Origin: Carcharhinus amblyrhynchos
Lineage: Eukaryota
Length of the DNA: 64,000 bases
Reading direction: 5' to 3'
Assembly (NCBI GenBank): GCA_965287045.1
Contig: OZ336883.1
Location: 31,620,001 to 31,684,000, forward strand
Positions within the stretch are counted from its first letter, which is position 1; each line of letters opens with the position of its first letter. Below, one piece after another: positions 1 to 64,000 of the stretch. Made by a program: the position numbers and the translations under genes. Under the pieces are notes generated by a model that ran no database searches, was not told the DNA's origin, and was given only the letters and a program-made list of their open reading frames with translations.

Positions 1-470
1 AAAATGCAAAGGAGGTTTACCAGGATAATCCCAGCGATAAGGAAATTTGGTTATTTGAAGAGATTAGTGAAGCTGGATTTATTCTCCTTGGAGTAGAAAA
101 GGTATTAAATTGAGGTATTAAAAATTATGATGAATTTTGACCAAGCCAGCAAGAACAAATTGTTTCCTCAGGCAAGTGGACCAATAACCAAACATCATAG
201 ATTTAAAATAATTGGGCAAAAGAATTGAATGCAAAATTAGGTATTTATTCCACGCGGAAGCATTTTGTAATCTGGAACACACCACTTGAAAAAGTGGTGG
301 AAGCAGATTCCATATCAAAGTTTCTAGGTAATTGGATGTGTATTTGAAGAAGACTAATTTCTAAGGTTTTTGTCGGGAAAAAGTCAGGTTTTGGGACAAA
401 ATTGAACAGCCATTTCGAAAAGCTGGCATAAATATTCCTGGCTGATGGACTTTAAGCTTGTATGAATCAT
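1..470 (+). mobile_element. CR1/HER1-type LINE 3' fragment
   Basis: Translates QRRFTRIIP..RLVKLDLFSLE; CR1-like 3' region. Confidence 0.75.
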
Positions 471-1773
471 AGAACTGAAGTCCCTGGGGTTCTCCCTGCT
501 ATATAAATTGTAGAGCTCCCTCCCATGGCAGAAAATCCTTGTAGCAGGAATTTATATGTTGTTTTACTTCAGATGCATTCTGCAGGTGCAATACAAGTAC
601 AGACTACAAAAATATCTGTCGATCTAGGAATGTTCCATCTGCATTTTTGCTGCTGTGCTGTTGGCGTTCCACAAAGTACCCCACTGGCAAAAAAAAATTG
701 TTACTGGTTATAATTGTGGCAGCCTTTGAATTTGGAACAAACATTTACATTAAATTTGATGTGCAATTGTTTTGCTCACTTACCTATTATCAAACTTATT
801 TTGTCATTTCTGATATGTCTTCCCTGAATCACTGCCCTTCCCAGTTGATATCATCAGAAAATTTAACCTTTGCATTTCATTTCTAAACGTATGTAAATCA
901 AAATTATAGTGGTGCCACAAGTGAATGGGGCACACCACTCAATGCTCCCTCCACCCTGACATAATTCCTTTAATTAGTACTTAGCATTTTCTATACTTCA
1001 GCCAATTTCTTCTGCATTCCCATGTTTTACCTTGAATCGCCACAGCTTTAAATATAATTAACAACCTTTTGACAAATGCTTTAGATTAGTGGCCTGAGAG
1101 ATGTATGTTTTGTTGAGATGGAATGTGCTCCAGGGTAACTTGACTTGTTGAGTGACCTTCATAAGAAATGGCAGAACATTGCAAATTTGTACATTGCCAC
1201 CAAAAAAATTAGCTCTTGACTGTAAGTGCATATGTAGTCACTACATTGCACTCGAATGCTTAAAATATACATCCGTGAACTAATTCTGGATCACACAATG
1301 CCTTAGGAGAAATTATGTTTGCTAAAAGTTCTTGTAGCTCAACTTGAGTAGAATTACAAGAAATGAAAGTTTGTATACTAACATCACAATCATCCTATGA
1401 ATAAATACAAATTTAATTCAACTATATTCTGAGGATTTTTGTTTGTTTCTTTAGTGACTATAATTTGATACAATGGTGCAGGAAAGTCATCCCAATCTGC
1501 CTTCCTACACTTCAACAGAACGGCTTCGTGTGGCAGTAATGAAGGTTTTAGAAGCATCTTTGGAAGCTGTTTAGGTTTGGGGAAGAGATACATGAGAGAG
1601 AGAGGGATGTTCACGTGAGTTGGAGGGATGAATAGCAAAATTGAACTGACTGTAGCAATAAAGCTGCAACAATGCATCATTCTGTATTGTGTTACAAATC
1701 GTAAAATGAAATATTAAGGACTCAGCTCATTAATAAAATATTCTCTTCTAAACACTGTTTCTTTTTTCTGCAG

Positions 1774-1822
1774 CTTTTCAGGGAAGTAAGAATAATGAAA
1801 TGTTTGAACCATCCGAATATAG
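1774..1822 (+). CDS. MARK3: MARK3 coding exon (~exon 4), kinase subdomain III/IV: LFREVRIMKCLNHPNI
   Basis: Acceptor tttttctgcag|CTT, donor ATAG|gtaagt; 49 nt; peptide matches the MARK kinase alphaC region and joins in phase 1 with the next exon. Confidence 0.96.
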
Positions 1823-3762
1823 GTAAGTCATTTTTTTCCCCATCATTTTGGGGATTTAATTGAGCACAAAACAATTTTCTCCCGTTGAAATGTTCATACT
1901 TAAAGTGATAGGCAAATCTACTTTGCCTCAAATCAGTTGAACTGATCTGCTCTAACTCTAATGGGCTGTTATGCTTTGATATAGCTATGATAGGCTAATA
2001 TGTTCCGTCCTATGTATGAAATAGAATTCTTGGTAGGACTATAACTGTTCAGCAAGGATTTATGGTTTCAGCTATTACTGCTCCTGAACAAACCCAGAAA
2101 GAGATTTGCACTTTAAACTCAAGACATAAACCATTTGTATAGTGTCCCTGATGTACATCTGCTCTTATTAGCACTGTAATCAATAGAAACTCTTTTTCTT
2201 TTAAGTTTTCCTAAAATATAATTTGATGAGCAAGCCATCCTGCATCCGTTAACATCGACATGTTCAAAACACAGTGACCCATATCTGATGCTTCATTAAA
2301 TCTCACTCACCCATCCACCTCAGCCTTACTAATCTTCACTGGCTTCCTGACCAATAGGTATTGAATTTAAAACTCTTGTCACCTTTGAGCCTTTCCATAA
2401 CAACATGGACCGGCTGTTTTGGAAAAATAAGTAATAATCACACATTCCATTGTTAATATGTAAATCAGCTAACAAATTCATGGGATTGAGCAACATGCCA
2501 TGCGTTGCAAGGTCTAAAATTTTCAAGTTGATACACCATTTGCTTTGCACAACTGGTGTCTTGACCTTGGCCTCACCGTTATTTTTAAAATTTGCTGGAT
2601 TTGTACTTCATTGCACATAAAACCTGCTACAGAAAGTCAACTCAAATTATGTAAACATCTTTTTAATGACGTGATATTGCAGAGCCAATCCATTTCCTTA
2701 GCCTAAGAATTGAAAATTTTAAATGGTTGCGTCTCATTAATTCGGGTGGTAAATTAATCTTAGACATTTTTAAAGTGTCAAATATTAAATGCTATTATTT
2801 TCCTTTGTATCTTTGTCTTCTGTATCTTAATCTAATCTTTCTTTTCCTTTTTTAATCTCTCCCTGTCTTCTTCTGTTTCGCTTTTTGTGCCTGATTTGAC
2901 TAATTCACCCTTCTTGGATTTTCTCAATCCTTAACTCGAGAAGATTACATGACTGCTGTTGATCTTGCCATTGGCTGTCGTTCTAGGCACGCAATTGTCC
3001 TCACTGATCCACTACCACCTCGCCCTTTCAGCAAGCTACATTGAAAATTAATTTTGAACTGAAGGGTGAAGAAATGAGTCATAACTAATGGAGTACACCC
3101 TGCTCTGGCAAGACCTGATCTAATGTCTATAACCTATACCAACCTTGTGTCTCTTACTGCACCATTCAGTTCACTGATTCACCACTCCCCTCTAATTCAC
3201 CCAAGTTAATAGGAGCTTCAGCTGCTTTGATCTTAACTTTTGGAGCTCCTTCCTTTATCCCCTCTGCCTTTCTTCGTCCCTCCACATTTGAAATATTCTC
3301 TAAAATTTAGTGATCCAAAGTTTTGGTCACCATGACTTGGCAATCTGTCAATCTCTCAATAGTTAAATGATTTACCAACACAGTCTAAGTGTACTCTCAG
3401 AAGGTGCCTGTGGAAACCTATGCCTGCCTATTGCATTGCTTTAAGAGAGGAAATAAAATGGGAGATGGGGACAGAATGTAACTGAATGGGATTCATCCAG
3501 TTTCAAGTTACAAGAATTTTTTTTTTTATTTGTGGACTTGTAACCAGGCCATGGCATTAAATATTTTAATATGTTGTCTGTAACAGCTGCACCCTGAAAT
3601 TTACTTTGTTTTTTTTGTCTTATATGAGTGGAATTATAGGCACACATTACATTATAAAATGCAGCAAAAATTCCTTAATGGCTGGACTACTAATTGTACG
3701 AAAGGAAGGATGCACATGTGATTAATGTTAAGTTTTTTGGTATGCAAACATAAATTTCAGTA

Positions 3763-4185
3763 GACTGTCAGTTGTGGCTCAATGAGTAGCACACTTGCCT
3801 CTGATTCAGGCGGCCTGAGTCCCACTTCAGAGTGCAGAAATCTAAGCTGGTGCTGCCATGTAGTACTGTGCTGTTAGAAGTGCTTTTCTTCGGATAAGAC
3901 ATTAACAGGGGCCCCATCTGCTCTCTCCGACTGACGTAAAAGTTCTCATGGCACTATTTGGAAGATCAGGAGAGTAAGCCTTGACCAATATTTATCCCTC
4001 AATCGACATCCCTCAAACAGATTGTGGTCATTATCACATTGCTGTTTGTAGGAGCTTACTGTGTGCAAATTGGCTGCCAAATCATACATTACAGCAGCAG
4101 CAGGGGCTCAAATGCTACATTGACTGAAAAGTATTTGGGATGCCCTGAGGTTATGAAAGACCCAGTATAAATGTATTTCTGTCTT
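3763..4185 (+). mobile_element. tRNA-derived DeuSINE (SacSINE1-like)
   Basis: Box A-like gtggctcaatgagtagc; Deu-like core gacgtaaaag..catggcactatttg; L2-like tail gtgaaag..tataaatg. Confidence 0.7.
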
Positions 4186-4479
4186 TGCATAGTCTGGCTC
4201 AAAATGAAAAAGAAATCTTACCGCTCTATGCATCACGTGCCCAGGTGATCAAGATAACCAACTTTGAAAGCTGTGTAATGGTGATCTATTCGAGCTCTCT
4301 GAGAACAAGACACTAGCCTATGTGATAGGTCGATTTTGTGTTTTCATGTGTAGAAGGTTGCTTGAGAGGAACTTTGTGTTTGAGGTCTGTTCACTCTATT
4401 TAACTTTATTGAGACCGGTGCAAGCATTAATATATAAATCCCCAGCCAGAGGAAGCAATATCTGTGTCTACTAATTGAG

Positions 4480-4800
4480 GGCCCTTCAAAATCTTGATGT
4501 TTCAATGAGTTTGCCTCTGATTCTCTGAAACTCCAGATCGTTTGTATAATGACTCAAGAAGCCTGACTGAAAAAGAACATAATTTATTACAGGAAAATAA
4601 AATAAAACCACTGTTCAGATAATGAGTTCCAGCTGGGCAGGCCACTGTCTGTTACCAGGGAAGCTTATACTCAATAAGCCCAACAGGGAGTTCAATCAGT
4701 GATTCCTCATCCACTTTGTGGGTGTTATTATAGTTTCAGTTTTCTCAGCCTCTCATAGGACAACCCTCTCATCCCAAAGAACCCATTTAATGACCTTTCT
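4480..4800 (-). mobile_element. CR1 fragment interrupted by a ~190-bp solo-LTR-like segment (~4543-4732)
   Basis: CR1 antisense phrases (cccttcaaaatcttg..tttcaatgag..ctgaaactccag / ctctcataggacaaccctctcatccca) are split by unrelated sequence bounded by tgtataat..attata. Confidence 0.4.
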
Positions 4801-5039
4801 CATGTCTCAACCTACTCTGTGGTGCTTTACCATCTTTTTGGGAAGTCAGGAGGCATAGTGGAGTGCCATTCCCTTTCCAGCACACACCATTGAAATCAAG
4901 GATAATCATGCACTCTTGTGTCAGTTATCCCATATTCTTTGCACCTACTTGTCTCTGAGGACTAACTTTCATTGTGATATTGAGTAAATAGTATTGGGGA
5001 AAGCACCTGAATTGTAACACTTTTTCAAATAACTATCAA

Positions 5040-6085
5040 ATTTTGGTTTGATTTATTATTGTCACATGTATTGGGATACAGGGAAAAGTATTGTTTCTTG
5101 CCCGCTATATACACAAAACAAACCATTCATGGAATACATAGGGGAGGAGGAAAGGAGAGGGTGCAGAACATAATGTTAAAGCCATAAGTTCATAAGATAT
5201 AGGAGCAAAATTAGGCTATTCGGCCCATCAAATCTGCTCTGCCATTCAATCTTGGCTGGTATGCACCTCCTCCCCATTTTCCTGCCTTTTCCGATTACCC
5301 TTCAACCCGTTACCAATTAAAAATCTGTCTAACTCCTCAAATTTACTCCTTGTCCCAGCATCCACTGCACTTTGGGGTAGTGAATTCCATAGATCCACAA
5401 CCCTTTGGGAACAGTAGCTTCTCCCCTGTTTTAAATTTGCTACCCCTTATCCTAAGAGTATGACCTCTCATCTAAGAATGCCCCACAAGAGGAAGCATCT
5501 GCACCACGTCCACTTTATCCATATCTTTTATCATCTTATATACCTCGATTTGATCTCTCCTCTCTCTTCTAAATTCCAGAGAGTATTGGCCTAAATTGTT
5601 CAATCTGTCTTCATAGGACAGACTCCTCAATCAACCATAAGTAGGGTGTAGAGAAAGATCAGCTTAACATATGGTAGGTCTATTGAAAATTCTGATAGTA
5701 ACAGGAAAGAAACTGTTCTTCAGTCAGTTGGTATGTGACCTGAGACTTTTGTATCTTTTTCCTGACGGAAGCAGGTGAAAGCATGTCCAGGGTGCGTGGG
5801 ATCCTTGATTATGTCAACTGCTTTACCGAGGCAGTAAGAAGTGTAGATAGACTAAGTCAATGGATGGTAGGGTGGTTTGTATGATGGACTGGGCTATGTT
5901 ACAACCCTTTGTAGTTTCTTGTGATCTTGGTCAAAGCAGGAGCCATACCAAGTTGTGATACATCTGGAAAGGATGCTTTCTGTGGTGCATCTGTAAAAAT
6001 TTTGGTGAGGGTCATAACAGACATGGCAAATTTCTGCAGTCTTCAGAGAAAATAGAGAGGTAGGTAAGCTTTCTTAACTATATTT
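5040..6085 (-). mobile_element. Rex1/Babar LINE 3' fragment with nested CR1 3' end (~5185-5630, - strand)
   Basis: Reverse complement matches the 35582-36398 element (gaaaagtattgtttcttg; tttgatttattattgtcacatgta); insert begins cataagttcataagatataggagcaaaattaggc. Confidence 0.75.
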
Positions 6086-7107
6086 CTAATAATCAAAACA
6101 TTTTCACAAACTAAAATAGGATTGGTATCCTCACTCACTTTGCTTTTACAATCTAACTGGCCTCTACTGGCAATTTAAGTATGAATTATATTGTTTAACA
6201 AATATTGAAGAGAACGCTTTCAAGGTTAAGTACGTTGGTATTGCAATATAGATGCGGATGGCACTGAATCTTACAGGAAATGTATCATAAATCATGGGGT
6301 ATATTGGTTCTTAAAATTTCCAGAAATCCCAACTTAAGCTAACTGTATAACAAAAAGTATCATAAATGGTTCAAAATGGTTTTTAAAGTCTGGAAATTGA
6401 GTATTTTGGCAAAAGCGCATTTAATCACTTTTTTCATCCCACATTTTGCAGAAGCATTATACCTTGTACATACAATTAATTCATGGCATCCATCTTCTGT
6501 TTCAGCACAATGCCGTTGACCCAAGCAGGGATTGATATCCTGTTTTAAGCGCAGCTGTCTGTGCAAATGTGGTTGTGAACTTTTATGCTGACACAAACTG
6601 ATTCCAGTCTCTGGAGTCTTGTAAAATGTAATAATAGTGTTAAGCATTATAATTGTAGACCTTCACCAGATAATTATTTGTGCTCTACACTAAGAGGCAG
6701 TCTTGTAAATAAGCACTCATTTCCTCCAAACTGAAGCATAACCATTTACACGTATGATCAATTAGCATTGTCCAGGTTGATCAGATGCCTTTGTTGCTGT
6801 AATTCACTCACTGTGGAACTGGCAATGTTCAAGGCACTGTATAAACACAAGTTGTTGTTGAAGTATAAATGGTTAATTTGTGAAAGTAAGTGTACATAGC
6901 ATTAATTGGTATTCATCTAGCATCCTGTGTTTAATTTAAAATTATGTTTGGAGTTGTAATTCAGTATTTGCATTAAAATCAAAATAAAGTAAGGCAATTT
7001 CTTGTTTTAAAATGATATATTTTCTTTAATGCTCTGGGAAAGAGGGATCAGAGGTGGGGCAAGTAGGTGTTTGTCATGGAAGCAGCTTAAAGGAGAAGGT
7101 TCTGCAA

Positions 7108-7205
7108 TAAAAATAGAAAATGCTGGAAATACTCAGGAGATCAGACAGCATCTGCAGAGAACGAAACAGATTTAATGTTTCAGATTGATGAGTTTCATCA
7201 GAATT
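7108..7205 (-). mobile_element. PLE terminal fragment (second family) with decayed hammerhead motif
   Basis: aaaatgctggaaatactcagg..cagcatctg..; the reverse complement contains CTGATGA-aactcatcaatct-GAAAcatt. Confidence 0.55.
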
Positions 7206-7842
7206 CTGAATATGTGTTTGGATGAGACCTCCTCTTTGGAGTAGTCTTGTTGACCATGGTGTTAATTTGGATGTAGATATTCTGTGTTTTCCAAGAGAGC
7301 AACGACTCTTGCTTTGTGATGAATCCTTTCTTCAAATAAGGTTTATCTCAGCAGGTTGATTTGAAACATGAAGTGACACTTGAGTATTAAGGGATACTCT
7401 TCTGAGTTTAAGGTTAAAAGAAAGCACAATTTTGACAGAATATACTTCCAGTTCACTTACAAATCTTTTTTGTACTTCAGTCACATTTGTTCAATATGCT
7501 TCATAAGCCTGCTGGTAATTTAAATTTAGATTACATGTTTTCCTTACCTGTAGAACTTCAAGTTCGAAAGCATGTTTGATATTTTTGCAAGATTCGGGGA
7601 GAATGAGGCTAAAACAGAAATGTCCCCAGTTATGTAGGCACCAAACTTAAATTAGCAATTAAATCTGTACACTTCATGACCATATTAATTGATGTTTAAA
7701 TAACACTTTCACCACAACCATTTTGACACATAACTGTTGCTGCTTTTTTTCCCCGGATACCCCTAATATGTTGTTCAGAAAAACGTTTTTATTATTTATA
7801 AATATTTATGGTGATATTTATTATTTATAAATATTACCATCA

Positions 7843-8025
7843 GGAATGCCCTGCCTGCAGCAGTTGTGGACTCGCCAACTTTAAGGGCATTCAGATGGTC
7901 AGTGGATAGGCAAATGGATAACATTGGAATAGTTTTGGTTAGAAGGTCATTAGATTGGTTCCACTGGTCAGCGCAACATCAAGGGCCAAAGGGCCTGTAC
8001 TGCGCTGTAATGTTCAATGTTCTAT
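7843..8025 (+). mobile_element. CR1 LINE 3' end
   Basis: ggaatgccctgcc..gggccaaagggcctgtactgcgctgtaatgttcaatgttcta. Confidence 0.7.
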
Positions 8026-8630
8026 CTTTCTTGCCATGTGATATTTCTACAAGACATCAAACTTAGTATATTCGCTGAAGCAAAATAATATTCTGGATGT
8101 ATTTTCTACATTTGAGAAACAGAGTTCCATCAAGAGTGAACCAAATCTTAAAAGTATTTTGCTTTTATCTTTTAAGTTTAAGTTAAAGTTGTTTGTGTTT
8201 TATATCTGTGTTTGTCTTGTTCATACACTTGCCAGTCTACAATTAGTACATTACCATAAATGTTTACAAGAAGCGCCAGCAGTCTGAATGGTACTGGTGA
8301 AGAGGATATAGGCTGACTAAGGAATTATAATTTTGAATACCAGATGCAGGTGTTATTTTGTGAACTATAATCCAGAATAAATTCTATGTAGAGTGTAAGT
8401 AATTTAGATTACAACTTTAAAAGTCAATTTTAGGTAATGTAGCCATGTATCTGAACCTCACATCTCTCATTTAAAATTATTTTGTTTGTAACACTACATT
8501 TCCCATATGCTTATGCCATGATGGCTTAATATGACATATTTCATGAGTTGAGAAAGAAATTTAGGGCTTTGTTGATGCCATTTTCCATTTGTCTTCAATC
8601 TTTTCTACTATTTTTATTTGTTATCCTTTA

Positions 8631-8950
8631 TCATAGAATCCCTACGGTGTAGAAGAAGGCAATTCAATCTTTTGTATCTGAACTGATTCTCCAACAGCGC
8701 ATCTCCATAACCCCACATGTTTATCCCACTAATTCCCCTAATCTAACCATCTTGAACACTAAGGGGCAATTTAGCATGGCCAGTCAACCTAACTTGCACA
8801 TCATTGGACTATGGGAGAAAACCGGAGCACCCGGAAGAAACCCACACAGACACGAGAAGAATGTGCAAACTCCACACAGTCACCCAAAGCTGGAATTGAA
8901 CCAGGGTCCCTAATGCTGAGAGGCAGCAGCTCTAACTGTGCCACCGTATT
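8631..8950 (-). mobile_element. HE1-like V-SINE
   Basis: V-core antisense ggagaaaaccggagcacccggaagaaacccacacagacacg; CR1-type tail catagaatccctac. Confidence 0.85.
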
Positions 8951-9013
8951 GCCCTCTATCCTGATTGATACTTGTGATCTGTGGGTAGCAATAACAAGCT
9001 TTATACATTAAGA

Positions 9014-9140
9014 TAAAAGCAAATTACTGCAGATGCTGGAATCTGAAAAAACAAAATGCTGGAAAATTTCAATAAGTTTGACAGCATCTGTGAAGAGAGA
9101 ACAGAGCTAATGTTTCGCGTCTGGATGACTTTTTGTCAGG
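9014..9140 (-). mobile_element. PLE terminal fragment (second family)
   Basis: actgcagatgctggaatctg..aaatgctggaaa..cagcatctgtg; the reverse complement has ctgacaa..gcGAAAcatt. Confidence 0.55.
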
Positions 9141-10835
9141 GCATATTTTGACTCATGTGGTTCACGTTCAAGCCAGCTTTTGTTAAGCATGTGGCCCACT
9201 TAAACCATCAACAGGTGAAGTGAAACCATCCCAATATATTGTCAGCCATATTTTAAATTCACAAAGGCATTTTAGTTTCCTGTTCCATGGTGACTAGTAT
9301 TTTTCAGACACCTGACTAGTTTTATTATCTCAGCAAGAGTTGGTGGCAGATGCAATGCTATCTTAATTTAAATTACTTCAAAGCAAACTGTCCAGCATGA
9401 ATTTCTTGGATCTTAACCATATTTATTCTAATTGCCAGCAATGATTCTGTGTGTGACCTGGAGGGGGATGGTTAACCATAATGGATTATAAATCATCTAG
9501 TCACCTTGTTTTTTTCACTTGCTTAATATAGGTTTTCTCCTCCTACGCTCTCTCCCTTTATCCCTTATACTCTTTCTTCTCTCTCTCTCTCTTAATGTCA
9601 CCCCTGATGGTTTACAGACTAATTTTTTTTAACTGTCAGGACTGGCAATTATACAATCTGATCAAACTAATTTTGAATGTCAAAAGGTATCGCAGAATTT
9701 TAAAGCTTAGAAGTAGACTCTGCCTAGCTGTGTCTGTGGCAGATCTTTGAAAGAACTATCCACTCAGTTTCTTCCCCTGTAAGCTTTTAAATATTTATTT
9801 TTCAGCTAGTTAACCACTTAGTTTTTAAAAGCAATTATGGATTTTGCTGCCAGCCGTGCTTCTGGTAGAACGTTCCATGTCACAGAAACCCTTTGTGAAC
9901 AAAAAAAACCTCTTAACTCAAATCAAAATAATTGAATGTATTACCTTAGTGAACCTCTTCCATACCAAGCCATGGCTTTGATATCCTTTCGAAAATGTGC
10001 TGTCCAAAACAAGCCAAATAACAATTTAGTTTTAGAAATCTAAACAGTTGTAGGGTATTGGATATTATTTGAGCATGTTCAAGCGATATAAGTTATATTA
10101 TGTAGCTTGGTGCCAAATATACTTGAAAATATTGAGATTAACTGTGTGTCCCAGCAATTGATCATTTTGCCAAAGGGAAACATTAGTAAAAATGTAGCTT
10201 TAAATTGTTTTGGTTTGCTTTGGCTAAGTTTCTATTTGAGCACATTGTTTTCTATCTGCTGAATTTAAAATAATAAGCTGCCCCAATATTTTAGCTAGTT
10301 GGGTCAGTGAGCAGCTGAACAACAGCAGAAAGATGCCAGATTGAATCCAAAGTACATGCAAATTTAGTTGGTTACTCACCTGAGGTACTGGTAGTTATTT
10401 TACAATTGTCTTCACTACTCTTTTGAGTAAAAGGGAAGTTTAACCATAGATCTCGTTCTTCATTATTATGTACGGCCTTGTATTCAGCATTAGTTTGATT
10501 GTGACGAATCCTACAAACATCCCAATGTTTGCAGTCTACACCCAAAAATTAAAGATGGCCATTTGGATGAAGTGATAAAAGACCAACCATATTCCAGCTT
10601 GGAACCAATGCCTTCAGAAAATAGAGACAGGACAGAATGTGGGAAAAGAGAAAATCAGTTTTTCTTTTAACATCAAACAATGTGCTGTTCTGACAGCTGA
10701 ATTGGCACTATTTAAACAAATACATTGTTTATTCAGAAATAAGCTGAAATTGAGCAGTTGAAACATCTTTTATAAATGTGTTGAATTTGGTACTTACCTG
10801 AGCATATCAATGTGATTTTCATTTTTGCTTTTCAG

Positions 10836-10901
10836 TGAAATTATTTGAAGTTATTGAAACAGAGAAGACTCTCTATTTAGTGATGGAATATGCAAGTGGA
10901 G
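10836..10901 (+). CDS. MARK3: MARK3 exon (~5): (V)[21 protein letters not shown]
   Basis: Acceptor ttttgcttttcag|, donor GGAG|gtaagt; 66 nt; hinge motif MEYASG. Confidence 0.97.
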
Positions 10902-11129
10902 GTAAGTAGAGTTCAACCTAAAAAAAACAACCAATTTTACTTTGATTAATATTTGGTACTTTTCTGATTTAATGAGAAATAATTCAGTATGCCTAATCTT
11001 CTCAATGGGTATCATACAATGAATTTTGCCTTGGGAGTAAATTGATTATTCTGTCATCAGCCTGATGCAACTTCCTACAAAACAGCAGTGAGGTGAATAA
11101 TTAGTTGATCTGTTTTCTGATGGTAAAAA

Positions 11130-12000
11130 CTGAAATGCTGGAAACACTCAGCAGGTCTGGCAGCATGGGTGGAGAGAGAAAGAGTTAACTTTTCAGGCCT
11201 GAGGGCTTTGTGAGAACTGTGAGAAGTTATAAATGGTCTGAGCAACTATAATTGGAAAGGTGAGAGTGGGAAGAAGAACAAGAGGGAAGGTGTGTGACGA
11301 GGTGGAGAGTGGGACAAATTAAATGGGATGAGGTTTTGTGGTACAAAGCCAAAGGCAGCAATAATGGGACAATCAAAGAAACAAAAGATGTGCCCAGAGT
11401 AAGTGTGAGACAGCTATCTGAACACAAAGTTAATGAATTAAGAAAGAAACAAGGAGCGGGAAAACCAGTGAAAAGATGCAAAAAATATGGGGCAGAGGTT
11501 ATGATGTAAAGTTGTTGAACTTAGCGTTGCCTCCAGAAGATTGCAAAGTACCCATTGAAAGACCAGATGCTCTTCTTTGAGCTTGTAGTGAACCTCACTG
11601 GAACACTTGCAGGCCAATGATGGATAGGTCAGAGCAGGAACAAAATAGAGAATTAAAATGACAGCTCAGGATTTTGCTTTTGGACAAAATGGTGGTGTTT
11701 CATAAAGTGATCACCAGTCCGTATTAGTTCCCTAATGTAGAGGGGATCACGTAATAAGCGGTGAATACAGTATACTAAATTGAAAGAAATAGAAAGTCCA
11801 GTTTTGCGTAGGAGGAGTGTTTGGGGCCTCAGATGGTGAAAAGGGAGACAGTAATGCAACACCTGCCCTTTCATCTCCTTCCTTCTCACCAACGAAGGCC
11901 CTGCAGTTTTTTTTCCCAAGTGAAACAGTAATTTACTTGTACTTTAAATTTAGTATACTGTGTTCACTGTTCACGATGTGGCCTTCACTATTGTGTTCCA
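11130..12000 (-). mobile_element. Degenerate Penelope-like element of a second family, with a short inverted 5' segment
   Basis: Minus ORF 11653..11919 contains NLVYCIHRLLRDPLYIRE..GDHFMKH (GIY-YIG-like); + strand ~11920-11990 reads FTCTLNLVYCVHCSRCGLHY; terminus aaatgctggaaacactcagcaggtctggcagcat at ~11130. Confidence 0.7.
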
Positions 12001-15000
12001 GTGAAGTTCACTGTAAACTTGAAAACCATACTTTATTTTTCTTCTGAGCACTTTAATATCTTATGGTTGCGACTGTGATTTTACAATCTTAAATGATAAC
12101 TCTTCCCCCATTTTGGTTTGTGTCCCTTTGTTGATGTAGTATTTTCCTCTTGTTTTGTTCTTAATTCGGTTCAAAGATGTGCAGATTAGCTGGATTGGGT
12201 GAAAGGGTAGGGTTGAGCAGACCCCTTTGAAGTCCTCTGACAGAGAGGAAGTGTCAATTTCACCTGGGGGGGGTCCATTCTCCACAGCTGTGCACTCAGC
12301 CCTACAAATCTGAGCCTTCCTAGCAAGCTGAAATCTTTGAAAGCCATTCTTTTGCTTTGGATACTTCTGAGATCTCAATTTCAAACTGCAGTGCTTTGAA
12401 ATAAGCTTCCATTGAAAGCTTAATGGATTTCCGCTCGACCTCCAGTCACCTGTGCTTATTTTCATTTCCCTTCGTGCTTGAAAGCATCTCAAGTACCTCC
12501 ATTGTTTCTAACAGTGATGTTTAAAGAGACCCTAAGTCTTCCTGACATCTGTGGTTTCTTAATAAGGAATAAGTGATTTAACTTCATATTTTACAGACCA
12601 CTTAAGGTGACTTGCTATTTGAGTGGTGGGGGAGACAATGCCCCTCTTCGTTGCGGGGTTTGTGGCGTTTCCCTGGATCCAAGGGGTTCAGCATGCCAGC
12701 TGCACACTGGTCATTACGAGCATCAAAGCCCGTTGGGTTCATTTCCTGCTGGAGAGGTGGGTGAAGGCAGGGGGCTGGTGATTGGGCTGTCAAACCTGCT
12801 AATTGTATTACAGTTAGTGGGTTTGCATAATTATTGGATTATGGCCCTTTTTTTGCACCATGCCTATTCTTCAGGCCATTGTGATTCTTGCCACAGCTGG
12901 CAAGCCCAATGTCTACATTCCCCAGTCTCTGGTCCTCCACAGATTTTTTTTTCAGATTTCCAGCATCTGCAGTATGTTGTTTTCTTTTTCTAATGGCTTT
13001 CATTTTCTTGAACAAGATATATTGGGATAATCACCAGGAAAATACCTTAGTGTCACACTATTTAAAAACTATCTTTAATGCACCGTGAATCATCAGAGTG
13101 TCAGTGCTTCATCCAAATGCCATTACCTCCTGGAATGTAGGACTCCCACACTGCTCCATTGATTATTCCATTTGGATTATGCCAGTTCTGGTGTATTGAA
13201 TCAATAATCTTCTGTTTAAGAGATACCAATGTTACAAGCTAAGCCAAAAAGGCAGTGATGCCAAGAAAGTGGTGAAAATGAACAATATTGGTTACTTTAA
13301 TGGTTTGTGCTAAACTGGTAAGACTCAGCTGGGAATCGATTTCATTTTCCCTAGCGCCTTCAGGACTAAAAAAAGGAAGAAAATGGACTCAGATTTCCTG
13401 ATTATCATATTTTAATCTTTGGGTGTTTGTGGACTAGATATGCTGCAATTATTTCATGGATTAATGAGATTACCAACATTCACAGCCAAATAAAAGAGCA
13501 CTTAGGCAAGAAGTTGGAAGAACAGCAGGTGCCTTTGGAACTATAACTACCTTCAAGACATTACATTAAAGTAGGAAACTGAGCATCCTTCTCTTTCCAG
13601 AAGAATATATAGTTTCCTCCGAAGCCCATTTATACCGTTTACTTCAGTGGCTTTACCTGATAATTTATTCTGAAAATCTATTTGTCTTTTTTCAAATTTT
13701 GCTTGATTTCTTCCTTCCATCTCCAACCTTTGTATATCCTTTCTATCCCCTTGTGTTTGAAACACTTGCCAAATCAAGCTTCAATTTGATCATCCTGGAA
13801 TTTATTTGCCAAAAAGAACACAAACACCTTCCTTAGAACTTGGATACAAATGTTGTTGGTTGTTTGTCTGTTACGCTGTCAATGGTATCATTACCTTTCT
13901 TATGCTTAGGTGGAAAGAATAGTTCAACAGTTCTGAAAACATGTTAATCAAAGCCTTCTAGAGCAACAATACTGCTTTTTTCTGATTTGTATTCTATCTT
14001 ATCCACCAATGCAGTCAGAATTTTTTTTTTGTTTCACCAACTGCTGAGTTGATAGTTTATAGATTTATCCAGTGACCTGTAAATGTTTTTATTGGCATCA
14101 TTGTATGACAACTCCTTTTTATTCCTATGCTATCAATGAGCTTATTGACCTGTAAGATTCAAATCCTTATGAATCTTGTTGCATTATTTGATCTGCATGT
14201 ATTTTACTCTCATGGGGCCTCAATAATTGGCTGTTCAATACTTACACTTCAGTCTTTAAGGGAAGTGTCCTTGTCTTTTCCAACAATCTGCTAGAAAGGC
14301 TTACAAATTATTACATTGCTGGTGAAACTATACACTACATTGTAGTTTACTCTCCATGGAGGATTGCAATCGTTAAATCGCTGTGGCAGATGTGGGAAAT
14401 ACTTGACGATGGGTGGAATGTTAAATATTAAGAAAATTATTGTCAACTCACCGGGTAACACTTTACAAAGCGTGATTACCTTTCCAGATATTTAGTTAAT
14501 TAATTCAACAATTACACTAGGACAACTGAGGAAGAAAAACAAAGCAAGTAAAGCAGTAAATGTTGGAAGTCCTTCACAGTTTGCTATTCTTATCACTGTT
14601 TGCTGTTTTGGCTTCCCACAAAGCCTATATCCATCCAGTGCAGAAATGTTAGAACACTGCTGGCAGTGGACAAAACGTGACTCAGTTTTCATTCGCCACA
14701 TCCACTCTTCAACAACTTCATGAACTACAATTGCATGTATTGCAATGTAACACATCTGTGACATTTTCATGAGAATGCTAGCATAATTTCTCAAGTCACT
14801 TCTGATCTTAGCAGCCATTAGATTAGAGAGAAATTGAAGTCCTTTTATAGTTACTTAAATCTAACTTTTGTTGTGCACCTAACATTATCAAGGACAGGAT
14901 ACAGTCATGAAACATAGTAACAGTTTCAAGCAGGAGAACATCTTCAGTCCATTTAACCCACCTAATCATGGTATTCCCTTGATGCTTTCCTAATAACTTT

Positions 15001-15554
15001 TCTTCAAGAAGCTGTCTAGCTGCTTCTTAAAATCTGCAAAGTTTTTTGTTTCATCACCTTAGCTAATCTTTTTCATGTGATTACCACTCTTTTAGCAATA
15101 TAATGTTCCCTCTGAATTTCCTATCTCCTTTGCTCTTTATTTATAAATATGATTTCTTGTGTTTGATTTCTGTTAATAACAATGCCTACTCAGATCCAAT
15201 TTGTCCAAACATTTCTGAATTTTATACTTTTCTACTCTATCGGCTCTTCATCTTCGCTGGGTATACTATATCCTTGAAACCCTGTGCCAATCGGTCTGCA
15301 CATGGTTAACCCATTTTAAGTTAGTCCAGCAGTAATATCCTAAATGTGGATCAGCACTACCATTCTGAGTCACTACCTAATTATCTTGGAAGTGTTTGTT
15401 TCAGCACACTCTGTGATCAGATAGGCTGAAAATGTCCAGGTTTCTCAATGAAGACTAGACATTTGAGTGAAACATTGGAGGCAAACTTCTGGCTTTGAAA
15501 GTATAGTCAAATGCAGCGCTCTGCCTTCAGGAGAAAAAAAAACACGTAAACCAT

Positions 15555-16025
15555 GTGGAAGCTTCAGAGAGAGTGCATACAAGGTTCACCAGGATGTTTC
15601 CCGGTCTCAGGGGTGTGAAATATGAAGAGAGGTTGAATAAACTAGGATTGTTTTCACTGGAAAGATGGAGGCTGAGGGGAGACCTGATGAGAGGCACAGA
15701 GTGGATAATCAGAGGTTTTTTCCTTGGGTGGAACTGTCAATTACAAGGGGGCATAGGTTCATAGAGGGGGAAAGTTTAAGGGAGATGTGCGAGGGAAGTT
15801 TTTCACGCAGAGAATGATGAGTGCCTGCCAGAGGAGATGGTGGAAGCAGGCATATTAGCATCATTTAAGAGGCATCTAGATGGGTACGTGTATATGGAGG
15901 GAATAGAGGGATATGGAATGAGGAAGGGCAGAAGGTTTCTTTTAAGTTTAGTTGGGGCATTATGATTGGCACAGGCTTGGAGGGCTGAAGGGTCTGCTCC
16001 TGTGCTATACTTTTCTTTGTTCTTT
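15555..16025 (+). mobile_element. CR1/HER1 LINE 3' fragment
   Basis: ERVHTRFTRMFPGLRGVKYEERLNKLGLFSLERWRLRGDL plus 3' UTR. Confidence 0.9.
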
Positions 16026-16341
16026 CAGCAATCCATTGTTGGCAAGCTTTGCCTATTGTAGGAAAACTATGTTTAGCCTATCAAACTCCATGTCACTGTT
16101 CTCTTGTGTGCATTGTTAACCAGCTGCAAGGTGACTATCAATCCCTGTACTTGGCCCTGATGTTCCAGCTTGCCAATCAGAGTTTACATCTTCTTTCTTT
16201 TTGTAGTACAGAACTTGAGTATTCCTGGAAAAAACATATTTTGTTGAAGCTTTTGTCTTACACTCATCAGTGCAATAATAAGAATACTAAATTGTAAAGG
16301 GGACAGCAATTTATACTGTTTGAGAAGAGAGTGCTGATTGG

Positions 16342-16632
16342 GTGGCATGATCGCATACTGGTTAGCACTACTGCCAGGGACCTGGATTTGATTCCCAGCT
16401 TGGGTCACTGTCTGTGCAGGATCTGCACATTCTCTCCATGTGTGCGTGGGTTTCCTCCAGTGCTCCGTTTTCTCCTACAGTCTGGAGGACGTGCTGGTTA
16501 GGTGCATTGGCCATGCTAAATTCTCTGTGTACCCGCACAGGCACCGAAATGTGGTGAGTAGGGGATTTTCAAAGTGACTTCATTGCAGTGTTAATGTAAA
16601 CCTACTTGTGACACTAATAAATAAAATTTTAA
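16342..16632 (+). mobile_element. V-core tRNA SINE with a 'gtaacttcattgcagtgttaatgtaagcctacttgtgac' type tail
   Basis: tggttagcactactgcc..gattcccagcttgggtcactgtctgtg..gcgtgggtttcctcc; same family at 17641, 43300 and 46325. Confidence 0.85.
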
Positions 16633-17640
16633 AAATGAATGGTTGGCAAATGGACTCTGGCAGAGGCATTGCCATGGAGAATGTATCAGTTAACTGACAA
16701 TTGACAGTTTGGTGCCCACCTTTGTTTAAATTCAAACCAAGCATGTTAACTAATTAGTCAAGGCATTGCTCTGGAGAAGCAGCCAGGGAATGGCTGTCAC
16801 GTATTTTATTTAGTTGAAAAAAATGCAATGTATGTACGTGTTCTTTCTGTCTGTAAAGGACAGGGCCCTGTGTATTAATATATGTAGCTTCCAGTATGTA
16901 TCTGAGTTGCACAGCGAGCTCAACTGATGATCTTAAATTAATTGTCAGTGTAAATCATGGCTTACTCAGAATTGTTTAGCAAATGTCACCCAAACGTGGG
17001 ATCACATCTAATGTTGAACACCGTTTTGAGTTTTGCAAGCACAAGCTGTTTCCACAGAGGGACTGCAGAGGACGTGCAGATGAAGAGTGTGTGCTGACGG
17101 GGAGGGACTTGCACGTTTTGGCTCTCCTTTTTGCATTGTAAATAGCCAGCAGTGTAGAGTGAAAATGAAAAACACACCAGCACACACTCTCTTCACTCAT
17201 ACACTAGAGACTTCACATTGACTTGCTGAACACATCGCATATAATTGAAGTTACAATGTATCTTTAGTCCTAAAGCGATAGCCAGTGAAGTTAATAAGAG
17301 TTCAATGCGTTGTATCCTTTGTAATCACAACATTATTCTTGTGGGTTTTTTTTAAATAGACCTTCTAGAAAGATTTCTTTGACACCAATCATATGTGCTC
17401 ATAGAATGTAATTTGCCATCTCAGTTTAATATTTCATGGAGTTAATTTTATTCAAGCTTTCTTTCAGACATGATTTTCTTTAAAGAGGACTGCATTTGTA
17501 ATTATAGATGTATTTGTGTCTTTTTTTTCCAGCAGTAGCTTTTCATGAACAAATTCCTGCTATGCTTGCGATATAGCTATTTGTGTGATGGTTGGCCATG
17601 ACATCCTTGCATCTCTTGGGAGTGTGTAACCATATCTTAG

Positions 17641-17890
17641 GATGGCACAGTGGTTAGTACTGCTGCCTCACAGTGTCAGGGACCCAGGTTTGATTGCACA
17701 TTCTCCCAGTGTCTGCGTGGGTTTCCTCCCAAAGTCCAAAGATGTGCAGATTAGGTGCATTGGCCATGATAAATTTTCCCTCAGTGTACCTGAACAGGCG
17801 CCGGAGTGTGACGACTAGGGGATTTTCACAGTAACTTCATTGCAGTGGTAATGTAAGCCTACTTGTGAGTAATAATAAATAAACTTTAAG
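17641..17890 (+). mobile_element. V-core tRNA SINE
   Basis: ggcacagtggttagtactgctgcctcacag..tgcgtgggtttcctccc..aataataaataaacttt. Confidence 0.85.
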
Positions 17891-18699
17891 TCTTCATTAT
17901 TCACAATCAGTTTTCTGAGCTTTATTGTTCTTGCAGCTACCATCTCTTGAAGTGATTAGATTAATGTGCACTGGTTTTTGTTTCATTTTGCAGCTCAGGA
18001 ACAACTTGTTGTTCTGATATGGCACATTAATGCAATCCAGTGCCCTTGTTTCTAGCAGTGATACACCATTGCTTTTGAGAAAAATTGCATTGCATTGTTT
18101 ATTTGACAATTGAACAATAAAGTTAAAAGCCTGGAACGTATCCCTTTTCTCAGATATGTAATAGATTTTTGGCACCATGCAGATAAACCACCTGTTTTGT
18201 GTTGTAAATAGGTCAATTTGAAACTGCATTGTGTGTTTTGCAACTTGAATTTCACAATTTATGACGATTGGCACAATGAAGATTGTTTCCCAAGTACAAT
18301 TAATAGCCCCAGATATTGCATTCATATAACTTCTGTTAATTCAAGACCACATTTGCCTCTCATGGCTCCAAGAATATCTTAAATCTTAATCCTGAAATCA
18401 GGGCATCTTCTACTTATTGTAAGGATATTTGAATTTTCACATCAGTCATTCTTATTTATCAGATTGTCTAGTTTTGAATAATGAGACAGTCCAGACCCTT
18501 GATGAATTCATCAGATTTGAGTCCAACTTTATCCAGCTATTCTTGGCTGTATTCGAATTCAGAAATGAACGGATAGTATTCCCAACTCACTAAACCACTC
18601 ATTTGTATCTCTGATTTTCTTTACCATGTACCATCGTCGCAGAATATTTGCAGCAATGGTTTCCCTTCCAAGCCTCACTTCATTAGCTCTGAAGTCTTT

Positions 18700-19625
18700 C
18701 AAGAACCCATTCATTATCAATCCAATTTCCTTCCTCATCCAAAAACTGGCCCTAGGTGATAGTATCTGTAGATACAAAATCAGTTTCCATATATATGTTG
18801 AAGCCAAACAGCTCTGTCTCTATCACTTCTTTCAAACCATCCATTGCCTTTGTGCTTTCAGACTGTTTGTCCAGTATACAATTTTAGATTATCTACAATT
18901 TCCTCCAGTTAAACATTATTTTTGACCCTCCTAAGAACTCATTATCCTTGTCACTGATTGCATCGGCCAGTGTCTCAGGTTGAACCCTCACTCTGACCTG
19001 ATCCCATATCTTTTCCAACTCCCTACTTCCACTTGTAACATCATTTGCTTCCCTTCCCCTGCTGTAGTCTGTCTGGTGCTAAAGCTTTCATCCATGCCTT
19101 TGTCACCTCCAGATTCAACTATTTCAATGGTCTCCCAATCAGACTCTCATACTGTTATGAATCTTGTGCAGCATGTTCTATGAAACTATCAATTCTGTTC
19201 TTGTTCATCTTTATACGGTCCTGGTCCCTTAAAACCACTAATATAAAAGTTGTATCCTTGTTCTTATATCCCTTCATAGCCTTGCATCTCTTTATCTCTA
19301 ACAATGTACAACTCCTCCACCGCCACCCCACCCACAGAACTTCCCATTCCTCCAAATCTGATTTTCTGCAATATCCACTTCACTATTGGCAACCATATCT
19401 TCAGCTAATTTGGTTCCACACTCTAGAGTTTCTGCCCAAACTCCTACATGTCTCTCTCCTCTCTTCCCCTTTAATTTTTACTAGAAAACTCACTTCTTTG
19501 ACCAAACTTTGGGTCAGCTGCTCTCAAATCTTTGTTTGGTTTGATGCTCATTTTCTTTCTGTTCACATCTCCATGAAACACTTATGGCCTTTGTTTCTAT
19601 GTTGTTTACGGCATATAAGTCTTGG
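18700..19625 (+). mobile_element. L2 LINE 3' fragment
   Basis: AKAFIHAFVTSRFNYFNGL in ORF 19045..19632 matches the L2 ORF2 C-terminal motif (LIHAFVTSRLDYCNSL). Confidence 0.75.
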
Positions 19626-20710
19626 TTCTTAACACAACGTTTTATATGGTATTTATGCACATCAAGCAACTGACACTTCTTATTGGTTATATTTTGTGAT
19701 CACCAATGGCAAGTATATTAACACTGATAAATAAAGTACTTTATCAATCCAGCATTGAGTACTTGCAGGTTTGGCATAGTCCAACTTACTGCACAGGTAC
19801 CCTTCTCCTCCTACGCTGTACTTCAAATTCAATCCTAGTAAAGGATTTAATACTGCTTCATGTACTATGCCTGTTGCTGACCTTGTCTTTCCTCCTGTTT
19901 GTGATATAAATCTCACTATATTTGGACTTTATGAAAGCTGTTTGAGGCTTTTTGTGATCTTTTAGAAGTAGATGTCTCTTTTTTTGTATTTTCTCATCAT
20001 TGATTAAATGTCTCGAGTTATTAGTACCACTAATAATAGCACTGAAGTACTACTCATTTAGCATCTTGTTCTGATGAGATGACATTCTGATTGAATTGAA
20101 ACATGTCTTCACTTATTCTCATACAAGCCCTCAAGGTCTGTACATCCTAGCTTGTTGCTTTCTTCAGCTGGAAATTTATTTAACAGGTAAGCAGTGAGAA
20201 ATACATCTATCTTCGGTACAATCTTTCATATTCTCTGAGATTTGCCTTCCACGCATAAAATTTTCTTAAATTGTCTTTGTGGAGACTCCGTTCCCTTTTG
20301 GTCCCTTAGCTGTAAAAGACTGAAATTTATTGTGAAGTAAAAAATGCTCACATGATCTTGTGAGAGAATAGGTCTTCAATTCTTGGAGTGTCACCAGTAA
20401 TTATCTTGTTCAACAAGAACACTCCTTCCCCTTTCTCCCTCTCCCTAAGTATGAAATGATTTGTTGCATCTAGCGTGTGTAAGTCAAATTGCAACAAGGT
20501 CAACATTGATGAGATGAAAACAAAAATTAAATCGGTTTCCAACCATTTACAGACCTGTTAAGTTGTTTAAGGACAAATTTAAGGGCAAAGTATAACTTCT
20601 ATATTTTAAAAAAATTAATTAAATGATAAAATAGGCAATTATTTAAGAAATAGAAAATAATGGATAAAATGTAATTGCAATTGTTTTTATTTTCATACTG
20701 AAAATAAGGG

Positions 20711-20753
20711 CATGATAACAAGGCTTAAATTACATGATAACAAGGCCTAAATT
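20711..20753. repeat. 22-bp tandem duplication
   Basis: catgataacaaggcttaaatta followed by catgataacaaggcctaaattt. Confidence 0.8.
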
Positions 20754-20999
20754 TTGTTATGATGAGAGTCCCCCCCACTTCAACCCACCCCACCCTTTTA
20801 ATTGCTGACAGACACCCTTCACATGGCCTCTACTCCCACCCCTCCTGACATCACTCAACTCTGGCGTGGGATTCCGAGCCATTCCTGGGCCTTGGACAGT
20901 TCTCATACTGATATCAATCATTGCTTCGACGTGCAGCACTGTTATTCAAAGGGCTGCCTGTCTCTGGCTTGTAGGTATCTAATAGGTTCTGTTGATGGA

Positions 21000-23820
21000 T
21001 GTCAAATACCTAATAGTTGACACCATAAACTGAACAGGTGTTGGGTATGTTAATAATACTCAGATGCGTATTCAAAGAAGAGTCAGCGAGCACTGTGATG
21101 ATGGTGTTGGAGTGGATAAGTAAGCTGTAAAGCAATAAACAGTCTCCAACAAAGCATCCAAGTCTCAGTGTCTTCTTCAGGCTGGGGAATTCTCTGACAC
21201 TTGTGGCAGAAGATGGTTGCGTGGAAGTGAAGATTTGAGGAGATAAGAATTGTAGTTTTTTTTGAGAGAAGACTTTAATTGGAGGCTCCTTAAAGAAAGA
21301 TGACTGAAACCAGGTATAGGCTGGCAGGATCTGATTTTCCATCACTTTTGTGAAATTGGACTTTACAATCAATTGAAGAACACAGCTGATATATGGACGT
21401 GAGTTATATCTTTACTGAAAAGGGGTGACTCTGGTACTTTAACTTCCTGCCAGGAGCAAGACCTCCTGCACAGTGTTCTCTGAACTAGATGCCCAGGAAC
21501 TGGAGAATTAAGAATGTTTGGACACTCACTTGAAATTCGTGAATAAAATTTATTTGGAAGGTGACTTATTGAATGCCTGGGAGGCTTCGTCAGACTCTGA
21601 TAAATTTGGAAAAATGGATAATTCTGCCATAGAAGAACACACTGTGGAATTTAATCTACTATGTACAAGATTGCAGTGATTCCATTTGGAAATTCGTGAA
21701 TCAGTACTGCCTTTAAATTATTGGACTGTGCTAGGATATCAAATATGGATTGGCTCTTGGTTTCAACTGAAGTTAGTTTCAAAGAGAGAAAGCCGCTTTT
21801 GGAACAAATGTCCAAAGCCTTAAAAATTCTGGGATAGCTTTCATTTCCAGCTGCTTTTATGGCACAAATGGACTCTTCAGCAGTGACATCAAAGATGAAG
21901 GAAGGTTAAGATTAGGTTTGCAACATTTCTAGACTGTTCAAGTATCAGGCCCAAACCTTTGTATAAAAGAGGAGGCATGAGGACAGAGACTGTTTTGGGA
22001 GCTATACCAATTTGATAGTTACAGAATGAAGATGAACCCCTAGAATAACCAAAAAGTGGTCAACAGGCACTTCAAGTGTGACTAAGTATCATGCACTGAA
22101 TTATCTAAAAATGAAAAACAGGGTTTTTGAGATGACATGTGACAGGAAAAGTATGGAGGGCAAGCAGGACAATACTGACCAGAAAGAATCAGACTGGTTG
22201 CCAGAAGCTTCAGTCAGATAATGAGTATCCTGGTTGCAGATTCATTCAGTTGTGCAGTTCTGGATGGTGGATGTATGTCCACAGTGTGTGGAGTGGACTG
22301 GCTAAATTATCAAATGGATCCTTAAAATAAGGATGACTGAAGTAACATCAACGGATATGACAGTTTACTTGATTCCTTTTTGGTGATGGTAATATGTTGA
22401 AATCAATAAAAAAAAAGTAATTTGATGTAAAACAGTAGGGGTAAACCACTTTATCAGTACTGATGTTGTATCAAGTGAAATGTCTTTACTGTTACATAAG
22501 CCTTCAATGGAAAAGGCCCAAATGAAGGCTGGACATAGAACATGATAATTGTCTTTGGGAGTTCCATAGATTGGCAATTTACACAGTGAGAACATTATTG
22601 TATTCCTTTAAGCCTATCCTTTCCAGACAGAATGTTAAAGAGGTATTAATGACAGCTGGGGATAAGGATTTAAAAGACAAGGATATTATTACAAAACTGC
22701 ATTATTAATTTGGACATCACTCTGGCCATAGGTTTGAAGCTTCTGTAAAAGGACACTGGGTGAGGAGTACACTAGAGGATATTTGTATAAAATGTACAAG
22801 AGAATGCCATTGCGATTAGTAACACAGGAATTTGAGGAACAACTGGGCGACCAGGAAATTAGGATAGATTTCCCATCAGCAGGAAAAATAAGTCTGAGGA
22901 CTTTCAAAGTACTTTTAGTGACATACTCTCCATTGACTTCATGCAGCATTTTTGCAAGGGGAACACATTCAAAGACAAGTATTCTTAATGCTTCCAAAAG
23001 AAGCTGGAGGTATAGAGGGGAAATTATGGAACCTGAACAAAGTGTATTTACAGCCTGAGTGGTGCATCCAGAGTATTTTTCAGTTAGGTCCATCTTACTG
23101 AAAGCTGGTTGCCTTCTGTTAAAAGCAGATCCAGCAATGTATTATTGGAACTATGAATAAAAGCTAGCAGGCATTTTTAAAATGCACATTGATGATTTCT
23201 TGTGGGGGAAATCTGTGACATTTGTGATAGATAAAATTATGAAGAAATTCAAAAATTGGGCATCTGGAGCTTTTAAGTGTAAAGGACTAGATATGAGTCA
23301 GACTAAGTTGGGGATAACTCTGCCTTAACAATCTTGCTTAGAGAATGTTAATAAGATCCTAATAAATCAGGCCAGATCCTCTCAAATGGAAAACTCCATA
23401 ACCAAAGAAGAAGCAGTTCAATTAAGAAGCTTAATTGGGCAGTGCACACAAACTAGATTTGATATGTGCTCTGATATATAAGAATTGAACACCATGCTGG
23501 AATATGCTACTGTTGAGGAAGCACTAAAAGCAAATAAGTTTTAAGAAATTAAGTTTAAAAGAATGTGCACTCAGATTCAGAGACCCAGAAGGGATGAAAT
23601 TAGCCATTTTTAGTGATGTCTCGCATGCTAATTTTCCCAATGGGTATTCGAGTCCAGTAGGATTCTTTGTTATTAGTGAGGAGGTATGATAAATGTTGAA
23701 AATTATGTTGGAAATAAAAGAAAATAGAGAGTAGTTAAAAGCACCTTCTTTGCAGAGAGACTTGCACTGGTAGAAGTGACTGATATGGCTATGTTTATCA
23801 TGTACTTTAAAGGAACTGGG
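21000..23820 (+). mobile_element. Degenerate, internally deleted Ty1/copia LTR retrotransposon
   Basis: RT motifs across frameshifts: RLVTQEFEE, AAFLQG, KLWNLNK, ADPAMYYW, MHIDDFLWG, LRSLIGQ, QTRFD; RNase H AIFSDVSHAN and RVVKSTFFAERLALVE (22810-23790); gag-like AFKLLDCA near 21720; putative LTR ~21000-21199 and PBS 21201-21218. Confidence 0.85.
21201..21218 (+). promoter_or_regulatory. Primer-binding site complementary to the tRNA-iMet 3' end
   Basis: ttgtggcagaagatggtt versus TGGTAGCAGAGGATGGTT (15/18), just after a ...tgaCA LTR-like end. Confidence 0.55.
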
Positions 23821-23981
23821 TGGAACTAGATATGGTGGGCTTTCCTAAACGAGGCAAGAAGAGGCCTCCACCGTTCCTATCGAGCAGCCGAGTACCTTAT
23901 ACCCTCTATAAGATTCTGGCCACTGTCTCTTGATTGGCATAGCCTGGCTAATTTTCTTAATACAGTGCTACAGTTTGCTAA

Positions 23982-24221
<240 letters not shown>

Positions 24222-25399
24222 TAGTTTGAAGGAGTTTGAGTAAATTCTGGCTAATGTATAAATCCGCAAAGTAACAATAAATATGCTGCTTATCTTTAAC
24301 TGTGTTTAGATTTCACTATCTAGGCCACTAGCTTAATCCCGAGTTCACCTGAAAGACGAATGGGGTTACATGTAGCAACGTACAGAACTTGGCCTAAAAT
24401 TAGAGCTGCAAAAGCAAATATTAAGTGGAAACAGGAAATTTATGGCACATATTATTTAATCTGCTGCTTAATTTTGGCGTGTTGTCAGCTAATAAAAATA
24501 TTTTGAAGTTGATTGCCATTCTTTTTTATACTCTTGAGCATTTTGAGATGAAAGGCAATTTCCTACCCCTCGGAAAATAAGACAGATCTTGATAATTCTA
24601 ATATAACAAGAGCGCAGAATTAAAGTATTGACTAAAATAACTTCTCCAAAATTTATTATTTGAGACTCATGGAATATGTGACCTTTCCATTTAATTTTAT
24701 TTGCATTTTAATTATGAACACAAAAAATAGAAAAATTGCCATTTTTAAACTAAATTACAGAATCAAAGTGAGGATGCCCAATAAATTTCTCTTGGCCTGC
24801 TTATGTGGAAATCATTGCTAATCCAACCATTTCGAGCAGAAGGCTAACTAAACAAGCAGGATGTTAAAACTTAACATCCTGAAATCCTCAGGTCAGGCAG
24901 CATTGGTGAAGAATTCAGACATTTCAGGTGTGGTCTCTTAATGAGAACATTCTTTTGAAGGGTCCAGATTTGGAACATCAACTTGTCTGTTCTCTATCCA
25001 GACGCTGCCCGTCCTGATTGTTGTTTCTAGTTTTTTTTCCCAAATTCCAGCATTTGCTGTTGTTTAGTTTAAGGTTCAGTTCGTGTATGCATAAAAAGTT
25101 TCTTTTCAACTCTTCTCTTGAAGAGATAAGTGAAACTATTTTGGTCATCCGCTCTCCTTATGACTTGTGCAGGAATACCTGACTGAAAAGCATTCTGTAT
25201 TGTACCTTAACATTGGTAATACCTGTGAAAATAGCACCAAAGTTGGAATGCAAGGTAAAAAAAAATGCAGAACACCATTCTGGCTTAGGCACTGCATAGA
25301 TGCCCTGTGTTCTCAAAAGTAATTACTGTATACTAAACATAAAGGAAAATGAAGGGACTTCAAAATTGATGTGGTACAAAAATATTTGATTGCAGTTTT

Positions 25400-26060
25400 C
25401 TAGAAATATTGTAACATGAAGACCCTCCTCAAAACCACCTCTTTTTTGTTGTTAGCCTTTTCTCCAAATATTTCCTTCTCAAGTTCAGTATCCATTTTTG
25501 TCTGATTACACACCATGAGATGTCTTTCTACTTGAATGCGACAATAGAATTTCAAGAGGTTCTTGAATGTCAAGCACGTCAAAGGCAGCAGAGAGGATGA
25601 GGAGGTACCGAAAACCACAATTATAGGGGAGGCTGTTTTTGACTGAACAATGCAATCAGTGCTGAACAATGTGGAATCTAGATGGGAGAAGCTTGAAGAA
25701 GAGGAAGCAACAAATTTTCAAGATGCTGTAGTGTGGAGTAATTCAGAAATTAGGCAATAAGTGGAGAAATTGGTGAGATGAAGGGGGATTTTTTGATCTG
25801 GAGATGGTAATAGTAGTTTTGAAGGAGGACTGTACAAGAGGATAGAAATATGTCAAATTTATCAAATTCAGTGAGCTGTGAGTTGAGTACATGTTGGGTG
25901 GCCATGATGTGGGATTGAAGAGAATTGAAAGAGTGGACAGGATGAGATGAAGACTGTTGGGTATGTGACAGAGAATGATGTGAATGTTGACTTGGCTGGA
26001 TCGAAAGCAGGGAAGAGAATTTGGAGTTAAGGGAATTATATGGGGTTGTCAGAAGAGGAA
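25400..26060 (-). mobile_element. Old L2-like LINE fragment
   Basis: Purine-rich + strand; antisense translation resembles the L2 ORF2 linker/RT start; heavily decayed. Confidence 0.4.
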
Positions 26061-26964
26061 GCATGAGCTATTTAGATGATTTTAATTTTGGACACAAAAG
26101 TGAGTAAGTTTCTTTCAGTTCAAGTTCAAGCAGAAGGCAGAGGAGCTACGGGAAAAAAATTGAAATCACTTCTGTGGTGAAAATGCCAATGATTAAGCAA
26201 ATATGTTAGAATAAATCAATTTCCTTAGCTTTAATTTGCACATTGTAGAACCTGACTGTGTTTTCCCACTGTCTCTACTCTATATCACTTTACTCTAAAC
26301 AGTAAATCTTTGCTAGTAAAGTCACTTTAGCACAATATTAGTATGCCATGTGTTATCATAAAAATACATTGCTCTGTACAGTACAATTTTCTATTTACAC
26401 CCAAATTTGCTTACTGTATTTAGTTTTATTTGTCTAAATATTTACTTGAATATTTGTTCCTGCCAAATTCAGTGTATATAGAACTGAATTTAGATTATTC
26501 TCTGCATCCTGTTTGCCTGCATGGTCTTCTGTGACCTTTTGTTCACCCTGCTGAGAGTATGAAAACACATTGAACACTTTATGTAATACTGTCAAGGTCT
26601 AAAGGTCACAGAATGGTGCATTGTATAGTTAAATGAAGTGACAGATGAACTTTGCTGCTGGACAACAGTAGTCTTTTGTAGCCATTACCTATTTTTTCTG
26701 TTCTCCTTTATCTCTTTCCTTTGAAATTCTGTATTTTTGTATTTGTATGGTTCTGTACTCCAATTTCCAGATTCTTAGGCTTTCATCCATTGTAGTTCCA
26801 TAGCTAAAAGAACCTAATACAAATGATAAATAGTCTACAGTTCAAACCTATGTTTAGAAATGTTTAGCAGGGGTGCTTGGCATGACATGACAAAAAAAAT
26901 CAGTTTGATTAGATATTGAAGAGTGTGACAGGCAGAAGTAACTGAACGTTTTTTTAAAATTTTT

Positions 26965-27598
26965 AGTCAAAGTTTTACCACAGGTTTGAGATCCCAAAGT
27001 CAGGTTGGAAAACGGGTCCTGAATCCGTATTCGCTAGCAGCGAGATCAGGTCATCAATTTTACCACAGATAGCCCCCTAAATGGCAGCCTCCAGGCCTGC
27101 CTTCAAATTCCAGGTAGCAGACATTCCCGAGACTTCTGCTCAATCAGAGAGGCAGGAGCTCAAGTCTCAGGAATGTCACTAGGAGAGGTGGTGCTACTAC
27201 AGTAGGTCAGAAACACCAGGACCATTTCAAAATAGCGGCACCCTCCAAAAGGTATGTAAAAAAAAAATAAAATTTAAGGAGCCATAAACAGTAGATTCTG
27301 CTGGATGGAAAGACAACCCATCCTGATGGCCCATTGGGCCATAATGATGGCCTCCCCTATTCCTTGGCCCCCTTTTTAAGCCAAGGAGCATCAGTGACTC
27401 CAGCAAAATGCTGGGCCTTTAATTATTTAAATCAGCATTTTCCTCATTGGAAGGTATCATTCCACTCACAGCTTACTGCTGAGAATCTTTCCAGCAGTGG
27501 GACTGCTTCAGGGAACGGTTCAGATGGATCTTACTGCAATTTTTCTGGTCATCCCTACCTCTGTTTCTGCCACCTGGGAGCCGGTAAAATTCTGTCCT
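26965..27598. mobile_element. MITE-like non-autonomous DNA element
   Basis: Imperfect terminal inverted repeats gtcaaagttttacc..ggtaaaattctgtcc; GC-richer than flanks. Confidence 0.45.
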
Positions 27599-27731
27599 TT
27601 GGGGTTGACATAGAAAACAATCATAAGCTTGCATGTAATGTGAAGCTTTCTGTTAAATAAATTGGTGAAAGGATCTTGCAGAGTTACAACACCTGGTATC
27701 ACTAACCAGTTGGCGTTTTAATTTGTAACAG

Positions 27732-27788
27732 ATAGTGTCTGCAGTGCAGTACTGTCATCAAAAGCAAATTGTACACCGAGATCTTAAG
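27732..27788 (+). CDS. MARK3: MARK3 exon (~7): IVSAVQYCHQKQIVHRDLK (catalytic loop)
   Basis: Acceptor taacag|, donor AAG|gtaagt; 57 nt; HRDLK motif. Confidence 0.97.
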
Positions 27789-28319
27789 GTAAGTCCTACT
27801 TCAATCAAATGCAAAGTGGTCAGCTGATTGTAAAACACTAGCTAAAATGCTATTGGGTTTTTGTATTTTATGGTGTAAAATGAAACTTAGATTGATATCT
27901 TTTTTTCCTCTTTCTAATTCGTATTTGAAGGTGACATTGAATTTATATTTCCTGTGAATAAAATTCTGGAAAAAGTTTATTAAACTTTAAGCCTTTTCCT
28001 TCTTCTGCACTACTGTATCCTTTCTAATAATATAAACAATCTTCAAGCTCTGAATGAAGCTACTGAGAAATGTACACCCACCTGCAGCATTTCTACATTC
28101 TTTCTCTCCAGTTGGACCGACCCCTCTGCCCTGGTCCAGAGAAATCACGTGCAGGCTAGCAGAACTGTCTTTTGAAGTCCAGGATATGCTACTGACCTCT
28201 TACCAACCCATTTATCAGAGCTGCTTTCCTCTGCTTGTCACCTAAAACCGTAAGCCAAGTTTGGCTTGCAAGGTTGCCTGGAACTGAGAGGAAAAGTCAG
28301 CCCTATGTCTAATTTGTTT

Positions 28320-28492
28320 AATGATTTCAAGAGGGAGATAAACATATTTCTAATTTTAAAAGGAAAGAGGGATATTGGGAACAGGTGGGGAGGTGGATTT
28401 GAGATCAGGGAGAAATTGGGCATGATCTGATTGAATGGCAGAGCAAGCTCAAAGGGCTAAATTTGCTCACTTCTGCTCCTAATTCCTATGTG
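28320..28492 (+). mobile_element. CR1 3' end
   Basis: tttcaagagggagataaac..gatctgattgaatggcagagcaagctcaaagggc..tctgctcctaattcctatgt. Confidence 0.7.
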
Positions 28493-29156
28493 ATAGATTT
28501 ACTACTTGAAGTTCCATTAATGATCCACAGTAGATTATCAATCACCAGCTCAAATACTGCAAACCTGCCTGCTTTGGGTATCAAATTATTAAGTCTGCCA
28601 CAAATGGTTGGTTCATTTTTGAGCATCTCTGCCACATGTGAAATATTGGAGTTACCTTGATCCCAAAGAGATCTTTCTTCCCATAAGGAATAGATTCTGC
28701 CCAGAAGCCTGAATCATCTATCACCATTATCTAATTTTTATGAAGTTCCACTGTGTCTTGCCTCTATTTAATTCATTTAACTGTTACATTTCAAACCAGC
28801 TGATATTAAATCAAACAGAGATTTGATCTTGCCTTCAGCTGTGGTTTTTGAATTTCATTCTGCTGCTATAAGCAATGTTGAAGATTAAGAACGATGCAGT
28901 GTTCAGTTCAATCAATAGCACACAGAAAAAGCCTGATCAATCAGATGTTACCCATATTTTTTATCCAGGAGATTTGACAGTGATTTCTGAGGTTGCATTT
29001 CCAGTGACAGGAGGGGAAGCTTTGTCTCAGGATGGAGACATTCTCTAGCTTCCTCTTTTCTTTAATCCTTTATCAGTATTATCTGTGAAATTATCTTAAG
29101 CTAAAATTTCTCACCTCTGATACTGTTCTGTTTAAATAGGCTAAGGAAAGATATTA

Positions 29157-30040
29157 GCCGTGGTTTTCCTGAATTGGGACAAAGCGCTTATGCTGGCAGA
29201 AAAACAGGAATGTTTCTCACTGACATTAGCAGTGCCTGTCAGGTGGAATTCACCCACCTGAAAGATGCAAATAAGATCATTTTGAGCAACCCATTAGCCA
29301 GCCACACTGTTCTGAGACCGGGTTGCCATTTTTAAAGGGGCCCTGATTTCTGCGCTTGGTGACAATCACTCACCAAAGAGGGACATCACCCTCTCCACGC
29401 CCCCAGGCATGAGGGTGACTCAAGCCTCCCCCTCTCAGACACACACACTCCCCCCTTCCCCCATTCAGGCCCCCTTCATCCCCAGAGACCTCTCACTCAG
29501 GCTCCCTTCAAGCTGCCTGCCTTGGCAAGGGTGGGTTGAGTTGGGCGTCTGAGGAGGAAGGCATCTGAGTGAGGGGTCTGGAAGGGTAGAGGAGCTGTGT
29601 GATAAGGGAACCGTGGGGGGTCTTTGGGACAGAAATGGGGCTGTGTGGGGGAAGTCTGAGGGGGGACGGGAGCCTGTGGGGTGGGGGGAAGGGTCAGGTC
29701 GGATAAACCTCATGCCTGCGTGATGCAGAGGGGAAGGTGCCTCTCATTGCTGAGAGCTTGGTGATCCTTCCTCAACTCTCGGGGTCCAATATGTCAGGTC
29801 CTTTCTTGTGAGAACTTGTACCAAAGCCCACCCATTGCAGATCCTGTTGAGGAGGTGGATTAATAGCAGAAGGTATTTGAATTGGGCTTCAGGCCCGCCA
29901 ATTATATTTAAAGTGGTTAATTTGAATATTTATCTGGGAACCCGACCGGGGCTGCCAGGGGCACCAAACCAGTTTTTTGTTTGATGCCCATTTCTCTGGG
30001 TCATCTGGTTACTCACTGGGAATTGGTGGGAGAATCCCCC
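29157..30040. mobile_element. MITE-like element with C-rich left and G-rich right interior
   Basis: Termini gccgtggttttcc..gggagaatcccc; internal gccatttttaaaggg motif. Confidence 0.45.
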
Positions 30041-30251
30041 TATTCTTTTGTAGCTTCTTCAGGTTAACATTTCAGTTCAACGGGTTATATATTTTTATTT
30101 AACCCTTGGGTGCTATCAAAAAGAGCTCTTATAATTAAACCTGTATTGGATTAGATGACAGATAGTGAAAACTTGTGTATGTACTTATATACTTTTGTAT
30201 ACATGTTTTTCATTTATGGATTAATTTTTGCTGTATCTTTTTCAAATGTAG

Positions 30252-30533
<282 letters not shown>

Positions 30534-31568
30534 TAAGTGACCTCGTAATGATTTTTTCAACTTTAATTTACTGCCTAACTTTGTGTAATGCGTTTGAATT
30601 CGTCACTATGAAACAAAAGCATTTGGAATCACTTAGTTACATCAGCAGTTAGCACTTCATGTTGTAGCCCCTTGTATTTGTCCTCTATTCATTAGCAAGA
30701 CAAAATTCATCATAATAAATTGACTGAAACATGCATAAATAACTCAATCATATTATTACATTCAGTGACTTTTCACATAAATTTTGTTTTAAATAGTAAC
30801 AAATATTACACATTTTGCAGTTAACACTATAAGTCTTTGTTTACCACAAGCTTGTTTAGCATCTTTTTTGCAGAGAGGAATTTTTCTGTGTTTACCGATA
30901 CATTGCTTAAAACTAAGTGTTGGAAATAGTCTGCATGTCAGGCAGCATCTGTAACAAGAGAAACGGGGCTGTTTGCTTATTGTTCCCTTAAACAATGCAG
31001 TAGTCAGAATCGCAACAGCATTCAGTAGCAAGACATTCCCTGCCTTATGTTTTAAAAAATTATCCTAAACCACCCTCAATTCATTAGTGACCATTTTAAA
31101 TGGTCATTCCCTTCCTGAGCACAGTCTTTGAATACATGCAAAAAGGTGAAAGATGTCCTTAAACCAAGGAAAACAACCTTATTTTTTGTTTCTAACAAGT
31201 TTGATTACATGGATTCTAGTGTCAAACTTGGTTGCATTGAATTATTTTTAAGTAAAATAATAATACACATGTAAATGGGTAATTCATATATGTATGTTTG
31301 TTTGTCTAGTTAACTTTTTCTTTAAACTCTATATTGCTGAAGGTCACTGATGGTGAGATATTCTACTGAACTCATAGCCTTGAAAGATGCAACATTTGAT
31401 CCCTAGACTCTATTGAGGTGGTCATTGTGCCTCCAAAGAAAAATTATAAATCTAAGCAATAAATCATTGCATAAATTATACTTCAGAGGCATTTTAAGTC
31501 TTTAATAACAACTTTTTGAATTTAATAATGTCCAGTATGATTTAATTATATTGAATTTTGTATTAAAG

Positions 31569-31688
31569 GAACTAAGGGAAAGGGTACTCCGAGGGAAATA
31601 CCGAATTCCTTTTTACATGTCTACGGACTGTGAAAATCTCCTTAAACGCTTTTTAGTGCTCAATCCTTCTAAAAGAGGCACACTAGAG
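31569..31688 (+). CDS. MARK3: MARK3 exon (~9): [40 protein letters not shown]
   Basis: Acceptor taaag|, donor GAG|gtaaga; 120 nt; kinase C-lobe. Confidence 0.97.
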
Positions 31689-33196
31689 GTAAGAAACCCT
31701 GATTGCATTGCTCCTGTTCCATTGGAATAGTAAAATTTTGTCACACCACTATTCAGACATGTATTGGTAAATGGCCAGCCTTTTCTCAAATACGCAGATT
31801 ATGGTGGATTTATGTTGTTGGAACTGTCCTTAAAAATAGTACTTACTGAAAACATGGCCTTGTCACTTGTTTATCTTTTGCACAGCTATAAATGTTTTAA
31901 AAATATAAGTGTAGCCAAATAGACAAACATGTTTTGCTATTACACACATCTTGCTACATTATATCAATATTTGCATAGGGAAAGGATGCATTTAGTTGGC
32001 AACAGTGTAGCCACCCACTTTTTTAAAAAAAAATCTTCACTTTCACATTGATGTACTTAAAACTAGCAGGATGGATACTGACACAAACCTAAAAGTAGAA
32101 TGCAAGATTTAAAGTATTTCAGGCGGAAGAGATTAGAGTGAGGGTAGGCACCAGAGAAGGAAAAGAATGGATATTAAATGCTGTTAGTCAGCAAACCCAC
32201 TGCACTGTAAAAGTAGCCCTGCAATTATGGTAAGACTGAACTTTAGTAGATTTTCAGCATTTTAACTTAAAAAAGAAACTGATTTCTACAAAGCTTCTAT
32301 GCACATTTTTATTGCCAGAGATTTTTTTTCTCAGTGGAGCATTGCTTATTTTCTAATGATCATAGATTTTGGCACAATAAATTCAAATAGTTATATGCCA
32401 TGCAGCAATAATAAATAATGTTTAGAAGGTTAATTCCCCATTGATGTGACAACATCATGCTTTGCAGGAAAATAAATGTTCAATTTTGAGAGTGCAGATA
32501 AATTAATTTGTGTTGAGTTCTCATAAATTCAATTTGATCTCAGTAATATTAGACTTTGATATTTCCAGGTGCAAGGAACACAGTCCAAATTTGATCAGCA
32601 GCAACCTCAGAGTTACTAATAAGTTCACTTGTTCCAAACTTAATCATTTATTTGCTATACACTTAGTTGTAGCTTCCATTTTAATATTTTTTGTCCTGCT
32701 TATATCTTCAATACTTACAACACATTTTTCATGGTTGTATTACAACTGAATTTGTTCACAAAATTTCACTCTAATCAGATTGTTTACCTTTGAACTTGAG
32801 GCTTTTACTTTTTCATCTTTTTGGTGTTTTTTGGTCAACATGGAAATTCAGAAGCTGTTATCAGTAAATCCACACTTTTTCATGGGGCGCACTGTTGAAG
32901 TACCCACAGACTGTATTCAAATAGCTAGTAAACCAGTCTCACTGTTAAAAGGCTTGAAAAGGTTGTGCTTTGTTGAATAAAATGTAATTGGATTTCTAAC
33001 AGCATAATAAGTTTATAACTACTACTGAAAAGTATTTCTGGCTCTGAAAAATCTAATTTTATATTTACAGAATGTTAAATATCTCTCTAATTTATGGCAT
33101 TTTAGCTTCAATCTTATTCATATGTGTACACCCCAAGTGTTTATTTCACTATTTGCAAATTTTAAAAAACGAAAAGTGGAAGGATTCGGTGGTTTT

Positions 33197-33500
33197 CATA
33201 GAATCCCGACAGTACAAGATGAGGCCATTCAGTCTATCAAATCTGCACCAACACAATCCCACCCAGGCCCTATAACCATAACCCCACATATTTACCCTGC
33301 TAATCCCCAGACACTAAGGGGCAATTTAGCATGGCCAATCCACCTAACCCACACATATTTGGAAGTGTGGAGGAAACCGGAGCACCCCAAGGAAACCCAC
33401 ACTAACAGTGACCCGAGGCCGAATTTAACCTGGATCCCTGGTGCTGTGAGGCAGCAGTGCTAAGCATTGTGATACCATGCCACCCTTGTGCCACCGTGCC
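33197..33500 (-). mobile_element. HE1-like V-SINE
   Basis: catagaatcccgacagtac..ctaaggggcaatttagcatggcc..gaggaaaccggagcaccc..gctgtgaggcagcagtgctaa. Confidence 0.85.
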
Positions 33501-35581
33501 ATTTTACTTCCTGGTTTGCTGTGTATGAAAATGCTTCAGTGTGAATAGCTGCTTATCCTGTTGATAACATCACTGGTGCTGGATGCCAGGAGATCCCCTT
33601 GACTTGACCTCAAATTCAAACTGACATCAGGAAAGATGAAGTCCATGCCACTGAGATCTCTAGATTTTGTGGGCAATTTCCTTTTGAGGTTATAATGTGT
33701 GCTGTTGCTTTGCCACTAACTGCAAAATTCAGGCGTAACTTGGTTCAACTTGGAAGTGATTTAGAAAGGTTATCCAATGAGTAACTGAGTCATATAGATT
33801 AGGGAAGCTCAAGGTTTGAGCCTCAGTTTGTGGTATATTAGTTGATCACCACTTGAGTAATGGTATAATGTTACATGAGGCTTCAGTATTATTATTGTAA
33901 CCTGCTGATTCTCACTATCTAGTCTTAGATAAATGGACCATTTGATAGCCAGAATTTCTGCTCCTAAACACTATCCAGCAACTCCCTCCACATTTTACTG
34001 CAAGTATATTAATTTGGACACTAGATAAAAAGGGATCAGATTTGGCAATAATGCACCTCTAGTCACATAGCCTCCCAACAGTCATTATCAAATCTCACTG
34101 GTAATGGTCATTCAGATGTGGTACTGGCAGTGAATAATGCCAATACAATAGCCAAGTAAGGAGTCAGCACTTGAAATACTTTAGTAATTCTTCTATGTCT
34201 AACACAATGAGCTGTTTATTTTGGGTTGGAAGATGGGGCGCCAAGTTATTATAGATAGTGCATTTTTTAACAACCTAGTGGATGGGAATTTGTTGACCAA
34301 GCATAGATGATTTAAAATACATCACTACCACCCTATTTGTTAAGTTGAAAGCTGTAATCCTGCCAAAAATGCAATCAGATAGAATTGAAGTGATGAACAT
34401 TTCCACTGACAAAGCAAAGATCTTCAGTCTTACAGCATTTCTGATCAATACTTTCAATGAAGACTAAAATTTGCTTTCCATTTAAAAAGATACTTAGTTG
34501 GCTTTGTCAGAAAAGGCAGCTAAGTATAGGCTGTGCCGAAGAAAACCTTTTTTAATATGCTTTGGAATTTTACACTTTACTTTAGATCTTGTATTGTCCA
34601 TCCTTCTACATGTGAAATGTAAAGTGAAAACCTTATGTGTTAATCTCATAACCTTTATTGTCGTTTGATCATTTCAGTAAATTGGAATTGCTCTCTTTTC
34701 CTTTCTCATTTTCCTTTTGACCTTCTTTGACATTTATCGATAAAACTACAGAACCAATGTTAAAATAATTTGTCCCTTTTTCCTCTTTCTGCTGTGATAA
34801 GTACCGAGACTGCACATTGTATCTTTACATGGCAACACACCCAAGGTTGCTGCTTAGGAAATTTTAGAAACAAATTTGTAACACTAAAGCAAATATACGT
34901 AAATACCAGCTTATTATATGCTACTTTTAATAATATAAATTGTGAAATTCTGGCTCAAAACTTCTGCAATCATCGAAGATTACTGGCCACAAAACAAAAG
35001 TTAATTCAGTCAAATCATATTGCCTCTCTTCTAACTTTGCCATTTCCTTTTAAGGACTCGAGTGAAAATAATTTGGAGGTACAGAAACAAAAGGATGAAA
35101 ACAAAAGTCATAATACAGAAAGAGATAAATATCACACAAAAATGCATGGAACAGAAAAGGCTTTGGGAAGTAATAGTAAGCTTCCTGATGAGATAAAACA
35201 GGAACAGTAGAAAAGAGCAAAATAATTTGCTCCTGTAGCAATGTACAGAGCAACAAAAGCGAAGAGACAGAATCGAAAGTAGTAATTAAAAGTGAGGAAA
35301 CGGATGTAATCATGATATTGGAAACATGGCCTTTAGCAGTGCTTGATTGGCAGTTAAATGTTGCAAGCTGTAATGCATTGAGAAATCTTAGGGCAGGAAG
35401 AAGGGATGTGAAGCAGGCGTATTAATTGGAAACAACAAAAGTAAAGTATTCTAGAGACCTAAATACTAAGAGAAGAATTGAAGTAAGGATATTATCACTA
35501 AGGGATGAGCAAAATAAACTCTCAAGAGCTGATGTTGAAATCCAAGAATACTGAATAGAGACTTTGCCTCAGTTTTGACAA

Positions 35582-36398
35582 TTGAAGAAAGGTCGGATCT
35601 CAGACAATGATGAGATGGAGTACAGGAAAGAGGTAGAGAATCTGGTGAGCTGGTGCAACAATAATAATCTCTCCTTCAATGTCAACAAAACGAAGGAGAT
35701 AGTCATTGACTTCAGGAAGCATAGTGGAAGACATGCCGTTGTCTACATCAATGGGGATGAAATGGAAGTGATCGATAGTTTCAAGTTTCTAGGTGTCCAG
35801 ATTGCCAACAACTTGTCCTGGTCCCTCCACGCTGATGCTATAGTTAAGAAAGCCTACCAATGCCTCTCTTTTCTCAGGAGGCTAAGGAAATTTGGCATGA
35901 CCGCTATAACTCTCTCCATCTTTTACAGATGCGCCATAAAAAGCATTCTTTCTGGTTGTATCACAGCGCGGTATGGCTTCTGCTGTATTCAAGACCGCAC
36001 AAAAGTATAAAGGGTCATGAACAAAGCTCAGTACATCTCACAAACCAGCCTCCCATCCATTGACACTGACTCTGTTTACACTTTCTGCTGCCTTGGAAAA
36101 GCAGCCAGCATAATCAAGGATTGTGTGCACTCAGAACGTACTCTCTTCTACCTCCTTCTGTCAGGAAAAAGATACAAAATTCTGAGGACTTGAACAGCTT
36201 CTTCGTAAGCTGCCATTAGACTTTTGAATGGACCTGCCTTATATGAATTTATCTTTTTTTAGGCTCTAGCTATAAGTGTAACACTACATTCTGCATCCTC
36301 TCCTTTCCTTCTCTATGTATGATGTGCTTTCTCCGTCTAGCACAAGAAACAATACTTTTCACCGTATACTATTACACGTGACAAATCAAATCAAGTCA
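35582..36398 (+). mobile_element. Rex1/Babar LINE 3' fragment
   Basis: WCNNNNLSFNVNKTKEIVIDFRK..SFKFLGVQI..LSW..KKAYQCLSFLRRLRKF; tail aaatcaaatcaa. Confidence 0.88.
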
Positions 36399-37021
36399 AG
36401 AGGGCTATTATCACTGTTAAGTTAGAAAGAAAAGCAATAGTAGATAAACTAGCCAAACATAAGGAGGACAAATACCCAGGTTCAGATGGATTCTGTTCAT
36501 GGATACGTGGAAGTAAACAAAGGAGGATTAACTAGAAGCATTGACAGATATATTAACCACTGGGAAGGAAATCATCAGAAAGAGAGTGTCTTCAAAAAGA
36601 AAGTAAAGATAATCCAAAGGAAAATAGAATAATCAGCTTAATGCATTAGTAGAAAGAGATTAGAATTCTTGCTTAATGATGAGATACCACTGATTTAATT
36701 TTTAAGAAGACTGGATTTCTTAGCAGGAAGTTTATAGGTAAGAGTAATGTACTGAATGTGGCAGACATGGATTTCAAAAGGTTTTCATAATGGTACTATG
36801 TGGGATTCATAACATCCAGGCATGTAAAGTCAGGGACGAGGCAGTCAGGAAATAGAGTGTGGGACAAGTGGAGATTAGATTGAAAGATGGCTACATCATA
36901 GAAAATGCTAAAAGTTAGGAGAGTTTCTCAAACTTGTGGAAAGTGGGTAAGAGTGTCCACATGAATCCATATGTATCCACTATTGTTCACTACTTCATGA
37001 ATAATTTGGACATTGGAGATG

Positions 37022-37242
37022 TGGGGCAGGATTTTCCTCCCTCTCTGTGGCATGTTATACCAGTGGCAGAATCTTTCCCCCCCTGTGGCTTGTTATACTA
37101 GTGGCATGTCTTATGGTCCTGCTATCGTCAATGGGGGTTTCCCTTGAACACACCGCTCACCGCCGGAAAACCTGAGGTGAGGGTATGCTGTTGGCGGCAC
37201 CGTAAGTTCCAGCCGGCATAAACAGCAGCAAAATATCGGCAG
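37022..37242. mobile_element. Short MITE-like element with an internal ~37-bp tandem duplication
   Basis: Termini ggggcaggattttcc..gcaaaatatcggc; ctgtggcatgttataccagtggca is repeated as ctgtggcttgttatactagtggca. Confidence 0.45.
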
Positions 37243-38619
37243 TTATGTCAATATTTGCAATTATGTCGATTTGGGGCTAGAGTATAGAAGACTGATCAAA
37301 GTATAATAAGTAAATAGAGTAGCAATGTGGATGGATAATTTGCAATTTAAATTCAATATATCAGTGTGTAGGTGAATGCATTTTGTTTGGAAAAATAAGG
37401 TCACCTATTCCACTGGAAGATATGAAATTAAATGAGTTAGCGGAACAAGGATATTTGTGAATAAATTGCTGAGGTGTACTGTACACAGTTTTAGTCTCTA
37501 TAGCATAACAAAAGATATTGAAACGCTTGAATTGCAAGATGGTGCTAGCAAAATTAAGAGGCTATAACTAACAAAAATGTTTGAGCAGACTGGGGTTCCT
37601 TTCTCTGAAAGAAAGGAGACCCAATAGAGGGATCTATTCCCAGTGGAGACAAAATAGTCCAAAGCGAAGGGCTAAGTAATCAATGAAAGGGTTTTGGAGA
37701 AATTACATAGAGTGGTGAGAATATGGAACATACTGTCATGAGGATTGGTTGAAACATATAACATTGACATAATTAATAGGAAACATAATGCATACATGAG
37801 GGACAAGGGGACAGGATGGGAAAAGATAATTAGCATTGAAGAAAGCTCATGTGAGGTGTGAACAGTAGACCAGTTGGGCCAAATACAGCTGTAACTGTGA
37901 AATAATTTCATGGTATGTCAAGGGCAGTTAGAGGTGAGCAGTAAATGCTGGCCTAGCCAGCGAGGCCCAAATGCCATGAATGAATAAAAATGTGTAAAAC
38001 TATGGCTTGTTCTAATGTAACACAGCTGAGACCAGTATTATATCAGCATACATACTACTGCTTGAAACATCAGCTACTGGCACAGAAATTTATTTTGGTG
38101 AGAAGCAACCTGATGGTTATGCAAATAAGTATACAGCAATTTGGCCGTGATGATCCATAATTGATCTTGGCCGAGGGGCACTGAGAATAAGACAATGCGT
38201 TTCAATGGCCAACAACATGGAGGAACCCTGTTCTTGTTGATGACTGTCCACTGTCTCCTGTGGAAAGTATGCTCTGATGGATTTCAGATGAGGACAGGTT
38301 TATACCATTCACCTCCATGATCCAGCAGCCAGCTAAAAGTCAATATCTGAGTTCATAGACAATAAATATCTCTTGCTAATATGCTGCAGCTTGTGCATAT
38401 GGAGCCAAACTTCAAGTGAATAATTTCCTTCACGCACAATGGGGAGAAATGATTGCTATGTGAGTTTCAGATAAGCAACAATAACAATGGGTCAACCTTA
38501 GTTCCATGTCTTTTCATACAGGTCATGATGTGGATATGCCGGCGTTGGACTGGGGTAAACACAGTAAAAAGCCTGACAACACCAGGTTTAAGTCCAACTG
38601 ATTTATTTGATAGTAAACT

Positions 38620-38655
38620 CACTAGCTTTCGAGGGGTTTCCCTCTTCTTCAGGTG
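38620..38655 (-). ncRNA. Minimal type I hammerhead ribozyme, copy on the other arm
   Basis: Reverse complement reads cacctgaagaagagggaaacccctcgaaagctagtg, identical to the + strand copy. Confidence 0.8.
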
Positions 38656-39679
38656 AATGGAGAGTTCTGACCTCAGACAGAGCATATAAAGCACAGACAG
38701 TTTACAGATTATTGATTAGAATGCGAATCTTTACACCTAACCTGCTGTTCAAGTCCTAAAGTGGCCAACAATGTAAGTGAAAGGAGCACTGATCACAGGT
38801 TAAAGAGATGTGTATTGTCTCCAGACAGTACAGTAAGTGAGGTTTTGCAAATCACGGGGGTTACAGATAGTGCGACATGAACCCAAGATCCCTGTTGAGA
38901 CCGTCCTCATGTGTGCGGAACTTGGCTATCAGTCTCTGTTCAGTGACTCTGCGCTGTCGTGTGTCGTGAAGGCCGCCTTGGAGAATGCATACCCGAAGGT
39001 CAGAGGCTAAATGCCCGTGACCACTGAAGTGTTCGCCAACAGGAAGAGAACAGTCTTGCCTGGTGATTGTAGAGCAATGTTCATTCATCCGTTGTCGTAG
39101 CGTCTGCATGGTCTCCCCAATGTACCATGCTTCGGGACATCCTTTCTTGCAACTCGGCCAACATTGTCTACCTGATAGGTTGCAAGAAAGGATGTCCCGA
39201 AGCATGGTACATTGGGGAGACCATGCAGACGCTACAATAACGGATGAATGAACATTGCTCGACAATCACCAGGCAAGACTGTTCCCTTCCTGTTGGTGAA
39301 CACTTCAGTGGTCACGGGCATTCAGCCTCTGACCTTCGGGTAAGCATTCTCCAAGGTGGCCTTCACGACACACGACAGCGCAGAGCCGCTGAGCAGAGAC
39401 TGATAGCCAAGTTCTGCACACGTGAGGACGGTCTCAACAGGGATCTTGGGTTCATGTCACACTATCTGTAACCCCTGTGACTTGCCTGGGTTTGCAAAAC
39501 CTCACTTACTGTACTGTCTGGAGACAATACACATCTCTTTAACCTGTGATCAGTGCTCCTTCCACTCACATTGTCGGCCACTTTAGGACTTGAACAGCAG
39601 GTTAGGTATAAAGATTCGCATTCTAATCTGTAAACTGTCTGCGCTTTATATGCTCTGTCTGGAGCCAGAACTTTCCATT

Positions 39680-39715
39680 CACCTGAAGAAGAGGGAAACC
39701 CCTCGAAAGCTAGTG
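39680..39715 (+). ncRNA. Minimal type I hammerhead ribozyme (PLE-associated)
   Basis: CAC-CTGAAGA-A-GAGGG(aaac)CCCTC-GAAA-GC-TA-GTG: P1 CAC/GTG, intact core, 5-bp P2, palindromic AGCT P3. Confidence 0.8.
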
Positions 39716-39848
39716 AGTTTACTATCAAATAAATCGGTTGGACTTAAACCTGGTGTTGTCAGATTTTTTACTTTTCATACAGGTGGCATGACTGAGATCT
39801 CTTTGAACCTTATTAAATTGAACTTAACCTTTATTCTTTGGGTGCTAG

Positions 39849-39948
39849 CAAATCATGAAGGATCGATGGATTAATGCAGGCCATGATGATGATGAGCTTC
39901 GACCTTTTGTAGAACCAGATTTGGATATCACAGACTCCAAGAGAATAG
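39849..39948 (+). CDS. MARK3: MARK3 exon (~10): [33 protein letters not shown]
   Basis: Acceptor gctag|, donor ATAG|gtgagt; 100 nt; end of kinase domain and acidic CD-like linker. Confidence 0.96.
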
Positions 39949-40399
39949 GTGAGTATGAATCAACCGTTGCACTGAGTTTGTTATTTGCTTTATTGTGGCA
40001 CTGAGGAATATTCCGGGTTAAGGTTTCAAATTTCATACAGTTCAACAAGGAGCTCCCCACTTGAATCAGAGACATTCAGCATAGCAAACACCCAAACTCA
40101 GCTTGAAGAGGAGATCACATAATCAGCAATGAATACAGTGAAAAGTTGAGAGAAGGGAAGTAAATTGTTGTTTCATTTGTCTTTGCTGAACAGCTTGGAA
40201 GTGTAATCTCTGAACTAGTTGCTTGCCAACTTCATTTACCTCCCATTATGACCTCTCTGTCGCTAGCTTTTTGCATTGTTCCAATGAAGCACAACAAAGT
40301 TCAGGGAACAGGATTTTATCCTTAGGTTAAACTCTTTCGAACTTCCAAACTGTACATTAATTTCAATAATTTTGGATTATAACCATTACTGTCATAATT

Positions 40400-40760
40400 T
40401 TTGGGCAGTCAGTGCTGGTAGTGCCATTGTCGCTACCTGTTATAGAATTTGTACAATCACCTTCTGTCTCTTGATGTCTTCTTACTCCGTCCTTTTGTCT
40501 TGCCACATCTCTTATCATTTAAATTACTCTGCCTTCCACCCTATCACAGTCTTTCCCTTTATTCTGGCCTTCACTCTTTCCCACTTTTCTCTGACGCCGC
40601 ACTAGGTAATAAACTTAAATGTGTAATTTCTCCCAGTTTTGATAAAAGGTCATTGGCATGAAAAGTGAGCTTTGTTTATATTTCCACAGATGCTGTCTAA
40701 TGCTGAATATTTCCATCATTTTCTGTTTTAATTTTAGATTTCCAGCATTCATGGCATTTT
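40400..40760 (+). mobile_element. PLE 3' fragment (second family)
   Basis: Pyrimidine-rich tract, then ttttgataaaaggtcattggcatgaaa..ttccacagatgctg..gctgaatatttcca..gatttccagcat. Confidence 0.5.
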
Positions 40761-41084
40761 GTCCTTTTTAACTGATAATGCATTTTATTCTTGTAACAAT
40801 GTTTGCAGCATCTGATGAGGAGTAATTGGGACTGGACAGGAAAAATAACTTTTATATTGTCTGCTTTATGCACTGAAAAAGAAAACATAAAATGTAGACT
40901 CCGCAGATTAAACAGCATTGTTAATTGTAATACATTTGAATTGTGAAACTGCAACTTATTTCATTCCTTTTTGCGACTATCATCTAAAGCCCTAAGCCCC
41001 CTCATACTTTAACATGGTATGTTCCAATCCATTTCTCTTATTTTATAATTGAAATATTGTGAGTTTGCAATTTTTAATTTCCTT

Positions 41085-41560
41085 ATATAGAAACATTGAA
41101 TGGTTACGGTACAGAAGAAAGCCATTCAACGTGTCATGACCTACCAGCTCAGTTAGATCCACTAACCCACCTTTTCTCCATAGCCTTGTGTAGATTACCT
41201 TTATAAGGCTTCAATTGAATCTACCTCGACCAAACTTTCACATGATACGTTCCAGATCCTAGCCAGTCGCCAGGTGAAAATTGTTTTTTCTCCTTCTATT
41301 CACATTCACCTTAAATCCGTATACTCCGGTTCTCAATCCTTCTGCCAACAGGAACAGTTTCTCCCTGTTTATTCTGTCCGACCACTCATAATTTTGAATA
41401 CCTCCTATCAAATCTCCTCTTAATCTTCATTTCCTCAAGCAAAACAGTCCTAGTTTCTCCAATATAACTGAAGTTCTTCATCCTTGTGAATCTTTTCTGC
41501 ACCCTGTCTAATATCTTCATATCCTTCCTGTAGTGTGGTGTCCAGAAATTAACATGTACC
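41085..41560 (-). mobile_element. CR1 LINE 3' fragment
   Basis: FWTPHYRKDMKILDRVQKRFTRMK in ORF 41386..41625. Confidence 0.85.
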
Positions 41561-41934
41561 ACGTGGAGTGCAGCGGCAGAAAACATTGCACCACCACCTT
41601 CTTGCAGGCAGTTGGGGATGGGCAACTAATGTTGACCTAGCCAGCGATGCTCAAATCTTTTGAAGGAATGCAAAAGGTCTGATCCCACTACTCTCTTTCC
41701 TATCATTCAGCCACTCTGTATTCGTGCTGCTACTGCCCCTTTTATTCAATAAGCTCTAACTTGCTTATAAGCTTAACACATTGCATTTTGTCAAATGTTT
41801 TTTAAAGGCCATGTATGCCACATTAACTGCATTATCTCTCATCAATCTGATGTTACATCTTCTCAAGAAAATTAGTTCAACTCGGTTTATCCCGGACAAA
41901 TCAATGAATCCACATTAATCCAAGCGACTTAACT

Positions 41935-42480
41935 TTTTAAAAATATATTTTTAATTTTTTACAATTAACACAACAAACTCTCGAAGATGACATGATCATT
42001 TTCAAATAAATACATGTAGGAAGAGGCAGAAAAAAAAACCAACACAGTTGGTTCGGATTATTTGTTGAATCCAGCGCCACCCATCATACGAGCAATGAAA
42101 GGATATATCGAAGAATGGGGAGTTACAGGATGCAGCCACAATTGGCTCAGCAGTACGCACCAAGCTTTCTGTTACAGGCGAAAGAGCTATAGAACAAATG
42201 GAAAGCAAATCTTATAGTTGCTTACTCAGCTATAAAAAAATATAGGATATTAGCACAGGTAAAATGGCAGTTAAATTGCCAAGGATTTTTGTGTCACACT
42301 TGGTCATGCACCAAAGGATGTTCCCCCCATTCCCCAGCAGGTCCCAATGATACAATACAATATATTTTTCCAAGATATATAGTCTGTCTATCCCATAACA
42401 GAAGTGAATCAGAGATTCTATAACTCTAACACAACTCAAATACAAAAAATACACGAGCCCATAAGTTAGAGGGGGGTTTT
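41935..42480 (-). mobile_element. Possible L1-like LINE 3' fragment nested in CR1 (CR1 pieces ~41800-41930 and ~42530-43035)
   Basis: T-rich end on the + strand and a Trp/Cys-rich decayed antisense peptide; flanking CR1 RT motif DEMHPRILRE in ORF 42618..42842. Confidence 0.4.
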
Positions 42481-43479
42481 CCTCATGAGGACTTGTGTGG
42501 CCCTACTCATTACCTCCATATTAAACCAGTGGTAACTTAATTTTGAACCTGATTTTCGTTTCTAAAAGCTTTTCCACCACACTTCTAAATTGACATGCTT
42601 GTAGTTACTGGGTTATCCTACCACCCCTTCTTTAAACAAGGGCATGGCATCTGAGATTTTGCCAGTCCCCTGGCACCATCTCTGTATCTAAGGAGGATTG
42701 GAAGATAATGGTCAATGCCTTTTGCAATTTCCATTCTGATTTCCCTCAAAATCCTTGGATGCATCTCATCCAGCTCTGTAACATATAAACTTTTAAGTAC
42801 AACCGTTGCTTCCTCTAATTGCTCCTCTTTATCAACATTCACCTATGCGGTGTCTCAACTACCTTTTTATTAAGACTTGGGCAGTATGTTCTTTTTTAGT
42901 AAAGATAGGTGCAGTATACCTATTTCGTACTTCAGCCATACCCCTTGCCTCCAAATATAAATGTTCTCTTTGGTCCCTACTTGACCCCACTTTTACTAGC
43001 ATTATACTGTTCATGTGTCCACAGAAGACCTTTGGATTCCCTTTTATGTTGACATAAATGTTAGTATATTTTGTAGTTTATCCAATCAACTGAACAGAGA
43101 GCTACTTACTTACATTTGAAATGTTTTTGTAATATACATGTAAAACAAGATAAATCAGTACTATAGTTTTAATGAATACCTGAGCTTCCCTGTTCTTAAC
43201 TGTTTGCATTTAAGAAGAATTTGATTATTCATTATACAAGTCACTTTTCATACCTCTGAGTTTATGTTAAATTGTAACTCTCATTACCATTCCATTCTAG
43301 GGGAGGCACAGAGGTTAGCACTGCTGCCTCACAGCACCAGGGACCTGGGTTCAATTCCGGGCTTGGGTCACTGTCTGTGCAGAGTCTGCATGTTCTCCCC
43401 ATGTCTACATAGGTTTCCTCCAGTTTCCTCCCACAGTCCAAAAGATGTGCTGGCTAGGTGCATTGGCATGCTAAATTTT

Positions 43480-43701
43480 GATGTGGATGTGCCGGCGTTG
43501 GACTGGGGTAAACACAGCAAAAAGTCTGACAACACCAGGTTTTAGTCCAACCGATTTATTTGATAGTAAATGCACAAGCTTTCAGGTTGGTCCCTTTGTC
43601 AGGTGAACATTCACCTGACGAAGGGACCAACCCGAAAGCTTGTGCATTTGCTATCAAATAAATCGGTTGGACTAAAACCTGGTGTTGTCAGACTTTTTAC
43701 T
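43480..43701. mobile_element. Non-autonomous palindromic Penelope-like mini element (222 bp) nested in a SINE
   Basis: Arms 43516-43607 and 43610-43701 around a 2-nt loop (aggtgaa-ca-ttcacct); 36-nt left tail; 12-bp TSD atgctaaatttt (43468-43479, 43702-43713); same terminal sequence as the 38.5-39.8 kb element. Confidence 0.92.
43612..43644 (+). ncRNA. Minimal type I hammerhead ribozyme
   Basis: CAC-CTGACGA-A-GGG(accaa)CCC-GAAA-GC-TT-GTG; the opposite-arm copy (43573-43605, - strand) has CpG-decay changes in the core (CTGACAA). Confidence 0.7.
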
Positions 43702-44495
43702 ATGCTAAATTTTCCCAGTGTACCCAAACAGGCGCTGGAGTGTGGCGACGAGGGGATTTTCACAGCAACTTTATTGCAGTGTTAATGTAAGCTTTATTTG
43801 TGACATTGATAAATCAACTTCAACTTAAACTTGAAGCTCTATTTTGATTTTTTTTCATTATTTATATAATTAAAAGTGATAGATTTCGAAACAAAGAAGC
43901 AGAAAACTTTTAGTTTTCACGCAATCAATTAATGTTACAGAACAAAGACAGAACACTCAAATGTGGCTTTAAGTTTTTCTCTACATGAGTCATCTAGCCC
44001 GGGTGTTGCCTTTAAGCACTTCAAAGTTAAGTGGAGCATTGGATTGATGTAAAATAAGACTTTCCCCCTCTTAAACTCAACATCCAGAAATAATTTTAGT
44101 TATGCAAGTGTGAATTTTCTACTTCTATTAACAGCTAATCTTTTGGTTGTAATCAACAAAGCTGTTAATTTGTGCTAAATCAAGCAGCAATATGTATGGT
44201 CCTTAAAGCCAGCTGATGTATTTTTAGCCTACCTCAGGCCTTGGTCCTAATGACAGCTGGGCACCATACCAAACCATGGTTGCCTTTAAATAAAGTTTTA
44301 TTCTTCTATGCAAGCTCAATGGTTTGAGAAAAGAAGGCAAGTGTGAAAGTTTAATATTTGTTAGTTTAAAAGATTACCAGGAAATGTGGTGTAAGGATGA
44401 GGTTAGATTTGAAAGAATATATTGGAAGATAACATTCTTTATCCGCCAACAGTTAAGACTGGTCTGTCTGAAAATTACTGATCTCTCTTTTACAG

Positions 44496-44608
44496 ATATA
44501 ATGGTTGGGATGGGTTATACCCGAGAAGAAATCCAGGAATCCCTTGCCAAAATGAAATATGACGAAATAACTGCAACATATTTGTTACTGGGTCGAAAGT
44601 CCAATGAG
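44496..44608 (+). CDS. MARK3: MARK3 exon (~11), UBA domain: (D)[37 protein letters not shown]
   Basis: Acceptor ctcttttacag|, donor GAG|gtaagc; 113 nt; MGY and YLLL UBA motifs. Confidence 0.97.
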
Positions 44609-44632
44609 GTAAGCATAAAGAAAGAAGAATAG

Positions 44633-45082
44633 GCTTGTATTTATATAGCCTCTTTCACAACTCCAAAACTTTCCAAAGTACTTAATGGCTAATGTAGTAT
44701 TTTCAAAATGGTTACTGTTGGAATGTAAAGAAATGTAACTGCCAGCGCGCAGACCGGTATGCCTCAAAAACAGTAATGAGATCAATTACCAGATAATCTT
44801 TTTTATGCTTTTCACTGAGGAACACACAACTATTAGGACACCAACTTACTCACACCTTCTCCTCTTAATTAGTATCATTGAATCTTTTTAACTCCTACCT
44901 GAGAGAGCTACAGTAAGTTGCTTTAATGTCTAATTTGAAAGGCAGTAACTACGATAATCCAACAATTCTGCAATACTGCATGAAAGCATCAGCTTTGATT
45001 ATGTGCTCAAAACTCTGGAGTGGGACTTGAACCCAGAACTATCTTAGACTAAAATGTAAGAATGTTGTCACTGAGCCAAGCA
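44633..45082 (-). mobile_element. DeuSINE (SacSINE1-like)
   Basis: cttgtatttatatagcctctttcac..ggagtgggacttgaaccc..cactgagcca. Confidence 0.7.
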
Positions 45083-45339
45083 ATCTTTGCAATCGATAAT
45101 GACCAAAATAATATTGATTGCCCTAATTTTTTTTATTTACATGACCTTAAAAGTTCTCCCATATTCCATATGCTGCCTAGAAAGCAGACAGGTGAGCCAG
45201 TCATCCATGAGCTGCACGGATAGAATAAACCCATTTGTCCAATTAATTTCCATTTTGTTTTGAAAATGCAGCTTCAGTTACCTTTCACTTTTGCATAAAT
45301 AAGATTAGAAACTGAGTGAGGAGGATTGAATTTGCAAAA

Positions 45340-46680
45340 ATATGAACAAGGAGCAGGTGTAGGTCATTCTCCTACAAGAGGAAACGTCCTGTCCCCATCC
45401 ATTCTGTCAAGACCCCTCAGAATCTTTTACATTTCAATAAAATCATCTCTTGCTCTTTTAAACTCCAGTGGATCCAAGCCTAGCTTGTCTAATCCCTTTT
45501 TCATATCAACCTGCCCATTCCAGGTATTAGTTTAATAAACCTTCTCTGAACTGCTTACAACAGAATTACATCCTTAAGTAAGGTGACCAATATTGTACAC
45601 AATATTCCAGGTGTGATATCACCAATCCACTGTGTAACGGAAGCATAACCTTCTTATTTTTGTATTCAAATCCTCTTGCAATAAGTGATAATATTCTGTT
45701 AGCTTTCCTAATTACTTGCTGTAGATGCATTCTTTCCTTTTGTGATTCATGGATTAGGGCACCTTGACCCCTCTGAATCTCAGAGCTCTGCAATCTCTCC
45801 CCATTTAAATGAAATGCTTCTCTTTTATTGTTCCTGCCAAAATGGACAATTTTATATTCTCCCATATTATTCTCCATTTGCCAGATCTTTACCCACTAAC
45901 TTAACCTATCTATATATTTTAGTAGTCTCCTTATGTTCTCTTGACAACTTATTTTCCTAGCTATCTTTGTGTCATCAGTAAATTTGTCAACCATCCTCTC
46001 CGTCCCTTCATCCAAGTCATTTGTATAAAATGTAAACAGTTGAGATCCCAGCACTGATCCCTGTGGCACACCACTCATAACATCTTGCCAACCTGAAAAA
46101 GACCCCTTCTTGCCAACTCTCTGCTTATTGTTAGCTAGCCAATCTTCTGTCCATGCCCATATGTTACCCCCTACACCATTTTCTGCAAAATTATTTGATG
46201 TGACATTTTATCAAATGCCCTTTGGAAATCTAAGTGCAGTGCACCACTGGTTCCCCTTTCTCCATAACACTTTACTTCCTCAGAGAATTCCAATAAGTTG
46301 GTTACATATGAGTTCCTTTTCACCTGGTGGCACAGTTGTTAGCACATCGCCAGGGACCTGGGTTCGATTCCCAGCTTGGGTCACTGTCTGTGTGAAGTTT
46401 GCACATTCTCCCCGTGTCTGCATGGGTTTCCTCTGGGTACTCCAGTTTCCCCTCTGTCTGCTGGTTAGTTGCATTGACCCGAACAGACACTGGAATATGG
46501 CAACTAGGGGAATTTCACAGTAACTTCATTGCAGTGTTAATGTAAGTCTTACTTGTGACTAATAAATAAACTTTAAAACTTTTGATTACCCTGAACTTAT
46601 CCAAGTGCCTCACTATAGCTTCATTAACAATAGCCTCCAACACTTTTTCTTTAACAAATATTAAGCTAAACCAGCCTGTG
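45340..46680 (-). mobile_element. CR1 LINE RT fragment with nested V-SINE (~46325-46580, + strand)
   Basis: SGVPQGSVLG..F.NDLD..KFTDDTK; KIVHFGRNN; HLEYCVQYWSPYL. Confidence 0.9.
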
Positions 46681-48603
46681 GTGTATACTTTTCTGATTGT
46701 GACATGTTGTCGTCTTCCCATGTTTACTGTACTGACTCACTATCACTTCCCTAAGGAAAATTATGGATGGGCAGTAAATAAATGGATTTGATAGCAATGG
46801 TCATATCCCATGAACAAATAAGAGGGAAAGGAGAAATTAGCATTTTTGCTACCTGATCGCTGTTTTCAGAAAAATACAATTATTAGATCAATTTTCAGGG
46901 GACAAACTGGGGTAAATGCATGGGGTTAATGGGATTGTGGTCAGTGCAGACTCGATGGGCCAAATGTAGGATTTTATGATTCTAAGTGTTGGGATAGTTT
47001 GATTCAAGAAATCTGGTGTAGGCTATGATGCAAAACATAGTAAAATGCCATTGTTGTTATTGTGCTATATTACCCTCACTTAGCTTAAATTGTGTCCCCT
47101 TGTCTTACTAATATTCTGGCTTTACCTTTCCCACAACTTCCTTGTCCATAAGATCACTTCTCAGGTGTTCATGTTCCAAGCTGTAATGTCCAAGTCTCTC
47201 ATAACTTTGAGAAGCTCTTTGACAATGGGGATCAGCCTCAGGGCTGTCTCTATAACACTTGAAAATCACCCTTGTGTCTTGGCAGCTAGAACTGGTTGCA
47301 GTGCTCAAGATTTGGTGTGGCCTTATCCACATTGATCACATTACTTCTGATTTGCATCTTCCTCTGTGGCTATGTAACCTAACATACTATTGACATTATT
47401 GATAGCTGCTCCAATTGATTCAACTTACATATTCATGGAGAACATACATGGCTTGTTTTTCTGTGTTCAATACTTCATACATATCTACATTCAATTTGAT
47501 GTTCCAACGTGTGTGCCATTTATGTATTTTATCTAACTCATTCTATAACTTTGAACTTTCTCCTTAAATTCACTGCTCTTGCTGGTTTGATTTCATCTGT
47601 AAATTTGACCATTTTACATTGGACTCCTGGATCCAGGTTTTTATTAAATTAAAATCATAATGATGATTGCATTGAGCCTTAGGGCACCTTACTTGGCATT
47701 CTGTCCTCCCTTACCCTGACATAATCCCTCTAACAGGCACTAGTTATTTCCTATTGGCCTGCCAATTTCTTACCTACTTTTAATATTTGCCCTGATTCTC
47801 TTCAACTTTCAGTTTAACTTGTTGTCTTTTGTGTGGAACTTCATCAAATGCCATTTAGCAGTCAGTGTGCTTGATAAGTCTCAGGTTTTTCACAGTCCAT
47901 ATTTGTTCAAATCTTTAATCAAAATTACTTCTGAGCACTCTGAATAGAATGGTTGGAATAAAATGTTATATTTTCCGTTGCTAGCTCAAAACCAGTTCTG
48001 AAATAAATGATTCCAATGCTTGCAAATACTTAATTTCATGTTAGTGTTTATCCCTGGCATTGCTTTCATGCTTTAGCTTTTATGTTTATCGTAAGCAGAA
48101 ACTATTAACATTATAATCTGGCTTGACCACAGGGAAATCAAACACTGTAGAGATGAAATTCAGTCACTTTACTGAATTTCAGCCACTGGCATAATTAACG
48201 CACTTTAACCCTGTTCTGTGGAATTGCTGCTGTGCATGTTCCTGGGGTTATTTTGTTTTTATAAAGGGTTTTTTTGAGATCTGCTGAGAGGATAAGGTTT
48301 GATTTAACAGCTCCTGTTAAAATAAATATATATAATGTATAGATGATAATCCTCCCACCATGATTGTATTCTTGCCTTCATGTGAGCATAGTCATGCAGA
48401 ACTTTTAAAATAGTAAATGAGGCTTAGTGAACCTTAACTGTTTCTTCATTCCTAAATATGACATTATTGCACCTGTGGAGGTTGTAGGTTGTTAATGGCA
48501 GCAAGAGTTTAATGAACTAATCTGAAACTCACTTTTGTCTCATTAATACTTTAAAGGTATTTTTGATTGCTTCTCAACTAAATTTGCTTCATTGCCCTCT
48601 TAG

Positions 48604-48760
48604 TTGGAAGTCAGTGATTCAAGCTCCAGCAGTAACCTTTCCTTAGCTAAGATCAGGCCAAGCAGTGACCTCAATAATAGTACTGGACAATCTCCTTCTC
48701 ATCATAAGGTCCAAAGAAGCATATCAGCCAATCAAAAACAACGACGGTACAGTGATCATG
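48604..48760 (+). CDS. MARK3: MARK3 exon (~12): [52 protein letters not shown]
   Basis: Acceptor ctcttag|, donor CATG|gtgagt; 157 nt; [28 protein letters not shown] is diagnostic of MARK3 rather than MARK1/2/4. Confidence 0.96.
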
Positions 48761-49120
48761 GTGAGTGCTCAGAATCATTTATCTTTAATTTGGTGAGAAA
48801 ACTGGATTGTTATTCTGTATGCTAAGTTAAATAAAGGCTTTTCTTTCTTCCAAGCTATTGCAGCAGAAAACATATTGTATATATGTAGACTAGAGCATTT
48901 TCTTAAATTTAAAGATTCCACCATCGTAAGAGCTGTGTAATTGTAGTGAATGTACATATTTAATTGAGAAAATCTGCAGATTAGCAAAATGCCGCAGCCT
49001 TGTGATTGATATACATTAGATGTACGTAATGAATTTCATAAATTCTGAGCAAGACAAATTACATAATTAATTACAGATTGAAAAGGACATAATCAGAAAA
49101 TTAACTTTTGTTTTTTAAAG

Positions 49121-49335
49121 CTGGACCCTCTATTCCACCAGTGGTATCCTATCCAAAGAGAAGTCAAACTAGCACTGCAGATAGTGACTTAAAGGAGGAA
49201 GTTCAATCAAGGAAGTCTAGCACCACAGCTGTTGGGGGAAGAGGAATTACTCCTTCCAGCCCTAAGTTGGGAAGTGCTAACAACCCTAACAAAGCAGAAA
49301 TTCCTGATCGCAAGAAGAGTTCTGTTGTAACTAGT
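49121..49335 (+). CDS. MARK3: MARK3 exon (~13): (A)[26 protein letters not shown]...[16 protein letters not shown]
   Basis: Acceptor ttttttaaag|, donor AGT|gtgagt; 215 nt; phase 1 to phase 0; MARK3-type [11 protein letters not shown]. Confidence 0.95.
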
Positions 49336-49419
49336 GTGAGTATACCAATTCTACATTTCAAATGTATTTATCATTAGTTTTGCAGTATTGTATAGAGAAG
49401 GAGGATATATAGTGGCTTT

Positions 49420-49770
49420 CATAATCACAGGATGTGCTGAGCTTTTCACAACCAATTACAAGTAATTATAATGCGATAAATAATCGGATAAACCTGTTTT
49501 GGTGATGTTGGTTGAGATAAATGTTGACTAGATTACCGGGGTAATTCCCTATTCGCTTTCGAAATGTGTAATTATATATTATGTATTCAGGTGAGAAACA
49601 ACTCCTTGGTTTAAGTCTCATCTGAATAGCTTTATTTCTCAAGGTACATGATACCACAGTCCTTCAACTCTACATTGAAGTGCCAATGATGCTGTCAAGT
49701 CTTTGGAGTGCATTTACAATACGCAACCTTCTAACTCACGAGCAAGAGTACTGTCACTGAGCCCAATCGC
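49420..49770 (-). mobile_element. DeuSINE fragment
   Basis: Same antisense family as 44633-45082 (ggtttaagtctcatctgaa..caaccttctaactc..cactgagcc). Confidence 0.55.
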
Positions 49771-50151
49771 AAACATTACTGCAGGTTATATGATTACAAA
49801 CATTTTTTAATGAGGCATTCTCTAGTAGTAGAGCAACGGGCAATGATTGCAGAGAGTTATATATCTGAATTCCAGCCTGAACAAATAATGCTCAGTGCTT
49901 TTATCAAGTAAGCTTGTGGGTTTTAGGCCAAATTGCTAAATCATGTTTTGTGGAAAGATTCAGTATCTGCTGGGAGAAGTCCACCTCCTATTTGTTAATT
50001 ATTGAATGTTGCTGCTGCTATAGAAATCTGTGTTTCAGATTATATATGATCCTAGTAGAGAAGCAATAAGGGAGAAATTTCATTATGAAATCAGCAGTGA
50101 AGCAGTTTTGAATAGTTTTGAAGAAATCAATGATTATTTATCTATTATCAG

Positions 50152-50255
50152 AATAACACGGTGTCTGGAGGAATGACCCGACGGAATACATATGTATGCA
50201 GTGAAAGAACAAATGTTGATAGGCACTCAGTATTACAGAATGGAAAAGAAAACAG
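50152..50255 (+). CDS. MARK3: MARK3 exon (~14): [34 protein letters not shown](S)
   Basis: Acceptor tatcag|, donor CAG|gtaatt; 104 nt; conserved MTRRNTYVC motif. Confidence 0.95.
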
Positions 50256-50668
50256 GTAATTATTTAGTCAAAGATGTTTTAAAGTGGTGCAGAATTCATT
50301 TTATATTAGAGCAGTTTATCTAAGCTAATTAAATAATAACCAAATGCAGCTATGTTGCAATGATAATCTCATGTACAGTATTTTAATATACCTCTTACAA
50401 TAGATCTTTTCACATGCTGAAATAGCATTGTTGCCTAAAGTTACATTGGACATAGTACTGAATTGCCTGTAGAGCACGTTATTGCTTTGCAGTTTTAAAC
50501 TGCTTTTCTTTTCCTGTCTTCTGTTATTTTAATTTAAAAGGTAAAATTGCAGCTAACTTCTTTAAACAGCATGGTGTTTGCTTTCTTTTAATTTGCACTT
50601 GTTCAACATTGTGCTCCATGTTGTATTCTGTCTGCTTCTGCCTCTATCTCAACCACACTTCATCACAG

Positions 50669-50863
50669 CCTGACAGAAATGTCTGCTTGTGCAACTAGTT
50701 CTGCGTCTGCATATGCATCTCCTCCTGCATCTACATCCGCTTCTACTACATCTTCCACTTCTGCCCGATTGCGACATCAGAAGTCAGTGTCCATGTCAGG
50801 CTCAGGGTATGCTACCAAGATGATGCCTGCAATAGACAATGAAGCAGATAACTTCCGGCCTAA
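50669..50863 (+). CDS. MARK3: Candidate symmetric cassette exon: (S)LTEMSACATSS...ARLRHQKSVSMSGSGYATKMMPAIDNEADNFRP
   Basis: Acceptor cttcatcacag|C, donor CCTAA|gtaagc; 195 nt, phase 2-2, open in frame; resembles MARK1 SLTEMS...ARPRHQKSMS and MARK2 RQHQKSMS. Confidence 0.85.
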
Positions 50864-51813
50864 GTAAGCAAAGGAGGATAATTCATTAAATCTACCTGCT
50901 GATTTTTTTTTTACTTGTTCTATGTTGGTTTTAATTTTTCCATATATGTATTGAAATCTGTAAGCAATTGCATAGATTAAGCTACAATCTGGCTTCTTTG
51001 CCCCATACTTACTCAGTTCTGAAATATTTATGTAAAATCATAAGCCCATTTAATTGCAGCCATTTTAATACATGATATGATTAAACTGATCATTTGAAGT
51101 GATACATCAGCCTAACAAGCAACAAAGTATCTGAACTAACTCTGCTATTAAAGTTACAAATCAGTTCTGATGATTTATTGTTAGGACTATAATTCTAAAT
51201 ACTGTATGTATAATGAAGAAGAGTGACATTTCTTGCTTAGTTCTTAACCAAAGGGAACCATATACTTACTTTCAGTTGTGTGCCGTTTATGCACACCGTA
51301 ATCTGAAGTAATTATTTTTGAGTTTCATTTTATACTCAATGATGACCGCCTGATAATGAATTTGCGTGAGGTTTCCTCTCTAACAGGTTTCATAAATATG
51401 CCACTCTTGTCAATTTTAGTAAATAAAAAAGCTGTCAATGCTTAATTTAGCTGTTTGTCCTTATTTGCCAGAGTTATACTTCCTTGGGCAGTTGTAGATT
51501 TGATTTTCCAATTTCATATTTACAGTGCAGTATTTTTAACTTTATTGTTACAATTTGTATCTTATCCAAGTCAAATTTTTAACAGTAGACAGGTTTGGTT
51601 GTTAACCTGTATGTCAGGAAAAGTACCTACATAAACGTCAGTTGATGACAGTATTTTGTTTCTCAAGACAAATATTTTGAGAACCAGTAGTGTATTGAGA
51701 GAATTTTTAATGTCTAAAATGCTGTACAACAATATTAGACCTTCACTAATTGCTAAACACTACTTCATTACAGTAATTATATTGTTTCCAAAAAAAAACA
51801 TTTTTTTTTGTAG

Positions 51814-52074
51814 CACTGCACCAGGTCAGAGGACACCTGTGACCTCCACCCACAGTATCAGTAGTGCCACCACTCCTGACCGCATGCGTTTCCCCAGAGG
51901 AACTGCCAGTCGTAGCACTTTCCATGGTGGCCAGCTCAGAGAACGACGAAATGCTACATACAATGGACCACCTGCATCTCCAACACTGTCTCACGATGCT
52001 ACTCCTCTATCACAAACACGGAGTAGAGGTTCCACAAATCTCTTTAGTAAATTAACCTCAAAGCTCACAAGAAG
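51814..52074 (+). CDS. MARK3: MARK3 exon (~15): [39 protein letters not shown]...[18 protein letters not shown](R)
   Basis: Acceptor tttttgtag|, donor AAG|gtaagt; 261 nt; contains the aPKC/14-3-3 site RSTFH and the basic [11 protein letters not shown] motif. Confidence 0.96.
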
Positions 52075-52517
52075 GTAAGTGTAATTGTAAGATTTTGAAT
52101 AAAATTATAAGGTCATAACTTGTATTTGGCATTAATAGAGCTTGTAAAAGTATTTAACGGGCAGCCATTCCTGCTTTTTATTATTTTGACTAGTTTAGAT
52201 TGAACTTGGTCATTACTTGAAACTGAGCCTGCTGCTTAAAAGCAGTACAAAAGAATTGTTACTAGTGTCAACCCAACATTGTTTAATCATGTTAGGTTTA
52301 TATTCTGGTTGGTTGGTGTGGCCACTTCTATAGAATCATTAATTGCTTAAATCATCAGCAACAAACAGAGAACTTGCAATATATTAGTGTCTTTCAAATT
52401 TTCAATAGCTGTCTCAAGTTATCAATGAATTATATATCAAGTATGGTCACTTTTTATGTAGATAAATGTAGCAGCCAATCTGCTCACAGGAAATTCCTAC
52501 AAACAACAATTGAAATG

Positions 52518-53140
52518 ACATAAGAACATCGGCCAAATTATCTCCTCGGACCTGCTCAATCAGAAAAATCATAGCTGATTTGATGTGGCCTTAACCCACT
52601 TTATTGCCAGTCCTTCATTTCCCTTGCTTCTCCTGTCAATTAAAAATCAGTCTGACTCTACCTTAAATATATTTAATGATCTATCCTTCAATGTTTACTA
52701 GAGGAGAAAATTTTCAACTCTAACAACCCTCTGAGGGAACAAATTCCTCTTAATCTTTGCCTTAAATGGGAAACTCCTCTTGAGGGGGAACATCCTCTGA
52801 ACGCCTACCCTGTCAAGCACCCTCAAAATCTTAAATGTTTGAATAAGATCATCTCTCGTTCTTCTAAACTCAAAAGAGTATAGGCCCAAACTGTTCAACT
52901 TTTTCCTAGGAATCGGCCTCACAAATTTTCAGCGAACTGTCTCCAGTGTAAGAATGTCTCTGTTTAAGTAAGATGACCAAAATTGCACACAGCACTCTTG
53001 GTGCTGACTCACCAGTGCCCTGTGTAGTTGTAACAAGACATCTCTACTTTTGTACTTGCTATACCTGTATGCTGACCTTTGTGATTCATGCGCAAGGTCC
53101 CTCTCTATGGTGGCATTCTATAGTCTCCATTTAAATATTT
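52518..53140 (-). mobile_element. CR1 LINE 3' fragment
   Basis: LNSLGLYSFEFRRTRDDLIQTFKILR..FPQRVV in ORF 52698..52922. Confidence 0.85.
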
Positions 53141-54460
53141 ATGTGCGACTTCATAACAACAGCAATGCGGTCGACTCTTAACTGGCCTCTGAAATGACCA
53201 CACAAACCATTCAGTTCAAGGGCAATTAGGATGAGCAACAAATCTGACCTTGTCAACAATGCCCATATCCCATGAAATAAAGAAAAAAAGGTCTAAACCA
53301 GAACATTAATCCACAACCCTCTAAGTCAGGTATAGGAATGGTTTGTGCCAAGTTGTTCCTGTGATGCAGGAAGTTTTGTAGTTAGCATTATTAGAGGTAA
53401 AAATAGACTTGCATGTTATATGCAGCCAATGAAGTACTTTTGGAGTGTAGTTGTTATTTTAATGCAATTATTGTATTAAATTGCTGCAAACTTTAAAAAG
53501 TATAATAACTTGAATGGGTGATTGGATAAAATGTTTTTCAAGCTCTACACAGTGTTGTTTATAGACATTTTGGTTTGCAAAACACATTGCCTATATTTGC
53601 CCAAATGTAAATTCAAAGTCTGCTTCTGAATTCCAACTAATATTAATATTTTTCTACTTCCTACATTGCACATCTGTATTGCTAATAATTAATTGAATCT
53701 GTCTTCTGCCATTATGTAAGATTTTCTTGATGGGAAGCTAGTTTTTGTGTATGGCAGGCATGATTTTACAGTACAATGTTTGAAAAGGAAGAGAGTTTCC
53801 CATGAATCTTATTGAAACAGTCATAACCAATTAATTAAATTCAAAAGTACATATTCTGTCTGGAGATATAGTCTATAAATAGAACAAATCAATCAAAGTG
53901 ATTTGGTGAAAAATGCAAGATATTATTGTAGGCTATTTTGGATTTTTTTCCAGATCTGAATGAGTTACTTTATATTAGATTTTGGCCTTTTTTGCAGTGA
54001 TGTTCATAAAAATAGTAATTTCAGAAAGCTGTATGTGATTAATGCACATGATCTTGCAGAGCCTCCTGGCAGATGTATTGCAAGTAATGACAATGGGTCT
54101 GCTCTATATATTCTGGTGTTTAATTAATGTGGCAATAAAATGGACATTTTTGAGACACTGCATCTTTCACCAATCACAGTTGGCCAGTCATATAATGTGT
54201 CACAAACTCAATCGGAGTTACTTATGGAAAATGGCTGAAGGGATGCATTTTAATTAATGGGATTGAGCTGGTCCTGACTGGTCTGTTGGTGCAGTCATAC
54301 ATTTCTACATGACTGGAATTTGAATTTCAGTTGTTGCTAGGCCTTGTGCAATGTCACGTTGCTATATCCTCTCATCATGCCATCTTTTTATCACTGCTGT
54401 TTGACTTGGGCATCAAACATGCATTTTTTTGTATAACATATGTTTGGGCTTTGTTTACAT

Positions 54461-54490
54461 TTTTTGCATCTCGTTTTTTTTTAAATTTAG
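54461..54490 (+). promoter_or_regulatory. Microexon intronic splicing enhancer (UGC motif within the polypyrimidine tract, SRRM3/4-type)
   Basis: tttttGCatctcgtttttttttaaatttag lies directly upstream of the 27-nt exon. Confidence 0.45.
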
Positions 54491-54517
54491 AAACATGTCT
54501 TTCAGATTTCCCAAAAG
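54491..54517 (+). CDS. MARK3: MARK3 27-nt microexon: (R)NMSFRFPK(R)
   Basis: Acceptor tttttttttaaatttag|, donor AAAAG|gtagga; phase 2-2; matches human MARK3 RNMSFRFIKR as recalled. Confidence 0.92.
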
Positions 54518-56858
54518 GTAGGATTTAAATTATAATTGGCTTGATCTGCAATGTCACCTGAAACCTGGTTTCACAACCTTGATAACTCAGTGACTTCCTG
54601 CTTATATGAAAAAGTTACCCATGGATTACTTAGAAGATTATATACTATTAAATCATTAATAATGATGGAGAATGCTCTAATCTGATTGCTCCATATATAC
54701 CTACAGCCGAGCATGTTAACCACCTACTGATAATATCAAATTCATGAGAACTAACTGAAAATTTGATATAATAATTTTGCTTTTTTACTAATGCACCAAG
54801 CATGAGTGGGGTCTAAAAGTTTTCAGCTGAAAAAATGTATGCTGTAAAACAACTAGAGACTTTGGAAATAGATTTGTTTTGTAAACTGTGTTTGGCTGGG
54901 GAAGCAGTTTCTGTGATTGCAGGACCAAAGTCTCTTGCAGGAATGATGATTTAAGATTCGAGTGGAGCAGCAAAATTTGGATTTCTGTGGCAAATGTTAT
55001 AATTATGTCTTTTGAATATCCTTTTCAAAAGAGGGATGATTTGTCATAGCTTATGGAAAAGATTTGCATGTTAGATTAAGGAACTTTTTCCTTCTATGAA
55101 GGCACTTCTTTGGATTGGACTCCATGTAACCCATGAGTTTATCTTATTGTAATGAGAGATGATGTAGTCTTCATGTGCCTCCATGAAACCTATTATAGTG
55201 TCCGATCTATCTTTTTTCTCCTCAAAGATTGGAATTTTGAAGTGTTTTAATAAATTAAATGCTACTTTAAAAACCTGCATTATCCCAGCTCAAGATTGAC
55301 ATCATGCCATATTAGAACATATATATGCTTTACAAATTGTCATTACTATAGAAATTTCAAACTTTCTGCATTTTATTTGAAGAATATTTATTAAAGGGTT
55401 ATTAATACATATCCTTTTGCTCAAGAACTAGCTTTGGTATTGTGCCTTTCCCCAGGGTATCATTGTCCTGATTGTGTCAGAAATATGATATGCTTTTGCT
55501 AGGCTACATTTAATGGATTAATTTAAGCAGGAAGGGATAATTTCTGCATTGCAGTAGACTTACTGTCTTTAGAACGTGGAGCATCAAGCAATTGAATTGA
55601 TACTTTGCAAATGATTTTTAACTAGGGATACTTTAGTGTTCACTAGTTTAAATATTATGGAGCAAATTAGTCTGCTATTGTTCAGAAGTATTATATACTT
55701 TTTTATCTAAAAGCTTAATACATGACTAAAGAACTGTTATGAAGTAGGTCATGCTTCACAATTATACAAGAATTATTTGAGGAGTTAATTGAATTGGTAC
55801 GCAAGGTAAGTTCAGTTGATATAAATTGCTTAGACTTCAAGATACTTGATCAGATTCTAAATGTGAAATTTATAAGGCGGATAAGGCTCATTTAATGAAA
55901 AGTAAGTCAGCTAGTCGGAATGCAAACTGGATTAACAGTAGAGAGTACAAAGTAGTAAAGATTCACAAATGCTTTAAATTAGATCCTGGAGTTTGATTTT
56001 TAGTCATCCGTGGGTATGCGATGGAAATAATTCTCTCAGGGGACATTCATTCTTGCACCTCTGGAACATGCTGCTATTTTCAAAGCAAGAGTGGGGGAGG
56101 AAGGAGCCGACAACCTGTTCACCTCCTATTAATAGCCTGTCAAGCTCCTTGAAGAGCTTGAAAGACTGGGTGGGCAAGAAGGCAGTTTTCAAATTGCTGA
56201 TGGGAAAAGGCAAAAGGCCACATTAGTATACAGCTGTCAGGATCAATACTGGGAGCACTAAGTAATGTTTCCAGTAAAGTAATGTTGTTGAGTGAAAAAA
56301 GAAGAGGTTGTGTGCACAAAAGTACCTCTAGGACCTCTTTGTTGACTGTTGGCCACTTGCCTGTGATACGAGGCTGCTGTCCTGCCTGCTATATTCTGCA
56401 AGGCAATGGAAAACTCAGTAATGGCTACCGTCTGCCTTTGAAAATTGCTCACCGGAACCAGTTCCTACTTCTGGTAGCACTTGGCACCATTGATTGGACA
56501 CCAAGCTTGCCTCCAGCCCAATTAGTAACACTGAATTATAAAATAATGTTGCATTAGCGACACAGTTGTGGTGTGGGGTCACACTTCTGGATTGAAAATG
56601 AAGCTCCAGGTGTACTGATGGAAGTCTGCTGTGGTCTTTTCTCTTTCCACTGTTACCTGTGATGATTCAGAAATTCACTGTGATCAGCTGATGTGATGAG
56701 CTAGAGAGTCAAATTTATTGTGCATAATCATGAAGTTGTGGCGAGTGCAAGAGAAATGTGAAGAGTGGAAACTTGATCAGCTGCTTGCATTGCAAAAGTG
56801 GAAGGAAAAAGATTGGGTTTAGGTCTGATTGAATGTATCCAATCACTATGAAACTATT

Positions 56859-57426
56859 GGGCTGTAACTTCCGAGCTCCCTGCTGTCATATTGGGGGGCA
56901 CCCCAAAAACGTGTTGGGGAATCCCTTTCGGAGGTTCCCAGGTAGGATTTGCATGACGGGCCAAAAATGCAAACGTCACTTTTGCTATTGCCCTATGTTG
57001 GGAGCCACCTGAAAGTGAGATTTAAATCATAATCTTTGGGTGGTTCTGAAATTTGGATGATTACACCAGTAGTTAACCAGAAAAAAATTAGGAAACTTCA
57101 AACCACCCCATTTGTGCAGATCCAGACTGACCGACCCCGCCTCCTCACCCCCTACTTTAGAAGCCTAACCTGTCAAGGACCCTACATTACAGTGGACCTT
57201 AAACTTGGTTTACTGCAGTTAGTGCCATAAAAAGGGAGGCATAGCCTCCCTCACTTTACTTAGCTGAGCTCCTATGCCAGGGCTGAGGGATGTGCTACAC
57301 TGCCTGGATTTTATTCAGTCTTGAGTCAGAAGATGGGTAAGTTAGGATCCAAACAAAAAATAAGGTAAGAAATTGAGCACAAAATGGCAACCTGACGCTG
57401 ATTGCCACTCCAAGGAAGTTCAGGCC
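56859..57426. mobile_element. MITE-like element
   Basis: Imperfect TIRs gggctgtaacttcc..ggaagttcaggcc. Confidence 0.45.
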
Positions 57427-58107
57427 TATTATCACAAAGGTAAGCAGAGTTACGGGAAACACCTTCAGAGCATTTAACATCACCAAAACAAGTTACTCTA
57501 ATTTTGCATAGACCGTTGTTGAGAATACTTTAGAAATATTTGTAAAATTCTGGCACCAGAATGAAAAATGAGATGAATATATTAAAAAGAGGTGAGGAAA
57601 GCGTGACAAGGATGATTCTGAAAATTAGAACTTTTGAAATGATATTCAAAAATAGAGATGTAAGTATAGATAACAGAGGTGTAGAGTGATTCATTGATTA
57701 ACCATTTGTTCAAGAAAAGAAGTGTGATTAAATGTTTGGTTAGGAGTGGATTGAAGTTCCAATAGAAGAAATGTGTCTGAAAATGACTATATATTAACAC
57801 ATTAGTTCCCAGGCAGCAGGACTGTGGAAACTTCATTCCAAGGATGAATTGTCTAGCATATGAAGTGACAGGAAAAAAAAGAAAAAAACATTTCCTAGGA
57901 GATTACATGGCAAATCGATTGGATTGTGTTGGGGGGAAAGGAAAAGCATCAATGGCTCTTTCTCATTCCACGTATTCTTCTATTTCATCAACTGTTTTTT
58001 GTTAAATTTGGCTGAGAACTATTGCCTTTCAGAATCGTTACATCTTGTTATGTGCTGTTGGCCCAGTTATTTATATTCCTGAGGCCAGTAGTTGACCAAA
58101 TAGCAAG

Positions 58108-58330
58108 GATAAAAAGGTAAAGTAGCCATAGTCCCAAATGACCATAGGCTGCTCTTCCCTTTGAAAGGGGGAGCTGACTGTTGATTTAATTTGAGGATCA
58201 CCACTTCTCAGGCAAGGGGCAAGGTTGAAAAGGCGGGCCTTCATGAGTAACCTCAGCGGGTATGGGAATTGAACCCACACTGTTGACATTGCACTGCATC
58301 ACTAAGCATCTGTCCACCAACTGAGCAAAC
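58108..58330 (-). mobile_element. tRNA-derived SINE (separate family)
   Basis: Antisense head gctcagttgg..gggttcaattccc (box A/B); tail gggactatggctactttacc. Confidence 0.65.
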
Positions 58331-58454
58331 AAGTAGCGTAGACTTAGTAATGTGCTTGTCTCCGTGGAGGCAACAAGATAGTTTTGCTACTGAAATTTTA
58401 TACAGCCTTTCCTAGCCACTGAGGGAGTTACAGCACCAATGAAATAAGAAAATA

Positions 58455-59310
58455 AATACTTGCATTTCTATTGTGTTTTTCACAGCTACCAAACATCCCA
58501 AAATACTTTACAGCCAATTGAGTACTTTTTGAAGTATAGTCACTATTGTAGATGAGAAATATGACAGCTAATATGGATATAGCAAGCTCCCACAAACAGC
58601 AATGTGATAAATGACCACATGATCTGCCCTTTTGTGATATTGATTGAAGAATAATTATCAACCAGGACACCAGGGGTAGCTCGTCTGCTGTTCTTCAGAG
58701 TAGTGCCATGGGATCTTTTACATCCATCCAATAGATAGGTGGGGCCTTGCTTTAGTATCTCATCCAAAAGACTGTACTTCCAGCAACGCACCACTCGCTT
58801 AATTTTTGTGCTCAAGCCCTGAAGTAGAAATTGAACCTGGAACCTTGTGATTCAGTGGGAGAGTGATACCAACTTCGCCATGGTTGACACCGAAAAGCAG
58901 AGAGCTTTATTAATGCCTTTCACATGTTCAGGGCATTCCAAAGTGCTTTGTAGAAGTGTAGTTATTGTTGTAATTGTAGGCTGATGCAGTAGCCAATTTG
59001 TGCATTGCAAGGTCTCGGAGACAAATGATCAGTTCGGCTGTGTAGGCGGTAGTATTTAAGGAATTTATGTTGCCAGGAATACTGCCACCCCACCCCCCCA
59101 TAACCCTTCCCCCACCTGTTGTTCTATATATAGCATCATGATTCTTTATCTCTACTTACTAAGTACAAAGAGCTTCAGTTTAACATATCTGAAAGGCAGC
59201 ACTTACTTCATTGCAGCATCTTATTGCTGTGCTGAACTGTCACCTGAAATTATGTGCTCCAATTCCTGGAGTAAGGCTGGAACTCTCAATTTGACCCAGA
59301 GCCAAAACTA
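58455..59310 (-). mobile_element. Two tandem DeuSINE copies (~58455-58890 and ~58900-59310)
   Basis: tagtgccatgggatctttacatcc (antisense Deu-like core); ttgaacct box B; second copy more decayed. Confidence 0.7.
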
Positions 59311-61149
59311 ATTGTTGCAAATAATAACTTAAAAGTAATTCTACGAATCCAGACATTTGCATGCAAGTCAAACTAGCAACTACTAGGAAAAAATCCCTGC
59401 AGTACTACCAGAAGAGTTTCTTCAGCAGTAGAGTTGGAACCTGACACTTGTAAGCCATTGCAGGAAGCAGGCTTCTAATGCAGATTGGCCATTAAATTCA
59501 GTTGAGAATTAAATATAATTTCTGGTCGTATTTTGCTTCTCGTAGTGATATGTGCAATTAAATCATTTAAAATGTTAGAATTCTGCTAGCAATTTGAAAC
59601 AATTTTTGTGTAAAAGCTTGTCTATTTTAGCCCTGTCCTTTTTTTCATTTGTTTTTGTTGAGTACACAGTCATAAAAAATCCTTGAATTTATATTATTTT
59701 TCATCCATTCTTTCCCCAATCACCTGTTAACACTATAAAATATCCAGATTTGAGAGGGATTTACAGACCAGTCAGAATTACATTTCTGAACACTTTTGAT
59801 TTTAATGGAAGAAATATCCAGAATGATATGTTGCTCAAATATTTGATGATATTTGTAAACTATTCAATCACCGCAAACTATTTCATTATCACTGACCAAA
59901 GGAATTATTGGAAGTTTCTTAGTTATCTGCTGCAGTAAGCTCACTAGTGTTTTCACAATTAAACATTGAAAGTTAGCTTTTCTTTTTCATTAAAGTTACC
60001 TATATATATATTATAGGTGATAATTAAACTCCTGTTCATGAGCATAAAAACTTCCTTATATTCCTATCTACTGCACGAAGTTCATTTAGAACATCACAGG
60101 TAACTTTCAAATTTTCAATAAATTTGTTACTTGTACTTCCTAAGCCAAATTAAGTGAGGATTTGTTGCATCTTTTGTTTTTAAAATTAGTTTTCCAGGTT
60201 ATTGATTTGAATTTTTAGAGCATATAGTTTTTTTTTAATTACAACACAGAGCAAAACAATACATGTAAGAAGGATTGCATTATTTCGCTATTGTTTCACA
60301 TCAAGCATTTAGGCTAAACTAACAGTTGAAAATCTCTCCCTCCACTAATGTAACAATCCCAAGTGAAATAAGGTTAGCAATTGCTCAATGCTATTCCCTA
60401 TTCCTGACTCAAAATGGCTGATGTCTGAAGTAGAAAAATTGAAAGTGATACAGGTAATACTTTAAAAATGTGATCAAGATACATTGTTAAACTATTTTGA
60501 AGGGAGAGCTCAACCCTGTATTGATCAGGTCATGCTTGACAAATGCTTAAATACAGAGTGCACAAATATCTTATGTTTTTGCTAGGATTTTCATTTGAAA
60601 ACAAAATTCTTCTTTCACTTCTTCCCTCACCCCTCCAAAGTATCAGAGATCCATTGAATTGCTGCAGTCTGTAGTTTGCAAAATTTTGCCAGCTCCACCC
60701 TTTTCTGCTTCAAAAAAGGTGATTCATAGTTTCCTAGATTTTCTTCATTCTCACTGCAGGATCTTGAAAGAACATATCACATAGAATATATACTAAAATA
60801 ATGTGTCAGCAATTTTTAATATTAGTAAAATATAACAGAAGTGTCTCTCCAGTTTTTAATGACCTGGAACCACCATCAACCTTCAAATCTGGATAATGTC
60901 CGCTTTCAAAAATGTTGCTTCTGACATTTAAATTTAAGTGACAAATAACATTTCATTAATTGTTCTTACATCGACAGAATTCATTACGCCAGGAGCCACC
61001 TGCCCAAAGAAAAATTAATTTTAAATGTTATTAGTTTGTTTAAAAAAGTACTTGAATGATTGCTGGTGATAAAATTCATTAATTCAGTTTATTAAAAACA
61101 TGCAATGCATCATTTGACCATGCCATTTTTTGTGAGGAATGATCCAGAG

Positions 61150-61490
61150 AATGGGTTTTAATTCACCATGGCAGTTTGAGAATCTTAATTTGGTTTTTAA
61201 AAATGGGAAAAGGTCTGGTATTGGGGAAAGTGACCAAGCTGTCACATTGTTTTAAAATCCAACTGGTTCACTAATGTCTTTTAGGAAGCACACCAGCTAT
61301 CCTTACCCGTTCTGTTCGATATTTAAATCCAGTTCCATACTAACATGGTTGCCTACTGAAGTGGCCTACGAAACCACTTAATTATGCCAAACTGCTCAAA
61401 AAAAAACAACCACTATCATCACCAGGCAACTAAAAATGGGCAATAAATGCTGATCTTGTCAGCGGTTCCCACATCCCAAGAATTTGTTTT
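61150..61490 (+). mobile_element. Dispersed repeat ending in a 'gggcaataaatgctg..cccacatccca' tail; tail also seen near 37920, 41600, 46770 and 53220
   Basis: The motif agggcaattagg(g)atgggcaataaatgctgg..cccacatcccatgaa recurs in the window; family uncertain. Confidence 0.55.
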
Positions 61491-62171
61491 TTCTGGATTG
61501 ATCAAACGCAAAGGAACACAAGGAGAAAGAATTAACTTGTATTAAATAACACTTTTCATGTCCTCAAAATGGTCCAAAGTGTTTCATGGCCTATTATCAT
61601 CATAAATGTAGTAATTATTATGTAGGCACATTCAGGAGCCATATTGCACACAGCAGTGCCCCACAAACAACAGAGGCAATGACCTGTTAATCTGTGTTTT
61701 GGACATAATTGTTGCCTTCCCACCATTTCAAATGAGAGTGAGGCGGAGAGGTGGTAGAAGTTCTGAAATAAGAGTAAAAAAAACAATCATAGAGATGGGT
61801 GGAACTTGCAAAGTTCTGAGGTTTTCTACAAAGTTGAAAATAAAGACTGTATCTTTATTCAGCAGTTGACAGACATTGCATACATGTGTAATGTATTTCA
61901 GCTACCATCAGTATTTGTCCTGAGATTCACTGCAAGTCAGTTATATGGTTAATGCGAGTAGTTTGACACTACTGAGGAGGAGTGTAGGTAGTTAAGTAGC
62001 TATGTGCATCTTTGGTCAGTGATGAGGAAGTTCAGTTAATTTAGTTTTGTTCTAATTTTGCTTCAATCATAGGTAACAAAGTGGGACCATTAGCACACAA
62101 CGTGCTATCATATGTCAGACTGATTGATCTATATGTACAGTTTAATTCTCCAACATTTTTCCTCTTCTCAG

Positions 62172-62251
62172 GGTCACTATTGACCCATCAAAACGGCAGA
62201 CTTCGAACAAATCAGTGCCCGCAAATACTCCTCAAGGATCAAAGACTGTTA
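62172..62251 (+). CDS. MARK3: 80-nt frame-shifting alternative exon: (R)VTIDPSKRQTSNKSVPANTPQGSKTV, homologous to the MARK4S exon
   Basis: Strong acceptor tttttcctcttctcag|G and donor A|gtaagt; open in the phase-2 frame left by upstream exons; resembles human MARK4S VTLDPSKRQNSNRCVSGASLPQGSKI as recalled. Confidence 0.85.
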
Positions 62252-63550
62252 GTAAGTCTTCAGCCTCTAAATCTTTCCTCCTCTTGACATTTATTTCTGA
62301 AATTCTTCCACATTTACAAAACCCTGTTATATGTTTAGAATTCCTATTCTCTTCCAGATCTCAGATCCAAAGGGCTATTCCACTGTCTATACAGATAAAT
62401 GTAATTGTAAGTTACAGTTTTTCAGACACTGTGATTCATACAAAATTATTTTGGAAAGTACTAAGAAATGTTTTAGGTTATGATAACAGTTAGATTTAAA
62501 CATAATCAAGAAATTCCTATCTGAAAACCTCTGCTTTTTTAAAGAACTGGCATTCTTTAGTCACACTTTAGGATGTGTTGAATGTTTCTCTGTTGAGAAA
62601 CCATAGTTAGTTTTAACATGTTGCGTCTTTGCATATTTTAAAGATTATTTGGTTAGTCCTGAATGCAGACTGAAGGGATAAGTATGTGTTAGGCTCTAAT
62701 TGTAATAAATTCAATGCAGTTGAGTAATAAAATATTTATTACATGGTTATTAAGGAAATGTTTCTGGATGCGTTGAACCTTAAATGTTAATTTGACTCTA
62801 CTTTTGGCCTATATGCACTCTAATGTGCACACAGTAGGAGTTAAGTGTGGCTTTTGTTTAATAGTTTGCAGTGGAATCAAAAAATATAAGCTTTTCATTA
62901 TACTGTAATACGTCAATTGACTTGTAGATTGTCAGTAAAGGATTAAGCAGCAATATTGTGCATGTGTGAATCTAGGTACAGGGACTTCAGTCTGCTATAT
63001 CAGACTTTCTATTGTGATTCAGATTACCTAACTTCCCTGTGTTGTATTAATGGCTATGTCATTGTGTTTATCAGTGAACTTGTCAATGATTATGAAGTGC
63101 TCAAAAATATTGTCATCGAAAGGATTGTTACAGATATTACACTGAATATGTAGGATGCCAAAAATTGATTGTAGTAACAATGTTTTCTTTGTCTCTTACT
63201 TTGTTTATGGAGCCAAATCTAATGTTAAGCTGCACTGTAGATTTATTGAGCCTGTAGGATTATCAACAGTGAAGGCATTTTTATCTATGAGCCTGTGCAT
63301 TCACTACAATGTGTTCCTTGTTAAAAATGCTAATATGCATATTAAACTACAGAAACTTAAAATTTAGTTCAACTTCCCACTAAACACTAGTGACAAATGG
63401 CATTCACTTAAGATTAATCTTTAGCTTGTTGAAAATGTATTTGAATGCACAATGGAAATGTAGACATCGAAGGATCTGATCTGAAAGTCAAATTTCACTT
63501 CAGAAAATTGACACTAGTTTTAATCCATATTCCTTTAAAACCAAATTATA

Positions 63551-64000
63551 CATAAGACATAGGAGCAGAATTAGGCCACTCGGCCCATTGAGTCTGCTCT
63601 GCCATTCAATCATGGCTGATATTTTTCTCATCCCCATTCTCCTGCCTTTTTCCCATCCCCGTTCTCCTGCCTTTTTCCCATAACCTCCTGACCCCCTTAT
63701 TAATCAAGAACCTATCTCCCTTTGTCTTAAAGACACTCAAGAGGGCTTCCAAGACCTCTGCGGCAAAGAGATCCACAGATTCACCACACTCTCGCTGAAG
63801 ACATTCCTCTTCGTCTGTGTTTTAAAGGATTGTCCCTTTAGCCTGAAGTTGTGCCCTCTGGTTCCAATTTTTCCTACTAGTGGAAACACCCTCTCCACAT
63901 CCACTTTATCCAGGCCTCACAGTATCCTGTAAGTTTCAATAAGATCCCTCCTCATCTTTCTAAACTCCAACAATTTCAAGCCCAGCCATTCCTTATACGA
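63551..64000 (-). mobile_element. Relatively young CR1 LINE 3' end with a ~27-bp tandem duplication
   Basis: cataagacataggagcagaattaggccactcggccc; catccccattctcctgccttttttcc is repeated. Confidence 0.85.

What the first reader, a model, noticed from the sequence alone, without database searches (positions are those of the whole stretch)
62172..62251. MARK4S-type 80-nt frame-switch exon inside MARK3: a candidate KA1-less 'MARK3S' isoform
Seen: an 80-nt segment with a strong acceptor (tttttcctcttctcag) and donor (gtaagt), open in the phase-2 frame left by the KLTRR exon or the microexon. It encodes VTIDPSKRQTSNKSVPANTPQGSKTV and exits in phase 1. Recalled knowledge: human MARK4 exon 16 is 80 nt, encodes VTLDPSKRQNSNRCVSGASLPQGSKI, and its inclusion shifts the frame to give MARK4S, which lacks the KA1 membrane-binding/autoinhibitory domain. 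This switch is usually described as specific to MARK4. Inference: the same length, position and peptide in a shark MARK3 imply that the KA1 on/off switch predates the MARK3/MARK4 duplication. Peptide-level conservation suggests the isoform is translated rather than only a decay trigger.
Basis: partly seen in the sequence, partly recalled or inferred. Interest (0 to 1): 0.85.

Follow-up and report, generated by a model that had tools for sequence, protein, structure and literature searches.

The report
Shark MARK3 exon that drops KA1
This shark kinase gene (MARK3) carries a small optional exon which, when spliced in, is predicted to replace the membrane-binding tail with a short conserved one, as in its sister gene MARK4; the exon is real and ancient, but database gene models already list it and a 2026 preprint already calls this family's double-read region ancient.

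Summary
The exon is confirmed: 62172-62251, 80 nt, AG/GT, peptide as stated. The gene is MARK3 by tree, KA1 signature and neighbours; the genome's MARK4 lies on other contigs. Inclusion shifts the frame through a 45-nt exon and stops 77 nt into the last exon. That predicts a KA1-less protein, not a decay target. The shifted frame looks selected as protein: over the same bases, MARK3 and MARK4 share 21 of 24 residues in the shifted frame but 12 of 23 in the KA1 frame, and 6 of 6 base differences at the start of the last exon are silent only in the shifted frame. The tail occurs in annotated MARK3 of sharks, skate, chimaera, coelacanth, sturgeon, bowfin and teleosts, and its tree follows the host genes, so the switch likely predates the MARK3/MARK4 split. 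Novelty is low: RefSeq models list the isoform (e.g. XP_078090182.1), and a May 2026 preprint names MARK1/3/4 as sharing an ancient dual-coding region. Extras: a +4 donor gives an exon-in, KA1-kept form; no tetrapod MARK3 short form was among the rows listed.

The parts
51814..52074 (+). Spacer exon ending in ...[10 protein letters not shown], phase-2 donor; upstream partner of the switch exon
   Evidence: 100% identical to P0004 residues 530-617
54491..54517 (+). 27-nt in-frame microexon (NMSFRFPK), optional; does not change the outcome of the switch
   Evidence: present or absent in annotated isoforms
62151..62171 (+). Pyrimidine tract and AG acceptor of the switch exon
62172..62251 (+). 80-nt frame-switch cassette exon, VTIDPSKRQTSNKSVPANTPQGSKTV; homologue of the MARK4 short-isoform exon
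62252..62257 (+). Donor GTAAGT; its second GT (62256-62257) is a +4 tandem donor giving an 84-nt, in-frame, KA1-keeping form
   Evidence: reproduces ...KTVSKVPTE...; the same junction is in annotated isoforms of 6 shark species
62252..64000 (+). Start of the downstream intron. It runs past the window end to two further parts that lie outside the window: a 45-nt exon read in two frames (G000:C14:31687418-31687462; 67418-67462 in continued window numbering) and the last exon (from C14:31690089; 70089), where the shifted frame stops at 70163-70165 and the KA1 frame at 70432
   Evidence: (GT..AG joint of the 45-nt exon to the last exon in run X1)

Best explanation
This is an 80-nt exon of shark MARK3, homologous to the MARK4 short-isoform exon, whose inclusion shifts the reading frame to a stop inside the last exon and so is predicted to give a stable kinase (MARK3S) that ends in a conserved 66-residue basic tail instead of KA1. 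Shown: the splice signals, frame arithmetic, stop position, gene identity, and the conservation pattern of the shifted frame. Inferred: that the exon is included in a regulated share of transcripts, likely neural as for MARK4S; that the protein accumulates; that losing KA1 frees the kinase from KA1-mediated phospholipid targeting, CLASP binding and autoinhibition; and that the near-invariant core DLRxQVAxYLGI is a binding motif. The switch likely arose once, in the ancestor of MARK3 and MARK4.
For: All four exon combinations that include the 80-nt exon stop 77 nt past the last junction. Over the same bases, shark MARK3 versus ray MARK4 share 21 of 24 residues in the shifted frame and 12 of 23 in the KA1 frame. 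Within this genome, 6 of 6 differences in the first 26 nt of the MARK3 and MARK4 last exons are silent in the shifted frame and replacements in the KA1 frame; simulated P about 7e-5 (the stretch was chosen after seeing the pattern). 212 retrieved proteins (79 distinct tails: 56 MARK3-type, 23 MARK4-type) carry the short tail; 19 of its 66 columns are 97-100% invariant. The tail tree splits MARK3 from MARK4 (98/93) as the host tree does; MARK3+MARK4 are sisters (SH-aLRT 99, quick tree). RefSeq models with the short tail exist in 7 cartilaginous fishes, coelacanth, sturgeon, bowfin and many teleosts. KA1 roles and MARK4S neuronal expression come from passages of PMC6890249, PMC10390814 and bioRxiv 10.64898/2026.02.24.707805.
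Against: The database support is predicted (XP_) models, whose read support I could not see. The one contig spliced into this exon's first 28 nt comes from another upstream exon and is likely MARK4, so it says nothing about MARK3 inclusion. Part of the shifted-frame sequence is forced by the main frame: the stop follows from the M-K codons, and the MARK2 45-nt exon also reads LRAQ in the shifted frame. No function of the tail was tested.
Confidence: 0.85

Rival explanations
1. Poison exon: inclusion mainly triggers decay and tunes the MARK3 level, and the peptide is incidental.
For: The exon is frame-shifting and has conserved flanks. The new stop lengthens the 3' UTR by 269 nt.
Against: The stop lies in the last exon. 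Silent-site pattern and residue conservation favour the shifted frame. Exon length varies by whole codons.
Confidence: 0.05
2. The exon's main role in MARK3 is an in-frame 28-residue insert made with the +4 donor (KA1 kept); the KA1-less form is minor or a remnant.
For: Exon-in, KA1-kept models exist in 6 shark species plus a chimaera variant; ray and shark MARK4 models reach the same state by another route (P0394, P0397).
Against: The +4 donor (GTCTTC) is far from consensus. The downstream shifted frame is conserved from sharks to teleosts, which an in-frame role cannot explain.
Confidence: 0.06
3. The gene is the shark's MARK4, misnamed, so the exon is simply the known MARK4S exon.
For: The short tails of the two genes are 72-78% identical in elasmobranchs, and some shark MARK4-like records are labelled 'kinase 3-like'.
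Against: The window gene groups with MARK3, including tamarin MARK3. Its KA1 is near-identical to PDB 1UL7 MARK3. MARK4 lies on C683, C1447 and C924, next to an M-type creatine kinase.
Confidence: 0.02
4. The exon moved between paralogues later, by gene conversion, rather than being inherited from before the duplication.
For: 28 nt are identical between this exon and the likely MARK4 transcript, while 9 of 10 codons just upstream differ silently.
Against: Tails sort by host gene across jawed vertebrates, with gene-specific marks (LRAQ versus LRSQ, a 4-residue gap in MARK4). A short local conversion of the exon's 5' end in elasmobranchs is not excluded.
Confidence: 0.02

Closest known systems
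MARK4S/MARK4L switch (exon 16 of human MARK4; PMC9355243, passage seen)
   Same: Cassette exon after the KLTRR exon; inclusion shifts the frame and removes KA1. The tail is homologous: 66-68% identical to squamate and salamander MARK4 short forms, 72-78% to shark, ray and lungfish ones.
   Different: Here the host is MARK3. The tail has four extra residues and LRAQ instead of LRSQ. A 27-nt microexon may precede the exon. A +4 donor offers an exon-in, KA1-kept form.
RefSeq-predicted mark3a short isoforms (XP_078090182.1 Mustelus, XP_042193834.1 Callorhinchus, XP_014348402.1 Latimeria, XP_066550974.1 Amia)
   Same: Same exon, same junctions, same C-terminus; the Mustelus tail is identical to the window's.
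   Different: Nothing in sequence. These are unnamed predictions; I found no paper on their function in the searches.
Ancient dual-coding regions (Tress et al., bioRxiv 10.64898/2026.05.28.727796; abstract, passages and sections 21, 23, 27 read)
   Same: Names MARK1, MARK3 and MARK4 as a family with a dual-coding region preserved across chordates, and reports dN/dS below 1 in both frames for MARK4.
   Different: In this shark I found no counterpart exon in MARK1 or MARK2.

Membership tests
MARK3 orthologue | Groups with MARK3, not MARK1/2/4, on sequence upstream of the exon | tested here: met
   (quick ML tree: MARK3 clade SH-aLRT 86, MARK4 clade 100; the careful search did not finish); the clade includes tamarin MARK3
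MARK3 orthologue | MARK3-type KA1 domain | tested here: met
   HGDGHAENLVQ as in PDB 1UL7 (MARK3). MARK1 3OSE scores higher only through a longer match and carries the other signature, which the C12 gene resembles
MARK3 orthologue | Neighbours EIF5 - MARK3 - CKB (order recalled) | tested here: inconclusive
   eIF5 family upstream and a tail-to-tail creatine kinase downstream are present; B versus M type was not resolved on one exon (102.1 versus 101.6 bits)
MARK4S-type frame-switch exon | Length 3n+2 with canonical splice sites, after the KLTRR exon | tested here: met
MARK4S-type frame-switch exon | Peptide and downstream shifted frame homologous to MARK4S | tested here: met
MARK4S-type frame-switch exon | Stop before KA1, inside the last exon | tested here: met
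MARK4S-type frame-switch exon | Included in mRNA of this gene | tested here: inconclusive
   Only contigs were available; indirect support from predicted models in many species
MARK4S-type frame-switch exon | Protein detected; neural enrichment | not testable with these tools
   No proteomics; run tissues are coded
Poison (NMD) exon | Stop more than 50-55 nt upstream of the last junction (rule recalled) | tested here: not met
   the stop is 77 nt downstream of the last junction in all combinations

The most novel reading that the evidence does not exclude
MARK3 and MARK4 inherited a three-way C-terminal switch (exon skipped with KA1; exon in without KA1; exon in with KA1 restored). Its short tail is a real binding module, a DLRxQVAxYLGI helix plus a basic patch, selected harder than the KA1-frame linker it overlaps. 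Fishes keep it in both genes while tetrapods keep it mainly in MARK4, so 'MARK4-specific' would be a tetrapod loss.
Probability: 0.35. Interest if true: 0.6.

Novelty: already known. Interest (0 to 1): 0.35.

Why it matters
The MARK4 short tail is often described only as loss of KA1. Its retention in two paralogues across jawed vertebrates, with the shifted frame the better conserved one, argues that the tail has its own partner or function. It also points to the residues to mutate. In teleost models, mark3a would supply a second KA1-less kinase that could mask MARK4S phenotypes. The basic fact is already in predicted annotations and, in outline, in a preprint, so the gain is detail and testable focus rather than discovery.

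Tried and rejected
RNA: no RNA holder listed (16 of the 22 rows only guessed to be RNA). Seven runs were laid as contigs. No contig joining this gene's own upstream exon to the 80-nt exon, or the exon to a downstream exon, appeared in the listed rows. In one search, 260 joints were not shown and repeats swamped the tables. Contigs show presence, not absence, so this counts neither way. The X1 contig first looked like proof of inclusion; rejected, because its upstream exon differs silently at 9 of 10 codons (likely MARK4). Structure prediction of the short isoform failed (mean pLDDT 35.6, pTM 0.19, kinase domain not folded) and is not used beyond noting a weak helix at 664-671. A hydrophobic-moment scan did not flag the conserved core. 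MARK1 and MARK2 introns of this genome: no homologous exon by HMM. The best hit (MARK2, VTLDP-like, E=0.58) has no pyrimidine tract and lies on the wrong side of the microexon. Tetrapod MARK3 short forms: 0 among the 120 of 188 rows listed, 0 of 93, 0 of 11; weak, because of word seeding and 90% clustering. The 150 best 50%-cluster representatives held one further short tail, a teleost MARK4-type; the hagfish entry gave nothing informative. Lamprey and lancelet were not tested. No RBFOX motif near the three cassette exons. Two KA1 papers were not held. Earlier scan findings: none.

Full report
Observation. The segment 62172-62251 is 80 nt between a pyrimidine-rich AG acceptor and a GTAAGT donor, and encodes VTIDPSKRQTSNKSVPANTPQGSKTV. 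It follows the KLTRR exon (ends 52074) and a 27-nt microexon (54491-54517). It is single-copy in the assembly. In contigs of three other organisms it is unchanged (X3) or differs by one silent base and one in-frame codon insertion (X9, X12), while the matches break off 27-56 nt into the downstream intron.

Which gene. The window is G000:C14:31620001-31684000. The genome holds four MARK paralogues. C12 is MARK1-like, C278 plus C973 MARK2-like, and C683, C1447 and C924 are fragments of MARK4. On sequence upstream of the exon only, the window gene falls among MARK3 with tamarin MARK3, C1447 falls among MARK4, and the two clades are sisters (quick ML tree; SH-aLRT 86, 100 and 99; the careful search did not finish; 10 MARK3 and 10 MARK4 rows chosen by me for taxon spread). 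The KA1 domain is near-identical to the solved MARK3 KA1. An eIF5-family match lies upstream and a creatine kinase tail-to-tail downstream; the order EIF5-MARK3-CKB is recalled, and the B/M type was not resolved. The kinase next to MARK4 is M-type.

What inclusion does. Beyond the window lie a 45-nt exon (67418-67462 in continued numbering; joined to the last exon by a GT..AG joint in run X1) and the last exon from 70089. All four combinations without the 80-nt exon read through KA1. All four with it stop 77 nt into the last exon, at 70163. The stop is downstream of the last junction, so junction-dependent decay is not expected (rule recalled). The product ends in a 66-residue tail of net charge +8. 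A second GT four bases into the donor gives an 84-nt form that restores the KA1 frame. That junction is in predicted isoforms of six shark species. Shark and ray MARK4 models reach the same exon-in, KA1-kept state by a different junction.

Is the shifted frame protein? Over the 45-nt exon and the start of the last exon, shark MARK3 and ray MARK4 share 21 of 24 residues in the shifted frame and 12 of 23 in the KA1 frame. Within this genome all 6 differences in the first 26 nt of the two last exons are silent in the shifted frame and replacements in the KA1 frame (simulated P about 7e-5; region picked after inspection). Among the 377 proteins then held, 212 carry the short tail, as 79 distinct sequences (56 MARK3-type, 23 MARK4-type), with a near-invariant DLRxQVAxYLGI core. 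The exon peptide is 26 or 27 residues in 71 of 79; 8 were not parsed. Caveats: the stop is forced by main-frame codons, and LRAQ also appears in the shifted frame of MARK2, where the rest is not conserved.

Age. MARK3 short forms are annotated in sharks, skate, chimaera, coelacanth, sturgeon, bowfin and teleosts; MARK4 short forms in sharks, rays, lungfish, salamanders, squamates and ray-finned fishes. The tail tree separates the two genes (98/93), so both likely inherited the switch from before their duplication. MARK1 and MARK2 of this shark show no counterpart between the equivalent exons. No tetrapod MARK3 short form was among the rows listed (0 of the 120 shown of 188; 0 of 93; 0 of 11), which hints at loss but is weak and sits uneasily with the preprint below.

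RNA. Direct inclusion in this gene is not shown here; details are under Tried and rejected. One X1 contig (798 nt, depth 20.9) is spliced into 28 nt identical to the exon's start, but from an upstream exon that differs silently at 9 of 10 codons (compared by eye). Identity ends after KRQ, where elasmobranch MARK4 proteins begin to vary. It is likely the MARK4 short transcript, whose exon was not found in the assembly.

Mechanism. KA1 of MARK1-3 mediates membrane localisation, CLASP binding and autoinhibition (passages of PMC6890249). MARK4L arises by skipping exon 16, and MARK4S has 688 residues (passage of PMC9355243). MARK4S is expressed in brain and neurons (passage of PMC10390814; brain-specific frame use in a passage of bioRxiv 10.64898/2026.02.24.707805). 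By inference MARK3S is a kinase freed from KA1 control and carrying a conserved motif of its own, likely made in neurons. None of this was tested for MARK3.

Novelty. The isoform is in RefSeq predictions (XP_078090182.1, XP_042193834.1, XP_014348402.1, XP_066550974.1). Tress et al. (bioRxiv 10.64898/2026.05.28.727796; abstract, passages and sections 21, 23, 27 read; supplements closed) state that MARK1, MARK3 and MARK4 have dual-coding regions preserved across chordates, with both MARK4 frames under selection. They give no exon-level account for MARK3 in the text I read; the supplements may. Searches for a named or characterised MARK3 short isoform (listings only, apart from the papers named above) found none. 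Verdict: real, ancient, probably functional, largely already on record. Interest 0.35.

Noticed in passing
window 62170-62199 versus run X1 record 3: 28 exon bases are identical between MARK3 and a likely MARK4 transcript although the adjoining exon is saturated with silent changes: either a nucleotide-level splicing element or a short gene conversion in elasmobranchs.
   Followed up: partly
window 52074/62172 junction: Inclusion creates R-R-V-T/S-I, a PKA-like site (consensus recalled). The residue is S or T in all 56 distinct MARK3-type tails, and T in 11, N in 12 of the MARK4-type tails.
   Followed up: partly
window about 50669-50863: A further probable in-frame optional exon (LRHQKSVSMSGS), absent from P0004 but similar to a stretch of tamarin MARK3 P0228; boundaries not confirmed.
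   Followed up: no
window 62252-62493 and 62358-62406: The exon's frame stays open for 80 more codons into the intron, and a 49-nt AG/GT candidate lies inside. Hemiscyllium model P0381 ends in a tail that resembles that candidate's translation.
   Followed up: no
L014 (G000:C924, MARK4 last exon): Two apparent single-base indels break the frames, probably assembly errors; MARK4 and MARK2 are scattered over small repeat-rich contigs.
   Followed up: partly
G000:C12:56072671-56074008: A creatine-kinase-family gene also lies tail-to-tail with MARK1, so three MARK paralogues keep a creatine kinase neighbour.
   Followed up: no
window about 63550-64000: High-copy repeat; contigs pile up to thousands-fold depth.
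   Followed up: no
L009:5900-5917, and the C12 and C973 45-nt exons: The 45-nt exon has the unusual acceptor GAG in MARK1, MARK2 and MARK3 alike.
   Followed up: no
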